A stretch of DNA of 64,000 nt from Vicinamibacteria bacterium (lineage in GTDB: Bacteria > Acidobacteriota > Vicinamibacteria > Marinacidobacterales > Marinacidobacteraceae), in assembly GCA_964291235.2 (NCBI GenBank), contig OZ219816.1:896001-960000 (forward strand). Direction: 5' to 3'. Made by a program: the position numbers and the translations under genes. Below are positions 1-64,000 of this stretch, one piece after another (the first letter of the stretch is position 1; each line of letters opens with the position of its first letter). A model generated the notes under the pieces. That model ran no database searches. It was given only the letters and a program-made list of their open reading frames with translations, and was not told where the DNA came from.

Positions 1-2
1 AC

Positions 3-371
3 GGCGTCTCGCTCTCGACCGAGCGACTGACCGAAGCCGTGGTCCGCGGCCGGGAGGTCATCGAGCAGCGTCTGGCGCTGGGGGAGACCCGGGAACAGGC
101 GGTGGCGGACATTTCGCGGGAAAGCGTCCGGGCCGGGCTGATACCCATCTTCAACGCGATGGCGGCCGCGGGGGTGGTGAGCCTGCCGGGAATGATGACG
201 GGGCAGATCCTCGCCGGCGCCCCGGTGGACCAGGCCGTCCGCTACCAGATCCTCATCCTGCTGCTGATCGCCGCCGGAACCGGTTTCGGGGTGCTCGCGG
301 CGGTGCGGGTGGTGTCCCGGCGACTCTTCGACGACCGCCACCGGCTGCGCCTCGACCGCCTGGCGGCCTGA
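3..371 (+). CDS. UPF0014 family ABC permease (FetB/YbbM-like), 5'-truncated by window edge
   Basis: Signature GVVSLPGMMTGQILAG...AVRYQI with hydrophobic helices; frame open from window start. Confidence 0.85.
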   Translation, partial: GVSLSTERLTEAVVRGREVIEQRLALGETREQAVADISRESVRAGLIPIFNAMAAAGVVSLPGMMTGQILAGAPVDQAVRYQILILLLIAAGTGFGVLAAVRVVSRRLFDDRHRLRLDRLAA

Positions 372-437
372 CGAATCCGCCGGGAGAACGGCGGGTGGAT
401 ATGGGATACTGCCCGGCTTCCGGAGGTCCGCTGCCCC

Positions 438-2096
438 ATGTCTCGAATCCGTCGCTCCAGCCTGCTCCTCGCTCTGGTGATCGCCTGCGTGGCGGCTGCA
501 CCCGTCGCCGCCCAGGAGGAAATTCCCTACCCGGTGCCCGACCGCTCCGACGGTGAAGGACCGTGGGACCGGCTGATCCTGCGGGGGCCGATCGTGATCG
601 ACGGCACCGGGGCGCCGCCGTACGGCCCGGTGGACATCATCGTCGAGGGCAACGTCATCCACTCGATCCACAACGTGGGAACCGGGGTGACCCCGATTCG
701 CGAAGAGGACCGTCCGGCCGCGCAGCCGGGAGATCACGAGATCGATCTGACCGGCCACTACATCCTGCCCGGGTTCATCGACATGCACCTCCACCAGCAC
801 AACGAGGGCTCCGGGCAGGGGGTCTCCGCCGAGTACATCCACAAGCTGTGGATGGGCCACGGGATCACCGCCGGCGGTGACCTCGGCAACTTCAACACCC
901 GCTGGCTCATCCATCACAAGAACCGGGCGTGGAACAACGAAATCACCTCGCCCCGCATCCAGGCGTTCGTCGTCTTCGGCCGTGACGGCGAGGAGCCGGT
1001 CACGAACCCCGACGCCGCCCGCCGCTGGGTGCAGTGGGTGAAGGAACAAGGAGCCGACGGCATCAAGTTCTTCGGCGCCCAGCCGCGGATCTTCCGGGCC
1101 GCTCTCGACGAGGCGGCCAAGCAGGGGCTCCGCTCCACCTCCCACCACGCCCAGCTCGATGTCGTGGGCATGAACGCGCTCGAAACCGCCCGCGCCGGGC
1201 TGACCTCCATGACCCACTGGTACGGCCTCCCCGAGGCGATGTTCACGGACAAGGTCATCCAGCACTACCCGGTGGACTACAACTACAACAACGAGTACCA
1301 CCGCTTCACCGAGGCCGGCCGGCTCTGGGCCCAGGCCGCACCTCCTTTCTCCGAGAAGTGGAACGCGGTGATGAACGAACTCCTCGAGCTGGACTTCTCG
1401 ATCCACCCCACCTGGGTGGCCTACATCGGCACTCGGGACCTGATGCGCCAGCAGCGGAACGAGTGGCACTCGGTCTATACCCACCCGAACCTCTGGGAGT
1501 TCTACCGGCCGAACGCGGAAAACCACGCCTCCTACTTCTTTGACTGGACCACCCAGGTCGAACTCAACTGGAAGGAGAACTACAAGCTCTGGATGGCCTT
1601 CGTGAACGAGTTCAAGAACCGGGGAGGCCGGGTCGCGGTTGGTAGCGACTCGGGCTACACCTTCAACCTCTACGGGTTCGGGTTCGTCCAGGAACTGGAG
1701 CTGATGCAGGAGGCCGGGTTCCATCCGCTCGAGGTCATCAAGGCGGCGACCCTGAACGGCGCCGAAGTGCTCGGGCTCGAGGACCGGCTCGGAAGCATCG
1801 AAGAGGAAAAGCTCGCCGACTTCGTGGTTCTTGAGGAGAACCCCCTCCAGAACCTCAAGGTGCTCTACGGGAGCGGAACGATCCGGCTGAACCACGAGAC
1901 CGGCCGCACCGAGCGGATCGGCTCGATCCGCTACACCATCAAGGACGGCATCGTGTACGACACCCGGAAGCTGCTCTCCGACGTGCGCGAGATGGTGCGG
2001 GCCGCCCGCGCCGAGAAGGGCCTGCCGCCCCCGCCGATACCCCTCTTCCTCGAGGACAACCCCGACCACGACTTCCCCAAGCCGGGCAGGCGCTAA
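438..2096 (+). CDS. Secreted amidohydrolase family protein
   Basis: Sec-type signal (LLLALVIACVAAAPVAAQ), PGFIDMHLH metal motif, GSD motif, C-terminal GSIEEEKLADFVVL. Confidence 0.85.
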   Translation: MSRIRRSSLLLALVIACVAAAPVAAQEEIPYPVPDRSDGEGPWDRLILRGPIVIDGTGAPPYGPVDIIVEGNVIHSIHNVGTGVTPIREEDRPAAQPGDHEIDLTGHYILPGFIDMHLHQHNEGSGQGVSAEYIHKLWMGHGITAGGDLGNFNTRWLIHHKNRAWNNEITSPRIQAFVVFGRDGEEPVTNPDAARRWVQWVKEQGADGIKFFGAQPRIFRAALDEAAKQGLRSTSHHAQLDVVGMNALETARAGLTSMTHWYGLPEAMFTDKVIQHYPVDYNYNNEYHRFTEAGRLWAQAAPPFSEKWNAVMNELLELDFSIHPTWVAYIGTRDLMRQQRNEWHSVYTHPNLWEFYRPNAENHASYFFDWTTQVELNWKENYKLWMAFVNEFKNRGGRVAVGSDSGYTFNLYGFGFVQELELMQEAGFHPLEVIKAATLNGAEVLGLEDRLGSIEEEKLADFVVLEENPLQNLKVLYGSGTIRLNHETGRTERIGSIRYTIKDGIVYDTRKLLSDVREMVRAARAEKGLPPPPIPLFLEDNPDHDFPKPGRR

Positions 2097-2103
2097 CTAG
2101 CCC

Positions 2104-2130
2104 GGGACCGCCGGCCTCCAGGCCGGCACC
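2104..2130. repeat. REP-like palindrome GCCGGCCT-CC-AGGCCGGC
   Basis: Palindrome at 2110-2127 just after a stop codon; same family recurs at 12630, 12767, 16820, 28564, 28723, 32291, 52984, 53026, 53303. Confidence 0.75.
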
Positions 2131-2186
2131 GCCTGCCGGAGCTCGCCGTCGGCGCGTGAGTTGCCGAATTACAGTAGTATGGTCTT

Positions 2187-2477
2187 ATGGCGATACAGAA
2201 GATGACCTTCAGCCTTGACACCCTGACGGCGGCTCGGATCGGCGCGCTTGCGCGAGATTTGGGAAAGCCGAAAAGCGCGATCGTCCGGGAAGCGGTTTCG
2301 GTATATGCCCAAAACGCCGGACGCCTCACTGAGGAGGAGCGGCTGGCAAGAGTGCGGACGTTCAATGAACTCGTCGCCAAGATCCCTCCGCGTACCCGCG
2401 AGGAAGTTGAGGCGGAACTGGAGGAGGTCCGACGCTCCCGCCGGGCTGGCTGGCTCCACAGCACGGAGGAGTCGTGA
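2187..2477 (+). CDS. Ribbon-helix-helix (CopG-like) antitoxin
   Basis: KMTFSLD...LARDLGKPKSAIVREAV RHH pattern; 4-bp overlap with the PIN toxin gene. Confidence 0.8.
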   Translation: MAIQKMTFSLDTLTAARIGALARDLGKPKSAIVREAVSVYAQNAGRLTEEERLARVRTFNELVAKIPPRTREEVEAELEEVRRSRRAGWLHSTEES

Positions 2478-2860
2478 TTCTCCTCGACACCTCGGTTCTG
2501 ATCGAACACCTCACCGGCCGGCCAGCTTCGCCGCATCCGATCAGAAATCTCCTGGAGACCGCTGAACCCATCCGGCTTCCGAGCGTGGTGCTCTACGAAT
2601 GGTTGCGCGGCAGTCGGCGGCCGGAGGAAGTGCAGGCGCAGGAAAGTCTGTTTCCGAGCGAACTTGCGGTTGCGTTCGGTCCGGCGGAAGCCAGAGTGGC
2701 CGCCGATCTCTATCGTTTGCTACGTCGCGCTCGAACGCGAGAAGCGGACATCGCCATCGCGGCGTGCGCGCTGGTTGCGGGGGCGCGCCTCTGGACCCTC
2801 AACGAGAAGGACTTCGGCGACATTCCCGGACTCCGCCTCTACCGGCCGCCTCGGGTATAG
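2474..2860 (+). CDS. vapC: PIN-domain VapC-family toxin
   Basis: ILLDTSVLIE, VVLYE, ADIAIAACAL, LWTLNEKDF PIN motifs; 128 aa. Confidence 0.88.
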   Translation: MILLDTSVLIEHLTGRPASPHPIRNLLETAEPIRLPSVVLYEWLRGSRRPEEVQAQESLFPSELAVAFGPAEARVAADLYRLLRRARTREADIAIAACALVAGARLWTLNEKDFGDIPGLRLYRPPRV

Positions 2861-2895
2861 CCGGGCCGGCGCCGATCACGCTCACTCTGACGCCG

Positions 2896-3897
2896 TCAGC
2901 GCGGCAAGTACTTCTTCGGGAACATCGCCACCACCGTGTAGTGCGGATCCACCACGTTTCCGATGCGGGCCTTCCCGACCTGCGAAAGGAGCTGTAGCGC
3001 CTCCCAGCGGTCGAGTCCGTAGTCGTCCTCGAGCCAGAAGATGATCTCGGTGTGGGCGATCCGGAAGGCGTCCATCAGGGGGCGCACCGAGCCGGCGACC
3101 ATGAGGTAGTCGTCGTTCTCGATCCGGGGCCAGGCGATGGACTGGCCCTTGATCAGGTCGAACTCGAAGGTCACTTCGGCGGTGGTCTCGAGTCCGGTGC
3201 CGGTGATCTCGCCCTCGCCCTGCAGGGCGTGGACGTCCCCGAAGTAGAAGTAGGCGCCCGGCTCGAACACCGGGAGGTACACGGTCACTCCCTCGCGGAT
3301 TTCCGGGGTGTCCATGTTGCCGCCGAAGTTGCCGGGAGCGGCGTTCCAGATGACCTCGCCCCGGTCCGGCGCGACCGCCATCCGGCCGAGCATCGGCGAG
3401 AGTTCCACGGTGACCGGGTCCTTGCCGCTGGCCGGGAGGTCGAGCGTTCCGGTGTGCGCCTGAAGGTCCAGCCTCCATTCGAAGCGCCGCTGGGGCACCG
3501 GCTCGTGGAGCATCGCGGTCTGGGGCGTCATGGTGAGCGCAGCGAACCCGGTGGAGGTCCCGGAAAACGCCCGGTCCTGGTTGAGCTCCAGGCGGACCAC
3601 CCGAATGGCGAGGGTGTCACCCCGCTCCGATCCTTCGATGTAAATGGGTCCGACCTCACCCGCCAGGTGCCTTGTTTCCTCCGGCATGAACGCCGCGCCC
3701 ATGGACTCGCTGATCAGCGTGTCCCCAGGGGAGATGCGGAGAACCGGCTCCCGGACCGCAAAGCTCTGGTAGCCCCGCTCGGGGATGAAGGTGTGGGTCT
3801 GTCCCTGCGCCGCCGTCAGGGCCGGCGCGAGGCACGCGAGCACGAAGGCCGCGGCGGTGTGCGGAGAGCGAATCGGGGTCGGGGCAGGGGTGCGCAT
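2896..3897 (-). CDS. Acetamidase/formamidase family protein (secreted)
   Basis: GPIYIEG...GDTLAI, PGNFGGNMD, GDVHALQGEGEITGTGLE motifs; N-terminal signal peptide. Confidence 0.88.
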   Translation of the reverse strand: MRTPAPTPIRSPHTAAAFVLACLAPALTAAQGQTHTFIPERGYQSFAVREPVLRISPGDTLISESMGAAFMPEETRHLAGEVGPIYIEGSERGDTLAIRVVRLELNQDRAFSGTSTGFAALTMTPQTAMLHEPVPQRRFEWRLDLQAHTGTLDLPASGKDPVTVELSPMLGRMAVAPDRGEVIWNAAPGNFGGNMDTPEIREGVTVYLPVFEPGAYFYFGDVHALQGEGEITGTGLETTAEVTFEFDLIKGQSIAWPRIENDDYLMVAGSVRPLMDAFRIAHTEIIFWLEDDYGLDRWEALQLLSQVGKARIGNVVDPHYTVVAMFPKKYLPR

Positions 3898-3956
3898 GGT
3901 CCCGATTCTATGGAGGCAATGGCGCGCCTACCTGGCAGCCTCGCGTCGCCACGGGA

Positions 3957-4112
3957 TCCGCCGGCGTTCGACGCGGTCAGCACGGGTCCGAGCGAACAGT
4001 CGCCGACCCCGAAACGGATCGCCTCCGCGGCGCCGCCGGCCCGGATTCCGGCGGTATGGGCCTTCGGCGTGCAGCCGGTCACGCGGTTGACGACTCGGTG
4101 GAAATGATGCGG
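3957..4112 (-). pseudogene. Degenerate fragment of an Ada-like regulator/O6-methylguanine methyltransferase
   Basis: PHHFHRVVNRVTGCTPKA joined directly to RAGGAAEAIRFGVGDCSLG, two Ada segments normally separated by a second HTH region; no intact gene. Confidence 0.6.
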
Positions 4113-4779
4113 GCCGTCCTCCAGTTTCTTGCGTTCGTATCCGCTGGCGAGCGACAGCACCACATGTTCGAATGGCCGGGAATTACATGCGAGTTAGCCT
4201 AGGAAGTGGCTTTGTTGTGGGTCATCTCTAACCTACCCCTAAGAACTGAAGAGTCCGATACGTGAGCATCGCCTCTTTCGATCTTCCGGCCTTTGCTTCA
4301 AGTGTTGGAGCCATTTGGGACCAGTGGGGATGCTGCTTCCGAAAAGGATTACGTCTCCAGCAGGTTCGACAAGGCTGCCTCCCCCAAAGACGTATATCCA
4401 ACGGAATGCCTAATCCATCGAGAATCAATCCAAGTTGTTGTAAGTGTTGTATTTCGATGTTCTGTTTCCTCCGGGATGTTTCTGTAGTTTGACTGTCGTG
4501 AAATTAGGTTCATCCTGTTTGGGCCATCCTCTGCTGTGGGGAGATGTTAGGGGCTAATTTCATATGTAAATCCCAATTGCCAACAACGTGTCAAATATGT
4601 CAAGATGCGGGGATACGAGGTCAAGATTGCGTGAACCTCCGGATCCGGCGCGTCGGTCGAAGCGTCGACGCTTGGTCCGGAACGTCCACGACCGTCCAAT
4701 CCGGTCTGAGGCTGGAGGGGCCGTCTTCACGCAGAGGGAGGCGCCTCGGGGGCCACGGGTGGATCGCCACGACGGCCAC

Positions 4780-4965
4780 GACGAGCTTGCGCCGATGATC
4801 GAGTCACCGCGAAAGCGCATTGCGAGACTCCGTGCGGCGAGCGTGCGCATCAGCGCCAACCTCGAGCTCCGTACCGTCCCTGCGCGGGGAGGTGGAGAAC
4901 GCCCGCGAACTCACCGATGGGCGATTTGCCGCCATCGCCACCATCAACGAAAAGGGCGAGCCCCG
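4780..4965 (+). pseudogene. N-terminal relic of a GAF-domain sensor protein
   Basis: RIARLRAASVRISANLELRTV, frameshift near 4879, then LRGEVENARELTDGRFAAIATINEKGEP: typical start of a GAF domain, truncated. Confidence 0.55.
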
Positions 4966-4975
4966 GAGTAGGCGG

Positions 4976-6118
4976 ATGCGCTGTCTGCTCGCGGCCCCGT
5001 TGCTGATCGCCGGCTGCGGCGGGGGCGCGGACGGCACTCCCGTCGCGCCCACCACCCCGGCCCCGGCGGTGGAGTCCGCGCCGCTCCCGCCGCCACAAGA
5101 AGACGTGGTCGTTCCGCCGGCCGAACCCGGGAAGCTCGCCCCGGACCGGATCAGACTGACTCTCACTTCCGAGGCGGGCGCCCCGCTCCCCGACGCGGCC
5201 TACGCGTGGACCACGGACGAGCACTCGGGGTGGGTGTTTCCCCCCGAAGGCCGCACGGACGACGAAGGGCTGATCGACGCCGCCTGGATTCCCGGGTTTC
5301 CGGGAACGGGCAAGCTGGGTCTGACGTTCACCGAGGACGGCGAGGAACGGACCCGCGAGTTTGAGACGGTCAGCGTCGCCTCGGACAACCCCCCATGGTC
5401 CGAGCTGGTTCTGAGACTCAATTCGCCCTTGGCGACGGGTTACTCCATCGACCTTACGCCCCTGACCGAACCGCCCGGCACCTACTACTCCGCAATCAAC
5501 TGGAGTGGCGGATACGCGGGGCTACAGCGGCGCGGAAACCTCTTCGACCGGCAGTTGCAGTTCTCCGCATGGGACGCGAGCGGTGGCACGCCGCCCGAAG
5601 TCGTGGAAATGGCTGACGGACTGATTTGCAGGGGCTTCGATCACGAGGGAAGCGGCGTCCAGTGCGGAACCGAGTACCCGTGGGCCGTCGGCAAGACCTA
5701 CCGCTTCGAGATGACCGTGGAACCGGGCGCCCCCGGGTACAGCCACCTCGTGCTGCACGTCACGGACCTCGAATCCGGCGACCGCCGCCACATCGGAACG
5801 CTGCAAGCCAACCGGCAGGCGTTCGACACCGGATTCTTTGGATTCGTCGAGGATTTCCGCCGCACGGCCCCCACCTGTCTCGATCAGCAGGTCCGAAGCG
5901 CCGCCTTCCGCCGGGCGCTGGCCAGAACCGAAACGGGGTGGGTCCCGCTCACGGACGGCACACTATCGACGTTTTCACGGGAGGACACCGCAAACCCCGG
6001 CACGCCGGCTTGCGTGAACTACGACGTGCGGGAGCACCCGGCGGGCCTCGAACTCTTGATCGGCGGTCCGAACGTACGGGATCCTCACAAATCGGCGAGG
6101 GTCCGCATTCCCGAGTAG
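4976..6118 (+). CDS. Lipoprotein with Ig-like segment and DUF3472-like domain, tandem copy 1
   Basis: ATG at 4976, lipobox LIAG-C, Pro-rich linker, TYYSAINWSGGYAGLQ...LQFSAWD and FVEDF resembling DUF3472; the ORF-track extension to 4820 is the GAF relic. Confidence 0.7.
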   Translation: MRCLLAAPLLIAGCGGGADGTPVAPTTPAPAVESAPLPPPQEDVVVPPAEPGKLAPDRIRLTLTSEAGAPLPDAAYAWTTDEHSGWVFPPEGRTDDEGLIDAAWIPGFPGTGKLGLTFTEDGEERTREFETVSVASDNPPWSELVLRLNSPLATGYSIDLTPLTEPPGTYYSAINWSGGYAGLQRRGNLFDRQLQFSAWDASGGTPPEVVEMADGLICRGFDHEGSGVQCGTEYPWAVGKTYRFEMTVEPGAPGYSHLVLHVTDLESGDRRHIGTLQANRQAFDTGFFGFVEDFRRTAPTCLDQQVRSAAFRRALARTETGWVPLTDGTLSTFSREDTANPGTPACVNYDVREHPAGLELLIGGPNVRDPHKSARVRIPE

Positions 6119-6121
6119 TGC

Positions 6122-7279
6122 GTGCGGTCTAAACGCGGAACTCCCCGGGCGCTCGCGGCCTTGCTGCTGCTCGCCGCCGCCTGCGGCGGGGGTCCGGACG
6201 GCACGCCCGTCGTTTCCACCACCCCGACGCCGGAGTCCGCGCCCCTCCCGCCACCACCCGAAGACCTGGTCGTTCCTCCGGCCGAGGCGGGGAAGCTCGC
6301 GGCGGAGCGGATCCGATTCACGCTCATGTCGGCGGCGGGCGCCCCGCTTCCCGACACTGCCTACGCGTGGACCACGGACGAGCACTCGGGCTGGGTGTTC
6401 CCCGCCGAAGGCCGCACGGACGACGAGGGGCTGATCGACGCCGCCTGGATTCCCGGGTTCCCGGGAACGGGAGAGCTGGGCCTGACGTTCACCGAGGACG
6501 GGGAGGAACGGACCCGGGAGTTCGAGACGGTCAGCGTCGCCCCGCCCAACCCCCCGTGGGCCGCGCGGGCTCTAAAACTCAATTCGCCCCTGGCGACGGG
6601 CTACTCCATCGACCTGACGCCCCTGACCGAACCGCCCAGCACGTTCTACGCCGCAATGGACTGGAATGGCGGATACGCCGGGCTGCAGCGGAGCGGCAAC
6701 CTCTTCGACCGGCAGTTGCAGTTCTCCGCATGGGACGCGAGCGGCGGCACGCCGCCGGAAGTCGTGGAAGCCGCTGACGGAGTAATCTGCAAGCGCTTCG
6801 ATCACGAGGGAAGCGGCTTCCAGTGTGGAGCCGAGTACCCGTGGGCCGTCGGGAAGACCTACCGCTTCGAGATGACCGTGGACCCGGGCGCCCCCGGGTT
6901 CAGCCACCTTGCGCTGCACGTCACCGACCTCGAATCAGGCGACCGCCGCCACATCGGAACGTTCAGAGCCAAACGGCAGCCGTTCGACACCGAATTCGAA
7001 TCGTTCGTGGAGGACTTCGGCCGCAGGAGCCCCACCTGTCTCAGCCAGGAGGTCAGAAGCGCCGCCCTCCGCCGGGCGCGAGCGCGAACCGACGCGGGGT
7101 GGGTCCCGCTCGTGAACGCCACTGTGAGCGGGCTTTTCGAGGAGGACGCCGGAAACCCCGGCACCCTGGGATGCGCCAACTACGAACTGCGGGAGCACCC
7201 GGCGGGCATTGAACTCCTGATGGGCGGTACGAACGTGCGGGATCCCCACAAATCGGTGAGGGTCCGGATTCCCGAGTAG
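6122..7279 (+). CDS. Lipoprotein, DUF3472-like, tandem copy 2
   Basis: Full-length paralog of copy 1; lipobox LAAA-C; same RVRIPE C-terminus. Confidence 0.72.
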   Translation: MRSKRGTPRALAALLLLAAACGGGPDGTPVVSTTPTPESAPLPPPPEDLVVPPAEAGKLAAERIRFTLMSAAGAPLPDTAYAWTTDEHSGWVFPAEGRTDDEGLIDAAWIPGFPGTGELGLTFTEDGEERTREFETVSVAPPNPPWAARALKLNSPLATGYSIDLTPLTEPPSTFYAAMDWNGGYAGLQRSGNLFDRQLQFSAWDASGGTPPEVVEAADGVICKRFDHEGSGFQCGAEYPWAVGKTYRFEMTVDPGAPGFSHLALHVTDLESGDRRHIGTFRAKRQPFDTEFESFVEDFGRRSPTCLSQEVRSAALRRARARTDAGWVPLVNATVSGLFEEDAGNPGTLGCANYELREHPAGIELLMGGTNVRDPHKSVRVRIPE

Positions 7280-7282
7280 TCC

Positions 7283-8445
7283 TTGCGGTCTGGACGCGGA
7301 ACTCCCCGGGCGGTCGCGGCGCTGCTGCTGCTGCTCGCCGCCGCCTGCGGCGGCGGTCCGGACGGCACGGCCGTCGCTCCCACCACCCCGGCCCCGGCGC
7401 CGGAGTCCGCGCCCCTCCCGCCGCCACCCGAAGACCTGGTCGTTCTCCCGGCCGAGGCGGGGAAACTCGCCCCGGACCGGATCAGACTGACTCTCACTTC
7501 GGAGGCGGGTGCCCCCCTCCTCGACACGGCCTACGCGTGGACCACGGACGAGCACTCGGGGTGGGTGTTCCCCGCCGAAGGTCGCACGGACGACGAGGGG
7601 CTGATCGACGCCGCCTGGATTCCCGGGTTCCCGGGGTCGGGAAAGCTGGTCCTGACGTTCACCGAGGGCGGGGAGGAACGGACCCGGATGTTCGAGACGG
7701 CCAGCGTCGCGCCGCCCAACCCCCCGTGGGGCGCGCAGAGTCTAGTCATCGATTGGCCGCTGACGACGGGCTACGCCGTGGACCTGACGCCCCTGACCGA
7801 ACCGCCCGGCACGTTCTACGGCGCCCTGAACTGGTATGGCGGATACGCCGGGCTCCAGCGGGCGGGCAACCTCTTCGACCGGCAGTTGCAGTTCTCCGTA
7901 TGGGACGGGAGCGGCGGCACACCGTCCGAAGTCGTGGAAATGGCTGACGGAGTGATTTGCAGCCGCTTCGATCACGAGGAAAGCGGCGTCCAGTGTGGAA
8001 CCGAGTACCAGTGGGCCGTTGGAAGACCTACCGCTTCGAGATGACCTTGGAACCGGGTGCCCCCGGGTTCAGCCATCTCGTGCTGCACGTCACGGACCTC
8101 GAATCCGGCGCCCGCCAACGTATCGGAACGCTGAAGGCCAAACGGCCGGCGTTCGGCGCAGGATTCGATGGATTCGTGGAGGACTTCCACCGCACGGCCC
8201 CTACTTGTCTCGAGCAGCAGGTCCGAAGCGCCGCCTTCCGCCGGGCGCGCGCCCGAACCGACGCGGGGTGGGTTCCGCTCGTGAACGCCACCGTAAGCGA
8301 GGTCCGCGAGGACGCCGGAAACCCCGGCACCCTGGAATGCGCCAACTACGAACTGCGGGAGCACCCGGCGGGCATCGAGCTCCTGGTAGGCGGTACGAAC
8401 GTGCGGGATCCCCACAAATCGGTGAGGGTCCGGATTCCCGAGTAG
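7283..8445 (+). pseudogene. Lipoprotein, DUF3472-like, tandem copy 3 with 1-bp frameshift
   Basis: TGGGCCGTTGGAAGACC (~8012-8028) lacks one base versus copy 2 TGGGCCGTCGGGAAGACC; the protein continues as KTYRFEMT...RVRIPE in another frame to 8445. Confidence 0.75.
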
Positions 8446-8448
8446 TCG

Positions 8449-9216
8449 GTGCGGTCCGGACGCGGAACTACCCGGGCGCTCGCGGCGCTGCTGCTGCTGC
8501 TGCTCGCCGCCGCCTGCGGCGGGGGTACTGGGGGCACGCCCGTCGCTCCGCCCGCCGTCTCGGCCCCAGCGCCCGCGCCACCGCCGGAGCTCCGGGTCTG
8601 CACGGACGAGCGGGAACTGGCCCTCGAATACCTTGCGCACAGTGGGCCCAACCTCCCCCCGCAACTGGTCGAGTTCTGGGACGGGACGCCGATCCGCGTC
8701 GATTTGGACGAGACGAGGATCCCGGAGGCGGAGCGGCCCCACGCGGAACACATGCTGGCGGTCGTGGGACGGTTTTCGGAACGGATCGAGAACCAACTCG
8801 GTTACCCGATCCTCGAACCCGGGGGCTGGATCGGCGAGGACGACGGCTTCGTCATCGAGATGGATGAGCACCTGAGCATCGTGCGGTGCGCGACACTCGA
8901 ACCGGGCCGCCGGGCCGTCATCACCGCGACCCCGGAATTTGCCTCCGTGGGGGCGGCGTTCCCGGCGTGCGCGCTGGCCTGGTTCCAGACCTTCGATCTG
9001 CCCGCCGACTACCTGGCGCCCCACGAACTCTTCCACCTGTTCGGCTTCCGGCACAGCGAGGAAACGCACCCGGAGGAGCGGGAGTGGGGCGGCATCCCGA
9101 TGTCCCGCGGCCTGACGACCGGCGTCAACGCCGCCGGGACGGACTTCATCGAAGGTTTGGGTGTCGCCTTCGAGGACATCGACGCGCTGCGCTGCGTCTT
9201 GCCGGAGGGCGGCTGA
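8449..9216 (+). CDS. Lipoprotein with metzincin-type zinc metallopeptidase motif
   Basis: Same leader as the array (MRSGRGT.RALAALLLLLLAAACGGG); HELFHLFGFRH (HExxHxxGxxH) and downstream Met (IPMS). Confidence 0.7.
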   Translation: MRSGRGTTRALAALLLLLLAAACGGGTGGTPVAPPAVSAPAPAPPPELRVCTDERELALEYLAHSGPNLPPQLVEFWDGTPIRVDLDETRIPEAERPHAEHMLAVVGRFSERIENQLGYPILEPGGWIGEDDGFVIEMDEHLSIVRCATLEPGRRAVITATPEFASVGAAFPACALAWFQTFDLPADYLAPHELFHLFGFRHSEETHPEEREWGGIPMSRGLTTGVNAAGTDFIEGLGVAFEDIDALRCVLPEGG

Positions 9217-9319
9217 CGCGCGCCGCCGGCTGCGGTCGGCGGACGCCGGCCGACCACGATCCTGCCGCTCCGCAATTGGAGACCTGGCAAAGCGCAACCC
9301 GAAGGGATACGGGCCCTTG

Positions 9320-9497
9320 CTCGACGGTGACCGGGCCCTGGCCGCTCGCCGGCAACGCCAGGGTGCCGGTATTGGTCTCGAGGTCCAGAACCCACTCGAA
9401 GCGGCGCTGCGGCACCGGCTCGTGGAGCGTGGCGGTCCGGGGCGTCATGGTGAGCGCGGCGAACGCGGAGGGTGGAGGCGGGGGAGTCGGTACGCAT
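9320..9497 (-). pseudogene. Internally deleted relic of an acetamidase paralog
   Basis: FAALTMTPRTATLHEPVPQRRFEWVLDLETNTGTLALPASGQGPVTVE matches the 3405-3547 part of gene 2896-3897; the start region also resembles 3861-3910. Confidence 0.8.
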
Positions 9498-9585
9498 GGG
9501 TTCGATTCTGCGAAGGGCCGGCCGCGGGCTCGCCAGCCTCTACCCGAGTCAGGCGGTACTCTCCGTTTCAGGAAGGCTCATCACC

Positions 9586-11121
9586 ATGTCCAGGACAACC
9601 GACCAGAGTTCCCCCAGTTCCGGCGTCACCCGCCGGCAGCTGCTTGCCGGCGCCGGCACGGGCGCCGCAGCCATGTTGCTGGAGCCGGGCCGTCTTCGGG
9701 CGGCGCCGCAGGACGGGACCGTCGTTTTCACGAACACGACGGTCGCGAATCCCGACGCCGTCCAGGACGACGTGGCGCTCGCGGTCGCGGGCGGCCGGAT
9801 CGCGGCGATCGGTCCCACCGACGAGGTGCTCGCCGACCATCCCGGCGCCGAGCAGTACGACGGCCGCCACAAGGCCCTCGTGCCGGGGCTCGTCAACACG
9901 CACGCCCACATGCGGGCGGTCATCGCCCGCGGCTTCAACGAGGACTTCGGCTTCCCGAACACCGCGAATCTGTCGGTCTCGCCCGCCAGCCTGCTCTCGG
10001 GTGACGAAGGCAACCTCATGGTGCAGGTTGCCGCGCTCGAGGCAATCCGCACCGGGACCACCACCATCGTGGAGTACACCGGGAACATCCAGCGCCAGGC
10101 GCCGGTGCTCGCGGACTCCGGGCTGCGCTGCGTCTTCGCGGAGGGAATCCGCGACGCCGAGAACGTTCCGGGGCCGATGTCCACCCGGGCGATGGCCCAG
10201 GGGGTCAGCGACCCTCCGCGGTTTTCGGAGCGGCTGCGCGACGAGGGCATGGAGCGCATCAGCGATCTCTTCAGCACCTGGCACGGCGCCCGCGACGGCC
10301 GCATCTCGGTGTTCCCGGCCGCGGCGCTTGCCGAGACCTCGTCGCCCGAGCTGCTAAGGGCGGTGCGCGAGTTCGCCGAGACCCACGACCTCGGCTACAC
10401 GATCCACCTGAATCAGAGCCGCGCCGAATACGAGTACATGGTCATGCACCACGGCCTCCGCCCGGCCGCGTATCTGGACCGGCACGGCTTCCTCGGACCC
10501 CGGTTGTTCGCCGCGCACGCGCGCTACGTCAACCACGAGGAGGTGGCGCTGCTGGGTCGGTCCGGCACCATCATCGCCCACCAGGCGGGGATGGCGTCGA
10601 ACCGCGGCATCAGCCCGCCGATTCCGGAGCTGCGGACCGCCGGCTGTCCGATCGCCCTCGGCACCGACAACAACACGAACGACGTCTTCGAGGTGATGCG
10701 CATCGCGATGCTCACCGAGCGCATCCGGCGCAACCGCGACGGGGACGAGGTTCCCGGCCTCTCGCCCCAGCCGGAAGATGTCCTCGCAGACGCGACCCAG
10801 GGCGGCGCGCAGGCGGTCAACCAGGTCGACGATCTCGGGACCCTGGAAGTCGGGAAGAAGGCGGACCTCCTGGTGGTGGACACGCTGCGGGCCCATCTCG
10901 TGCCGGCGGGCCGCTTCATTTCCGCACTGGTGCATAGCGGGCATCCGGGCGACATCGAGTCGGTCATGGTGGACGGTCAGTTCGTCATGCGCGACCGCAC
11001 GGTCCTCACCATGGACGAGGATGCCCTGCTCCGGGATGCGGACACGGTCGGCCGCCGCATCTGGGGCCAGGTGCTGGAGGCGAGCCCGCTCCACGTGCCG
11101 CGCCTGCCGCGCCCGGGCTGA
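9586..11121 (+). CDS. Tat-exported amidohydrolase (MTA/SAH deaminase or chlorohydrolase-like)
   Basis: TRRQLL twin-arginine signal; PGLVNTHAH, IHLNQS, AAHA, LGTD, GTLEVGKKADL. Confidence 0.85.
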   Translation: MSRTTDQSSPSSGVTRRQLLAGAGTGAAAMLLEPGRLRAAPQDGTVVFTNTTVANPDAVQDDVALAVAGGRIAAIGPTDEVLADHPGAEQYDGRHKALVPGLVNTHAHMRAVIARGFNEDFGFPNTANLSVSPASLLSGDEGNLMVQVAALEAIRTGTTTIVEYTGNIQRQAPVLADSGLRCVFAEGIRDAENVPGPMSTRAMAQGVSDPPRFSERLRDEGMERISDLFSTWHGARDGRISVFPAAALAETSSPELLRAVREFAETHDLGYTIHLNQSRAEYEYMVMHHGLRPAAYLDRHGFLGPRLFAAHARYVNHEEVALLGRSGTIIAHQAGMASNRGISPPIPELRTAGCPIALGTDNNTNDVFEVMRIAMLTERIRRNRDGDEVPGLSPQPEDVLADATQGGAQAVNQVDDLGTLEVGKKADLLVVDTLRAHLVPAGRFISALVHSGHPGDIESVMVDGQFVMRDRTVLTMDEDALLRDADTVGRRIWGQVLEASPLHVPRLPRPG

Positions 11122-11328
11122 TCGCGCGCCGCCGGCGGCGGCGGATGCACCGTTTCTGACTCGGGCGCCGGGGACCGCGGTCCGTCGCAGGGCGTGCTCC
11201 GGAATTCGCCGGCCCGGCGGCTCGCGACGGGGTGGCGTGAGTCGGGTGTCCGGGTGGGATCGCGCCGTCTTCCCAAATTGGACTGGGGACTTCGCAATCG
11301 ACTAGGCTGGGGCGGTGGGGCTCCCAAC

Positions 11329-12483
11329 ATGAGGCCGATCGGCGCAGCGGTTCGATGGCGTCGCGGTCATGGCCGATCCCGGGGCCCGCTGCTCCTGGTC
11401 CCGATGGCCGTTTCCCTCTCCTGCGGGGGCGGCGACGGCGCCGGCACACCGGCCACTCCCCAGGCGCCCCGACCCGCCCCGCGTCAGCTCATCGGCATGG
11501 AGATCTTCGCCGAACAGAGGTCGATCCGGGTCGGACAGGTGTCGAGCCCGCTGGTCGTCTATGGCGAATTCGACGACGGCACCTCCGGTACGGTGAACGT
11601 GATCTGGACGTCCTCGGATCCCAGCGTGGCCGAGGTGGCGGAGGACGGGACGGTGACCGGGGCCGGAGTCGGGATGGCCACCATCACCGCTTCGTTTGAG
11701 GGGTTTACGGCGACGATCGAGCTGGCGGTCGATGAGGCGAACGTCCGCGCCACTCGGGACCGGCCGGACGACTTCGCCGGGCCGCAGATCCACGTCGTCT
11801 ATGCGCTGCCCAGCGACGGCGAAGATCTGAACTTCGACCGCTACGGGGATATCGCCAGGTCTTTCGAGCAGATTCAGGACTGGTTGATGGATGACATCGG
11901 CTATCGGTTCCGCCTGGACACGCACGCCGGGGAACTGGACGTGAGTTTTCTGCGACTCCGGGCCACGAGTCAGGAGATTCGGGCCACGGGGATATTCGAT
12001 GTCGTCTCCTTCATCCACGAGGGCATAGAGGCCCAGGTGGGGTTGGTGCAAGACAAGGTGTACGCGGCGTACTACTTTGGGGAGTCGACGTTTGGCGGAG
12101 TGGGCCATTCGGTGCTGCGGCTCGGCACCACGATGGTGGACCCGAACTACCGCTCCCGGTACCTGCCCGGGCGCTACCCCGATGGGGCGGGGTATTTTGA
12201 ACAGGTAATGGTCCACGAGTTGTTCCACGTGTTTGGCGCCGTCCCCAGTTGCGCCCCGAATGAAGGACTCGGGGCTCACGTCACCGATTCCGGCGAGGAT
12301 CTGATGTTCGCGGGAATCTACGAAGACCCCGCCGACAGTGTCGGGAATGTGGCGATTGACGTTGGGCGTGACGACTACTTCGAGCATGGACGGAGCGACT
12401 GCCCTGATCTCGCGGACAGCCGGTATTGGGAGCGGGTTGGCCCGGGACGCGCCGCAGCCGGTACCCCGGAGAGCCGACGTTAG
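11329..12483 (+). CDS. Lipoprotein with Big_2 Ig-like domain and HExxH metallopeptidase domain
   Basis: SLS-CGGG lipobox, WTSSDPSVAEVAEDGTVTGAGVGMATITA (Big_2), HELFHVFG, DLMF; start approximate. Confidence 0.7.
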   Translation: MRPIGAAVRWRRGHGRSRGPLLLVPMAVSLSCGGGDGAGTPATPQAPRPAPRQLIGMEIFAEQRSIRVGQVSSPLVVYGEFDDGTSGTVNVIWTSSDPSVAEVAEDGTVTGAGVGMATITASFEGFTATIELAVDEANVRATRDRPDDFAGPQIHVVYALPSDGEDLNFDRYGDIARSFEQIQDWLMDDIGYRFRLDTHAGELDVSFLRLRATSQEIRATGIFDVVSFIHEGIEAQVGLVQDKVYAAYYFGESTFGGVGHSVLRLGTTMVDPNYRSRYLPGRYPDGAGYFEQVMVHELFHVFGAVPSCAPNEGLGAHVTDSGEDLMFAGIYEDPADSVGNVAIDVGRDDYFEHGRSDCPDLADSRYWERVGPGRAAAGTPESRR

Positions 12484-12824
12484 CCGGGATTTCTCATACT
12501 GCCGCCGTAGAGGTCGCCGCGGGATGGTGCCCCTCTCGGCGGGACCCCCACCAGGGGGCCTTCGCCGGGAGTTCGCCGGGAGCACTGGGCACGGCCCCCC
12601 TAGCGTTGATGTCGCAAAGGCCAGGGAACGCCGGCCTCCAGGCCGGCACAGCCCGCCGCAGGCGGGCGGCGGGATGGGCCTGGCTGGCCGGGGTGGCTCC
12701 CTCTGTGGGAGGGGATCCCGTGAGCGCGAGCGGCGAGGAACCGCCGGCGGCGCTACGCGCCGCTGTGCCGACCTGGAGGTCGGCCCAGTTCTCCCGGTGG
12801 ACTTTCCACGAGAACGCAAGAGCG

Positions 12825-14087
12825 TTAGGCGGCCCTCCGCTTCTGGGAGAAGTTGGGATCAAAGAGGGTTCGGTTCCGGGCCATCGCGCACAGCACCCGG
12901 AGTTGTTGATCCGCGATGCTCCGGTGGCGCCGGGCCGTGTGCTTCCCTTCCGCCTTCAACTTCCGGTTGTAGGCCGCCACCTTCTCGTCCCAGCGGACGA
13001 CCCCCCGCGCCAGGATGTAGGTGGCGTGTTGCAGCGAACTGGGAACGGCGCGCCGTTGCCGGAGCTGTGCGGACTTGCCGGACTGGTCCTCGATCGGGGC
13101 TACTCCACAGTAGGCGCGCAGACGGCGGTAGTTCCCCTCCGAGAGCGCTTCGAAGCCCCAGGCGAACAACCGGGCCAGCGCCTTGTCCCCCGCGCCCGGG
13201 CGTGAGCGCAACGCGCTCACCAGATCCAGGCCCGTGGCATCCGAACCACCCCCGGCCTCCGCCGTCTCCGAGAACTCGTCCAGCAGCTGGGTCATCTGGC
13301 CCTCCGCCCGGACGAGTTCCGCTCGCACGACCTCCAACTGTGCGAGCGCCGTGCGGATCGTCTCCACCGACGCCTCGGTCGCCCCCGGCGCCATCACCAA
13401 CGCCGGCTCCCGGAACAACGCCTGGATCCGCGCGGCGCTGATCCGGGTCACTCCATACCGCCGAACCAGCTTCTCCAACGTGGACAACCACACCTTCCGC
13501 GCTTTCGCCGGCGTAGAAGCCCGAGCCCACAACTCCCGGAAGAACGGAGTCCCCAGGTTCTTCGCCTCGCCGGCTACCTCCAGCAGTTGCGGGAAGTAGT
13601 CCACCAGCGCACTCCGGATCCGCAGGCACTGCCGGACCTGCTCCTGGAGCAGACGGTCCGCCGTCCGGGTCCGCTCCCGCAGCCGCAGCACCAACCCCGG
13701 TAGCGGCACCAGCAGCCGGAACCCCGCCAGGCTCGCCTGCAGCGTGGTGGCCAACATCCGGGCGTCCCGCCGGTCGTTCTTGTGCCCCGGGTGGGAGATG
13801 AACTTCCGCAGGTGGCTCGTCTGCCGCGGGTTCACCGCATAGACCGCAAACCCCGCCTCCAGCAGCGTCGCCACCACCGCCCCATCCGGCCGCTCGATCG
13901 CGACCGCCACCCGCGCCGGCGGCACACCCGTCTGCTTCCTAAGCCACTTCACCAGGGCCGCCAGCCCCGATCCCTTGTGCGCGAAGGCGCGCTCCCCGCG
14001 CACCTTCCCGCGCCTGTCGCACAGGCACACCTGGTGGCTCTGCTCGCCCCAGTCGATGCCCACGAACCAGCTCAGCTTCTGCTTCAT
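12825..14087 (-). CDS. IS110 family transposase/recombinase (DEDD RuvC-like plus Tnp20 domain)
   Basis: FVGIDW, VAIER, KNDRRDA (D-E-D-D) and AYCGVAPIEDQSGK with catalytic Ser; RBS-like AAGGAAG; no stops. Confidence 0.95.
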   Translation of the reverse strand: MKQKLSWFVGIDWGEQSHQVCLCDRRGKVRGERAFAHKGSGLAALVKWLRKQTGVPPARVAVAIERPDGAVVATLLEAGFAVYAVNPRQTSHLRKFISHPGHKNDRRDARMLATTLQASLAGFRLLVPLPGLVLRLRERTRTADRLLQEQVRQCLRIRSALVDYFPQLLEVAGEAKNLGTPFFRELWARASTPAKARKVWLSTLEKLVRRYGVTRISAARIQALFREPALVMAPGATEASVETIRTALAQLEVVRAELVRAEGQMTQLLDEFSETAEAGGGSDATGLDLVSALRSRPGAGDKALARLFAWGFEALSEGNYRRLRAYCGVAPIEDQSGKSAQLRQRRAVPSSLQHATYILARGVVRWDEKVAAYNRKLKAEGKHTARRHRSIADQQLRVLCAMARNRTLFDPNFSQKRRAA

Positions 14088-14124
14088 CGCTGTCTTCCTT
14101 CGAGCTTGCGCTCCGTCGGAGGTC

Positions 14125-14322
14125 CGCCGCGCCGCGATGCTGTCCAGCCCCTATACTGGTTCTCGATTGGAACCGACTCTCCACTGGTCGTCCATCACGG
14201 CCATCCGTCGGGGTACGTGTCCACCGTAGGTGCTCGCAGCACCGGGGCTCAGTTAGTACTCCCGGCGGATTGGCCAACCTGAGTTGATACAACGGCAGCT
14301 GAATCTCAGCTCCCGCAGGACG
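14125..14322 (-). ncRNA. Predicted IS110 bridge RNA
   Basis: 5' hairpin AGCTGA-GAT-TCAGCT; target loop GAGCCCC-[GGTGCTGCGAGCACC]-TA-CGGTGG; donor loop GTGGAGAGTC-[GGTTC...GAACC]-AG-TATAGG; guides match flanks and ends; transcript ends approximate. Confidence 0.8.
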
Positions 14323-14555
14323 TCGCCGATCCTATAGGGGGCTCCCGTGCCTTCACGCTGTCCGTGCAGTTGCGGCCCGCCCCTGGCGAGTGTCTCCCAA
14401 CATCGTTGACAGGTTGGCGTGATCTGCGCGGCACCTTGGGCCATGGGTATGAAAAATCCGGCGTTGGAAGCTTCCCCCGCGCGAGCGGCCGTTTCGCTGC
14501 GGTGCGCATTGACACCGTACGGGCCAGGCCGACGGCAGCGTGTTGGCTGCCGGTC

Positions 14556-16340
14556 TCAGCGCCGGAGCGAGAACGGGTGGATCCGCCAGAAGTGGGCGCG
14601 GTAGCTGAAGACGGTGAAGGCGATCCGGTCGCCGAGCGGCGACCACGCGGGCTGGGTCTTGTGGGTGGGGTCCGAGGTGACCTGCTCCGCCGCTCCCCCG
14701 CCCAGCGGAACCCGGAAGATCTGGAAGAACCCGTCATCGGCGCGGTCGACGTAGGCCGCCCAGCGGCCGTCCGGTGAGACCCCGATCCCGGAGTGGATCT
14801 GGTCGGAGCCGAACTCGTGGAAGCGGGTGGGCTCGCCGCCGGTGCGCGGCACCGTCCAGAGGCTCTTCCGGCCGACCGCCGCCGCGGACTCGAACAGGAG
14901 CGTGTCCCCGGCATCCGCCCACTCGGCCTGGATCACGTCCTCCGGGAACCCTTCGAGCGGCACCTGCTGCTGGGGCTCCGTGACCTCGCCCGTCTCCTGG
15001 TCCACCCCGATCACGTAGAGCCCGCCGTGCCGGGCGCCGGTCTCGTCGCGCCGGTAGCTGGTGAAGACCACGAAGCGGCCGTCCGGGGACCAGCGCGCCC
15101 AGCCGGTCTCGTGCCCGTCCTCGCTGATCTGGCGGGCCCCGCTGCCGTCGGCCGCCATCAGCCAGATGTCGTCCGAGTTCTCGTGGGTGTGGAAAACGAT
15201 CCAGCGCCCGTTCGGGGACCACTGCATCCCCTGGTCCTCGGAGTAGGACTGCCGGACGATCCGCCGGGGTTCGCGGTGTGGCGTCTCGACGCTCACCGGA
15301 ACCGTGCCCAGGTGCTGGGCGATGTCCGGATAGTGGATGTCGTCCGTGACGTGCCGCCAACTCCCGAAGGTAAACGCGACCTCGCCGCCGTCCGGGCTCC
15401 AGGTCGGAGTCTCCGACTGGAACGCGGTCAGCGGCTCGGAGGGGCCGCCCTCCGCGGAAACGGTCGCGAGGAATACCCGGTAGTCCTGGCTCTTGAAGAC
15501 CACCTCGCCGCCCGCTCCCACTGAGGGTGCGTACGCATCGCGCGCGAAACGACTGAGCCGCGTGCGCCGCCCGCCGCTCACCCGGCGCATCCAGAGGTCG
15601 AGGAAGCCGCCTTCCCCCGGGACCCCGTAGATCACCGATTCCCCGTCCGGCGAGAAGGCGATGCGTCCGTAGGCTTCCTGGTCGTCGAAGAGCGGCTCGG
15701 GGGCGGAACACGGGAGATGCAGGTGTTGGCCTTCCCCCGTGCGGACGAGGCAGGCGATCTGTCCGTCGGGAGACCAGGCCGGGAATGCGAGGCGCTCCCC
15801 GGTGGCCTGGACCGCGGCGTTTCCGCCTTCGGCGTCGAGCGCCCAGACGGTCGAAACGCCGTCCGTCCGCGTCACGCCGGCGATCGCGGCGCCATCCGGG
15901 GACCAGCTCAGTTGCGCGAGCGCCCCGGTTGCCGGCGTGGCGTCCGCCGGACGGTCGGGCCACAGCGGACGTCGGCTGCCGTCGGCCCGGTCATGAATCC
16001 ACCATTCCTGAAGGCTGCGGTCGAAGACGTTTTCGTGCACCAGCACCCGGCGGCTATCCGGGAACCAGGTCAGATACCGGATGGACGCCGTCCCCGGACC
16101 GATCCGCTGGGCGGCGCCGCCGGCGGAGGGCGCGAAACGGATCCGGCCGCGTTCCAGGGTCGCGAGCCAGTTCCCATCGGGCGAGATCGCCCCCACCGGG
16201 TCGCGGTAGGCGACGGGGCCCGCCTGATCGGCGGTGGCCAGGTAGTGGAGCGGCGGGAGGGTGCCGCGTTCGGGCCGATCCCCGCCGCAGGCGGCGAGGA
16301 GGAAGAGAGCGGCGCCGGCGAGACAGGGGATTCCGCGCAT
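14556..16340 (-). CDS. TolB-like (PD40 repeat) beta-propeller lipoprotein
   Basis: Lipobox LLAA-C; many P.WSPDG / FSPDG repeats. Confidence 0.82.
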   Translation of the reverse strand: MRGIPCLAGAALFLLAACGGDRPERGTLPPLHYLATADQAGPVAYRDPVGAISPDGNWLATLERGRIRFAPSAGGAAQRIGPGTASIRYLTWFPDSRRVLVHENVFDRSLQEWWIHDRADGSRRPLWPDRPADATPATGALAQLSWSPDGAAIAGVTRTDGVSTVWALDAEGGNAAVQATGERLAFPAWSPDGQIACLVRTGEGQHLHLPCSAPEPLFDDQEAYGRIAFSPDGESVIYGVPGEGGFLDLWMRRVSGGRRTRLSRFARDAYAPSVGAGGEVVFKSQDYRVFLATVSAEGGPSEPLTAFQSETPTWSPDGGEVAFTFGSWRHVTDDIHYPDIAQHLGTVPVSVETPHREPRRIVRQSYSEDQGMQWSPNGRWIVFHTHENSDDIWLMAADGSGARQISEDGHETGWARWSPDGRFVVFTSYRRDETGARHGGLYVIGVDQETGEVTEPQQQVPLEGFPEDVIQAEWADAGDTLLFESAAAVGRKSLWTVPRTGGEPTRFHEFGSDQIHSGIGVSPDGRWAAYVDRADDGFFQIFRVPLGGGAAEQVTSDPTHKTQPAWSPLGDRIAFTVFSYRAHFWRIHPFSLRR

Positions 16341-16464
16341 GGGGGAATCCTACGGGGGGCCGGCGTTCCCGGTCACGCGCTGGAGCGGGGTTCCGCGCCT
16401 TCGGCGCGCTTCGCGCGGCGAAGGCAGTCCGGAGGCCGCTACCGGAAGAACCGGCCGGCGTCCC

Positions 16465-16725
16465 TCAGCCCTTGGCTACCAGGCGGGAGAGGCGGGACTT
16501 GGTGCGGGCGGCAGCGTTTCTGTGGACGACCCGGCGACTCGCCATGCGATCGAGCAGGGCGATGGTCTCCGGGAGCTGTTTCTGGCTGCCTTCCTGATCG
16601 CCGGCGGCGACGGCGGCGCGGAGCTTCTTGATCGCGGTGCGCAGCCGGCTCCGGTGGTGCCGGTTGCGAACCCGTTGCTCCTCGTTCTGGCGAACGCGTT
16701 TCTTCGCGGATTTGCTGTGGGCCAT
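16465..16725 (-). CDS. rpsT: 30S ribosomal protein S20
   Basis: MAHSKSAKKRVRQ...RSRLRTAIKK...VHRNAAARTKSRL. Confidence 0.96.
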   Translation of the reverse strand: MAHSKSAKKRVRQNEEQRVRNRHHRSRLRTAIKKLRAAVAAGDQEGSQKQLPETIALLDRMASRRVVHRNAAARTKSRLSRLVAKG

Positions 16726-16819
16726 ACGGTGAAGTGGTTGGTTTGTCCTGGCCGTCCCCGATTGGGTCCGGGATGGGTGGTTGGTTCCGTGAGCGAGTTT
16801 CGCAGCCGGTGGCTGCGAT

Positions 16820-16842
16820 GCCGGCCTGGAGGCCAGCGTTCC
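16820..16842. repeat. REP-like palindrome (imperfect)
   Basis: GCCGGCCTGGAGGCCAGCGTTCC in the divergent rpsT/NCS2 intergenic region. Confidence 0.65.
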
Positions 16843-16952
16843 TAGCCCGCGGCCGCGATGCCGGCCGGAGATCGGCGTTTCGTCAAGTCGCGCTGGAAAA
16901 CGCCATTGTACCATCGCGCGCCCGGCCGGGGCCGGGGCCAAAGGAGGGTGCG

Positions 16953-18296
16953 GTGAGCGATTGGCTGGATCGTTTCTTCGAGATCGGGGCTCGGGGAAGC
17001 ACCCCTCGGCGGGAGGTGTTGGCCGGCGCCACCACCTGGCTGACCCTTGCCTACATCGTGCTGGTCAACCCCATTGTGCTCGGGGCCGCGGGAATGGACA
17101 CCGGCGCCGTCATGGTGGCCACCTGTGTCGGCGCCGCGCTCGCCACCGCGTCGGCGGGAATCTTCGCCAGGCTTCCGGTCGCGCTCGCGCCCGGAATGGG
17201 CCTGAACTTCTTCTTCGCCTTCACCCTTTGTGGAACGGTCGCCACCGGCGGGTTCGGGCTGACGTGGCAGCAGGCGCTCGCCGCCACCTTCCTTGCCGGG
17301 GTCCTCTTCCTCGCGAGTGCACTGTTCAAGATCCGTTCGAAGCTCATGGATGTGGTCCCGGCGCCCCTCCGTCACGGGATCGTGGCCGGAATCGGGCTGA
17401 TGATCGCGGTGATCGGGCTTCGCTGGGCAGGACTCCTGGTCGCGACGCCGAGCATCTACATCGGCCCCGGCGATCTGGGCTCGCGGCCGGTTCAGGTGGC
17501 GCTGGTGGGGCTGATCGTCACCGCCATCCTGGTGATCCGGCGGGTGCCGGGAGCGCTGCTGATCGGCGCCGGGGTGTCCGGCGTTTTCAGCCTGGGGTTC
17601 GGCCTCACGCAGTTCACGGGATTGGTGTCGGCGCCCCCCTCGGTCCTTCCCACGTTTCTGGCGCTGGACTTCGCCGGCCTCTTTGCGGCGCCGACCTGGA
17701 TCCTCGCGGTGGTGGTGCTCCTGATGGTGGACATGTTCGACACGATCGGAACGCTCCTCGGAGTCACGAGCCGCGCCGGGCTGATGGAGAGCGGCCGACT
17801 GCCCCGCGCCGAGGCGGCTTTCGCCTCGGATGCCGGCGGCACGATGCTGGGTAGCCTCCTCGGGACCTCCACCATCACCACCTATATCGAGAGCGCCGCC
17901 GGCATTGCCGCGGGCGGCCGGACCGGTCTCACGGCGCTGACCACCGCGGCTCTGCTGCTGGGCTCGATGTTCTTCCATCCGCTGCTTTCCGTGATCGGCG
18001 GAGTGCCCCTCGGGGAGGGGGTCACCCTCTATCCCGTCGCCGCCCCGATCCTGATCCTGATCGGCGTCTTCATGATGCCGGAGGTTGCCAAAATCCCGTG
18101 GGACCGGCCGGTGGCGGCCATCCCGGCATTCTTCGTGGTCGTGGGAATGCCCCTCACCACCAGCATCACCAACGGGATCGGCGCGGGCCTGATCGCCTGG
18201 TCGGCCCTCCATCTGCTCTCCGGCAAGGGCCGGGAGACCGGGCCGGTGATCCACCTCCTGGCGGGGCTCTTTGTGATTCTCTTCCTGCTTGAGTAA
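16953..18296 (+). CDS. NCS2 family (AzgA/PbuG-like) purine permease
   Basis: EVLAGATTWLTLAYIVLVNP, ALAPGMGLN, DMFDTIGT, YIESAAGIAAGGRTGLT; RBS AAGGAGG before GTG 16953. Confidence 0.92.
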   Translation: MSDWLDRFFEIGARGSTPRREVLAGATTWLTLAYIVLVNPIVLGAAGMDTGAVMVATCVGAALATASAGIFARLPVALAPGMGLNFFFAFTLCGTVATGGFGLTWQQALAATFLAGVLFLASALFKIRSKLMDVVPAPLRHGIVAGIGLMIAVIGLRWAGLLVATPSIYIGPGDLGSRPVQVALVGLIVTAILVIRRVPGALLIGAGVSGVFSLGFGLTQFTGLVSAPPSVLPTFLALDFAGLFAAPTWILAVVVLLMVDMFDTIGTLLGVTSRAGLMESGRLPRAEAAFASDAGGTMLGSLLGTSTITTYIESAAGIAAGGRTGLTALTTAALLLGSMFFHPLLSVIGGVPLGEGVTLYPVAAPILILIGVFMMPEVAKIPWDRPVAAIPAFFVVVGMPLTTSITNGIGAGLIAWSALHLLSGKGRETGPVIHLLAGLFVILFLLE

Positions 18297-18310
18297 CGAA
18301 GCCCGGGGAA

Positions 18311-19300
18311 CTACCTCTCGACGTCCCGGATGGCGCTCGCCTCCGGAGCGAGGTAGATGGCGCCGGCGAAGGTATTGATGGTGATTTGCGGCCCGCCGGA
18401 GCCATACCGTCCCTCGAGGCTTCGACTGTCGCGTTCCGCCTCGAAATCCATTTCGTTGTGGATATCACCCGTATAGGTGGTGGCCGCGACGTTGAATCCG
18501 GGAACGGATCCGAGCCCCAGCCGGACCGTGCCCGAGTGGGTCTGAAACTCGTACCAGCCGTCCGGGTGCAGGGCGCCGCTCACCCGAATGGGCGCCGTCA
18601 AGGTCATGAAATGGGCGCGGTGCGCCCGCACGTCCCCCAGATTGAGGTTGCCGCTGACGGTCTCCGCCCGCAGATTGTGGGCTTCCAGGTCCCTGATCTC
18701 GATGGGACCACTGACGCTGCGGAGGAGGAAGTCTCCGTCCGGGGAGCCGATTCCGGCGATGGTGATCGCCGCCGTGAAGGTCCGCACTTCGAGCGAGGCG
18801 CTGTCCGGGAGCCACACTTCGAGGTCCACCGACACCGGCGGCACGCGCCGCGGCGGCCGCACCTCGGTGACGGGTGGATCCTGTCTTCGTCCCTCCCTGG
18901 AGCGGCCCGCCTCGCTCCCCTGATCCCGATCGCCGCGCGGGCGCATCGGGCCAATGTGAATCCGCCGGCCGCGGCGTCGCAGATCAAGGTTCACCTGTTC
19001 GAAGATGCGCGCGGCTTCGTCGGCTGGGAGGTCCGTCTCGAGTCGCTTGACGCCGATCACCCGGAGGGTCGCGTCTTCGCCGGGATCCGTTCCGTGGACC
19101 TCGACGTGCCCGGAGAAGTTCATGATCGAGATACGGGCGTTCGACGGGATTTCGACCGCGTGCTCCACCCGCTCGGTCAAGGGCTGGGCCAGCGCCAGCT
19201 GGGAGCCGGCAAGGCAAACGACCACCGCCGGCGCGGCGCGCCAGGGAAGTCCTTTCCCGGGCCGACACCGCGGCGGCGGATGCGGGGAATACGTCATCAC
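18311..19300 (-). CDS. DUF4097-type beta-strand repeat (adhesin-like) protein
   Basis: Signal peptide; repeated xSG.I/V motifs (NFSGHV, SVSGPI, TVSGNL, THSGTV, TYTGDI). Confidence 0.75.
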   Translation of the reverse strand: MMTYSPHPPPRCRPGKGLPWRAAPAVVVCLAGSQLALAQPLTERVEHAVEIPSNARISIMNFSGHVEVHGTDPGEDATLRVIGVKRLETDLPADEAARIFEQVNLDLRRRGRRIHIGPMRPRGDRDQGSEAGRSREGRRQDPPVTEVRPPRRVPPVSVDLEVWLPDSASLEVRTFTAAITIAGIGSPDGDFLLRSVSGPIEIRDLEAHNLRAETVSGNLNLGDVRAHRAHFMTLTAPIRVSGALHPDGWYEFQTHSGTVRLGLGSVPGFNVAATTYTGDIHNEMDFEAERDSRSLEGRYGSGGPQITINTFAGAIYLAPEASAIRDVER

Positions 19301-19440
19301 TGATCGCTCCTTGGCGGACTCGCTACCTTGTTGCGCCGCACCTCGGCTGGATCAAAGCAGTTCATTTTCAAACGGTTGGGGCGGTGGAGAAAGTCCTGCG
19401 GCGCTGGTCGCCGCGGTGCGGGGTGGTTTTCCACGGTTGG

Positions 19441-19884
19441 TCAATCCGTATCGGGACGTCCTCGTCCCGAGATGGCGTCAATCCGGTCCTGGGCCATTTC
19501 GCTGTCGCCGCGTTCCATGTCCCGCATGAGCATCAGGGTGTTGTGGAACAGGTCCAGCTTCCGGCGCAGACTTTCGAAAAGGGTTTCCTGGGCTTGTTCG
19601 TCTCCGGGCGCGGCGGCGGCGCGCCGGCGGCTGTCGGCGATGGCCGCGTCGAGCGCCTGACGCTCGTCCTCCATGGCCGCGTGCAGGTCTCCGAATCCTT
19701 CCGGATCCGCGGAGCGGAGAGCTGATTCCAGGTCGCCGATCGCCTCTTCGTAGAGGGCTTCGGCTTCGGTGAGCGGATCGGGTGCTTCGGCGGGAGCCGG
19801 CTCTTCTCCAGCCCAGGGCCGCACGATCAACAGGATTGCCACGATCCCCAGGAGGGCTGGCCAGAGCCACCGTGCCGGCCGCAT
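19441..19884 (-). CDS. Single-pass membrane protein, helical, anti-sigma C-terminal-like
   Basis: N-terminal TM helix; AEALYEEAIGDLE...ALDAAIADSR...LFESLRRKLDL. Confidence 0.6.
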   Translation of the reverse strand: MRPARWLWPALLGIVAILLIVRPWAGEEPAPAEAPDPLTEAEALYEEAIGDLESALRSADPEGFGDLHAAMEDERQALDAAIADSRRRAAAAPGDEQAQETLFESLRRKLDLFHNTLMLMRDMERGDSEMAQDRIDAISGRGRPDTD

Positions 19885-19897
19885 GAGGAAACCCTAG

Positions 19898-20076
19898 CAG
19901 CCTGTGGTGAAACTCACGTGAGCGCCGAGGCCGGTGAGGCGCGCGGCTGACAAGGCGCGTGAGGGAGGAATACCGGGTGTATTTCGACCGAAACGCAACG
20001 CAGAACGGAGCGAAGCGGAGTGGTTCAGGCGGGATGCATCGCCGGTCGAACGCCGCGTGGGTTTTGCCACAGGCTG
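19898..20076. mobile_element. MITE family B, long copy
   Basis: TIR CAGCCTGTGGTGAAAC / GTTTTGCCACAGGCTG, flanked by CTAG / CTAA; related copy at 43571-43683. Confidence 0.78.
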
Positions 20077-20157
20077 CTAACGCCCGACAGGCGCCACCCC
20101 GCGGGCCGTGGATGCCAGGAGTCGTCGAAGCACTCTCCGGTGTCTTACGTTCCGCAC

Positions 20158-21873
20158 CTACCCGGGGTTCCGCAGCCACACCGCCGCCCAGGCGGCCACG
20201 ATGGCAAGCGCGGCGAACAGTACCGTCCAGCCGATGGAAGTCCGGAAGGTAAAGCTCTCGCGACGGGGGGAGGCGACGCCGGGGGCGGCCCAGCGGCGCA
20301 CCGCGGAGTCAACTGCCGTCACCGCTTCCCCGCGGAGGGCGCGGGCGACCGGACCGGTGGCCGCGAGCGCTCGCGTGAGCGCGCCGAACAGCCGCGCCAG
20401 GGGGACTCGGTAGAACCAGTCGGTGTCGAGGGCCATCGCGGGCGACGGGGTGAGCATCCGGCGGGCCAGGAAGAAGACCAGACCGGTCGCGGCCAGCAAT
20501 TGGACCGTGGAGACGACGTGGTCCAGCGTGTAGGGAACGTAGGTCGCGGCGTAGGGCAGCCGGCTGTAGAGCAACTGCGGAAATACTCCGTACCCGAAGC
20601 ACAGCCCGCCGGCGATCCCCATGGCGGCCAGCAGGTTCGTCGGCAGGGGGCGGACGGCCACCCCGCGCCGCTCGCCGAAGAACGCGAACCAGGGCAGCTT
20701 CAGCCCCACGGACAAGAAGGTGCCCACGGCGGCGAGCGAGAGCAGCAGCTCCGTCCAGAGGAGGTGCTCCTCGCCGGCGGCGCTGACGATCATGGACTTG
20801 CTGATGAAACCGTTGAACAGCGGAGCACCGGAGATCGAGAGCGCTCCGATTCCGTACATGGCGACCGCGAATCGCATCCGGGGCGAGATTCCGCCCAGAT
20901 CGGAGAGACGCCGCAGGCCGGTGGCCTCGATGGCGGCGCCCGCTCCCATGAACAGCAGCGCCTTGTAGAGAATGTGAGAAAAAGCGTGCGAGGCAGCGCC
21001 GTTGAGTGCGAGCTGGGTGCCGATTCCCACCGCGGTCACCATGTAGCCCACCTGGCTGACGATGTGGTACGAAAGCAATCGCCGGATGTCGTTCTCGATG
21101 ACCGCGAACGCGACTCCGTAGATCGTCATCACCACGCCCAGTGGGATCAGGATCTCGGTGCCCGGGAAGAGGCGCAGCAGGGCATAGACCGCCGTCTTGG
21201 TGGTAAAGGCCGAAAGGAACACGGAGGCCGAAGTAGAGGCCTCCGGGTAGCTGTCGGTCAGCCAGCCGTGGAGGGGCGGAATCGCGGCGTTGATCGCGAC
21301 CGCGGCCAGGATCAGCCAGGATGGTGGCGAGCCGGAGACCAGGGCCCCGAGCGATGCGTCCCCGCCGCTGCCCAGGTGGAGCGCCACGCCGACGAACAAC
21401 AGGGCGCCGCCGGTGGCGTGGACGAGCAGGTAGCGCATTCCCGCCCGCCGGGCGCGGTCCGTCCCGGACTGCCAGATCAGGGCCAGGGACGAAAAGGCCA
21501 TTGCCTCCCAGAAGACGAAGAAGGTGATCCAGTCCCCGGCCAGCACGGTAGCGATCGCGGAGCCGGCATAGAGCAGCGCGGCCGCCGTTTCGCCGGCGCG
21601 CATCCGGTGCGATCCGTAGAGAAACCCGAGCAGCGCCACGATCGCGAAGACCAGCGCGAAGAGCAGGCTCAGCCGGTCCGCGTGGAACCAGATGATCCGG
21701 AATCCCGCGACCGTCGTTTCCAGAGTGCCCTCCAGCCCGCGCAGGAGGGCGAGGAGCGCTCCCACCGCGACGACGACGCCCACCGGCGAACCAGGGAGGC
21801 GCTGGCGGTTGAGAATTACGAACGGAACCCCGAGAAAGAGCCAGAAGGCGGGATGGAGAAGCAGCGCGCTCAC
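20158..21873 (-). CDS. Mrp Na+/H+ antiporter subunit D-like
   Basis: FWEAM, PPLHGWLTDSYPEA, AFTTK, RRLLSYHIVSQVG, HILYKALLF. Confidence 0.88.
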   Translation of the reverse strand: MSALLLHPAFWLFLGVPFVILNRQRLPGSPVGVVVAVGALLALLRGLEGTLETTVAGFRIIWFHADRLSLLFALVFAIVALLGFLYGSHRMRAGETAAALLYAGSAIATVLAGDWITFFVFWEAMAFSSLALIWQSGTDRARRAGMRYLLVHATGGALLFVGVALHLGSGGDASLGALVSGSPPSWLILAAVAINAAIPPLHGWLTDSYPEASTSASVFLSAFTTKTAVYALLRLFPGTEILIPLGVVMTIYGVAFAVIENDIRRLLSYHIVSQVGYMVTAVGIGTQLALNGAASHAFSHILYKALLFMGAGAAIEATGLRRLSDLGGISPRMRFAVAMYGIGALSISGAPLFNGFISKSMIVSAAGEEHLLWTELLLSLAAVGTFLSVGLKLPWFAFFGERRGVAVRPLPTNLLAAMGIAGGLCFGYGVFPQLLYSRLPYAATYVPYTLDHVVSTVQLLAATGLVFFLARRMLTPSPAMALDTDWFYRVPLARLFGALTRALAATGPVARALRGEAVTAVDSAVRRWAAPGVASPRRESFTFRTSIGWTVLFAALAIVAAWAAVWLRNPG

Positions 21874-22109
21874 GGGGCGTTGTCGTAGTAGCTCTCGGGG
21901 CGACTGAGAAAGCGCTTCAGGATCCGGCGCGAAAACCACACGAGACCAGCCGCCCCGATCGCTCCGAGGGCAAGGTCGGCGAGTGGCACGCTGTTCCAGA
22001 AGCCTCCGTGATGCTCTGTCCCGGAGACAAATCCGAACACGTCCAATCCGACGAGCGCGACCGTGGCGACGGCCAGACCCGCCAGCACCAGCGGTCTCCG
22101 CGTTCTCAC
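21870..22109 (-). CDS. Small two-TM membrane protein of the Mrp operon
   Basis: GTG overlapping the upstream stop, two hydrophobic helices, C-terminal RPESYYD. Confidence 0.7.
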   Translation of the reverse strand: MRTRRPLVLAGLAVATVALVGLDVFGFVSGTEHHGGFWNSVPLADLALGAIGAAGLVWFSRRILKRFLSRPESYYDNAP

Positions 22110-23620
22110 GGCGTGCCTCCCAATCCGGTCAGGAACTGGGGAGCGGCCGTGGCAACGCTTTCGGCGGCGGACTGGGCGAGGAACCAGAAGCGGACGCCGG
22201 CGTCGGGAAACAGCCCGAGCGCGATCGCCGCCAGCGCGGCGAAAACCGGCGGGGCCACCAGCCAGGGGGTTGGTTCCCTCGCGGGACGGGAGTCGCCGGG
22301 TTCGAAGATCGCGATCCGGAGGATGGGCAGGTAGTAGGCGAGGTTCAGCAGACCGCTGACGACCAGCAAGAAGACCACCCAGAGCTGGTCGCCGCCGAGG
22401 GCGCCGATAGCGATGTTCCACTTGCTGATGAATCCCGGGAGCAGCGGAACTCCGGCCATCCCGAGTGCCCCGACCCCGAACGCGGCGAACGTGAAGGGCA
22501 TGGCGCGGCCCAGCCCGGACAACTGGGATATGTGCTCCCTTCCGGTCGCCGCATAGACGGAGCCCGCGCAGAAGAAGAGGGTGATTTTCAGGAAACCGTG
22601 GGCGACGATGTGAAAGGCGGCCCCCGCGAGGGCCAACGGGGTGCCGATCGCGGCCCCGAGAACGATGTAGCTGAGCTGGCTGATGGTCGAGTAGGCGAGT
22701 CGGCGCTTGAAGTGGTCCTCCCCCAGGGCGCGTAGCGACGCCATCAGAATCGTGCCGGCAGCGAGCAGGGCGAGCGGCAGGGCCAGCCCCAGATCGTGCA
22801 TCAGCTCGGGGCCGAAGACCCATCCTGTCAGCCGCAGGACACCGAACGCCCCCGCCTTGACGACCGCGACCGCGTGGAGCAGGGCGCTCACCGGAGTGGG
22901 CGCCACCATGGCGGCCGGCAGCCAGCCATGCAGCGGAAACAGTGCCGCCTTGGAGCCCACGCCTACGAGGAGGAGCACGAAGAGGACGCGGAGGGCGCCG
23001 TCCGAAGCGGTGCCGGTGAGGAAGCCGCCGGGAGTGAACTGCGCGCCGGGGGCCAGGGTGCCCGCCCACACCACGGCGCCCAGCAGCAGTTGACCCGCGA
23101 TGAGGGTGTAGGCGAGGTAGGACCGTCCCGACCCGAGCACTCCCGAAGTCCGCTTGTGCACCACCAGGGGCCACGTCGCCAGGGTAAGGACCTCGTAGCA
23201 GATCAGGAACGTCACGAGGTTGGCGGCGAGGGCGACACCGGCGGCCGCCGACACCGCCGTCGCGAACGCAGCGAAGTAGCCGGTCTGGTGCTTGAGGCCG
23301 AGCGTCCGGAGATACCCCACGGAGTAGCTGGAGGTGGCCAGCCAGAGGATCGAGGCGAGGGTGAGGAAAATGAGCCCCAGCGGGTCGGCGCGGAACTGGA
23401 GCGGCATCCCCGGGAGCAGGGGCAGGGCCGGGCTCAGGTGGGCTGCGCCCACGAAGGCGGCCGGCAGCATGGAAAGCGCCGCGCCGAGCTGCACGGCTCC
23501 CGCCAGGAACGTCCACCCCTCCCGGAGGGCGGGACGCCGCCTGCTGAGGAGAATCGGAACCACCACGGCCAACCCCGCGCCTACGGCGAGGAAGGGGCGC
23601 AGCGAGACGATCTCGGTCAC
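22106..23620 (-). CDS. Mrp Na+/H+ antiporter subunit D family
   Basis: KAALFPLHGWLPAAMVAPTPVSALLHAVAVVKAG, KRRLAYSTISQLSY. Confidence 0.9.
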   Translation of the reverse strand: MTEIVSLRPFLAVGAGLAVVVPILLSRRRPALREGWTFLAGAVQLGAALSMLPAAFVGAAHLSPALPLLPGMPLQFRADPLGLIFLTLASILWLATSSYSVGYLRTLGLKHQTGYFAAFATAVSAAAGVALAANLVTFLICYEVLTLATWPLVVHKRTSGVLGSGRSYLAYTLIAGQLLLGAVVWAGTLAPGAQFTPGGFLTGTASDGALRVLFVLLLVGVGSKAALFPLHGWLPAAMVAPTPVSALLHAVAVVKAGAFGVLRLTGWVFGPELMHDLGLALPLALLAAGTILMASLRALGEDHFKRRLAYSTISQLSYIVLGAAIGTPLALAGAAFHIVAHGFLKITLFFCAGSVYAATGREHISQLSGLGRAMPFTFAAFGVGALGMAGVPLLPGFISKWNIAIGALGGDQLWVVFLLVVSGLLNLAYYLPILRIAIFEPGDSRPAREPTPWLVAPPVFAALAAIALGLFPDAGVRFWFLAQSAAESVATAAPQFLTGLGGTP

Positions 23621-25161
23621 GGAGTTGCGGTCCGGGAAACGCTCGGCGCTCCGGACGGCCAGTCCGGCAGCACCTGCCGCTCGAAGGGACGCGCGAACAC
23701 CCCGGTGAGCAGTAACAGGGCGGCGAGTCCGATGACCGGGGCCGCGAGCGAGCGGGGCCAGAGCGGGGAGCGGCCTCCGGCCGGATCAGGAGGAGCAGCG
23801 GCATCCGCCGCCGCGGCCGGCGCCTGGAACCACACCGCCTCCAGCAGCCGGAGGAAATAGACGGTGGCCAGCAGGCTGGAAACGATGATGGCGGCGAAGG
23901 CCGCCACCCCCGCGGGTCCTCCGGTCTCGATGGAGGCCGAGAGCAGGTAGTACTTCGAGAAGAACCCGGCGGTCGGCGGAATGCCGATCATGGAGAGCGC
24001 GGCGACGGTGAGTGCTGCCAGGGTCCACGGGGCGCGGGCGCCGAGTCCGGCCCAATGCGCGACGTCGTCACCGCCCCGCCGGTCGCGGATGCCGCCGGCG
24101 CCGAAGAACAGGCATCCCTTGGCCAGCGCGTGCGCCACGATGTGGAAGAGGGCGCCGGTGATGGCGAGCGCGGACCCCATTCCCACCCCGATGAGGATCA
24201 TTCCCATGGCCGAGATGCTGGACCAGGCGAGCATCCGGGTGACGGCCCGCTGGGCAACGGCGAGGACTCCGCCCACCAGCACTCCCAGGACTCCCAGCCA
24301 GAGCGTCATTTCGAGGACCACCGCGCCTGCCTGGGTCCCGGCCAGCACCTCTCCGAGCAAACGGAGGAGCGCGTAGGCGCTGACCTTTGCCATGACGGCG
24401 GCGATGAACCCGGCCGCGGGAGTCGGTGTGTACGCGTAGGTGTCGGGCAGCCAGCCGTGGAGCGGAAAGAGCGCCGCCTTGATGGAAAGACCGACGGCGA
24501 TCAGGACCACCGCGACAGTGAGAGCTCCATCCGCTTCGACCGTCGCGAGCCGGGCGGCGAGGTCGTCCATGTTGAGGGTTCCGGTAAGTGCGTAGAGGAA
24601 CCCGACGCCGAACAGATAGAGCGAGCCGGCGGCGGTGCCGGCCAGCAGGTATCGAAAGGCCGCGACAGTGGCGCGGCCTCCCCCGGACGCGATGAGGGTG
24701 TACGCGGCGAGCGAGGAGATCTCGAGAAAGACGAAGAGGTTGAAGACATCCCGGGTGACGACAATCCCCAGCAGGCCGCCCAACAGCAGGAGCAGGGCTC
24801 CGCGCAGCAGACCCTCCCGGATCGGGCTCGTGGCCGGTCCCCTGCCGTCAGGCTCCTTGCCGAAGGTCTGGGCGACCGCGGCAAAACACGCCATGCCGGC
24901 CACCAGCAATGCGATCAGCCCACTCAGGCCGTCCAGCCACAGTTCGATGCCCCAGGGGCCCGGCCAGCCTCCTACCGCATACCGAATCGGCCCGTTTGCG
25001 GCCACCGAGACGAACAGGCCCAGGGCGGTTCCGAAGATCGCGGCGTGCAGGCCGAGCGCCAGGCCGCGGGTGCTGCGGCGCCGGAGGACGGCGAGCAGCG
25101 GAACGAGGGCTGCCCCGGCCAGTGGCAGCGCGACCAGCAGACCGGGAAGGATGTCGCGCAC
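23617..25161 (-). CDS. mrpD: Mrp Na+/H+ antiporter subunit D
   Basis: DVFNLFVFLEI, KAALFPLHGWLPDTY, GIPPTAGFFSK. Confidence 0.9.
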   Translation of the reverse strand: MRDILPGLLVALPLAGAALVPLLAVLRRRSTRGLALGLHAAIFGTALGLFVSVAANGPIRYAVGGWPGPWGIELWLDGLSGLIALLVAGMACFAAVAQTFGKEPDGRGPATSPIREGLLRGALLLLLGGLLGIVVTRDVFNLFVFLEISSLAAYTLIASGGGRATVAAFRYLLAGTAAGSLYLFGVGFLYALTGTLNMDDLAARLATVEADGALTVAVVLIAVGLSIKAALFPLHGWLPDTYAYTPTPAAGFIAAVMAKVSAYALLRLLGEVLAGTQAGAVVLEMTLWLGVLGVLVGGVLAVAQRAVTRMLAWSSISAMGMILIGVGMGSALAITGALFHIVAHALAKGCLFFGAGGIRDRRGGDDVAHWAGLGARAPWTLAALTVAALSMIGIPPTAGFFSKYYLLSASIETGGPAGVAAFAAIIVSSLLATVYFLRLLEAVWFQAPAAAADAAAPPDPAGGRSPLWPRSLAAPVIGLAALLLLTGVFARPFERQVLPDWPSGAPSVSRTATP

Positions 25162-25173
25162 GCGTGCCGGCCG

Positions 25174-25518
25174 CTACCGGAGTTGGTCGCGCAGTCGCGG
25201 TTCGTTGAGCGTCCGGAAACGACCCCTGATGCGCACGAGCAGACCGAGCGCGAGACCGGTGGTGGCAACGGAAACCACGATGGCGGTGAGCATCAGGGTG
25301 TGGGGCAGGGGGTTCATGAAATCCGCCGCCGCCGGACTTCCTCCCTCGCCGAGGATCGGGATCGAAGCGCCCTCCTTGTATCCGAGAGAAATGAAGAACA
25401 CGATGACCGCGACCTGCATCACATTCATCGCGAGTAGTTTGCGCAGGAGGTTCGGCAGCATCGCCATGCCGCCGATGCCGATGGTGAAGAGCACGGCGGC
25501 GAATGCGTACGTAGTCAA
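25174..25518 (-). CDS. mrpC: Mrp antiporter subunit C
   Basis: NPLPHTLMLTAIVVSVA signature. Confidence 0.9.
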   Translation of the reverse strand: MTTYAFAAVLFTIGIGGMAMLPNLLRKLLAMNVMQVAVIVFFISLGYKEGASIPILGEGGSPAAADFMNPLPHTLMLTAIVVSVATTGLALGLLVRIRGRFRTLNEPRLRDQLR

Positions 25519-26363
25519 TCGGGACTGCCTCCGTCGGGCTGCGGAGGAACGCCGTTTTCGCCCATGCCGAGGCTGATGGTGTCGAACAGCATGCTCACCG
25601 TGCCCGCGACCGTGAGGAATACGGCGGCTTCGATGCCGAGGGTGGCGAGTTCCCGAACGTGGGCGGGATCACCTCCCAGGGGCAGCACACCGTAGTCGAG
25701 AAAGGCGCCGCCAAACGCCATGGCGGCCAGTCCGATCCCGACGTACCCGAGGATCCCGGCGCAGGCGAGGATGAGGGACCCTCGAAGGCCCGGACCGAAG
25801 GCCGGGACCTCCGGATCCCCGTTGGGGCGCGTGCGCGGCGGCCCCCAGACGAACCGCATCATGATGAGCCCGGAGCCGAACAGCACACCGCCCTGAAAGC
25901 CGCCTCCCGGGCTCACGTGCCCGTGGACGAGGACGTACACCGCGAATAGCAGCACTACCGGAACGAGGATCCTGGCGACGGTGTCCAGGAGGACACTTCC
26001 GAAGGGATGGGACATCCCGGGGGCGGGCCTCTCGGTGGGCGCGCCCCCGAACGCAAGGATCACGAGACACCCGAGACCCGCCGCGAAGATGACCGCCGTT
26101 TCGCCGAGCGTGTCGTAGCCGCGATAGTCGGCGAGGACCGCGGTCACCATGTTCGCGGCCCCCGTTTCGCCGGCGGCGTCCTCGATGTAGCGGGGCGAGA
26201 CGTGGGTGGACGCGGGAGAGGCGGGATCGCCAAACCGCGGCAGCTCCGCCATGCCGGCGACGAGGCCGCCCAGCAGGGCCAGGAACGCGACGACTCCCAG
26301 GAACCTCCCCAGGCGGACCGTCCACGACGCGCGACCGGGAGGCGCCGCCGACGAGGAGTCCAT
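25515..26363 (-). CDS. mrpB: Mrp antiporter subunit B (MnhB domain)
   Basis: NMVTAVLADYRGYDTLGE and GHVSPGGGFQGG. Confidence 0.88.
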   Translation of the reverse strand: MDSSSAAPPGRASWTVRLGRFLGVVAFLALLGGLVAGMAELPRFGDPASPASTHVSPRYIEDAAGETGAANMVTAVLADYRGYDTLGETAVIFAAGLGCLVILAFGGAPTERPAPGMSHPFGSVLLDTVARILVPVVLLFAVYVLVHGHVSPGGGFQGGVLFGSGLIMMRFVWGPPRTRPNGDPEVPAFGPGLRGSLILACAGILGYVGIGLAAMAFGGAFLDYGVLPLGGDPAHVRELATLGIEAAVFLTVAGTVSMLFDTISLGMGENGVPPQPDGGSPD

Positions 26364-26611
26364 CAGTCGAATTCCCGGCTGGTCCGGAACGCGGTGGAGA
26401 CGAACAGGATCGTGGTCAACGCCCCCCCGACGCAGGCCTCGGTAAAGGCCACGTCCACGGCGCCCAGCAGCGCGAACCAGGTCGCTGCCGAGAAGCTGAA
26501 GACCCCGAAGAGGGCCGCCGCCGCCAGCAGATCCCTGGCGGCGAGCGCGCACACCGCGGAAATCACCATCGCGGCGAGCAGGCCGATGCTGATCAGGTGC
26601 GCTTCGCCCAT
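26363..26611 (-). CDS. DUF4040 (MrpB-associated/MbhD-like) small subunit
   Basis: LGAVDVAFTEACVG motif; translationally coupled. Confidence 0.82.
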   Translation of the reverse strand: MGEAHLISIGLLAAMVISAVCALAARDLLAAAALFGVFSFSAATWFALLGAVDVAFTEACVGGALTTILFVSTAFRTSREFD

Positions 26612-26928
26612 CACGACCCCTTCGGCGGCTCGTAGGTTCCCCACATCGGAACACCGCTGCGGCGGGCCGCCCGGGCGAGAGCGTGCGTCGCCGTCGGGTT
26701 GGCAAGACCCACGAAGATCAGCACCAGAATGAGCTTGACGGCTACCTCGGGGTCACGGGAGAGGACGGCGAGCCCGAGAAGGCTGAGCGCGAGCCCGGCG
26801 GTCTCGCATTTCCCGATCGCGTGGAGTCGCGTGAAGAAATCAGGGAGACGCAGGACACCAATAACCGCGGTCAGGATGAAGAACGATCCGGCCGCCAGCA
26901 GGATGGCGGCGAGCGTCTCGATCAGCAT
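26611..26928 (-). CDS. mrpG: Mrp antiporter subunit G
   Basis: IGVLRLPDFFTRLHAIGK, NPTATHALARAA. Confidence 0.9.
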   Translation of the reverse strand: MLIETLAAILLAAGSFFILTAVIGVLRLPDFFTRLHAIGKCETAGLALSLLGLAVLSRDPEVAVKLILVLIFVGLANPTATHALARAARRSGVPMWGTYEPPKGS

Positions 26929-26942
26929 GAACGGGAACGGGA

Positions 26943-27206
26943 TCAGCCGCGGGAGGCCTCGAAATACTTGGCGATGACCAGCGCGCCGAGAAACCCGATG
27001 AGCGCGTAGGCGAGCGCGATGTCGGTGAACATCTCCGGCCGCCCGGAGAGTTCTCCCGCGACCACCAGCAGAATCAGGGTCTTGGCGGCGATGAGCGCCA
27101 GCCCCGAGAGGCGATCCCACAGCGTCGGTCCGCGCACGACGCGGAAGAGGGATCCGGCCGCGGCCAGCAGGAGGATGCCCGCGAAGGCGATCAGCAGGAG
27201 GTGCAT
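26943..27206 (-). CDS. mrpF: Mrp antiporter subunit F
   Basis: RVVRGPTLWDR, DIALAYALIGF. Confidence 0.9.
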   Translation of the reverse strand: MHLLLIAFAGILLLAAAGSLFRVVRGPTLWDRLSGLALIAAKTLILLVVAGELSGRPEMFTDIALAYALIGFLGALVIAKYFEASRG

Positions 27207-27739
27207 CAGCGGGGAAGGGCCAGAACCTTGAAGAGCTTGCGCACCCGCCGGACAATCGGGCCCCCGTCGCCGGCAAAGCTCAGGGCCGTGGCCTCATCGA
27301 GCAGATGGACGTCGAGGCCCTCGTCGTCGCAGTCGATGGTCAGAGTACCCGGGGTCAGGGTAATGGAGTGAGCGAGGGTCAGGCGGGCGATCGGATGCGG
27401 CAGGTCATCCCGGAGGCGCACGATCAGCGGGGCGATCAGCAACCGGCGACCGAGCACCACGCGCGCCACGTCGCCTGCCGCCCGCAGGATCTGCACCGCC
27501 AACCAACCGCCATAGCCCAGGAGGTGATGAATTTTCAGGGGAATGCGGGCGAAGTCACCGGAAGGCATCGGCCGCGGAAACGACTGGTACAGCCCGCGCG
27601 TTGTGAACGCGATGGCGGAGGCCGAAATCAGGCCGATCGTCAGATGAAAGGCGTCCAGCTTCTGGGAAAGGGCGACCCAGAAACCGAAGAGCAGGAGAGC
27701 GGCCAGGACCACTGGCCGGACGCGGCGCCGATCCGACAT
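27206..27739 (-). CDS. mrpE: Mrp antiporter subunit E
   Basis: LAHSITLTPGTLTID signature. Confidence 0.9.
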   Translation of the reverse strand: MSDRRRVRPVVLAALLLFGFWVALSQKLDAFHLTIGLISASAIAFTTRGLYQSFPRPMPSGDFARIPLKIHHLLGYGGWLAVQILRAAGDVARVVLGRRLLIAPLIVRLRDDLPHPIARLTLAHSITLTPGTLTIDCDDEGLDVHLLDEATALSFAGDGGPIVRRVRKLFKVLALPR

Positions 27740-27764
27740 TCAGGTCTGGAATCCCACGTGGGGG

Positions 27765-28463
27765 TTACTTGTAGTAGTTGACCCCGATCATGGCCTGCTG
27801 CGTGCGGAAGGAGAAGTCTTTCGATGACCAGAGGCGGTATTCCGCGCGCGCCGACAGGTAGGAGAAGACATAGACCTCGAAGCCGACGGCGATGTGCGCG
27901 GTGGGCGCGTAGGTCGTGTGCTCCAGGGTGATCTCGTTTCCGATGGGAACCCGGATCCGGAAATTCGTCTGTTGATCGTCCGCGGGATCGGTCGTCTCGT
28001 AGATGAAATCCTCCCGGAGTTCATCCCGCCGCACGATTCCGGCTCCGGCAAGGACGTACATCTGGAACGGCTGGCGCCTCCCGAGGTGGTACACGACGGA
28101 CCCGTCCAGGTGGTACCGATTGGTCCGGAACTGGTATGCGGGTTCCGCCACCACATCCTCGACCGCATCGTTGGTCGCCGTGTAGCGCCGGTTGGAGCGC
28201 CCGAAGAAGACCCCGGTGGCGATACTGAAGCGCTCGGTCGCCCGAAACGCCGCCGTTCCGCCGATTCCGGCGCCCCTTCCCGGACTCAGTTCGGGACGCG
28301 CGAAGAACTGGAGCCCCGCCCCGGCGAACAGTCGGAATTTATGGTCCTGGCCGGTAGCCGGGGCTGCCGCCAGCAGCACCAGAGCCACGAATACAGGGGA
28401 AAAAGCCGCGCGGAGGCGGCTACGCCGCGCCGTCGGCAGGGGGATGTCTTCCGGCGCTGTCAA
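27765..28463 (-). CDS. Outer-membrane beta-barrel protein
   Basis: Signal peptide, alternating amphipathic strands, ARAEYR, aromatic C-terminus (IGVNYYK). Confidence 0.65.
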   Translation of the reverse strand: MTAPEDIPLPTARRSRLRAAFSPVFVALVLLAAAPATGQDHKFRLFAGAGLQFFARPELSPGRGAGIGGTAAFRATERFSIATGVFFGRSNRRYTATNDAVEDVVAEPAYQFRTNRYHLDGSVVYHLGRRQPFQMYVLAGAGIVRRDELREDFIYETTDPADDQQTNFRIRVPIGNEITLEHTTYAPTAHIAVGFEVYVFSYLSARAEYRLWSSKDFSFRTQQAMIGVNYYK

Positions 28464-28563
28464 ATCGGTCGGAATGCTACTCCACCGCGAGCGGTCCGGG
28501 AGCGGGGCACCTCAGAGTCTCCGCCCGATGCGCGATTTGGAACGGAGCGGAGTCCCATTGCGA

Positions 28564-28749
28564 GGAGCGCCGGCCTCTGGCCGGCATCGCGGCCGGAGGC
28601 CGCGAAACTCCCAGACTCAGTCAGCCTTGATGACGGCAACCCACGCGGGGACGGCGTAACGCCCGCGTGCCATTGCGCCGTACGGCTGAGGGGCGATGTG
28701 CGGTTTCGCTCCCTTTCGGGGAGCGATGCCGGCCAGAGGCCGGCGCTCC
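28564..28749. repeat. Inverted REP-like doublet (REPIN-like)
   Basis: GGAGCGCCGGCCTCTGGCCGGCATCGC (28564-28590) and its exact reverse complement (28723-28749). Confidence 0.8.
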
Positions 28750-28918
28750 GACGCTATGTCGGCGTAACGCCCCTGTGCCTGCGCCCCCCACCGGGAGAAC
28801 GGGCGCCAACCGAACTCGCTCGCGCGCTGACGCGCACCTCGGCGAGCAGCGAACGGAGTTCGCCGCCGTCAATCCCTACGCCGTGGGGCTGCGCCACCCC
28901 CTCCGCTACCCTGTCGCA

Positions 28919-30682
28919 GTGCCGGAAGAGCGCGGAACAAACCCCCGGGAAGCCTCCCGGCGACCTTCCCCCGCGAAGGAGGGGAGCGGGACGCCCGGAT
29001 CACGGGACGAACGACATCTCGCCCGGCGCGCCGGGTCGGTCAGCCTGGGTGTTGTCTTCTCGCGGCTCACCGGCCTGGTCCGGGAGCAGACGCTCGCCTT
29101 CCTGTTCCCGACCGCGCTACTCGACGCGTTCTACGCGGCGTACACCTTCCCCAACACGCTTCGGGAGATGCTCGCCGAGGGCGCGCTTTCGAAGGCGTTC
29201 GTCGCCACCTTCGCGGCCGTTGACCAGCAGGGCGGCAAGGACGCGGCGCACCGGCTCTTCGGGCGGGTCTTCCGGGTTCTCCTGCCGGTGAGCGTGTTGG
29301 TCACGGTGGCCGGAGTGGTTTTCGCGCCGCAGTTGGTGGACTTCGTGTTCTCCCGGGGGGCCTTTGACACTCCGCTTCCGGCGTCCCTGCGGTTTGGTGT
29401 CGAGACGCCGCGGGAATTGGCCGTCTGGCTCACCCGGGTGATGTTCCCGTTCATCGCCTGCGCGTCGCTGGCGTCGCTCTTCATGGGCGGGCTGCAGGCG
29501 CGGAACTCCTTTTTCCTGCCGGCGGTGGCCTCTTCCTTCTTCAACGTCACCACGATCGTCTTCGCGGTGGTGGGATTCGTGGCGGCGCCGCGCTGGGGGC
29601 TTCATCCGATGGCGGGACTCGCGCTTGGCGTTCCGCTCGGCGGTCTCGTCCAGCTCCTGGTGCAGTGGCGCTGGTTCCGCCGCGACGGCTATCGGGCGGT
29701 GGCCACCGGGGGGATCCGGGCCACGTTTGCCGATTCGGCCTTTCGGCGCGTGTGCCGTCTCTTTGCGCCGGCCGCCGGGGCGGCGGGGACGCTGCAGATC
29801 AACGTCATTATCTCAAGGCACTTCGCGTCGGCGGGAACCTCCTGGCTCGCCTGGTTCACCATGGCGTACCGGCTGGTCCAGCTTCCCGCGGGGCTCATCG
29901 GCGTTGCCCTGTCGAGCGCCACCCTTCCGGCCCTCACGCGCGCGGCGGGCCGCGAGGACCACGACGGTTTCGGCCGCGTGCTCGGGCAATCGGGACGCCT
30001 CATGCTGGTGCTGTCGTTCGCTGCCGGCGCCGGACTGATCGGAATCGCCGCTCCCTTTGTGTCGCTCATCTACGAGCGCGGAGCCTTCCGAGCCGAGGAT
30101 GCACACGAGGTCGCCCTCGTGCTTTCGATCTTCGCGCTGGGCCTGCCGGCGTTCGGGGCGACCAAACTGCTGTCGGACGCGTTCTTCGCGCTGGGAACCA
30201 CCCGGCCGCCACTCCTGGTCGCGGCGATCGGAACCGTGGCAACGTGGATCGCCACCCGGAGCTTCGTGATTGTCGCGGGATTCGATCACCTGGGACTGCC
30301 CCTCGCGACCGTTTCGGTGGCCTGGTTTTCCGCCGGGTTGCTGGCGGCGCTCCTGGCGCCGAGACTGGGCAGCGATTCAGCGGGCCGCTCTCGGGCGCGG
30401 GCACTTTTTTCGGAGGTGGCGGGAGCCGGCCTCCGCGCCGTGCCGGTAGCGGCCGTCACCGGTGCTGCGGCATGGCTGCTCGCCCGGTTTGCCGCTGACC
30501 GCCTCGGGCGCGGCGGCTGGGGCGATGCCGCCGCCACCGGTCTCGCCGTTCTGGGAGGCGGGATCGCGTTCTGGCTGGTGGCGCGCCTCCTGGTTCCCCG
30601 GGAATGGGAGCCGATCCGGGACGCCCTCCGGGCGCTCGGGGAGCGGTTCGGGCTCCGGGGCGAGCGCGGAGGACGGCGGTGA
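28919..30682 (+). CDS. murJ: Lipid II flippase MurJ
   Basis: SRLTGLVRE, FPNTLREMLAEGALSKAFV, RLVQLPAGLIGVAL, YERGAF; start uncertain (GTG 28919). Confidence 0.9.
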   Translation: MPEERGTNPREASRRPSPAKEGSGTPGSRDERHLARRAGSVSLGVVFSRLTGLVREQTLAFLFPTALLDAFYAAYTFPNTLREMLAEGALSKAFVATFAAVDQQGGKDAAHRLFGRVFRVLLPVSVLVTVAGVVFAPQLVDFVFSRGAFDTPLPASLRFGVETPRELAVWLTRVMFPFIACASLASLFMGGLQARNSFFLPAVASSFFNVTTIVFAVVGFVAAPRWGLHPMAGLALGVPLGGLVQLLVQWRWFRRDGYRAVATGGIRATFADSAFRRVCRLFAPAAGAAGTLQINVIISRHFASAGTSWLAWFTMAYRLVQLPAGLIGVALSSATLPALTRAAGREDHDGFGRVLGQSGRLMLVLSFAAGAGLIGIAAPFVSLIYERGAFRAEDAHEVALVLSIFALGLPAFGATKLLSDAFFALGTTRPPLLVAAIGTVATWIATRSFVIVAGFDHLGLPLATVSVAWFSAGLLAALLAPRLGSDSAGRSRARALFSEVAGAGLRAVPVAAVTGAAAWLLARFAADRLGRGGWGDAAATGLAVLGGGIAFWLVARLLVPREWEPIRDALRALGERFGLRGERGGRR

Positions 30683-31653
30683 GCGGCGCCGGGCGGAGCC
30701 CACGACCGGCACCGGATGGGCCGGAGCACGTCCGGACGCCGGATCCACTGGTGGAGGAGTTCCTGAACTATCTCCGGGTGGAACGCCGGCTCTCCGAGAA
30801 CACCCTGGACGCCTACCGCCGCGATCTCGCCAAATTGGAGGACTTCCGCGGCAAGCGACCGCTCACCGAAATCGGCGCCGCGGATCTGCAACGCTTTCTG
30901 ACCCACCTGCATCGCCGCGGCCTCTCGTTCCGCTCGATACAGCGCATCACCTCCGCGGTTCGCGGCGCCTACGGATTCTGGGTGGCGAGCGGCGTCATCG
31001 AGCGCGATCCAACCGAGGGGATCACCGTGGCGCGAGCCCTGCCGGGGCTCCCGCGCTACCTGTCGCCCGACGAGGTCGAAAGGCTGCTCGCCGCGCCCGA
31101 CGACTCGCCGCTCGGCCTGCGGGATCGGGCGATGCTCGAAATGCTCTACGCGACCGGCCTCCGGGTGTCGGAACTCGTGCGGTTGCGAGTTGCCGATGTC
31201 GTTCCCGCCCGGGAAGAGGCGCCGGGCTACGTGACCGTGATCGGCAAGGGAGACAAGGCGCGCATCGTTCCTTACGGGGATGTCGCCGCCGCCAGCCTGG
31301 CATCGTGGATGCGGGAAGGCCGGCCCCGGGTACTGGGGCAGGGGACTCGCGAGACCGGCGCGTCCTGGCTTTTTGTGACGGCCCGGGGAGGAAACATGAC
31401 CCGGCAGCGGTTCTGGCAGATCGTGAAGACCCGGGGAGAGCAGGCGGGGATACCCCGCCGTTTTTCGCCGCACGTCCTCCGCCATTCGTTCGCGACGCAC
31501 CTGCTCGAGCGGGGCGCCGATCTCAGAAGCCTGCAACAGATGCTCGGCCATTCCTCGATTTCCACCACCCAGATCTACACCCATGTGACCGAGGAGCGGT
31601 TGCGCCGTGTGTACGACCAGCATCATCCGCGCGCCCGGCGCGGTGATTCCTGA
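30679..31653 (+). CDS. xerD: Site-specific tyrosine recombinase XerD
   Basis: LSENTLDAYRRDL, LYATGLRVSEL, GKGDK.R, SPHVLRHSFATHLL, LGH, TTQIYTHV. Confidence 0.92.
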   Translation: MSGAGRSPRPAPDGPEHVRTPDPLVEEFLNYLRVERRLSENTLDAYRRDLAKLEDFRGKRPLTEIGAADLQRFLTHLHRRGLSFRSIQRITSAVRGAYGFWVASGVIERDPTEGITVARALPGLPRYLSPDEVERLLAAPDDSPLGLRDRAMLEMLYATGLRVSELVRLRVADVVPAREEAPGYVTVIGKGDKARIVPYGDVAAASLASWMREGRPRVLGQGTRETGASWLFVTARGGNMTRQRFWQIVKTRGEQAGIPRRFSPHVLRHSFATHLLERGADLRSLQQMLGHSSISTTQIYTHVTEERLRRVYDQHHPRARRGDS

Positions 31654-31665
31654 GTCTCTCGGGTT

Positions 31666-32286
31666 ATGGGCGGTGACGCCGGATTCCCCGCCTCGGAGGT
31701 CTTGTCGAACCGGCAGGTCAGGGAGGTAGGGCGGCTGGCCGCGGAGATACGGGCGGGGAGGGTGGTGGCTTTTCCGACCGAGACCTTCTACGCCCTGGGC
31801 GCCGATCCCCGATGTCCCGAGGCGGTGGCGGAGGTGTTCCGCCTCAAGGGCCGTCCGGGGGACCGCCGGCTGCCCTGGATCGCCGCCAGCCGGACGCAGG
31901 TGGAAGCGGTCTGCCGCCTGTCCGCCAGGACGGCCGCCTTTGTTGAGCGCTACTGGCCGGGTCCCGTCACGCTGGTGCTCCCGCTTCGTGACCCGCCCGG
32001 GGAAGGGGTGGCGGTTCGGGTGAGCTCCCATCCGCTGGCGCAGGCCCTTGCCGACGCGGTGGGCCACCCGGTGATCTCGACGAGCGCCAATCCAAGCGGC
32101 GCCCCGCCGCTCACCACCGCGCAGGCGGTTCGTGAGGTCTTCACCGCGCAAAGGGGGGAGAACCTCCGGATCCTGGATGGAGGCCGGACCCCGGGCGGCC
32201 AGCCCTCCACCATCGTCGATCTGACCGGCGAGGCGCCCCGGGTCCTCCGAGGAACGCTCCGCCCCCCGCTGGAGTCATCGGGATAA
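31666..32286 (+). CDS. tsaC: L-threonylcarbamoyladenylate synthase (TsaC/Sua5)
   Basis: VAFPTETFYAL, KGR, WPGPVT, STSANPSG, PSTIVD. Confidence 0.92.
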   Translation: MGGDAGFPASEVLSNRQVREVGRLAAEIRAGRVVAFPTETFYALGADPRCPEAVAEVFRLKGRPGDRRLPWIAASRTQVEAVCRLSARTAAFVERYWPGPVTLVLPLRDPPGEGVAVRVSSHPLAQALADAVGHPVISTSANPSGAPPLTTAQAVREVFTAQRGENLRILDGGRTPGGQPSTIVDLTGEAPRVLRGTLRPPLESSG

Positions 32287-32290
32287 CGAA

Positions 32291-32322
32291 GGAGCGCCGG
32301 CCTCTGGCCGGCATCGCGGCCG
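32291..32322. repeat. REP-like palindrome
   Basis: 32 bp identical to 28564-28595, between convergent genes. Confidence 0.78.
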
Positions 32323-32326
32323 CAGG

Positions 32327-33238
32327 CTAGTCCCCCGAGGGGCTGTCGGTGGCTCCAAACCGCCGGACGAAGTCCTGTTGTTCCGGCGTGAGGTCTTTGG
32401 GGACGGTGATCCGGACCCGAGCGACCAGGTCGCCACGATCCCCGCCGGGGCGGGGCATTCCGCGGCCCGGAACGCGGAGCGCCGCACCGCCGGATATCCC
32501 GGCGGGAACGCGTATGCGCACCGGTTCGCCGAGGGTGGGAACCTCGACTTCGCCCCCGAGGGCGGCGGTGGCGAAACGAATCGCGATCTCCACTTCGAGG
32601 TTGTCCCCGTCGCGCCGAAACTGCGGGTGCTCCGCGACGCGCACCACGATCATCGAATCCCCGTCCGGGGTCCGGACCTTCAGCCGCGCCCCATCCCGGA
32701 CCCCGGCGGGGATGCGGACCCGGTACGACCCGCCCTGACTCGTGTGGAGCTGACGAAGCGCCCCCCGGTATGCCTCATCGAGACTGATCTCCACGGCGCC
32801 TGACCGCCCGCCTGCTCCCGCGGCCGGCCCGGGTGGGCGGTAGCGGGAGGAGGGCGGCCAGCCGGATGTCCGGCGCGCGCCCTCCAGCGGGCCGAAAGGC
32901 GAGTCCGGGCCGAACAGATGCAGGAAGAAACTCGAGAAATCACCGAAGGCCTGCGGGTCGGGTCGCGCCCCGCGGCCGGCTCCGGTGGGCCGCGCCCGGG
33001 AACCACCCAGCTGGCGAGCCCAGTCGGGCCCCAATTGGTCATACCGCCGGCGCCGTTCCGGATCCGAGAGCACCTCGTATGCCTCTCCGATCTCCTTGAA
33101 CCGGTCCGCGGCTTCGCGGTCTCCGGGATTCAGGTCGGGGTGATGTTTGCGTGCGAGTCGGCGGTACGCCTGTTTGATCGCGGTGGCGTCGGCCTGTTTT
33201 CCAACTCCCAGGACGGCGTAGTAGTCGCGGTACTTCAA
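32327..33238 (-). CDS. DnaJ-class chaperone lacking zinc finger (CbpA-like)
   Basis: J domain with HPD; C-terminal DnaJ domain (AALGGEVEVPTL, GDL); no CxxCxGxG repeats. Confidence 0.9.
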   Translation of the reverse strand: MKYRDYYAVLGVGKQADATAIKQAYRRLARKHHPDLNPGDREAADRFKEIGEAYEVLSDPERRRRYDQLGPDWARQLGGSRARPTGAGRGARPDPQAFGDFSSFFLHLFGPDSPFGPLEGARRTSGWPPSSRYRPPGPAAGAGGRSGAVEISLDEAYRGALRQLHTSQGGSYRVRIPAGVRDGARLKVRTPDGDSMIVVRVAEHPQFRRDGDNLEVEIAIRFATAALGGEVEVPTLGEPVRIRVPAGISGGAALRVPGRGMPRPGGDRGDLVARVRITVPKDLTPEQQDFVRRFGATDSPSGD

Positions 33239-33279
33239 CGGGAGTCCGGCGCAGCGGGGCAGCCGCCGGAAAGGCGGCG

Positions 33280-35751
33280 CTATTGCATCGGCAGTCGATC
33301 GGGCGCCGGCCCCGCAGCGATCGTCGGGGCAGGGGCAAGGTCGGGGAAGATGATCGGGAGCGTTTCCTCCAGGCTGGAGACGAGGTGGATCTGCAGTGCA
33401 TCCCGGACTTCGTCCGGGACATCTTCGATCAGGGCGCCCTCATTCAGCCGGGGCAAGATCACTTCCCGGATGCCGTAGCGATGGGCGGCGAGCAGTTTTT
33501 CCTTGATCCCGCCGACCGGGAGCACGTGACCGGTCAGGGTGATTTCGCCGGTCATGGCGAGTTCGGGACGACACACGGTGTCGGTGAGGACCGAAACCAG
33601 GGCCGCCACCAGCGTGATTCCCGCGGAGGGCCCATCCTTGGGGGTGGAACCTTCCGGCACGTGGAAATGGATGTCCGACTTCCGGTAGAACCCGGTCTGG
33701 ATACCGAAGGCCGCCCCGTGCTGCCTCACCCAGGAGAGCGCGGCGGTCGCCGACTCCTTCATGACGTCGCCGAGCTGACCGGTCATCGTCAGCCGGGTGC
33801 TGCCCCTCATGCGGGACGCCTCCGCGAAGAGGATGTCTCCTCCCACGGGCGTCCAGGCGAGTCCCACGGCCACTCCCGGCACGCTGACGCGTTCCACGAG
33901 TTCCCGTGAGAGGGAGGTCGGTGCGCCCAGGAGTTCACTTACCACTTCGGGGGTCACCTGGAGTGGACCTTCCTCTCCCTCGGCGAGTTTCCGGACCGCC
34001 TTCCGGCAGATCTTCGCGATGGACCGTTCCATGTTCCGGAGGCCCGCCTCCCGGGTGTAGTCCCGGATGATGAGGGCGAGCGATTCCCGCTCGAACACCG
34101 GCTGGTCGGCTTCTTCGTCGAGTCCGTGGTTCTCCAACTGACGCGGAATGAGGTGGCGGGTTGCGATCTGGATCTTTTCTTCCTCGGTGTAGCCCTGCAG
34201 GTGGAGGATCTCCATCCGGTCCTTGAGGGCGGGCGGCACCGGATCCATCATGTTCGCGGTCGCGATGAAGAGGACATCGGAGAGGTCGAACGCCAGATCG
34301 AGGTAGTGGTCCCGGAAGGTGTCGTTCTGCTCGGGATCGAGAACCTCGAGGAGCGCCGAACTTGGGTCGCCGCGGAAGTCCATTCCGAGCTTGTCCACCT
34401 CGTCCAGCATGAAGACGGGGTTGCGGGTGCCGGCTCGTACCAGGCCCTGAATGATCTGCCCCGGCAGCGCTCCGATGTAGGTCCGCCGATGTCCGCGGAT
34501 TTCGGCCTCGTCGCGGATTCCGCCGAGGCTGAGGCGGACGAATTCGCGCCCGACCGCCTTCGCGATGGACCGGCCGAGGCTCGTCTTGCCGACGCCCGGC
34601 GGTCCCGCAAAGCAGAGGATGGGGCCCTTCTGGTCCGGTTTTCTCTCCCGCACCGCCAGGAATTCCAGGATGCGGTCCTTGACCTTCTCAAGATCGTAGT
34701 GGTCGGCTTCCAGAATGTCCTTGGCGCGCGGAATGTCGTACTTGTCTTCGGTCCGCTTGTCCCACGGAACCCGGACGAGCCAATCCAGGTACGTCCGCCC
34801 CACGGTGTATTCCGCGGACGCGGGGGGGATCCGGCCGAGTCGCCGGAACTCACGCAGGGCTTCTTTCTCCGCCTCCTCGGGCATTCCGGCCTTCTCGATC
34901 TTCTCCCGGAGTTCGTCCATCTCCTTCGTGGAGTCGTCCCCCTCGCCCAGCTCCTTCTGGATCGCCTTCATCTGCTCGCGCAAGAAGAACTCGCGCTGCG
35001 TCCGGCCGACTTCGCTCTTCACCTTGGACTCGATGCTGCGCCCGAGATCCCGCACCTGCTTTTCGCGCAGGATCGCTGCGTAGGCGAGTCCCAGCCGATC
35101 CTCGATGGACAGCGTCTGGAGGATCTCCTGCCGCATCTCGGTGTTGAGACTCGGCAGTTGCTCGGCGACGAAATCGGCCAACTGGCCGGCGCTACCGACG
35201 CGGGCAAGCTGCGTCTTCATGACTTCCCGGGCGCGGGAGAAGAGATCGGTCTTGATCATCTCCTGAAGCTCTTCGCGGATCTTCCGGGTCAGCGCTTCGA
35301 ACTCCACCGTCTTGTTCGCGCCCACCGTTCCATCCAGGACCCGGATGTCGGCGCGGACGTAGGGCTCCGTCTGCACGATCCTTTCGACCCGGAACCGGAA
35401 GCTGCCCCGAATCACGATTCGCACCGTGCCTTCCCGCATCCGCACCTGCTTTTCGAGGCGCGCCGCGGTGCCCACCCGGTAGAGGTCGTCCTCGCCGGGG
35501 TGTTCCACCTCTTCGTCCTTCTGGGTGAGAACGGCGAGCATGACCTTTCCGGTCCCCGACGGATCGGCCTCGGCCGCCTCGCGCGTCGCATCGCGCAGCA
35601 TCTGGATCGTGCTCTTGCGCCCGACGGAGAGCGGCAGGAAGGAATGCGGGAACACCACGATGTCCTTGAGCGGCAGGACCGGCACCATGCGGTGCACCTG
35701 GCCCTGTGGCGAACCTGAGTCGGTTGCGGCGCCTATCACCGGATCGGACAT
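33280..35751 (-). CDS. lon: ATP-dependent protease La
   Basis: LON N domain (PVLPLKDIVVFP), GPPGVGKT, LDEVDK, PKDGPSAG, GGIKEK. Confidence 0.96.
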   Translation of the reverse strand: MSDPVIGAATDSGSPQGQVHRMVPVLPLKDIVVFPHSFLPLSVGRKSTIQMLRDATREAAEADPSGTGKVMLAVLTQKDEEVEHPGEDDLYRVGTAARLEKQVRMREGTVRIVIRGSFRFRVERIVQTEPYVRADIRVLDGTVGANKTVEFEALTRKIREELQEMIKTDLFSRAREVMKTQLARVGSAGQLADFVAEQLPSLNTEMRQEILQTLSIEDRLGLAYAAILREKQVRDLGRSIESKVKSEVGRTQREFFLREQMKAIQKELGEGDDSTKEMDELREKIEKAGMPEEAEKEALREFRRLGRIPPASAEYTVGRTYLDWLVRVPWDKRTEDKYDIPRAKDILEADHYDLEKVKDRILEFLAVRERKPDQKGPILCFAGPPGVGKTSLGRSIAKAVGREFVRLSLGGIRDEAEIRGHRRTYIGALPGQIIQGLVRAGTRNPVFMLDEVDKLGMDFRGDPSSALLEVLDPEQNDTFRDHYLDLAFDLSDVLFIATANMMDPVPPALKDRMEILHLQGYTEEEKIQIATRHLIPRQLENHGLDEEADQPVFERESLALIIRDYTREAGLRNMERSIAKICRKAVRKLAEGEEGPLQVTPEVVSELLGAPTSLSRELVERVSVPGVAVGLAWTPVGGDILFAEASRMRGSTRLTMTGQLGDVMKESATAALSWVRQHGAAFGIQTGFYRKSDIHFHVPEGSTPKDGPSAGITLVAALVSVLTDTVCRPELAMTGEITLTGHVLPVGGIKEKLLAAHRYGIREVILPRLNEGALIEDVPDEVRDALQIHLVSSLEETLPIIFPDLAPAPTIAAGPAPDRLPMQ

Positions 35752-35889
35752 CGGAGCTTGCCTCCCTCGAATGCAGCGGGTGGGCGGCCGGAGCCACCAC
35801 CCGGAGAGCACGTCCCGGCTTGCACCGGAACGCTCCATGAGCCTAGCACAGGGTACCCGTTGTTGCGCGATACCTTGTCAAGATAGGAA

Positions 35890-35902
35890 TAAGTCATTGA
35901 TA
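35890..35902 (-). promoter_or_regulatory. IHF-consensus site in the AT-rich region upstream of lon
   Basis: TATCAA-TGAC-TTA fits WATCAANNNNTTR. Confidence 0.45.
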
Positions 35903-35965
35903 ACACATGCACTAGATCAAGCCGGAATGTCGCATAAAGCTTAGTCAATCGTTGTTAGGTTCCGA

Positions 35966-36418
35966 TCAGCCGAAGGTCACTTCATCCGGGAGCTCGTTCA
36001 CGTCGTCGGGCTGAATCGGAAAGTGCAAGGAGAGGAAGCCCCCGATGCGGCGGATGCCGTGTTCGAGGCCATCTCCGATGCCGTTTTCGCGGATATGGCT
36101 CGTGATTTCAACCGCGATGTCCTCCCATGACTCCTCACCGACCTTGTCGTTGATCGCCCGGTCGGCCACGATTTCGAACCGGTGCGACCGGACCGCGAGG
36201 AACAGCAGCACTCCGGAGCCGTCCTTCGTGCGGTCCACGCCCAGCCGGAAGAACTCGCGGATGGCGCGCTTCCGCGCGTTTTCCAGCGGCAGGAGCCGGG
36301 AGACGATGTGGACCCGCAGTTCGCCGGCAGTCCCCCGCTCCGCTTCGCCGATGGCGGCGGCGATGCGGTCGAGATCCTCTTCGGACAGTTGCGAGCGGAG
36401 GCGCTTGGGAACGCGCAT
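35966..36418 (-). CDS. TPM domain protein (short)
   Basis: IAAAIGEAERGTAGELRVH, GVLLFLA...EIVADRAI, DVNELPD. Confidence 0.85.
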   Translation of the reverse strand: MRVPKRLRSQLSEEDLDRIAAAIGEAERGTAGELRVHIVSRLLPLENARKRAIREFFRLGVDRTKDGSGVLLFLAVRSHRFEIVADRAINDKVGEESWEDIAVEITSHIRENGIGDGLEHGIRRIGGFLSLHFPIQPDDVNELPDEVTFG

Positions 36419-36437
36419 GAGGTGTCTTCGCCTTTCC

Positions 36438-37358
36438 TTACCAGCTCCCGCTGGCGCCGCCTCCACCGAAACCGCCGCCGCCACCGACGAAGCCGCCAAA
36501 GCCACCGCCGCCGAAGCCGCCGCGGAATCCCGAAGATCCGAGGAGCATTCCTCCGCCACCCGGAACGCCCCCGTAACCCCAGGCGCCGGTTCTGCCGGCG
36601 GTAGCCCGGGTAAACGCAGTGGCGCCGAAGCCGGAGAGGAGGCCGAGCGGGACGAGCCAGAAGAGAGATCCGGCTCCGATGAGCAGGATGCCCAGCAGCG
36701 CCCCGATTCCGCCTCCGGCCGCGGCGGCCCCGGCGGGGTGGAAGGCGTTGCCGAGGTAGCCGAGGAACTGGAAGAGCAGGAGAATCCCCACCAGCACCAG
36801 GGTCGAGACTCCCCGGCGGCCCGGGCGCCGGGCTCGGGGATTCATCGGATTGGCGGCCGCCTGGTACTCACCGCGAGCCGCCTGCGCGAGTGCTGTCGCG
36901 GTGGCGCCGAAACCGCCCGCGAAATCACCGGCGGCGAGCCGCGGAGCGAGTTCGTCGCGGAGGATCCGTCCGGCCAGCCCGTCGGGAATCACCGCCTCCA
37001 GCCCGTAGCCGACCTCGATGCGCGCCCGGCGATCCTCCCGGGAAACCACGATGAGCGCGCCGTTGTCGGTCTCCGCCTGTCCGATTCCCCACGCCTCCGC
37101 GAGACGCAGGCTGAAGTCTTCGATGGCCCCCTCGATCCGCGGTACGGTGGCCACCACGAGTTGCACTGACGTCTCGGATTCGAGGCGCGCCAGAAACTCC
37201 TCGAGCTGGGCTTCTTCGGCGGGCGACAGGAAATCCGCTTCGTCCACCACCCAACCCGCTCGCTCCGGCAGGGGCGTCTCCTGTGCCGGTGCCGTCACCG
37301 CCGCAACAAGACAGATCCCGGCCGCTGCCAGAGCGCGGGGGACGAATTTGTGGATCAA
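36438..37358 (-). CDS. TPM domain protein (YgcG-like)
   Basis: VVDEADFL, WGIG...DNGALI, RIEVGYGLE, Gly-rich tail GGGGASGSW. Confidence 0.9.
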   Translation of the reverse strand: MIHKFVPRALAAAGICLVAAVTAPAQETPLPERAGWVVDEADFLSPAEEAQLEEFLARLESETSVQLVVATVPRIEGAIEDFSLRLAEAWGIGQAETDNGALIVVSREDRRARIEVGYGLEAVIPDGLAGRILRDELAPRLAAGDFAGGFGATATALAQAARGEYQAAANPMNPRARRPGRRGVSTLVLVGILLLFQFLGYLGNAFHPAGAAAAGGGIGALLGILLIGAGSLFWLVPLGLLSGFGATAFTRATAGRTGAWGYGGVPGGGGMLLGSSGFRGGFGGGGFGGFVGGGGGFGGGGASGSW

Positions 37359-37972
37359 CGGGTGAAGTCCACCTCAGGCGCGGTCTCGGCCCCCTCTTCA
37401 GCCTCGAAGTAGGCGGCTTCTCCAAAATCGAACCATCCGGCGATCATCTGGGTGAAGAACCCGCGTCGGCGGGTGTTGTACGCCTGCGCGGCTTCGTTGA
37501 AGCGCCGCCGTTCGACGGCAATCCGGTTTTCGGTGCCCGCCAGTTCGTCCTGCAAGCTCAGAAAGTTCTGGTTCGCCTTGATGTCCGGGTAGCGCTCGAC
37601 GACGACCATCAAGCGGGAGAGGGCGCTCGATAGCGCACCCTGAGCGGCCTCGAAACGGGCGAGGGCCTGCGGGTTTTGCAGGTCGTTCGCCGACACCTGG
37701 ACGCCGGTAGCCCGGGATCTGGCGGAAATGACGGCTTCCAGGGTTTCCCGTTCGAAATCGGCTGCGCCCTGCACCGTCGCGACCAGGTTCGGCACCAGGT
37801 CCGCGCGCCGCTGATAGACGTTTTCCACCTGTGACCAACCGGCGGCCACCCCCTCGTCGAGAGTGACGAGGCTGTTGTAGGTGGAGCGAAGCCCGAAGAA
37901 GAGGATGATGGCTCCAAGCAAGAGCGCGGCGAGGGCCGCGCCGCAGCCGAGGAGAGCGAGTTTCTTGTTCAT
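37355..37972 (-). CDS. lemA: LemA family protein
   Basis: YQRRADLVPNLV, ERYPDIKANQNF, GTENRIAVERRRFN. Confidence 0.93.
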   Translation of the reverse strand: MNKKLALLGCGAALAALLLGAIILFFGLRSTYNSLVTLDEGVAAGWSQVENVYQRRADLVPNLVATVQGAADFERETLEAVISARSRATGVQVSANDLQNPQALARFEAAQGALSSALSRLMVVVERYPDIKANQNFLSLQDELAGTENRIAVERRRFNEAAQAYNTRRRGFFTQMIAGWFDFGEAAYFEAEEGAETAPEVDFTR

Positions 37973-38086
37973 GAAGCGATTGGATCGGAGAAGGGTAGGA
38001 GGACCGGGTCCACGGGTTGCCTGCGGCCTCCATCCGGAAGCATAGGAGAAGCGGCGGCGCCTCGGTCCGGCTGCGGGCGGGACCGA

Positions 38087-40423
38087 TTAGCGATCGTAGC
38101 CGGTCAAGGGTTCGGTGCCGGGGAGGAAAGCCTCGAGAATCGTGTTGGGTCCGCCGTCCGAGGGCTGTCCGCTCTCGAGATCGATCGGGACCAGCGCCAC
38201 CGTGGGAGGAGCGGGAAAGCCGTGTCGCGGAGGATCGGGGCGTCCGTCCTCCATGAAACGGACCCAGGCCGGCAGCGCCACCCGGGCGCCGCTCTCCCGA
38301 TCTCCCAGCGTTTCATTGCCGTCGTTACCGATCCAGACCCCGGCGGAGATCTCGGGATCGAAGCCGACGAACCAGGCGTCCGTGAACTCGTTCGTGGTGC
38401 CGGTCTTTCCCGCAACCGGCCGGCCGAGCCGGCGCGCCCCGACGGCAGTCCCGCGCGCCACGACTCCTTCCAGGAGATGCGTGATCACGTACGCGAGGTC
38501 AGCAGGAATCACCGACGCGGTTTCGGGATGGAAACGCTCCAGTTCGCGCCCGTCGCGGTCCGTGATCCGGGAGACGAAAAAGGGCTCCATCCGAACGCCC
38601 TGGTTCGGAAACGCGCTGTAGGCGGAAACCATCTCCAGCAGGGTAACGCCGCTCGAGCCCAGCGTGATCGAGAGCACCGGGAGGAGTTCTCCCCGAATTC
38701 CGAGGCGGCGCGCCAGCGCGACGACGCTCTCGGGTCCGATGTCGTGCACCATCCGCACCGCCGGCACGTTTCGTGAACCCTCGAACGCGTTCCGCATCGT
38801 GATCCAGCCGAGGTACTCGTCGTCGTAGTTCTGAGGTTGGTAAGGCTTGTCGCTGACCGGATCGATCCAGGTGAACGGTTCGTCCAGCAACAGGGACGTG
38901 GGAGCGAGCCTCCCGGTGGCGAGGGCCGCTCCGTAGGCGAACGGCTTGAACGAGGACCCCGGCTGCCGGCGGGCCTGGAGCGCCCGGTTGAATTCGCTGC
39001 GTTCGAAGTCGAACCCGCCGACCACGGCGCGGATGGCGCCCGTCGCGATCTCGAGCGCGAGAAAAGCCCCCTCGGTCAGGGGTTCCTGTTCCAGGCTGAC
39101 GACGAGCGGTGCTTCCAGATTGAGCCGGCCCTCGCCGGCGGCATCGGGGGTCTCGGCGGGGGTTTCGGCCGCAGCCGGCTCGAAGTCATTGGCCTGAATG
39201 CGGAACCAGCCCACGTCCCCGACCCGGAAGAGCGCTTCCGGGGTCTGGAAGGTCCAGCGCAACGAGTCCGGTTCCACCCGCGCCCGGTAGTCCGCAATCC
39301 GGATCTCCGGCTCGGGACCCGCGGCGGTTACCACTCCGCGCACGACCGAACCGATGGCGAGCGGGGCGTTCCAGGAAGCGTGTCCGTACGCCGCCGGATC
39401 CGCTCCGGCATCGAGCACGTTCTCCTCGAATCCCCGGAACCCCTGCCGTTTGTCGTGGGCGCGCAGCGCCAGCTCCACCGATCCGTTCGCGGAGCGCTGC
39501 ATGTCGCTGTCGAGCGTGGTGTAAACGCGCAGCCCGCCCCGGTAGGTCCGCGAGTCTCCGTAGTGGTCCCGCAGGTATCCGCGCACCATCTCCATGAAGT
39601 GCGGCGCGAAAGGATCGCTGCCGCGGGAGCGGAGACGGATGGGTTGTTCCCGGGCCGCTGCTGCCGCTTCCGGCGACAGGAAGTCCTCGGCGATCATCCG
39701 ATCCAGCACGATGTCCCGGCGCTGCTGGGCTGCGTCCAGGCTCCGAAACGGATTGAAGCGGCTGGGGTTGGGTGCGACGCCGACGAGCATGGCGGCCTCG
39801 CCCACGGACAGCTCGGACGCGCTCTTTTCCAGGTAGAACTGCGCGGCGGCCTCGATTCCCTGGTTGTTGTAACCCAGGAACACCTGGTTGGCGTAGAAGG
39901 TGAGGATCTCCTCCTTCCGGTACGCCCTTTCGATGCGGAATGCGGTGATGGCCTCCTTGATCTTCCGTTCGAGCGTTTCCTCGCGGTTCAGGAACAGATC
40001 GCGGGCGACCTGCTGGGTAATGGTGCTGGCGCCGGAGACAATGCGTCCCGTCCGGTAGTTGTCCCAAAGCGCCCGGGCGATCCCGATCGGGTCGAATCCG
40101 AAGTGGCTCCAGAATCGCTGGTCTTCGGAGGCGACGAACGCGTCCCGCAGGTGCTGGGGCAGATCGCCGTATTCGATCTCGGTGCGGCGTTCGACCGCGA
40201 ACTGTCCGATTTCGCCCCCGTGACGGTCATAGACGATGGTGGTCGCCGTGCCCTCGTAGGCCTCGAGTTCCTCGATCAGCGGGACATCGCTCTGGTAGGC
40301 GGCGAGCAGTCCCAGCATGGCGCCGGCGATCGCGCTGGCGGCGAACAGGAAGACCACGATCACCACGCGGGCCAGCTGGCGGCCCGAGGTGGCTCGGCGG
40401 AGCGGCAGGGGGGACCGGGGCAT
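38087..40423 (-). CDS. Class A penicillin-binding protein (PBP1A)
   Basis: EDQRF..H.G.D, GASTITQQ, RKIKE; transpeptidase SSFK, SRN, KTG. Confidence 0.93.
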   Translation of the reverse strand: MPRSPLPLRRATSGRQLARVVIVVFLFAASAIAGAMLGLLAAYQSDVPLIEELEAYEGTATTIVYDRHGGEIGQFAVERRTEIEYGDLPQHLRDAFVASEDQRFWSHFGFDPIGIARALWDNYRTGRIVSGASTITQQVARDLFLNREETLERKIKEAITAFRIERAYRKEEILTFYANQVFLGYNNQGIEAAAQFYLEKSASELSVGEAAMLVGVAPNPSRFNPFRSLDAAQQRRDIVLDRMIAEDFLSPEAAAAAREQPIRLRSRGSDPFAPHFMEMVRGYLRDHYGDSRTYRGGLRVYTTLDSDMQRSANGSVELALRAHDKRQGFRGFEENVLDAGADPAAYGHASWNAPLAIGSVVRGVVTAAGPEPEIRIADYRARVEPDSLRWTFQTPEALFRVGDVGWFRIQANDFEPAAAETPAETPDAAGEGRLNLEAPLVVSLEQEPLTEGAFLALEIATGAIRAVVGGFDFERSEFNRALQARRQPGSSFKPFAYGAALATGRLAPTSLLLDEPFTWIDPVSDKPYQPQNYDDEYLGWITMRNAFEGSRNVPAVRMVHDIGPESVVALARRLGIRGELLPVLSITLGSSGVTLLEMVSAYSAFPNQGVRMEPFFVSRITDRDGRELERFHPETASVIPADLAYVITHLLEGVVARGTAVGARRLGRPVAGKTGTTNEFTDAWFVGFDPEISAGVWIGNDGNETLGDRESGARVALPAWVRFMEDGRPDPPRHGFPAPPTVALVPIDLESGQPSDGGPNTILEAFLPGTEPLTGYDR

Positions 40424-41353
40424 TCAGGACTTTCCGAGGAGATCCGTCAGCGCCGGCCCGATCTCGGGATGCCGGAAGTCGAAGCCGGATGCGAGCAGGC
40501 GCCGGGGAACCACTCGCTGCCCGGAGAGCAGCAACGCGTCGGCCATCTCACCGAACGCCAGGCGCATCGCGAAGCCCGGCGCCGGAAAGAGGGTCGGCCT
40601 CCGGAGCGCCCGGCCGAGCGCCTTGGTGAATGCGGCGTTCGTGGCGGGGTTCGGGGCCGTGAGGTTGTAGACCGGTTGGAGGGATCCTCCCGGAACCTCC
40701 AGCAGGTGGACCATCGCGGCCGTCACGTCAGCGAGGTGGATCCAGGGCATCCATTGGCGGCCGCTCCCCAGCCGGCCGCCCACTCCCATCCGGAAGGGTG
40801 GCAGCATGGTGGCCAGGGCTCCACCCTTCGGCGAGAGCACGACCCCGATGCGCAACGAGGCGGTCTCGATCCGTGCGTTGCGAGCGCCCCCGGTGGCGTC
40901 TTCCCACTCGGTGCAGACATCGGCGAGGAAGTCACTCCCCGGAGCAGCGTCCTCATCGAGTTCCTCCTCGCCGCGGGCGCCGTAGTATCCGACCGCGGAA
41001 GCCGCCAACAGGCGCGCCGGCGGGTTCGGGGAAGCGTTCAGTGCAGCGACCAGGGTCTGGGTGCCCTCGACCCGACTCTCGCGAATCGCCCGCTTTCTCG
41101 CGGCGGTCCAGCGCTTTCCGACCGGCTCGCCGGCGAGGTGGACCAGCGCGTCCAGTTCCTCCAGCGCGCCGGCGAGGCCGCTGTCGGTTCCACCGGCGTG
41201 GGGATCCCAGCGGACCGAACGAACACCGGCCGGCAGACCCGATACCGCGCCGCTCCGGCGGGTAAACGCCACGATTTCGTGGCCCCGACCGGAAAGTTCC
41301 GACGCGAGCGCCCTGCCGATCAGGCCGGTTGCGCCGGTGATTCCAACTCGCAT
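40424..41353 (-). CDS. TIGR01777-type NAD-dependent epimerase family protein
   Basis: TGATGLIG, HLAGE, SAVGYYG, GSGRQWMPWIH. Confidence 0.9.
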   Translation of the reverse strand: MRVGITGATGLIGRALASELSGRGHEIVAFTRRSGAVSGLPAGVRSVRWDPHAGGTDSGLAGALEELDALVHLAGEPVGKRWTAARKRAIRESRVEGTQTLVAALNASPNPPARLLAASAVGYYGARGEEELDEDAAPGSDFLADVCTEWEDATGGARNARIETASLRIGVVLSPKGGALATMLPPFRMGVGGRLGSGRQWMPWIHLADVTAAMVHLLEVPGGSLQPVYNLTAPNPATNAAFTKALGRALRRPTLFPAPGFAMRLAFGEMADALLLSGQRVVPRRLLASGFDFRHPEIGPALTDLLGKS

Positions 41354-41475
41354 CCGCAGAGGGATCGGATTCTAGCCCGCGTCCCGTTGCGGGCCGCTGG
41401 TTGAAGCGGGGAGCCGGGCCCCGCACAATGGGACAATGGTGCGGCACCGTGCTGCCAACCCGGGAGGTTCCCTTT

Positions 41476-43536
41476 ATGCCCCGTTTTCGTTTTCTCTCCT
41501 CTATTGCTCTCGGCCTGCTGGTGGCCTCCGTCGCCGCCGCGCAGGACAAACGGCCCATGACGATCGTCGAGCTGATCGACGTTCCGTCGGTGGGCAGTCC
41601 GCGCCTGTCTCCTGACGGGAGCCAGATCCTCTACACCCGGACCGATACGGACTGGGAAAAGAACGGCCGGACTACCCACATCTGGCGGATCAACAGCGAT
41701 GGGAGCGGGGAGGTCCAGCTCACCAACGGAGCGGAGGGAGAGTCCAGCCCGCGCTGGTCGCCCGACGGCGCCCGCGTCGCCTTTCTCGCGAAGCGTGGTG
41801 AGAACGAGCACACCCAGATCTACGTGATGCGGAACCGGGGAGGGGAAGCCTCTCCGCTCACGAGCCACGACAGTTCGGTGGGGTCCTTCCAGTTCTCGCC
41901 CGACGGCAAGCACATCTTCTTCGTCGCTTCCGATCCGAAGAGCGCGAAGGAGAAGAAAAAGGACAAACTCAAGGACGACGTCTTCGCCTTCGACGAGGAC
42001 TACAAGCAGCGCCACCTCTTCCGGGTGGCCACTGACGGTGACGGACCGCAGAAGGGGGAGCGGCTCACCGAGGGCGACTATTCGGTGATCGGGTTCCGGC
42101 TCTCCGATGACGGTATGCGCATCGCGCACCACCGGTCGGTCAGCCCGCTGGTGGACAACCGGGACGAGGGCGAAGTCTGGCTCATGGATGCGGATGGCGG
42201 GAACGCGTTGCAGTTGACGGACAACACGGTGAGCGAGTTCGGCGCCCAGCTTTCGCCGGATGGCGCCCACGTGATGTTCCTCTCGGACTCGAGCGCCGAC
42301 TTCGAGACCTACTTCAACGACAACATCTTCGTGCTGCCGGCCGCCGGAGGCGCGCATCGGTTGCTGTACGAGGACATGCCGCACGAGGTCAACAGCGCGC
42401 GCTGGGCTCCCGACGGCTCGGTCTACTTCACGGCGAACACCGGAGTCCGCACCGAACTCTTCCACGGCTCGCTGGACGACGACGCGCCGAAAGCGCTCAC
42501 CGCTGGCGACCACTCGCTCACCGGGTGGAACTTTTCCGCGGCTGCCGGTAAGCACGTGTTCGGGATCAGCAACCGCGAGAACAACGGCGACCTGCACCTG
42601 CTGCCCGCGGACGGTGGGGATCCGATGAAGGTCACGAGCGTGTTCGACTACCTCGCGGAGACTTTCGAGCTGCCGGTCCAGGAGGCGATCCGCTGGAAGG
42701 GCGACGACGGTGCGGAAGTGGAGGGGCTTCTCTACTACCCGCTCGACTACCAGGAGGGGGAGCGCTACCCGCTGGTGGTGCAGACCCACGGCGGCCCGGC
42801 GGCCTCCGACAAGTTTGGCTTCGGCCGCTGGAGCAGCTACGTGCAGGTGCTCACCGCGCGCGGTTGGGCGGTCTTCAAGCCCAACTACCGGGGGAGCACC
42901 GGGTACGGCGACGAGGTCCTCCGGGACATGGTGGGCCACTACTACCGCCAGTCGCACCTCGACGTGATGACGGGCGTGGACCACCTGATCGAACTCGGGA
43001 TCGTGGACGGCGACCGGATGGTCAAGATGGGCTGGAGCGGGGGCGGCCACATGACGAACAAGATCATCACCCACACCGACCGCTTCAAGGCGGCGGCGTC
43101 CGGCGCCGGTGCGGTGAACTGGATCTCGATGTACGGGACGAGCGACGTGCGGATCTACCGGACCCCGTGGTTCGGGGGAACGCCCTGGCAGGAGGACGCG
43201 CCGATCGACACCTACTGGGGACACTCGCCGCTCAAGGACATCTACAAGGCGACCACGCCGACGATCGTGCTCGTCGGGGAGAACGACGTTCGGGTCCCGC
43301 CGGAGCAGTCGGTGGAGCTTTACCGGGCGCTCAAGTCGAACGGAGTGGACACCCATCTCTACATCGCGCCGCGGGAGCCCCACGGCTGGCGGGAACTCCG
43401 TCACGAACTTTTCAAGGTGAATGTCGAGATCGACTGGTTCGAGCGTCACGCACGCGGTATCGAGTACGAGTGGGAGACGGCTCCGGGCGACGACGAGGAG
43501 ATGGACACCGCCACCACCGACGAAGAAAGCCCGTGA
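41476..43536 (+). CDS. S9 family peptidase, copy 1
   Basis: Signal peptide, PD40 repeats, HGGP, NYRGSTGYG, GWSGGG, DVRV, EPH. Confidence 0.92.
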   Translation: MPRFRFLSSIALGLLVASVAAAQDKRPMTIVELIDVPSVGSPRLSPDGSQILYTRTDTDWEKNGRTTHIWRINSDGSGEVQLTNGAEGESSPRWSPDGARVAFLAKRGENEHTQIYVMRNRGGEASPLTSHDSSVGSFQFSPDGKHIFFVASDPKSAKEKKKDKLKDDVFAFDEDYKQRHLFRVATDGDGPQKGERLTEGDYSVIGFRLSDDGMRIAHHRSVSPLVDNRDEGEVWLMDADGGNALQLTDNTVSEFGAQLSPDGAHVMFLSDSSADFETYFNDNIFVLPAAGGAHRLLYEDMPHEVNSARWAPDGSVYFTANTGVRTELFHGSLDDDAPKALTAGDHSLTGWNFSAAAGKHVFGISNRENNGDLHLLPADGGDPMKVTSVFDYLAETFELPVQEAIRWKGDDGAEVEGLLYYPLDYQEGERYPLVVQTHGGPAASDKFGFGRWSSYVQVLTARGWAVFKPNYRGSTGYGDEVLRDMVGHYYRQSHLDVMTGVDHLIELGIVDGDRMVKMGWSGGGHMTNKIITHTDRFKAAASGAGAVNWISMYGTSDVRIYRTPWFGGTPWQEDAPIDTYWGHSPLKDIYKATTPTIVLVGENDVRVPPEQSVELYRALKSNGVDTHLYIAPREPHGWRELRHELFKVNVEIDWFERHARGIEYEWETAPGDDEEMDTATTDEESP

Positions 43537-43538
43537 CC

Positions 43539-43575
43539 GGCTGAGAGTCCCGGCCGCCGGCCGGGACTCTCAGCC
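43539..43575. terminator. Perfect 18-bp inverted repeat after S9 copy 1 (possible terminator or stabiliser)
   Basis: GGCTGAGAGTCCCGGCCG-C-CGGCCGGGACTCTCAGCC; no U-tract; overlaps the MITE end. Confidence 0.5.
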
Positions 43576-43683
43576 TGTGGTGAAACCCGCCTGAGCGCCG
43601 GGAGCGCCAGCTCTCCCGGTGGAAGGGCGGTTCAGCCGAGATGCATCGCCGCTTGAACGTCGCGGGGGTTTTGCCACAGGCTG
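43571..43683. mobile_element. MITE family B, short internally deleted copy
   Basis: Same TIRs as 19898-20076 and shared internal GGTTCAG..GATGCATCGCCG..GAACG. Confidence 0.75.
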
Positions 43684-43713
43684 TTAAGGCTTCAAAGGCC
43701 GGAGGATCCCCCC

Positions 43714-45786
43714 ATGCGTGATTTCGCTCCCTTCCGGAGGCGTTTTGCCTCTGCCCTGATCGGCTTGGCGGTCCTTGCCGCTACGGCATCGGCCCAGGAC
43801 CAGCGTCCCATGACGATCGTCGATCTGATCGACCTTCCCCGGCTAGGCAGCCCCCGGCTGTCCCCCGACGGGACCCAGCTCCTCTACACCCGCTCCGACG
43901 CCGACTGGGAGGACAACGGCCGGACGACGCACATCCACCGGATCGGGACGGACGGCAGCGGCGAGGTGCGCCTGACCAACGGGGAACACGGGGAATCCAG
44001 CCCCCGCTGGTCTCCGGACGGGGAATGGGTGGCGTTCCTCGCCCGAAGGGGAGCCGGACCGTTCACCCAGGTCCATCGGATCCCCAACCAGGGCGGAGAG
44101 GCGTCGCCGCTCACCCAGCACGAGAGTTCCGTGCAGTCCTTCGCGTTCTCGCCGGACGGAAAGCACATCTACTTCATCGCGCCGGATCCGAAGACCGCGG
44201 AGGAGAAGCGGAAGGACGACCTGCGCGATGACTTCTTCGCCTTCGACGAGGACTACAAGCAGCGGCACCTCTTCCGGGTGGCAACCTCCGGGGACGGCCC
44301 CCGGGAGGCGGAACGGATCACCCGCGGGGACTTCTCGATCCTGGAGTTCCGCCTCTCGGACGACGGAGCGAGGATCGCCCATTCGCGGGCGCCCACCCCG
44401 CTGCTCGACAACCGCGACGAGGGTGAAGTCTGGATCATGGACGCCGACGGCGGGAACGCTTTGCAACTGACCGACAACACGGTCACCGAGAGCGGTGCGC
44501 AACTGTCGCCGGACGGCGCCTGGGTCCTGTTCGTGTCAGCCTCCAGCGCCGACTTCGAGACCTACTACAACAGAAACGTCTTCCTGGCGCCGGCCACCGG
44601 CGGACCGCACCGGCTGCTCTACGAAACCTGGCCGTACGAGGCGAACGGAGCCACCTGGGCTCCCGACGGATCGATCTACTTCATCGGCAACACCGGCGTC
44701 CGAAGCCAGATCTTCCATGCGGGCGTGGAGGACGACGAGCCCAGCGCCCTCACCTCGGGGGACCACACGATCGTGGGCTGGAACTTCGCCCGGGCGCCTG
44801 GCCGGCACGTCTTCGGCGTCAGTAGCCGCGAAAACAACGGCGACATCCATGTGCTGCCGGCGGAAGGCGGCGATCCGCTCAAGGTCACCAGCGTGTTCGA
44901 CTATCTCGACGAAACCTTCGAGCTGCCGGCCCAGGAAGCCGTCCGCTGGCAGGGGGAGGACAGCGTCGAGGTCGAGGGGCTCCTCTTCTACCCGCTCGAC
45001 TATCAGGAGGGCCAGCGCTACCCGCTGGTGGTGCAGACGCATGGCGGGCCGCGGTCCTCCGACAAGTTCTCCTTCGGGCGCTGGAGCAATTACGTCCAGG
45101 TTCTGGCGGCGCGCGGCTACGCGGTCTTCAAGCCCAACTACCGCGGCAGCACCGGGTACGGGGACGATTTCCTGCGCGACATGGTGGGCCACTACTTCAA
45201 CCAGGCCCATCTCGACGTGATGGCCGGTGTGGACCATCTCATCGAAATGGGGATCGCCGACGGCGACCGGATGGCCAAGATGGGCTGGTCGGCGGGGGGC
45301 CACATGACGAACAAGATCATCACCCACACCGGCCGCTTCAAGGCGGCCTCCTCGGGCGCGGGTGCGGTGAACTGGATTTCGATGTACGGCCAGAGCGACG
45401 TGCGGCATCCCCGCACGCCCTGGTTCGGGGGAACTCCCTGGGAGGAGGACGCTCCGATCGACGCGTACTGGGGGAATTCCCCGCTCAAGGACATCTACCG
45501 GGTCACCACCCCCACGATCGTCATCGTCGGCGAAAACGACGTGCGCGTGCCGATGCCGCAGTCGGTCGAGCTCTATCGGGCGCTACGGACAAACGGGGTG
45601 GACACCCACCTCTACATCGCGCCGCGGGAGCCGCACGGCCTGCGCGAACTCCGCCACCAGCTCTTCAAGGTCAATGTCGAACTCGAGTGGTTCGAGCGCC
45701 ACGTCCGGGGGCTGGTGTACGACTGGGAGACGGCTCCCGGGGAAGAAGGCAAGGGGACGGCCGCCACCGACGGCCCGAATCCATAG
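43714..45786 (+). CDS. S9 family peptidase, copy 2
   Basis: Close paralog of copy 1; GWSAGG nucleophile motif. Confidence 0.92.
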   Translation: MRDFAPFRRRFASALIGLAVLAATASAQDQRPMTIVDLIDLPRLGSPRLSPDGTQLLYTRSDADWEDNGRTTHIHRIGTDGSGEVRLTNGEHGESSPRWSPDGEWVAFLARRGAGPFTQVHRIPNQGGEASPLTQHESSVQSFAFSPDGKHIYFIAPDPKTAEEKRKDDLRDDFFAFDEDYKQRHLFRVATSGDGPREAERITRGDFSILEFRLSDDGARIAHSRAPTPLLDNRDEGEVWIMDADGGNALQLTDNTVTESGAQLSPDGAWVLFVSASSADFETYYNRNVFLAPATGGPHRLLYETWPYEANGATWAPDGSIYFIGNTGVRSQIFHAGVEDDEPSALTSGDHTIVGWNFARAPGRHVFGVSSRENNGDIHVLPAEGGDPLKVTSVFDYLDETFELPAQEAVRWQGEDSVEVEGLLFYPLDYQEGQRYPLVVQTHGGPRSSDKFSFGRWSNYVQVLAARGYAVFKPNYRGSTGYGDDFLRDMVGHYFNQAHLDVMAGVDHLIEMGIADGDRMAKMGWSAGGHMTNKIITHTGRFKAASSGAGAVNWISMYGQSDVRHPRTPWFGGTPWEEDAPIDAYWGNSPLKDIYRVTTPTIVIVGENDVRVPMPQSVELYRALRTNGVDTHLYIAPREPHGLRELRHQLFKVNVELEWFERHVRGLVYDWETAPGEEGKGTAATDGPNP

Positions 45787-45814
45787 TCCCGGGAACCGGG
45801 GGATCGCCGGAGAC

Positions 45815-46561
45815 ATGTGCGGACGCTTTACCCAGTCGTCCTCCTGGGAGGAGACGGCTGAGCTCTTTGACCTCGATGAGAGTCCCGGCGATCTTCCGCC
45901 CCGCTACAACGTGGCCCCGACCCAGCTCGCCGCCGTGGTGCGGAACGAAGACGTCCGCCGCCTCCGGATGCTTCGCTGGGGCCTGATCCCGAGCGGAGCG
46001 CGTGACCCCGCGATCGGAAACCGGCTCATCAACGCCCGTGCCGAGACCGTGAGCACCCGGCCGTCCTTTCGGGCCGCCTACGCGGCGCGACGCTGCCTCG
46101 TCCCGGTGAGCGGCTTTTTCGAATGGGAGCGGCGTGGCCGGCTTCGCCAGCCCTGGCTGTTCCGCATGCGGGAGGGCGGCCCGTTCGCGCTGGCCGGCGT
46201 TTTCGAGCGGTGGCGGGCGCCCCCGGGACTGCTCGGGAATCCCGCGGCGAAGGCCGGGAAATCCGGAGAGCTCGAGACGTTCGCCATTCTCACCACCGAC
46301 GCGAACGAGGTGGTCGGCCGGGTGCACGACCGCATGCCGGTCATCGTGCACCCGGTGGCGTTCGAACGCTGGCTCGGCGGTGGTGAGGTGCCCCTCGGTC
46401 CCTTCCCCCCCGAAGCGATGGCCGCCTTCCCGGTGAGCCCGGTCGTGAACAATCCCGCGCACGACGACCCGCGCTGCGTCGAGCCACTCGACCTTTCGGC
46501 AGGGAGTGGCCGGGGAAGCACGGGAGGCGGTTCTCCGCCGAGCCTGTTCGGCGGCCGCTGA
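45815..46561 (+). CDS. SOS response-associated peptidase (SRAP/YedK-like)
   Basis: MCGRF N-terminus, RYNVAPTQ, INARAET, GFFEW, HDRMP. Confidence 0.93.
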   Translation: MCGRFTQSSSWEETAELFDLDESPGDLPPRYNVAPTQLAAVVRNEDVRRLRMLRWGLIPSGARDPAIGNRLINARAETVSTRPSFRAAYAARRCLVPVSGFFEWERRGRLRQPWLFRMREGGPFALAGVFERWRAPPGLLGNPAAKAGKSGELETFAILTTDANEVVGRVHDRMPVIVHPVAFERWLGGGEVPLGPFPPEAMAAFPVSPVVNNPAHDDPRCVEPLDLSAGSGRGSTGGGSPPSLFGGR

Positions 46562-46586
46562 AGCCACGGCCCGGCCGCCGGAACCG

Positions 46587-48929
46587 CTAACGCGACAGCT
46601 CCGTCCGAATCCTCTCCAGCAGGCTGACGGCATCCGGACCTGCCCGAAGTTCGACCGCCCGTTCGGCCCACGGCAGCGCCTCGGCCCACCGACCCTGCTG
46701 GGCGTGGAGGATGGCCAGCGCGTTCAGGAACGCCGGCGTGTCGGGTTCCGCGGAATCGGCCCGCCGCAGCGCTGCCTCCGCCTCCCTGGGGCGGCCGACG
46801 CGCTGGAGGGCGAGCCCGTGGTTGTAGTGGACCCGTGCCTGCTCGGGTAGCAGGGTGGCCGCGCGCTCCAGATGCCCGAGAGCGGCCTCGAGTTGGCCTC
46901 GCTCGGCCAGCAGGAGCCCCAGCGAATAGTGCGCGTCGCCGGCGTCGGGGGTTCTCGCCAGGGCGTTTTGGAGGGTGACCTCGGCTTCGGGAGTCCTTCC
47001 GAGCCGGCTTAGAAGTACGGCGAGGTTTCGACTCGCCGGCCAGAAGGCGGGATCGAGCGACAGAGACCGCCGGTAGTCGCGCAGGGCCCGCTCATGGTCG
47101 CCGGTCGCGGTGTGAAAGTTGCCGAGGCGGTAATGGGTGTCCGGGTGGTCCGCCCGCGCCGCGGCTGCCGCCTCGAACTCCACCCGCGCCGCGGCGAAAG
47201 CGGACTGAGCATCTCCGGCAAGTTGCGCGGCAGCGGGAGCGATTGCCTCGGCGGCCTCAACCCGGACGGCGCGGAGGGGATCACGCAGCAGGCGGGCCCC
47301 GACGCGGAGACGCCCGGCGGGCGGCAACGCGCCGAGGCCGGCGGCGGCCGCCATCCGGACGACGGGCTCGGCATCTTCGAAGGCCCCCGGCATCCGCGGC
47401 GCCCCGCCGGGTCCGTAGGCACTGAGGTACCGGAGCGCGGTGGCCCGGGCGATCGGCGGTTGCTCGTCGTCCCTGGCCACGACAATCAGGTCGTCCACGG
47501 CTCCCGGTCGGTCTTCGCGCGCGGCAGCGAACGCCTCTCCGTAGTGCGGCCCCCGGCGCCGGCCGGGGCCGTACCAGGCCGCGACCCTCTCCGCGGCCCA
47601 CTCCGGGCTCTCCCCCGCGTGGCACGTGGTGCAGGCGTCCGGGCTGCCGGTGACGGCCGACAGATCGGGACGCGGGATGCGGAAACTGTGATCCCGGCGC
47701 GGGTCCACCACCATGTAGGTGCGCTCCGGCATGTGGCAGTTCACGCACCGGGCGCCGTCGCTGCCCTCCGGATGGAAGTGATGCTCCGGGGAGTTGTAGG
47801 TCTTGCGGGTCAGCGTCGGGAACCGGTCGAGCGGCGCGTCCGGGTGGTGGCACTGCTCGCAGACCGCGTTCCCAAGGACGCGCAGGCCAAGACTGTGCGG
47901 GTTGTGACAGTCGCTGCAGCGCACCCCTTCGGCGAACATGCGGCTCTGCACAAACGATCCGTATTCGTACGCTTCCCCCAGGATCTGGCCATCGGCGTGG
48001 TAGAAGCCGGTGTCCAGCAGGGTGGGGCGGAATCGGTCGAAAAAGGTGTCGGCTGGAGAGGGCTCGCCGTGGATCGGCGACCTAAGCGAATGGCAGGCGG
48101 CGCACGACTCGACCTCGAAGGCGCTGTCGCCGTAGCGAACGCCCAGGCCGAGGTCTCCGGTGACCTCGGCAGCGGCGGGGCGGCGTTCGTCAGCCCATGC
48201 GAGGTGGCGCCCGCCGGGGCCGTGACAGGCCTGGCAGCCGACGTCGATCGCGTTCCAGGTCGTCCGGTAGGTCCGGGTCGCCGCGTCGTAGTTGACTTCG
48301 AGGTTCGTCGAATGGCAGTCGGCGCAGCCGGAGTTCCAGGTCTGGCGCCAACCGGTCCAGTGGAACGGATCGCCGGCCGGAATCGCTTCGTCGGGATAGA
48401 GGTGAAACCAGGCGCCCCGGACGGTGTCCCAGGCGATGCCGAGCGCCTGCAGGCGGCCGCCGGGGAGCGGAACCAGGTACTGCTGGAGCGGTTCGACTCC
48501 GAACGTGTAGCGGATCTCGAAATCCCCGGGCGTGCCGTCCGGTCCGTCGGTGTTGACGAAAAACCCCCCATCCCGCCGGAAGAAACGGGACTCCACCCCA
48601 AAGTGGTGGAAGGAAGCGTCGTCGAAGTCACCAAGCACGGTGTCCTCGGTGGCCTCCTGCATGGCCAGGTCGTGGTGGGATTCGAGCCAGTCGTCGTACT
48701 GCTGGAGATGGCAGCCACGGCAGCGTGAATCCTCGACGTACCCGGATCCCGCGAGCGCCGCTGGCGGGACTCCGGTCTTTGCCGAGAGGCCGGTCTCTTC
48801 GGAAACGGGACCCTCGCGGCCGCTCGAGAGCGGCCCGCACCCGGCCAGGAAAGCCATGGCCACCGCGAAGCAGCGGAGGCGGCTTCCGGCTGGCGCCCGG
48901 CGGACCGGCGGCGCCGGCGCGGGTCCCAA
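46587..48929 (-). CDS. Multiheme (8 CxxCH) cytochrome c with HEAT-like and TPR repeats
   Basis: CRGCH, CADCH, CQACH, CAACH, CSDCH, CEQCH, CVNCH, CTTCH; LAG-C lipobox; C-terminal TPRs; start uncertain. Confidence 0.85.
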   Translation of the reverse strand: MGPAPAPPVRRAPAGSRLRCFAVAMAFLAGCGPLSSGREGPVSEETGLSAKTGVPPAALAGSGYVEDSRCRGCHLQQYDDWLESHHDLAMQEATEDTVLGDFDDASFHHFGVESRFFRRDGGFFVNTDGPDGTPGDFEIRYTFGVEPLQQYLVPLPGGRLQALGIAWDTVRGAWFHLYPDEAIPAGDPFHWTGWRQTWNSGCADCHSTNLEVNYDAATRTYRTTWNAIDVGCQACHGPGGRHLAWADERRPAAAEVTGDLGLGVRYGDSAFEVESCAACHSLRSPIHGEPSPADTFFDRFRPTLLDTGFYHADGQILGEAYEYGSFVQSRMFAEGVRCSDCHNPHSLGLRVLGNAVCEQCHHPDAPLDRFPTLTRKTYNSPEHHFHPEGSDGARCVNCHMPERTYMVVDPRRDHSFRIPRPDLSAVTGSPDACTTCHAGESPEWAAERVAAWYGPGRRRGPHYGEAFAAAREDRPGAVDDLIVVARDDEQPPIARATALRYLSAYGPGGAPRMPGAFEDAEPVVRMAAAAGLGALPPAGRLRVGARLLRDPLRAVRVEAAEAIAPAAAQLAGDAQSAFAAARVEFEAAAAARADHPDTHYRLGNFHTATGDHERALRDYRRSLSLDPAFWPASRNLAVLLSRLGRTPEAEVTLQNALARTPDAGDAHYSLGLLLAERGQLEAALGHLERAATLLPEQARVHYNHGLALQRVGRPREAEAALRRADSAEPDTPAFLNALAILHAQQGRWAEALPWAERAVELRAGPDAVSLLERIRTELSR

Positions 48930-48937
48930 TGCGGGGA

Positions 48938-50053
48938 TCAGGGAGTGCCGGCGTGTTCCAGAGCCGTCTCGGCGAGGCGGCGCGCCGTTTCGGGCAGGCC
49001 GTCCGCGCTTTGGACGTTCGAGAACACGGCGACCGCGACCCCGCGCTCCGGAAGGCGCAGCAGTCGGGTGCTGCCCCCCGTGGCTCCTCCCGAGTGGGCG
49101 ACCCAGGTGCCCATGTCGTCCGTCGCGATGCGCCAACCAAGCGCGTATTCGCTCATGGTGCCGTCGGCGAGCTGATAGGGAGTCGTCATCCGGTCGTGGG
49201 TCGAGGCCGGGAGGATCGTTTCTGCGTCGATCGCGAGCGCGAAGCGGACCAGATCGGGCGCGGCGGCGATCATTCCACCGCCAGCCCACTTGATCGACAG
49301 GTCGGCAAACGGGGCGTTCAGCACGCCGGCGGCGTCCTCCCGTTTCACGTACTGGCGCACCCGGTTCGGGACGATGTCACCCTGGTGCTCCAGGTAGGTC
49401 GTTTCCATTCCGGCTGGCCCCCAGACGTTTTCCTGCATGTAGGCGTCGAAAGTCTGTCCCGAGACGTTCTCGACGATGCCGGCCACGATGTTCCAGGCGT
49501 AGGACGAATAGCTGTACTGCGTCCCGGGCTCGAAGAGGAGCGGGTCGTCCTTGAAGATCTCGATGGCGGCCTCGATGGTGTCGAAATGGTCCTTCATGTC
49601 CATCTCGCCCGGGTTGTAGTGACGGATTCCCGACGTGTGGGTCATGAGATGGCGGACGGTGATGGGAGACTCCTTCTCGGGGAAGGCCGGAAAGTAGGTC
49701 TGGACCTCGGCATCGAGGTCGACGGCGCCCTGCTCCACGAGCTGCATGAGCGCGACCCCCGCGACCGGCTTCGAAATGGAAGCGATCCGGTACACGCTCT
49801 CGGCGGTTGCCGGCACCGCGTTCTCGATGTCGGCCAGTCCCGAAGCGCCGCTCCAGACGAGCTCTCCGTTCACGGCGACCGCGGCGGAGAGACCGGGACT
49901 TCCGGCGGCGTCCCGGGCCTCCGCGACGATGGCGGCCAGTGTCTCTTCGAGGGTGGGTTCGGGGTCGGCCCCGCCGCACCCGCCGAACAGTGCGAAGACG
50001 ACAAGGGCGGCTGGCAGCCGCAGGTCAACTCTCTTGAAAGCCAGGCGGTTCAT
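48938..50053 (-). CDS. Serine hydrolase, beta-lactamase class C-like, probable lipoprotein
   Basis: SISK, LMTHTSG, YSYSS, HSG. Confidence 0.88.
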   Translation of the reverse strand: MNRLAFKRVDLRLPAALVVFALFGGCGGADPEPTLEETLAAIVAEARDAAGSPGLSAAVAVNGELVWSGASGLADIENAVPATAESVYRIASISKPVAGVALMQLVEQGAVDLDAEVQTYFPAFPEKESPITVRHLMTHTSGIRHYNPGEMDMKDHFDTIEAAIEIFKDDPLLFEPGTQYSYSSYAWNIVAGIVENVSGQTFDAYMQENVWGPAGMETTYLEHQGDIVPNRVRQYVKREDAAGVLNAPFADLSIKWAGGGMIAAAPDLVRFALAIDAETILPASTHDRMTTPYQLADGTMSEYALGWRIATDDMGTWVAHSGGATGGSTRLLRLPERGVAVAVFSNVQSADGLPETARRLAETALEHAGTP

Positions 50054-50063
50054 GGCTTACCCC

Positions 50064-51173
50064 CTATGGATTGTCAGCGGGCAGGTGGGCGGTGGCCGCC
50101 TCCCACACCCGCTCGAAGTTGCCGCCGAGGATCGCCTCGACTGCATCGCTGTCAAAACCGGCTTCGGCGAGCGCTTCCGCAATCGCTTCGAAGTTGGCCT
50201 CTTCGCCGAACCCTTCACTGTAGGCCGACATGCCTCTCAGATCGCTCCCGATGCCCGCCGCGGTCATCCCTCCCGTATCCGTGACATGGCGGATGTGCCG
50301 CGCCATGTCGGAGACGGTGGGAACCTGGCTCCCGTTGGGCCAGATCCCGATCACCCCGCCGTCCGCAGCGATCGCGCGAATCTCGGGATCGCGGAGGTTC
50401 CGGTCGGCTTCGCCGAGCGCGAACGCTCCGGTGTGGCTGAAGATGACAGGAACCCGGGACAGCTCCAGGGTGTCCCGGATTGTCTCCGGATTGGCGTGGG
50501 CCAAGTCGATGACGATGCCGAGGCGGTTGCACTCGCGGACCACCTCGCGTCCGAACTCGGTGAGCCCCCCGGGGGTATAGGGCCAGGTCTGAATGTGCCC
50601 GATCCCGTTCGGCCGGAAGTGGACGAGCTGGGCCACGGCGAGTCCCATCTGATGCAGTTCGTGGAGCCGCTCGATCCTGCCCTCGAGGGAGTCCGATCCT
50701 TCGAGCGCCGGGAGGATCGCCAGCGCTCCGTCCGCCCGGGCCCGGCGCGCCTCGGCCGGGGTCCGGACGAAGACGGCGTTCCCCTCTCGGGCGGTCCGCG
50801 TCAGCCGCTCGAAGCGGTCGAGGGTGTATTCCCAGGGCTCTCCCGGATCGGGGCGGCGATTGCCGGACTCAATCCGGGTACCGTCGCGCAGGACGTAGCC
50901 ACCCCGGTATGGGGTATCGGTGCTGATGGTCGCCACCACGGCGTCCATGCCGCGGTCGAGGTAGCGGGCGATCTCCTCATCGCTGATCCGGGGCACGTTG
51001 GCCCGGTGAAAGCGGGACGGGTGGGAGTGGAGATCGATCCGGAGCGGGCCCTCCTGAGCGGCGGCGAGGCCGGCGGTGAGTGTGGGCGCGGCGAGGCAGA
51101 GTGCCGCGGCTCGCACCGCCGCCGGGAACGGGTGGCGTCTCCGGCAGCGTCCTCGCCGCGGTCCGGAGACCAC
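50064..51173 (-). CDS. Membrane dipeptidase (M19)
   Basis: DLHSH, LEG, IDLAH, SHTG, GIGSD, ILGGNF. Confidence 0.85.
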   Translation of the reverse strand: MVSGPRRGRCRRRHPFPAAVRAAALCLAAPTLTAGLAAAQEGPLRIDLHSHPSRFHRANVPRISDEEIARYLDRGMDAVVATISTDTPYRGGYVLRDGTRIESGNRRPDPGEPWEYTLDRFERLTRTAREGNAVFVRTPAEARRARADGALAILPALEGSDSLEGRIERLHELHQMGLAVAQLVHFRPNGIGHIQTWPYTPGGLTEFGREVVRECNRLGIVIDLAHANPETIRDTLELSRVPVIFSHTGAFALGEADRNLRDPEIRAIAADGGVIGIWPNGSQVPTVSDMARHIRHVTDTGGMTAAGIGSDLRGMSAYSEGFGEEANFEAIAEALAEAGFDSDAVEAILGGNFERVWEAATAHLPADNP

Positions 51174-52562
51174 TTACTCCTGCTCGTCCGTCGTTTCCGT
51201 CGGCAGCACCACCCGGGCGACGCCGTCCCTGATTTCGAACTGCGTCCCGTAGGGTTCGGAGAGGCGCACCAGATCCTGCAGGATCTTGTCGGCGAGTTCG
51301 CCCTCCGCCATCATCGGCCGGCCGCGGACGTGGCGCGGCTGCCCGAATCCGAGGTCGATGGGGTGGAGCGTCAACTCGACCAGTTGCTGGCCGCTCCACT
51401 CCGGCACCGCGATGACGGCTTCCCAGATCTCGGGAATGGCCGGGAATCCGGTGGTGTCGTTGTTGTAACGCGCTTCGTTGAAGTCCGCGAGGCCGTCGTC
51501 CTCGCCCAGCCCGAGGCGGTGGTAGTTCTCGTAGGGCAGGCGCTGGAGCGTCTCGTTCTGGAACACGAAGTCGCCGAGGCTGTAGAGGATGGGCGCTCCC
51601 TTGTACATCTCGATGGCGCGCAGCGCGTGAGGGCCGTGCCCCACGAAGACCGAGGCGCCGGCGTCCACCATCGCCCGGGCGAAGGTCTCGAGGAACTGGG
51701 CGGGAACCATGCGGCTGTCGGGACCGGGGCGGCCCTCGTGCGCGTGGATCGTCACCATGACGTAATCGGCCTGGCGTTTGGCATTGCTGACGATCATGGC
51801 GATCTCCGCCATGTCCTCGGGGTGCGGCTCGGTACGGACTCCGGGCGCATCCGCCAGCTCGAACCGGTTGCGCAGGAAGTTCAGGCGGTCCCCCGACGCG
51901 GGCGGGTTCATCTTGAGATCGCGCATGGTCGCGCGGACGCCTTCGAGCTGTTCCCTGGTGACCTCGTAGGTGCGGATGTGCCGCAGCGGACTCAACCCCG
52001 GCCGCGGCGGGATGTCGTCACGCGACTTGCCGGCCATCGAATGGTCGGGGAAGGTCGAGGCAAGCGAAATCATCGCCACCCGGCCGTCCTTGGTCTCGAT
52101 GAATTTGGCCTCCCGGGCCTCGGCGAGGCTGCGTCCCACGCCCGCGGCGACGATGCCGGCTTCCCGGATGTACTGCTCGGTGAGCAGCATGGCCGGTGGT
52201 CCGTAATCCCCGGAGTGGTTGTTGGCCAGCGATCCGACATCGATCCCGGCCCACACGAACTCCTTGACCAGTTCCGGCTGGGCCCGCATGTAGGTGCCGC
52301 CGCTGGAACTCATCGGGTAGGACTCCCAGTCGTGGAAGAGGACTTCCACGTTGGTGAACGCCAGGTCGGCGCCCCGCAGGAGATCGATCATCCGCAGGAA
52401 CTGAGGCTCCTCGTAAACACTCAGCTTCCGGGTGATGATCGAATCACCCGTCAGCGCCATGGTGAAGCGGTCCTGGGCGAGCGACTCGGTTGCGAGTCCG
52501 GCGGTCAGGGCCCCGGCGATCAGGGCCGGCAGGAGTCGGGAAGTTCTTGTCTGGTGGGGCAT
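51174..52562 (-). CDS. CapA/PgsA family metallophosphatase-fold protein
   Basis: LTGD, LANNHSGD, IHAHE, GHGPH, YSLGDFVF; signal peptide. Confidence 0.88.
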   Translation of the reverse strand: MPHQTRTSRLLPALIAGALTAGLATESLAQDRFTMALTGDSIITRKLSVYEEPQFLRMIDLLRGADLAFTNVEVLFHDWESYPMSSSGGTYMRAQPELVKEFVWAGIDVGSLANNHSGDYGPPAMLLTEQYIREAGIVAAGVGRSLAEAREAKFIETKDGRVAMISLASTFPDHSMAGKSRDDIPPRPGLSPLRHIRTYEVTREQLEGVRATMRDLKMNPPASGDRLNFLRNRFELADAPGVRTEPHPEDMAEIAMIVSNAKRQADYVMVTIHAHEGRPGPDSRMVPAQFLETFARAMVDAGASVFVGHGPHALRAIEMYKGAPILYSLGDFVFQNETLQRLPYENYHRLGLGEDDGLADFNEARYNNDTTGFPAIPEIWEAVIAVPEWSGQQLVELTLHPIDLGFGQPRHVRGRPMMAEGELADKILQDLVRLSEPYGTQFEIRDGVARVVLPTETTDEQE

Positions 52563-52641
52563 AAACGCGATCCTCCGCAGGACCTGCGAGTATGGCAGAA
52601 AGGAAAACCCGCGCGGAAACGCCGACCCCATCGGCGGGCTG

Positions 52642-53424
52642 CTAGCCGGGAGTTTTCATACTCAGGGCCCAAGGTGTCGCGCAGATCACGCCAATCTGTT
52701 GATGATGTCGGGAGACACACACCGGGGGCGGGCCGCAGGCCCGCGTCGGCGCCGACCCCACCCGCCGGCATGGTTCCCGTCTCCGCCCGTACCCCACTCG
52801 GCGCGGTGGCCCGGTTCTCCTATCGCCAAGTGGCCCAGTGCTGGATGTCGCTTGACACCCACGCAACCAGGACCGGCGTGACGCCTTCGTGCGTGTGCGA
52901 CATCACGGCTCGTGGGGTTCCCGCCGAGGGGGACCATCCTGACGCTGGGGGTTCCATCCCGCCGCCCCGCTTCGTGGGGTGGTGCCGGTCTGGAGGTCGG
53001 CATGGTGGCGCGCAGGCACGGGAACGCCGACCTCCAGGTCGGCACAGCGGGCCGGCAGGCCCGCGTCGGCGAAGACCCCACCCGTCGGTATGGCTCCCGT
53101 CTCCGCCCGTACCCCACTCGGCGCGGTGGCCCGGTTTCTCTGTCGCAAATTGGCCTGGTGCTGATGTCGCTGGACACCCACGCAACCAGGACCGGCGTGA
53201 CGCCTTCGGCGTGTGCGGCATCACGGCTGGTGGGGTTCCCGCCGAGAGGGGACCACCCTGACGCTGGGGGTTCCATCCCGCCGCCCGCCGGTGGCGGGCT
53301 GTGCCGGCCTGGAGGCCGGCGTTCCCGTGCCTTTACGACATCAACGCCGGGGGGCGCCGTCCCGCCGAGAGGGGAACCATCCGGCGTCGATCTCTGCGGC
53401 GGCCGGATGAGGAATCCCGGCTAG
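52642..53424. mobile_element. Non-autonomous TIR element (MITE family A) with internal ~320-bp duplication
   Basis: CTAG-CCGGGAGTTTTCAT ... ATGAGGAATCCCGG-CTAG ends; direct repeats ~52728-52967 and ~53047-53287; three REP-like palindromes; no credible ORF. Confidence 0.75.
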
Positions 53425-54860
53425 CGGCGGTAATCCAGCGGTGGCGGCCGGTCGCCCAGCAGCGGCTCGTACATGAAGTCCGGACCGCGCGCGGCGTTCA
53501 GTTCCTCCTGTGCCGCCGTCAGGTGCGACGGGTCCAGGAACAGGTCGGCGGCGGTGCGCGCAAGGACCTGGGCAGCGAGGTGCATGCCCTTGAGTCCGAT
53601 GCTCATCCCACCACTGGCCACCGCCATCCAACTGTGCGACGGGGTCCCCGGAACATAGGTCGCGGTCCGGAACTGCGCGGTGGGCACCACCCAGCTCACG
53701 TCGGCCACGTCGGTGGAGCCTCCTGCGGGGGTCCGCCGCCATTCCATGACTTCTTCCTGCGATCCGATGGGGCGCGGTTGCTGGAGATGCTTCTGGAGTT
53801 CCTCCGCGAAGGCCCGTTCCTCTTCGGTATAGGCGAAGCCGCCGATGGCCTTCATATTGTCGAAGAGGAGGCGACCGATGTGCTCGTTGGGGAGCAGGTT
53901 GTAGATCCCGTGGATCATCTCGTGCTCCACTTCGGTTCCGGTCCCGAGCGCCGCTGCGTCGGCGGCCTTCAGGATCCGCTCCCAGTTGGCGCGGGCGGTT
54001 TCCACCGAGGGGTGCCGGTTGTAGTAATAGACCTCGGCGAAGTTCGGAACCACGTTCGGGGCCTCGCCGCCCCGGGTGATGACGTAGTGGATCCGGCTGC
54101 GCTCGTGGACGTGCTCGCGCATCAGGTTCACCATGAAGTTCATGGCCTCCACGGCGTCGAGCGCCGAACGGCCCTGGTCCGGAGCGCCGGCGGCGTGGGC
54201 GGAAACACCCCGGAAGCGGAACTTGGCGGACAGGTTGGCGAGCGAATCGCCCGGACTCGCGTCATTGCGGTCCCCGGGGTGCCAGGCGAGCACCGCGGCC
54301 ACATCGGCGAAGAGGCCCCCGCGGACCATGTACACCTTCCCGGCGCCGCCTTCCTCGGCGGGGGTGCCGTACACCCGGATCCGGCCCGGGGTTCCCGAGC
54401 GTTCGAGCCAGTCCTTGATCGCCAACCCGGCCGCCACCGAAGCGGTGCCGAAGAGGTGGTGCCCGCAGGCGTGCGCGGCGCCGACGCCCTCCCGCTCCAT
54501 CGGTTCCGGAACCGCCGCCTGGCTCACTCCCGGCAGCGCGTCGAACTCGGCGAGGATGCCGATCACCGGGCCCTCGGACCCCCATTCGGCGACAAAGCCG
54601 GTCGGCATTCCGGCGACCCCGGCGTCCACGGTGAAACCGCCGGCGGTGAGCTGTTCCTGAAGGAGTGCCGAACTCTGTTCCTCCTGATAGCCGACTTCCG
54701 CCCAGTCCCAGATCCGCAGCGCCACCTCCTCGAAGTCGGTGCGCTGGGCGTTCAGAAACTGGGTGACGATGGTGGCGGCGTCCGCGTCCTGGGCGGCTGC
54801 CTGGGACGGGAGCAAGAGGGCGGGTAGCACGGTCAGAAGCAACAAATGGCGGACTCGCAT
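53421..54860 (-). CDS. M20 amidohydrolase (AbgB-like), secreted
   Basis: EFDALPG, HACGH, GTPAEEG, WHP, GSTDV. Confidence 0.88.
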   Translation of the reverse strand: MRVRHLLLLTVLPALLLPSQAAAQDADAATIVTQFLNAQRTDFEEVALRIWDWAEVGYQEEQSSALLQEQLTAGGFTVDAGVAGMPTGFVAEWGSEGPVIGILAEFDALPGVSQAAVPEPMEREGVGAAHACGHHLFGTASVAAGLAIKDWLERSGTPGRIRVYGTPAEEGGAGKVYMVRGGLFADVAAVLAWHPGDRNDASPGDSLANLSAKFRFRGVSAHAAGAPDQGRSALDAVEAMNFMVNLMREHVHERSRIHYVITRGGEAPNVVPNFAEVYYYNRHPSVETARANWERILKAADAAALGTGTEVEHEMIHGIYNLLPNEHIGRLLFDNMKAIGGFAYTEEERAFAEELQKHLQQPRPIGSQEEVMEWRRTPAGGSTDVADVSWVVPTAQFRTATYVPGTPSHSWMAVASGGMSIGLKGMHLAAQVLARTAADLFLDPSHLTAAQEELNAARGPDFMYEPLLGDRPPPLDYRR

Positions 54861-54970
54861 CGAGGGGCCTCCTGGTCAGTGGATGGGGTGTCGGACCGGG
54901 TTTCGAGTGTACCCGGAGGTGGACGTTGCCCGGCTGTACGGACGGGTGGCCGCCGCGTTACAGTGGCGAC

Positions 54971-55960
54971 ATGGCAATCGCAAGGATCCAGTCGGTCGTC
55001 ACGGCGGTGCTCGTCCTCTTGCTCGCCGCCACCGGACAGGCTGAAGACGAGAGGAAGAGGCAGGAAGAGGAGGGTGACGCCGGCCGGGTTGGGGCAGGTG
55101 TTCAGAAGTGGTTCGCCCAGCTCCCCGAAATGGACCTTGCGTCCAGGTCGCGAAAGCCCGCGGCGCTGGCGGCGGGCGCCGCTCAAGGGTTCTCCGGACC
55201 GTCCGGGATGCGAGTCGAACTGTTTGGCCGGGCCGGACTCTCGCTGCTGAACGTCACCGCGGAAGATTCGATCGGGATCGCCGGCGGGCCGGAGGGCTTC
55301 GGAGAATCCCTTAGCGCTACCCGGCTCGTTTCCGAAGTCGGCTGGGGCGGCGGAGCGCGCCTCATGTCGGGGAACTGGGGGGTGGAAGGCACCTACAGCA
55401 TCTTCGAGAGCTTGGCGCTTTCCCCCTCATGGCTCGTCATTGATGACAACGCGGGGTCGGAAGTCCAGACCGGAGTGCTCGATCAACCGTTCGTGCCTTC
55501 CCGCGGGTCCGTCCTGCTGGGCCAGGTGATTCGTACGTTCCGCTTCTCGAACAGCGCGGAACTCTCCGTAGGTCTCGGCGCCGGCTGGTTGCGCGCCACC
55601 GATTCGAGCACGGACCGCCTGCTGTCCGGAGGGCCGACTCGGGATGCGCAGCAACAGCTCGTGGAGGACATCTCCATCGAAATCCCGCCGGCCTTCATCC
55701 CCGAGGTGGAGTTCACCGCCGACCGGACATCGGTCGTCTATGCGGGCTCCCTTGGTCTTGCGTTTCGGCTCGGCCGGATGCTGCTCCGCCCTCGCGCCGA
55801 CGTCATCATCTCGAAGGCCCTGACGACCGAGCTGACCGTCGGTTTTCCGGACCTTGGCGAGTTGACCCCCGAGGATGCGGGGAGTTTCGAACTCAGCTAC
55901 GGCACCAGCGTCAAGCCCACCATCTTCCTGATCTCGTTGGACATCGGGCTCTCGAACTGA
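54971..55960 (+). CDS. Putative outer-membrane beta-barrel protein, paralog 1
   Basis: Signal peptide; ELFGRAGL, WGGGARL, WGVEGTY, LRPRADV, FLISLDIGLSN. Confidence 0.62.
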   Translation: MAIARIQSVVTAVLVLLLAATGQAEDERKRQEEEGDAGRVGAGVQKWFAQLPEMDLASRSRKPAALAAGAAQGFSGPSGMRVELFGRAGLSLLNVTAEDSIGIAGGPEGFGESLSATRLVSEVGWGGGARLMSGNWGVEGTYSIFESLALSPSWLVIDDNAGSEVQTGVLDQPFVPSRGSVLLGQVIRTFRFSNSAELSVGLGAGWLRATDSSTDRLLSGGPTRDAQQQLVEDISIEIPPAFIPEVEFTADRTSVVYAGSLGLAFRLGRMLLRPRADVIISKALTTELTVGFPDLGELTPEDAGSFELSYGTSVKPTIFLISLDIGLSN

Positions 55961-56107
55961 TCCGCGTCGAGGAGCGCCGAAGGGGACCGCTGATCGGTCC
56001 GTCAACCAAGGTTCCTTGGCCAGTTCGGTATCGGAAGGGCAGGGGCAAACCCGTCGAGTCCGGCACTTGCGGGAGCGGACTGCGCCTGTCAATCTTCATA
56101 TGACTCA

Positions 56108-57178
56108 ATGACCGTTTCTTCACGTTGTTTACTGTTGGTGGTTGTGGCACTGGCCGCGTTCTCGCCTCTCGTCGCCGCTGGAGACGACGGTCCGAAGAAG
56201 GCTGGTGCGCGCGGGACTCCGGCCCCGGCCGGGAAGCCCTTCGGTGACGGCGAGGGAACGTCCTGGGAGGCGGCGGTCCTCTTGCGTGGGGCCTTGGCCG
56301 GGCTCCGTTCACCTGGGGAGTTCATCGCGGGCTCCAGCCATCGGGGGTTCCCTGACCTTACGAGAAGGCATCAGACCGCGGCGTCGGAAGGCACCCTCGT
56401 TTTGCCGACGGCTGTCGCCCAGGGATCTCCCGGATCCTCCGGGATTCAGGTCGAACTCTTCGGCCGCGCCGGTTTGGCGCTCCTGAATGCGTCGGCCGAG
56501 GACTCGCTCGGACTCGCGGCCGGGATCCCGGGAGCTGTGGAGCCGCTGTACGGTTCGCAACGCCTCTCCGAGTTCGGTTGGGGAGGAGGGGCACGGCTCA
56601 TGTGGGGCGACTGGGGCGTCGAAGGGACATACAGCACCCTCGATAGCCTCGCGCTCTCTCCCGGGTGGCTCTTTTTCGACGAAGCGGTGGTGGTTTCCGG
56701 GACTCCGGAAGCGTTCTTTCCCATGGTTGCCTCCCGGGCAAATGTCTTTCTCGGACAGGTCGTAAGGACCTTTCCGCTGTCAAACTCGACGGAGTGGTTC
56801 GTCGGTTTGGGTGGTGGCTGGATGCGGGCCGCCGACACCGACGACCTGTTCGTGGTGACACCGATGCCCAATGACCTGGACGACTATCCGACGGGGCTGC
56901 CCGCTGATTCCTTCGCGGGACTTGTTCCGGAGGTGGAGCTGACCGCCGATCGGAGTTCCGTTGTCTATGCCGGCTCCGTCGGTCTCCTGTTCCGGCGCGG
57001 ACGGGTTGTCTTCCGCCCGCGGGTGGACATCATCATCGCCCGCGCGCTGACGACCGAACTGACGGTTGGCTTTGACCTGCCGGACGTTGAAGAAGTTGAC
57101 GGCGTCGACTTCGTCTATACCAGCAGCGTCACTCCGACGATCTTTCTCGTCTCGGTCGACATCGGCCTCTCGAACTGA
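56108..57178 (+). CDS. Putative outer-membrane beta-barrel protein, paralog 2
   Basis: Same motifs as paralog 1; ends FLVSVDIGLSN. Confidence 0.62.
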   Translation: MTVSSRCLLLVVVALAAFSPLVAAGDDGPKKAGARGTPAPAGKPFGDGEGTSWEAAVLLRGALAGLRSPGEFIAGSSHRGFPDLTRRHQTAASEGTLVLPTAVAQGSPGSSGIQVELFGRAGLALLNASAEDSLGLAAGIPGAVEPLYGSQRLSEFGWGGGARLMWGDWGVEGTYSTLDSLALSPGWLFFDEAVVVSGTPEAFFPMVASRANVFLGQVVRTFPLSNSTEWFVGLGGGWMRAADTDDLFVVTPMPNDLDDYPTGLPADSFAGLVPEVELTADRSSVVYAGSVGLLFRRGRVVFRPRVDIIIARALTTELTVGFDLPDVEEVDGVDFVYTSSVTPTIFLVSVDIGLSN

Positions 57179-57213
57179 TCCGATGCGACGCGCCCGGCGG
57201 CGCCTCGCTTCGG

Positions 57214-57480
57214 ATGACCGAGGGTGACTTCCGGGCGGATCGCGGTGTGGCGGTGCTGGGCGGTTCGCTGGGCCTCACGCTGAAAATGGCGCGGATGTTC
57301 CTGCGCCCTCGGCTTGACGCCTTCCTCGGCGGGGCGCGGACTACGGAGGAGAGTTGGGGCATGGACTTCGACCCTCCCGGGGCACAGGGTCAGACCGCGA
57401 GCACCATGACGCTCGACACGACCATGCGGCCGAGGGTTTTCCTCTTCAGCGTGGAAGTCGGTTGGTTGTCTCGACCGTAG
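57214..57480 (+). pseudogene. C-terminal fragment of a third beta-barrel paralog
   Basis: Only the last strands (ADR...GSLG...LRPR...FLFSVEVGW); no signal peptide. Confidence 0.6.
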
Positions 57481-57549
57481 CTCCGTTCCCGGTTCCCACG
57501 CGGTGATCGGCCGTCCTGGGTTTGGCGTCGCCGGGAGGAGGCGACCCGG

Positions 57550-57939
57550 TCAGTGGCCCCAGACAGTCTCCACGTCCGGACAACCGAGAAGCCGCGCGTC
57601 GGCGGTGATGAGCCGCAGTCCGAAGACCTTGGCGGTGGCGACGATGAATCGGTCGGCCGGGTCTTCATGGTCCAGGCGAAGCTGCCGGCTGGCCGCCGCA
57701 ACCTCAAAGGTTAACGGAGCCTCGCGCACCGAGCGCGCCGCATCCCGGAGCCACGCTCGTGGGTTGGGGGACAGGGTGATGCGACCCTTCTCGGCGAGAA
57801 GGAGGGCTTCCCAGAGACTGATCGGCGACAGTCGCGGCGGTTCGGACGCCGTTTCGAGCTCTTCCCTGATCGACGACGGGAGCCGAAGCGGCTCGCCGAT
57901 GCCCCAGATCCAGACGTGGGTGTCCAGGAGGAAGGCCAC
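57550..57939 (-). CDS. vapC: PIN-domain VapC-family toxin
   Basis: LLDTHVWIW, SPISLWE, HEDPADRFIVATA, LITAD. Confidence 0.9.
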   Translation of the reverse strand: MAFLLDTHVWIWGIGEPLRLPSSIREELETASEPPRLSPISLWEALLLAEKGRITLSPNPRAWLRDAARSVREAPLTFEVAAASRQLRLDHEDPADRFIVATAKVFGLRLITADARLLGCPDVETVWGH

Positions 57940-58176
57940 TTAGCGGAGGGCTTCCCAGTCGGACGGCTCCGAAACCGGTGCGACGATGTCGCCGTGGATC
58001 GTGACGGACCCCTTCATCGAGCCGAGCCAGCTTCCGGCCGAACTCGGGGCGGGAGGGACGATTCTCGCGATCGGCTTGCCTCGCCGGGTCACCAGGACCG
58101 GTTCCCGGGTCTGGGCAACCCGGTCCAGGACCGCGAGGCAGGTGGCTTTGAACTTCGAGATTTGAATCCGCCGCAT
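57940..58176 (-). CDS. Phd/YefM family antitoxin
   Basis: ISKFKATCLAVLDRVAQTREPVLVTRRGKPIARIVP. Confidence 0.9.
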   Translation of the reverse strand: MRRIQISKFKATCLAVLDRVAQTREPVLVTRRGKPIARIVPPAPSSAGSWLGSMKGSVTIHGDIVAPVSEPSDWEALR

Positions 58177-58182
58177 AGACCT

Positions 58183-58212
58183 ATCCTACTATGGTCAACA
58201 ACCATGGTCCAA
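58183..58212 (-). promoter_or_regulatory. Probable promoter/operator of the Phd-VapC pair
   Basis: ATGGT-CAACA-ACCAT palindrome and repeated GACCAT; TAGGAT just before the ATG. Confidence 0.45.
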
Positions 58213-58279
58213 TAGGAGGTAACCGAGTTGACCCGGAATCTGCTCGGTCCACGCCCACGTTACCGGTGGGCGGAGCGAA

Positions 58280-59179
58280 CTATCTGCGGGTGGACCAGCC
58301 GGCTTCCACGCTGAAGAGGACGAAGAGCGGACGTACGGAGACTTCGACCGACTCCGTGCCGAGATCAACCCACTGGCGGCCAGCGTCCGGGACGTCGAAC
58401 TCGCCAGCCACGTCCCAGCTTGCCGCGGTTTGGCGCGTTCGGCCGAGCAGCACGCCAACCCGCGGCCGAACGAAGAACCGCCCGCTCCCCACCGTGATTC
58501 CCGCGGACCCCGCTACCACGAACGAGGACCGACCAGTCTGCTCTTGCTGGAGCGCAATACGGTTCGAAAGACTCTGCTGAAGACGCGGTTCGACTTCGGC
58601 CGCGTAGAAATCGGTAAGCAGGATCTCCTCCCGCCGGCTCGCGTCCACGGTCGGAAATCGGAGATAGCCGCCCCCGAATCCAATAAAGAGTTGGGCGCCG
58701 CCGGTCGTGATCGGGAAGCGAAAGATGCCCTGGGCGATCAGTAGATCCTCGGGTTCTCCACCCGGCGCCAGCCCCCGTAACGGGTCGAGAGCTGACTCCT
58801 GGATCAGACTGCCGGGTTGGAATGCGCCGGTCGGGATCCGTAAGTACTGCGTCTCGAAGCCCCAGCGCCCACGCATCGCGCGGAAGCCGGCTCCCCACGC
58901 CGCCTCCCGGTTGGACCGCGACGCCTCCGTGAGAAACGTCAACTCATAGGGAGCCGGGGCGTCCAGAACCGTCCCGATCCAGGCCACTTCGCCGTTGGCC
59001 GGGACGGTGGCAAGCCCTCCCCGCGCAAACACCTCGAAATCCCACGCCGGACGCGTTCCCGGTGCGACCCCCTCGGCAGTGAGAGATTCGTCCCCACGTC
59101 GGTCCTTCCGCTCGGGGGCCATTCCGAGCGCCAAGGAGGAAACCCCGAGGAACGCGGAGAGGAGCAGTACGAAGTGCAT
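58280..59179 (-). CDS. Putative outer-membrane beta-barrel protein, divergent paralog 4
   Basis: Signal peptide; EVFARGGL, WGAGFR, WGFETQY, VRPRV, LFSVEAGW. Confidence 0.6.
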   Translation of the reverse strand: MHFVLLLSAFLGVSSLALGMAPERKDRRGDESLTAEGVAPGTRPAWDFEVFARGGLATVPANGEVAWIGTVLDAPAPYELTFLTEASRSNREAAWGAGFRAMRGRWGFETQYLRIPTGAFQPGSLIQESALDPLRGLAPGGEPEDLLIAQGIFRFPITTGGAQLFIGFGGGYLRFPTVDASRREEILLTDFYAAEVEPRLQQSLSNRIALQQEQTGRSSFVVAGSAGITVGSGRFFVRPRVGVLLGRTRQTAASWDVAGEFDVPDAGRQWVDLGTESVEVSVRPLFVLFSVEAGWSTRR

Positions 59180-59253
59180 GGGATCGCCTCCGGCCGGAGC
59201 CTTCGCATCCTAACGCCCGAAAACCCGCTTGGGCGAATGCGACGCCCAGCGTA

Positions 59254-59290
59254 CAAACAAAAGGCGCCGGCCCGTGAGGGCCGGCGCCTT
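59254..59290 (-). terminator. Rho-independent terminator of the TonB-dependent receptor gene
   Basis: AAGGCGCCGGCCC-4 nt-GGGCCGGCGCCTT followed by TTGTTTG on the minus strand. Confidence 0.8.
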
Positions 59291-59310
59291 GAAGGTGCTT
59301 GAGGGGTCGC

Positions 59311-62300
59311 CTAGAAGCGGAGGGTCCCCCGGAGGAGCATGGTACGGGCGTTCTGCCGGCTCCGGAGCTCCAGGAAGGCGGCCTTCCACGTCCGGTTCGC
59401 GCCGCTATACGTGAACTGGTTGTGGTTTGCCGCGTCGAGCAGGTTGAACGCCTGGGCTTGGATCTCGAACTGGGCGGGGCCGAGATCGAGGATCTTGCCG
59501 AGCGATAGGCCCACCGTGTGGACGGTCGGCGCCGCCACCTGAAGTTCACCCCGGTCCGCGCCGACGATGCGGTAGCGCGTCGCCAGCGGGTTCGAGAAGT
59601 CGTTGTTGGCGCTGCCCGGGCCGTACTGGGTGACCTGCGGGTCATCGGCGCTGAGGCGGTTGATCGGCGGTCCGGACCACGGCCCGGCATTCGCCGTGTA
59701 GCTCACCGCCAGGGTCACGTCGTATGGCATCAGGTAACTCATGCCGCCCCGGACCGAGAACTGTCGCCAGGTCGGCGCGTAGGACAGCGCGCTGGAGTCA
59801 CGCAGCGTGTCGTGCTCGTTGTTGCCGCGCGGCATGTAGAGCGCCTTGCTGGAGTTGAACTTCTCCGGCTGGATGAAGTACGCCGGATCGGTCGGGTTCC
59901 AGTCGCCGGCGAAGCCCTGCCACTGCCGGCTGATGTTCAGCGTGGCCGACATCCGCTCGGTGCGGCGGGTGGTGGTGATCTCGAGGGCGGTGTACACCAG
60001 CTTGCTCCAACTGTTGTTGGTCTGCTGCATGATGTCGCCGTACCCGACGTCCACCGCGCCGTACTGGAACTGGCCCAGCGGCGTGGGCGCGGGCGAGGAG
60101 GACGGGTAGAACCCGTTCTGCTCGAGCAGCGCGTAGTTGTTCGTGTAGCGGCGGTGCACCAGCGCCACGTCCATGGCGAACTGGCCCTGGAACTGGCGGC
60201 GCAGGCCGACGATCGCCTCGTCCACGAAGGGCTGGCCGATATCCGTGTCGAACAGGTATTCCCGGGGGATGCCCTCGGAAGGCGGTGTATAGCGTGAGAA
60301 GTCCGCCACGCCGTCTCCATCATGATCCCACTCTCTGTAGCTGCCGACCGACGATGCCCCGTGGACCCGGGTGATGTTGTCCCGCCCGTTCATCTGCTCG
60401 TGGACCCGGCCGATATTGCCTCGCAGGATGTTGCGGCCGTCCTCGGTGAGCTGGTACGCAAACCCGGCGCGCGGGCCGAGCGCCAGCGTGTTCATCCGGT
60501 CAAAGTTCTGGATGTTGTCGTAGCGCTTCACGAAGTCGGCGCGGACGCCGAGGTTCAGGGTGAGGCGCTCCACCGGCTTCCAGGAATCCTGGAGATAGAC
60601 ACCGATGTCGCTGTCCTGCGCGTCGATGGTCTTGAGGGTATCGATGGGACCGCTGGCATCCCCGGTACGGCTGCGCGTGAACCAACGCGTGCCGACTGCC
60701 ATCGTGGGATCGGTGGTCGGGTTTCCGTTCGCGTCCACGATCGTGTGGTTTTCCGAATTCCAGCCCGTCTCGGTCGCATAGATCGTAGTGCTCGGGTAGG
60801 TGTTCCACGGAGCGGCGTAAACGCCGAAGCCGATTTCGTGCGAGCCGCCGGCGTTGTCCAGGTAATGCGTCATGTCGGCGCGCAGGAGGGCCAGACGGGC
60901 CGGGCGATCCGAGCCGCCCCCGGTGCCGAGCGCGGCGATGCGGCCGCCACCGCTGGTCGTGCCGGAGTCATTCACCGAGTACCCGGCCTCGATCGTGATG
61001 AAAACCGGGAGGCTGTCCAACTGTGGCTGGATCTCGCGCGGCACCTGGGATGCCTTGTCGTTGTACGAGAACGTGAACTGCCCGGTCGTGGAGGCGCCGA
61101 ACACCGACGTCAGCTTGGCGCCATAGAGGTTGCCGCCGGTCTGCACGGTGAAGCGCGGCGCGAGGTCGTACTCGCGGTTCGAGGTGTTCTCGGTGGTGTC
61201 GCGCTGGAAATAGACGTTCAGTTCATGGCTGCCGCTCAATTGCGCACTCACCTTGGCGTAGGGCTGATGGCTCCGAGTCGTGTTCGTGAACTCGCTATAC
61301 ACGGGCGTGCTGCCGAGTCCGCCGCCGATCGGGATTCCGGACAGGTTCGTCAGCCGCTCGATGTCGGTGGAGCCCCGGCTGATCCGGGCCGCCAAGTCGG
61401 CGTACCGGTAGGCCGCAAAGAACCAGGCCTTGTCGCGCATGATCGGGCCGCCGAGCGAAAAGTCGGACTGCCGGACCTGGTGGGCGGTCGGGGTGCCGGC
61501 CGCCGCATCGCGGCCCTCGGGCGGGTCGTACACGCCGAGCGCCTGGAAGTTCGCCTTCTCCGACGCAAACGGGTTGAACCCGCTCGGAAGCTCGTTGTCC
61601 CCAAAGAAGCCGCCGGAACCGGCCTCGTCGCCGGTGCCCCAGTCGAAGTCCTGGAGGTCGTAGGCCGCCGACCCGGTGATGTCGTTACCGCCGCTCCGGG
61701 TTACCACGTTGATGATCAGACCGGTCCCCATCGGGTCCTTGGCCTCGGCGCCGCCGGTCTTCACCGACATGTCCTGCATCATGTCGGCGTTCATTCCGAC
61801 ATAAGTGACCTGCGAATCGGTGTAGCCGGCCGCCGCCATGCCCTCGAGCTGGATCACGTGGGCGAAGTGCTCGGTCGCGTGACCGAAATACACCATGCGC
61901 CCCGACCCATCGTCGAAGGGACGGGCGTTGACGCCCGGGGTCATCTCGAGGAAGTCGCTCCAGTTGCCGCGGGCCTGGATGGGCAGGTCGCGCTGGAGGT
62001 CGCCCTCGATCGTCAGGATGTTTCCTGGGCGCGAGATTTCGAGCATCGGGGTCTCGGCGGTGACCGTGACCGTCTCCTGGACGGTGCTGATCGACATCGC
62101 CGGGTCCACCCCGATGTTCGTGCTGGCGCGCACGAGGATTCCTTCTTGCCGGTAGGTCGCAAAACCGGAAAGCGAGGCTTCCACGGTGTAATCGCCCACT
62201 GGCAGGTTGAGCAGCCGATAGCCGCCCTGACCGTCCGTCACCGTGGTGGCGGGGCTGATGAGCGCCGGGCTCATCGCGGTGACCGTGACTCCTGGAAGCA

Positions 62301-62418
62301 CGGCGCCCGAGTCATCGGTGACCGTGCCGCGAATACTGGAGTCGCCGCCCTGTCCGAACGCGATGGCCGGAAGGACGAGGGACGCCGCGAGAAGCAGCGC
62401 GAAAGTTGACTTCCGCAT
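59311..62418 (-). CDS. TonB-dependent receptor with N-terminal carboxypeptidase regulatory-like domain (Oar-like)
   Basis: Signal peptide; GTVTDDSGAVLPGVTVT, ETVTVTAE, INVVTRSG.N, YLQDSWK...LTLNLGVR, C-terminal F. Confidence 0.9.
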   Translation of the reverse strand: MRKSTFALLLAASLVLPAIAFGQGGDSSIRGTVTDDSGAVLPGVTVTAMSPALISPATTVTDGQGGYRLLNLPVGDYTVEASLSGFATYRQEGILVRASTNIGVDPAMSISTVQETVTVTAETPMLEISRPGNILTIEGDLQRDLPIQARGNWSDFLEMTPGVNARPFDDGSGRMVYFGHATEHFAHVIQLEGMAAAGYTDSQVTYVGMNADMMQDMSVKTGGAEAKDPMGTGLIINVVTRSGGNDITGSAAYDLQDFDWGTGDEAGSGGFFGDNELPSGFNPFASEKANFQALGVYDPPEGRDAAAGTPTAHQVRQSDFSLGGPIMRDKAWFFAAYRYADLAARISRGSTDIERLTNLSGIPIGGGLGSTPVYSEFTNTTRSHQPYAKVSAQLSGSHELNVYFQRDTTENTSNREYDLAPRFTVQTGGNLYGAKLTSVFGASTTGQFTFSYNDKASQVPREIQPQLDSLPVFITIEAGYSVNDSGTTSGGGRIAALGTGGGSDRPARLALLRADMTHYLDNAGGSHEIGFGVYAAPWNTYPSTTIYATETGWNSENHTIVDANGNPTTDPTMAVGTRWFTRSRTGDASGPIDTLKTIDAQDSDIGVYLQDSWKPVERLTLNLGVRADFVKRYDNIQNFDRMNTLALGPRAGFAYQLTEDGRNILRGNIGRVHEQMNGRDNITRVHGASSVGSYREWDHDGDGVADFSRYTPPSEGIPREYLFDTDIGQPFVDEAIVGLRRQFQGQFAMDVALVHRRYTNNYALLEQNGFYPSSSPAPTPLGQFQYGAVDVGYGDIMQQTNNSWSKLVYTALEITTTRRTERMSATLNISRQWQGFAGDWNPTDPAYFIQPEKFNSSKALYMPRGNNEHDTLRDSSALSYAPTWRQFSVRGGMSYLMPYDVTLAVSYTANAGPWSGPPINRLSADDPQVTQYGPGSANNDFSNPLATRYRIVGADRGELQVAAPTVHTVGLSLGKILDLGPAQFEIQAQAFNLLDAANHNQFTYSGANRTWKAAFLELRSRQNARTMLLRGTLRF

Positions 62419-62503
62419 GGTTCCTCCTCTGCGAGGTGTCTGAGATTTCTTGGGACGCGGACCGACCGGTATCGCTGCCGCGAGGTTGGTAGCGCGAAAA
62501 TAG

Positions 62504-62518
62504 GCAACGATTATGCCA
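62504..62518 (-). promoter_or_regulatory. Sigma-54 (-24/-12) promoter candidate for the TonB-dependent receptor
   Basis: TGGCAT-AATCG-TTGC with exact GG-N10-GC spacing, ~85 nt before the ATG. Confidence 0.65.
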
Positions 62519-62664
62519 TGCCTGTGCGCAGGAACGAACACCTTCTCCAAGGATTCGGTTTTTCTTCCATTTACGTTCCCACGGGAACTCTCCCGAACGA
62601 TTCCGGTGTCCAACGAACCGAACGGCACGGTTGGAATCTTGGAGCGGCGATGCGGCGGGATGCC

Positions 62665-64000
62665 CTAGCGGCGCCCTGGTGAGACCCCCGCCCGGAGGGT
62701 GGCGAGCAGCTCCTGCACTTCCGGCTGCTCCGGGTTCAGGCGTAGCGACTGCTCGAGGAAGGGAATCGCCCGCCCCCCGTTCCCGCCCGCGGCGAGTGAC
62801 CAGGAAAGCGCGTTCAGGAGCGCCGGGTCCGGCGCCTGCAGCGGCAGGGAACGTTCGTAGAGTTCCACGGCGCGCGCGTGGTTGCCCGACTCCCGGTGGG
62901 CGTCTCCCAGCACTCGCAGCACCATGGCGTCTTCCGGCGCCTGAGCGAGTGCGGGCTCCAGCAGGCGGACCGCGGCCCGGGGTTCCCCGTCGTCGAGCGC
63001 AAATCTTCCGAGCGCGAGCCGCACCCGCCCGAGATTCGGGTTCTCGCCGAGCGCCGACTCGAACGTCGCGCGAGCGCGCTCGAGGTTCCCGGCGCGCAGC
63101 CACTGTTCCCCAAGAGCCGCGGACACGGCTCCGGGGGATTCATCGGGAGAGTCGCTGAGCCCCCACGGGACCGCGACGCGGCTCCGGGCGTTCAGGTCGA
63201 AAACCATCGACCGGGGTTCCGCGCCCACGTCCACCGAAAGCACGTAGCGGCCGGACTCCCACGCGGTCGTCGCCGGTTGCCAGACGGCGAGTCCGTCGCC
63301 GACCGGAACCTCCTCCTCGAGGAGGGGCTCCTGGGCTTGTCCCGAATCGTCGGCGGCGCTCCAGGGAGTCACCCGGAAGACCAGCAGGTCGTGTCCCGGC
63401 GCCGATGCGATCGCCCGGATCGGGTTTCCAGCCGCCACGACACCGCGTCCGTTGGGAACGAGCTGGGAAACGCCCGCCAGCCACGCGCGCACCCCGGGGC
63501 TCGGAACGGATTGGGGCGGGGCGTGGAGGAGCCAGGGCCGGGAGAACGAGGAGCCGGTTCGGGGAACGCGGAGGCCGTCCTCGAAGACGGTGTATTCGGT
63601 GCGGGCGTCGTTCTTGAGGATTACCCGGAAACGGAAGTCCCCGGGGATCAGGGGAAATGTGCCCCGGTAGGTGAAGGGACGGGCGCCCACCTCCTGAAGC
63701 TGGGTTCCGGTCAGGCGCAGGAAAGGGGTCACGACGAAATCGTGGATGACGTCGCCGTCCGGAGTGGTGACCTCTCCCGTGACTTCGAACCGGGTGAAGT
63801 AGTCGGTTCCCCGTTCCTCCCGGGCGAGCGTGAAGTGCTGCGGCTCGATCTCTATTGCGTAGTGCACGAAGGAGGAGCCGGGTTCGGATCCGGGGAGCAC
63901 TCGCGCGAGTCCAGCGCTCGGCACGAAGTTGAAGAGGTACTCGCTTTCCACCAGTCCCCGGCCCGCTTCTGCCCCGCTGACCCAGTTGGTGTCCAGCAGG
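62665..64000 (-). CDS. TPR-containing protein, probably the C-terminal part of a GWxTD-domain protein; 5' end outside window
   Basis: Frame open to window end; beta-rich region (VESEYLFNF, FVHYAIE, PLIPG) then several TPRs ending SLRLNPEQP; the GWxTD motif itself is not in the window. Confidence 0.65.
   Translation of the reverse strand, partial: LLDTNWVSGAEAGRGLVESEYLFNFVPSAGLARVLPGSEPGSSFVHYAIEIEPQHFTLAREERGTDYFTRFEVTGEVTTPDGDVIHDFVVTPFLRLTGTQLQEVGARPFTYRGTFPLIPGDFRFRVILKNDARTEYTVFEDGLRVPRTGSSFSRPWLLHAPPQSVPSPGVRAWLAGVSQLVPNGRGVVAAGNPIRAIASAPGHDLLVFRVTPWSAADDSGQAQEPLLEEEVPVGDGLAVWQPATTAWESGRYVLSVDVGAEPRSMVFDLNARSRVAVPWGLSDSPDESPGAVSAALGEQWLRAGNLERARATFESALGENPNLGRVRLALGRFALDDGEPRAAVRLLEPALAQAPEDAMVLRVLGDAHRESGNHARAVELYERSLPLQAPDPALLNALSWSLAAGGNGGRAIPFLEQSLRLNPEQPEVQELLATLRAGVSPGRR

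What the first reader, a model, noticed from the sequence alone, without database searches (positions are those of the whole stretch)
12799..14345. IS110 element with a fully decodable bridge RNA: all four guides match its own donor and target around a CC core
Seen in sequence (minus-strand sense): the left flank reads CACGGGAGCCC-CC-TATAGG and the right junction GTGGAAAGT-CC-ACCGGG. This gives an empty target GGGAGCCC|CC|ACCG and a circular donor GTGGAAAGT|CC|TATA. The non-coding region upstream of the transposase has two internal loops, each split by a small hairpin. Loop 1 holds GAGCCCC (14250-14244; left target plus first core C) and CGGTGG (14226-14221; reverse complement of CC+ACCG). Loop 2 holds GTGGAGAGTC (14184-14175; left donor plus first core C, one G/A difference) and TATAGG (14155-14150; reverse complement of CC+TATA). 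Established: this is the target-binding/donor-binding loop architecture of IS621-type bridge RNAs. Inference: an intact RNA-guided recombinase with a CC rather than CT core, a larger (420 aa) recombinase and apparently 6-nt right guides, so a candidate new programmable orthologue. The mechanism class is known; this member may not be.
Basis: partly seen in the sequence, partly recalled or inferred. Interest (0 to 1): 0.9.

Follow-up and report, generated by a model that had tools for sequence, protein, structure and literature searches.

The report
IS110 element with readable bridge RNA
This is an intact, five-copy IS110-family insertion sequence whose left end encodes a bridge RNA that spells out both its own ends and its insertion site; it is a clean new example of a mechanism described in 2024, not a new mechanism.

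Summary
The element is 1536 bp plus a CC core at each junction. It occurs 5 times in this genome, always in the same repeat. Unoccupied copies of that repeat carry a single CC at the insertion point. The 420-aa ORF has both IS110 Pfam domains, invariant DEDD and Ser-Gly residues, and a predicted fold closest to the IS621 and ISCro4 recombinases. The 249-nt left end folds into a 5' hairpin and two stem-loops with internal loops. In 13 relatives, 11 of 32 pairs show compensatory changes. The four guides in correct order were matched by 0 of 20,000 random genomic windows. Across relatives with other targets, both target guides change with their own flanks: 0 of 200,000 permutations for the left guide, and only the identity among 5,040 for the right. 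Handshake bases and a split promoter across the circle junction are also present. Novelty is modest: a new member of a known kind from a divergent, probably acidobacterial, CC-core clade. No RNA or activity data exist.

The parts
12801..14336 (-). Body of the insertion sequence (1536 bp) between the two CC cores
   Evidence: Five copies of 1536 nt with 0, 1, 1, 17 and 17 differences over 1540 compared positions. Empty sites define the ends.
14337..14338 (-). Left copy of the CC core
   Evidence: Present at both junctions of 5 of 5 copies. A single CC is present in empty sites.
12799..12800 (-). Right copy of the CC core
14339..14346 (-). Left target flank GGGAGCCC. The last 6 nt plus the first core C are matched by the left target guide.
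12787..12798 (-). Right target flank, part of a dispersed repeat. The first 4 nt (ACCG, 12798-12795) plus the core are matched by the right target guide.
12814..12819 (-). TTGCGT, a -35-like hexamer in the right end. It becomes half of a promoter only in the circular form.
   Evidence: Fixed register TTGnnn-17 nt-TAnnnT in 12 of 12 representatives. Coordinates.
14329..14334 (-). TAGGAT, a -10-like hexamer at left-end positions 3-8
   Evidence: No sigma-70-like site is found in the linear DNA.
14297..14311 (-). 5' stem-loop of the bridge RNA
   Evidence: The U-A pair becomes C-G in copies L004 and L005 (positions 30 and 38). The two changes occur together in contigs of 3 runs.
14203..14270 (-). 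Target-binding stem-loop (outer stem 14270-14256 with 14216-14203)
   Evidence: The outer stem has 11 pairs, 5 of them with changes on both sides.
14244..14250 (-). Left target guide GAGCCCC, same sense as the target top strand (6 nt of left target + first core C)
14229..14243 (-). Small hairpin that splits the target-binding loop
14221..14226 (-). Right target guide CGGUGG, the reverse complement of CC+ACCG
14219..14220 (-). Handshake bases AC of the target loop. They are complementary to the last two donor bases (GT) before the core, not to the target's own CC.
   Evidence: Rule taken from PMC11208158.
14131..14202 (-). Donor-binding stem-loop
14175..14184 (-). Left donor guide GUGGAGAGUC (9 nt of right end + first core C, with one G.T wobble)
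14158..14174 (-). Small hairpin that splits the donor-binding loop
   Evidence: 3 of its 4 pairs have changes on both sides.
14150..14155 (-). Right donor guide UAUAGG, the reverse complement of CC+TATA
14148..14149 (-). Handshake bases GG of the donor loop, complementary to the last two target bases (CC) before the core
12801..12809 (-). Left donor (last 9 nt of the right end), GTGGAAAGT
14331..14336 (-). Right donor (first 6 nt of the left end), TATAGG; TATA is matched by the guide
14094..14101 (-). GAAGGAAG, a ribosome-binding-site-like purine run 6 nt before the ATG
   Evidence: Read directly from the sequence. Inference only.
12825..14087 (-). Recombinase gene (420 aa + stop): RuvC-like DEDD domain, long helical linker, Tnp domain

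Best explanation
This is an intact insertion sequence of the IS110 group of the IS110 family. It works like IS621. After excision to a circle, the right and left ends join through one CC, which brings a -35-like box (right end) and a -10-like box (left end) together. The left end is then transcribed into a bridge RNA of roughly 190-200 nt. The first internal loop of that RNA reads the genomic target GAGCCC|CC|ACCG. Its 5' side pairs with the bottom strand and its 3' side pairs with the top strand. The second internal loop reads the element's own joined ends GTGGAAAGT|CC|TATA in the same way. Two bases after each right guide can pair with the other DNA partner once the top strands have been exchanged (handshake). 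The 420-aa DEDD/Ser recombinase would hold both RNA loops and both DNAs, then cut and rejoin at the CC. The element is thereby inserted into one family of a dispersed genomic repeat. Shown here: the ends, core, empty sites, copy number, protein family and catalytic residues, conserved RNA structure, guide matches and their covariation with flanks. Inferred: transcription, RNA-protein binding, strand-exchange chemistry and current activity.
For: ELEMENT. There are 5 copies with identical ends and a CC at both junctions. There are 21 unoccupied exact 12-nt footprints with a single CC.

PROTEIN. PF01548 scores 4.6e-28 and PF02371 scores 1.4e-8, both above their gathering cut-offs. D12, E65, D105, D108, S336 and G337 are invariant in 14 of 14 relatives; they correspond in order and spacing to IS621 D11, E60, D102, D105, S241, G242 (PMC11208158). 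The AlphaFold model has mean pLDDT 85.6. Its 10 best Foldseek hits in the PDB are all IS621 or ISCro4 recombinase chains, with E 3.6e-11 to 1.2e-9 and target-normalised TM 0.63-0.66.

RNA STRUCTURE. The fold has a 5' hairpin plus two stem-loops with internal loops. In 13 sequences, 96.1% of cells are paired against 88.1% in shuffles (0 of 500 shuffles as high) and 28.9-46.6% when partners are slid. 11 of 32 pairs have changes on both sides (1 of 500 shuffles). Within this genome, the 5' hairpin has one U-A to C-G swap between copies.

GUIDES. The strand rule matches Durrant et al.. 0 of 20,000 random genomic windows and 0 of 20,000 shuffles reach the observed ordered match. For the left target guide against left flanks in 10 groups, the own-flank run averages 6.8 nt and other-flank runs average 1.14 nt; 0 of 200,000 permutations reach the observed sum. 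For the right target guide in 7 groups, the values are 4.29 and 0.50 nt, and 1 of 5,040 permutations (the identity) reaches the sum. L041 was not used for the alignment or model; its right guide matches its own right flank over 6 of 6 positions.

HANDSHAKE. The first base after the right donor guide pairs with the last left-target base in 9 of 12 groups, through G:C, U:A and C:G pairs; 90 of 100,000 shuffles do as well.

PROMOTER. TTGnnn-17 nt-TAnnnT spans the circle junction in 12 of 12 representatives.

COVARIANCE MODEL. It finds 5 hits in the genome, one per copy, and hits 29 of 30 relative loci. 11 of those 30 loci supplied training sequences, and several others are identical copies of them.
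Against: There is no RNA evidence and no activity evidence of any kind.

The window element's junction promoter is weak by consensus: 3 of 6 plus 4 of 6, below the 9 of 12 that the promoter scanner demands.

The single-sequence fold is not significantly more stable than shuffles (z -1.82).

The donor ends are nearly invariant across the clade. The donor guides therefore cannot be tested by covariation. In L013 and L015 the right end differs from the left donor guide at two positions with no matching change in the guide; those copies give only partial protein matches and may be decayed.

The left guides cover only the first core base. The next RNA base is G opposite the second core position.

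Three of 12 groups (G260a, G260b, G088) have no handshake pair at the first donor-loop position.

Copy L005 has a mismatch at the fourth right-target base.

21 perfect footprints remain unoccupied, so either activity is low or something beyond the 12 nt matters.

The NCBIfam model for IS110 RNA-guided transposases scores 139.7 against a cut-off of 140.

The relatives are kin, so the permutation figures overstate independence.
Confidence: 0.93

Rival explanations
1. The element is a genuine bridge-RNA IS110 by descent but is no longer mobile in this host. The copies would be recent fossils spread by an earlier burst or by duplication of the repeats that carry them.
For: The junction promoter is weak (7 of 12 consensus positions). 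21 perfect target footprints are unoccupied. No circle junction was seen in contigs of 4 runs, although contigs would not show a rare circle. Two copies (L004, L005) share about 70 nt of similar upstream flank.
Against: All five ORFs are intact, and three copies differ by at most 1 nt in 1540. Catalytic residues are intact. The guides still match donor and target. The flanks beyond the repeat differ among copies, so at least several insertions are independent.
Confidence: 0.12
2. The left end is only a structured mRNA leader that regulates transposase expression. On this view the recombinase protein alone recognises the repeat, and the guide-like matches are by-products of the element's ends and of the repeat's sequence.
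For: Small RNAs were once thought to modulate expression in the IS110-family member ISPpu9 (mentioned in PMC11208160). The region lies directly upstream of the ORF. No Rfam family matches it: 5 hits, all with E above 1 and far below their gathering scores.
Against: Both sides of the first loop change with the flanks in relatives that use other targets, in a fixed register and with the strand rule of IS621. The handshake position also tracks the target. The loops are the variable parts, while the stems keep pairing through compensatory changes. A leader element would not need to spell out the insertion site.
Confidence: 0.03
3. The element belongs to the IS1111 group and uses a right-end RNA (seekRNA-type).
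For: It has the same Pfam domains, and like many IS1111 and IS110 members it targets a repeat.
Against: The right end is only 24 nt after the stop codon (12824-12801), whereas the left end is 249 nt. No long subterminal inverted repeats are visible at the ends. The guide-bearing structure lies in the left end. Durrant et al. place the RNA in the left end for the IS110 group and in the right end for IS1111.
Confidence: 0.01

Closest known systems
IS621 of Escherichia coli (bridge RNA and recombinase; Durrant et al. 2024, PMC11208160; Hiraizumi et al. 2024, PMC11208158; PDB 8WT6-8WT9)
   Same: Left-end RNA with a 5' hairpin and two internal-loop stem-loops. The 5' loop side reads like the top strand and the 3' side is complementary to it. 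A dinucleotide core sits at both junctions. Handshake bases follow each right guide. A split promoter forms across the circle junction. The protein has DEDD + Ser-Gly residues and a RuvC / coiled-coil / Tnp fold.
   Different: The core is CC, not CT. The left guides reach only the first core base. The right target guide is 6 nt, against 4 nt in natural IS621 (passage: G77-G80). The protein is 420 aa against 326 aa; the excess lies between two long helices (a helical cluster at about 166-225 in the model). Identity in the structural alignment is only about 20%, and phmmer gives E 3.3e-6. The host genome is 68% G+C, and the nearest named records are Vicinamibacteria MAGs.
ISCro4 / IS622 of Citrobacter rodentium (PDB 9T56; bioRxiv 10.1101/2025.05.14.653916)
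   Same: It is the best sequence hit in the PDB (E 2.6e-7) and has the same fold. Its RNA has the same parts, including handshake guides (passages).
   Different: It has a CT core, a 341-residue chain, and a close relationship to IS621. The element here is from a distant clade.
ISPpu10 of Pseudomonas putida (bioRxiv 10.64898/2026.03.19.712850; abstract and outline only)
   Same: An IS110 element that inserts only into copies of one conserved intergenic repeat. According to the abstract, a stem-loop next to the target is a second specificity determinant. Here all 5 insertions are in repeat copies that have a hairpin-forming tail. In several relatives the left target is the 3' arm of a G+C-rich hairpin.
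   Different: In ISPpu10 the stem-loop is a 5' extension of the target. In the window element the candidate hairpin lies 3' of the core. The association here is post hoc and rests on 5 insertions.
IS1111-group elements with right-end guide RNAs
   Same: The same transposase family and the same principle of RNA-guided site choice.
   Different: In that group the RNA is in the right end and there are long subterminal inverted repeats. Neither is the case here.

Membership tests
IS110 family, IS110 group (bridge-RNA-guided insertion sequences) | N-terminal RuvC-like DEDD transposase domain with all four acidic residues | tested here: met
   PF01548 covers residues 9-166 at E 4.6e-28, 98.4 bits against a cut-off of 29. 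D12, E65, D105 and D108 are invariant in 14 of 14 relatives.
IS110 family, IS110 group (bridge-RNA-guided insertion sequences) | C-terminal Tnp domain with the conserved Ser-Gly | tested here: met
   PF02371 covers residues 292-373 at 35.4 bits against a cut-off of 21.3. S336-G337 is invariant. It aligns to the SG of ISCro4.
IS110 family, IS110 group (bridge-RNA-guided insertion sequences) | Overall fold like the solved bridge recombinases | tested here: met
   The top 10 Foldseek hits are IS621 and ISCro4 chains, with E 3.6e-11 to 1.2e-9 and TMt 0.63-0.66. The model's mean pLDDT is 85.6.
IS110 family, IS110 group (bridge-RNA-guided insertion sequences) | NCBIfam equivalog NF033542 'IS110 family RNA-guided transposase' above its curated cut-off | tested here: inconclusive
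   139.7 bits against a cut-off of 140, over profile positions 1-342 of 343. It is 0.3 bit short, which marks a divergent clade. The cut-off is a curation threshold, not a biological feature.
IS110 family, IS110 group (bridge-RNA-guided insertion sequences) | Short core at both junctions and once in the empty site; no terminal inverted repeats | tested here: met
   CC is at both junctions of 5 of 5 copies, and a single CC is in the 21 empty footprints. The two ends are not inverted repeats of each other (read).
IS110 family, IS110 group (bridge-RNA-guided insertion sequences) | Long left non-coding end and short right end | tested here: met
   The left end is 249 nt (14336-14088) and the right end is 24 nt (12824-12801).
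IS110 family, IS110 group (bridge-RNA-guided insertion sequences) | Left-end RNA with a 5' stem-loop and two stem-loops with internal loops, conserved by covariation | tested here: met
   32 pairs, 11 with changes on both sides, 96.1% of cells paired against 28.9-46.6% when partners are slid.
IS110 family, IS110 group (bridge-RNA-guided insertion sequences) | The first loop matches the target (5' side same sense as the top strand, 3' side complementary, core included) and covaries with it | tested here: met
   7 + 6 nt in the window element. Covariation across 10 groups (left) and 7 groups (right). The left guide includes only the first core base.
IS110 family, IS110 group (bridge-RNA-guided insertion sequences) | The second loop matches the joined ends of the element | tested here: met
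   10 nt with one G.T wobble, plus 6 nt. Covariation is not testable because the ends are nearly invariant in the clade. L013 and L015 show two unmatched positions.
IS110 family, IS110 group (bridge-RNA-guided insertion sequences) | Handshake bases that pair with the non-cognate DNA and not with the cognate one | tested here: met
   Target loop AC against donor GT; donor loop GG against target CC. The first donor-loop handshake base pairs in 9 of 12 groups, and 90 of 100,000 shuffles do as well.
IS110 family, IS110 group (bridge-RNA-guided insertion sequences) | [quoted passage not shown] | tested here: inconclusive
   TTGnnn-17-TAnnnT is in a fixed register in 12 of 12 representatives. In the window element it matches only 7 of 12 consensus positions. 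No transcription data exist.
IS110 family, IS110 group (bridge-RNA-guided insertion sequences) | The RNA is made, binds the recombinase and directs recombination | not testable with these tools
   No RNA run holds the stretch. Only assembled contigs could be laid.
IS1111 group | Guide RNA in a long right end, with subterminal inverted repeats of 7-17 bp | tested here: not met
   The right end is 24 nt. The guide-bearing structure is in the left end. Criteria are from PMC11208160.

The most novel reading that the evidence does not exclude
The clade to which this element belongs may be a distinct subtype of bridge recombinase, not just another orthologue. Four features point that way. The core is a fixed CC. 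The left guides stop at the first core base. A helical cluster of about 60 residues is inserted between the two long coiled-coil helices. Target choice may be gated by a DNA hairpin next to the guide footprint: 5 of 5 insertions are in repeat copies with a hairpin-forming tail, while 14 perfect footprints without that tail are all empty.
Probability: 0.15. Interest if true: 0.5.

Novelty: new member of a known kind. Interest (0 to 1): 0.3.

Why it matters
The element adds a fully readable, apparently intact bridge-recombinase system from a high-G+C, probably acidobacterial, lineage far from the characterised enterobacterial ones (about 20% identity to IS621). It has a natural CC core and naturally longer right guides. 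Durrant et al. report that non-CT cores worked less well with IS621 and that longer right guides helped. A natural CC-core enzyme could therefore widen the set of sites that can be addressed. The dozen related elements found here use different targets and share conserved donor ends, which makes a compact natural data set for the guide rules. For the host genome, the element marks one repeat family as an insertion hot spot. None of this changes the known mechanism.

Tried and rejected
RFAM. Searching 12600-14600 at E up to 10 gave 5 hits, all with E above 1 and far below their gathering scores. No curated bridge-RNA family matched.

SEQUENCING RUNS. 7 rows in 4 studies hold the stretch or part of it, and no RNA holder is listed. 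Contigs of 4 runs from 3 studies were laid. No 'goes back' joint of the kind a circle junction would give was seen. One contig in X5 joins 12797 to 14337 with one other letter between (depth 2.8, side 26, likeness threshold 90). I read it as an unoccupied paralogous repeat copy, not as excision at this locus. Depth inside the element in X1 and X4 (about 196-376) is several times the flank depth (about 41), but the tool warns that this is not a copy number, so I make no claim from it.

LINEAR PROMOTER SCAN. It found 0 promoter-like and 0 terminator-like sites in 12700-14500. No 3' end of the RNA can be proposed from sequence.

DONOR-GUIDE COVARIATION. Not possible, because the ends are nearly invariant. 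L013 and L015, whose right end differs, do not show a matching guide change.

REPEAT CLASSIFICATION. The first two regex classifications were faulty: the class patterns overlapped or were wrong. Only the split 'has the GCCGRCCT tail or not' from the listing was used. That class was defined after seeing the occupied sites.

PREDICTED PAIR 39/63. RNAalifold proposed a pair between columns 39 and 63 that joins the two guide segments. I do not count it as structure.

LITERATURE. 'CC core' + IS110 gave 0 papers. 'bridge RNA' + 'CC dinucleotide' gave 0 papers. IS110 + Acidobacteriota gave 3 papers, none on this topic judging by their titles and abstract openings. Supplementary tables could not be opened; those of Durrant et al. 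list cores and guides for thousands of elements and may already contain CC-core members or this clade. So 'CC core not in print' holds only for these searches.

TOOLS NOT USED. The search for homologous proteins, the search of protein representatives, complex prediction and the protein-atlas search were not used, because the answer did not depend on them.
Full report
OBSERVATION. The left junction is ...GGGAGCCC-CC-TATAGG..., with the CC at 14338-14337. The right junction is ...GTGGAAAGT-CC-ACCGGG..., with the CC at 12800-12799. Upstream of the ORF lie GAGCCCC (14250-14244), CGGTGG (14226-14221), GTGGAGAGTC (14184-14175) and TATAGG (14155-14150).

COPIES AND ENDS. The window lies in a genome of 3.45 Mb in two contigs with 68% G+C. 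The element occurs five times. All five copies are 1536 nt between two CC dinucleotides. Relative to the window copy they differ at 0, 1, 1, 17 and 17 of 1540 compared positions. All five sit in the same context, GCA[C/A]GGGAGCCC|CC|...|CC|ACC[G/A]GGAGAACTGGGCCG.

Because the flanks themselves are repeated, copy-to-copy similarity cannot place the ends. Empty sites can. A 17-mer from the right flank occurs 135 times at up to 2 mismatches. The 12-nt footprint GAGCCC+CC+ACCG occurs 21 times uninterrupted, against about 3.7 expected from base composition. One empty copy has flanks almost identical to the window copy's two flanks, joined through a single CC.

PROTEIN. The 420-aa ORF (12825-14087, minus strand) matches PF01548 (DEDD_Tnp_IS110, 4.6e-28) and PF02371 (Transposase_20, 1.4e-8), both above their gathering scores. 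NCBIfam NF033542, named 'IS110 family RNA-guided transposase', scores 139.7 bits against a cut-off of 140. The protein is therefore at the edge of the curated model.

By sequence the only solved relatives are ISCro4 (E 2.6e-7) and IS621 (E 3.3e-6). In an alignment with 13 relatives of 32-81% identity, D12, E65, D105, D108, S336 and G337 are invariant. Hiraizumi et al. give D11, E60, D102, D105, S241 and G242 as the IS621 active-site residues (PMC11208158, passages read). The order and the D-x-x-D spacing agree.

An AlphaFold model built on that alignment has mean pLDDT 85.6. Its ten best PDB matches are all IS621 or ISCro4 chains, with E 3.6e-11 to 1.2e-9, target-normalised TM 0.63-0.66 and about 20% identity. 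TIGR-TasR and Nop5-type proteins follow.

The roughly 95 residues in excess of IS621 lie in the middle. Two long helices (131-164 and 236-272) flank a cluster of five short helices (166-225). The 14 relatives are 409-447 aa, so 420 aa is normal for this clade.

RNA STRUCTURE. The 251 nt from the left core to the start codon fold into three parts: a 5' hairpin (14311-14297), a stem-loop with an internal loop split by a small hairpin (14270-14203), and a second one of the same design (14202-14131). The fold energy alone is unremarkable (z -1.82; 8 of 200 shuffles fold at least as well).

The evidence for structure comes from relatives. I aligned this region from 13 elements: two variants from this genome and 11 others. 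RNAalifold predicts 32 pairs, and 11 of them have changes on both sides. On that structure 96.1% of cells are standard pairs, against 88.1% in column shuffles (0 of 500 as high) and 28.9-46.6% when partners are slid by 1-3 columns. The covariation score is 0.305 against 0.148 in shuffles (0 of 500 as high).

Within this genome, the two diverged copies carry U-to-C and A-to-G changes at the two sides of one pair of the 5' hairpin. The same two changes appear together in contigs of three runs.

A covariance model built from the alignment finds exactly five hits in the genome, one per copy and no orphans. It hits 29 of 30 relative loci; 11 of those loci supplied training sequences, and L014 has no hit.

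GUIDES IN THE WINDOW ELEMENT. Durrant et al. state three rules (PMC11208160, passages). [quoted passage not shown] The 3' side pairs with the top strand over 4-7 nt. The core is included. The four segments fit this geometry:
- Loop 1, 5' side equals 6 nt of left target plus the first core C.
- Loop 1, 3' side is the reverse complement of CC plus 4 nt of right target.
- Loop 2, 5' side equals 9 nt of the right end plus the first core C, with one RNA G opposite a bottom-strand T.
- Loop 2, 3' side is the reverse complement of CC plus the first 4 nt of the left end.

Counting exact matches only, in the right order and with 8-40 nt between the two sides of a loop, the sum is 23 nt. None of 20,000 random 241-nt windows of this genome reached it, and none of 20,000 shuffles of the left end did.

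GUIDES IN RELATIVES. One scan of species-representative genomes and one search of 401 genomes of the phylum gave relatives:
- 82% identity: six copies in a Vicinamibacteria MAG, with the same target and the same guides.
- 63% identity: a Candidatus Marinacidobacterium MAG.
- 62-67% identity: three partial matches in a second Vicinamibacteria MAG.
- 30-40% identity: nine further genomes of the phylum, most with several copies.

Ends were set from copy-to-copy comparison and from the conserved end motifs. Every locus with a recognisable end has ...GGTGGRRAGT|CC|TRTAS..., so CC is the core of the whole clade sampled. The one exception is L028, which has CT at the left and no recognisable right end.

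The flanks differ widely, and the loop sides follow them. Examples for the 3' side of loop 1, in a fixed 13-nt register: CGGU for ACCG (window), GGAGG for CCTCC, GCUG for CAGC, AAAA for TTTT, GGGGA for TCCCC, CACUG for CAGTG.

For the left guide (10 groups, best of three registers), the own-flank run averages 6.8 nt and other-flank runs average 1.14 nt; 0 of 200,000 permutations of the assignment reach the observed sum. For the right guide (7 groups with distinct right flanks, fixed register), the own-flank run averages 4.29 nt against 0.50, and only the identity among 5,040 permutations reaches the sum.

For these counts I used one copy per group and dropped three kinds of group. The first is groups with the same target as another: the 82% relative, and for the right guide G260b and G088. 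The second is groups without a located right end: L012 (found only later) and G332. The third is the divergent L024/L025 pair, whose first loop lies elsewhere.

L041 was not in the alignment. Its right guide matches its own right flank at 6 of 6 positions. The groups are related to each other, so these figures overstate independence. They nonetheless test assignment, not mere conservation.

HANDSHAKE BASES. Hiraizumi et al. describe two bases just 3' of each right guide. After top-strand exchange they pair with positions 6-7 of the other DNA, and they should not pair with their own DNA. In the window element the target loop has AC there, complementary to the donor's GT. The donor loop has GG, complementary to the target's CC. 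Neither pairs fully with its own DNA.

Across 12 groups the first donor-loop handshake base forms a Watson-Crick pair with the last left-target base in 9, through three pair types; 90 of 100,000 shuffles do as well. The three misses are G260a, G260b and G088.

PROMOTER. With the ends joined through one CC, a TTGnnn box in the right end lies exactly 17 nt upstream of a TAnnnT box at left-end positions 3-8 in 12 of 12 representatives. Several relatives have a perfect TTGACA. The window element has TTGCGT and TAGGAT, 7 of 12 consensus positions. The linear DNA has no promoter-like site by the scanner's criteria. This agrees with the junction promoter described for IS621, but it rests on consensus only.

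WHAT IT IS AND HOW IT WORKS. The element is an intact IS110-group insertion sequence with a bridge RNA that can be read off completely. The steps shown are anatomy, family, conserved structure, and guide matching with covariation. Transcription, ribonucleoprotein formation, cleavage at the CC and current mobility are inferred from IS621.

POINTS AGAINST OR LEFT OPEN. There are no RNA or activity data. The promoter is weak in this member. The left guides stop at the first core base. The donor guides cannot be tested by covariation, and L013/L015 show two unmatched donor positions. One copy has a mismatch at the fourth right-target base. 21 perfect footprints are unoccupied.

COMPARISON AND NOVELTY. 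The element meets every sequence-level criterion of the IS110 group that I could test. It fails those of the IS1111 group, which has a right-end RNA and long subterminal repeats. Relative to IS621 and ISCro4 it differs in the core (CC against CT), the reach of the left guides, the longer right target guide (6 against 4 nt), the larger middle domain and the lineage.

Durrant et al. already modelled thousands of orthologues, predicted a bridge RNA in 85.7% of ISfinder IS110-group entries, and noted longer right guides in some of them. The finding is therefore a new member of a known kind.

My searches for a CC core in print found nothing. The supplementary tables that would settle this were closed.

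SIDE OBSERVATION. All five insertions are in repeat copies whose right tail can form a hairpin (GCCGRCCT...AGGYCGGC). Seven of the 21 empty perfect footprints have that tail and 14 do not. The one-sided Fisher p is 0.012. The class was defined after the fact and there are only five insertions. A 2026 preprint on ISPpu10 reports, in its abstract, a target-adjacent stem-loop as a second specificity determinant. This is the basis of the more novel reading, to which I give a probability of about 0.15.

VERDICT. Confidence is 0.93 that this is a genuine bridge-RNA IS110 element. Interest is 0.3.

Noticed in passing
window 12700-12798 and 14339-14400; genome-wide (listing): The insertion site is part of a dispersed repeat family. 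The 17-mer ACCGGGAGAACTGGGCC occurs 135 times at up to 2 mismatches in the 3.45-Mb genome. It has several distinct tails and also occurs as tandem and inverted pairs. The same repeat flanks the related element in a Vicinamibacteria MAG (L007-L011), so it is shared between genomes.
   Followed up: partly
genome G000, 26 sites carrying the 12-nt footprint: All 5 occupied sites have a hairpin-forming right tail (GCCGRCCT...). Only 7 of the 21 empty perfect footprints have it (Fisher one-sided p = 0.012). The class was defined post hoc and the number of insertions is small. It may point to a structural determinant beside the guides.
   Followed up: partly
L006-L011 (Vicinamibacteria MAG), right end: The 82%-identical element has the same ends, core, target and guides, but is 1723-1724 nt long against 1536 nt. 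The extra roughly 190 nt of non-coding sequence lie between the stop codon and the right end.
   Followed up: no
L019, L022, L034 (groups G349, G186), left ends: These relatives have left ends about 170 nt longer. Extra G+C-rich hairpins lie between the element start and the first guide-bearing stem-loop.
   Followed up: no
L024, L025, L033 (groups G017, G035): The covariance model scores these much lower (58.8-67.3 bits, against 132-162 bits for the others). A segment identical to the left flank plus core lies far upstream of the donor loop, which suggests a rearranged or duplicated target-binding module.
   Followed up: partly
L013-L015 (second Vicinamibacteria MAG) and L028: These look like decayed copies. 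L013-L015 give protein matches only from residue 124-170 onward, L014 has no bridge-RNA hit, and L013/L015 have a right end that differs from the donor guide at two positions. L028 has CT instead of CC at the left core and no recognisable right end.
   Followed up: partly
alignment A1, columns 39 and 63: One column of the left target guide and one of the right target guide covary as if paired (CG 4, UA 4, GC 2). This probably arises because several targets are themselves partly palindromic, not because of an RNA pair.
   Followed up: no
window 14556-16340 (minus strand) and 11194-12483 (plus strand): The element lies between two long ORFs of 594 aa and 429 aa. It is inserted in the intergenic repeat, not in a gene. 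The neighbouring ORFs were not analysed.
   Followed up: no
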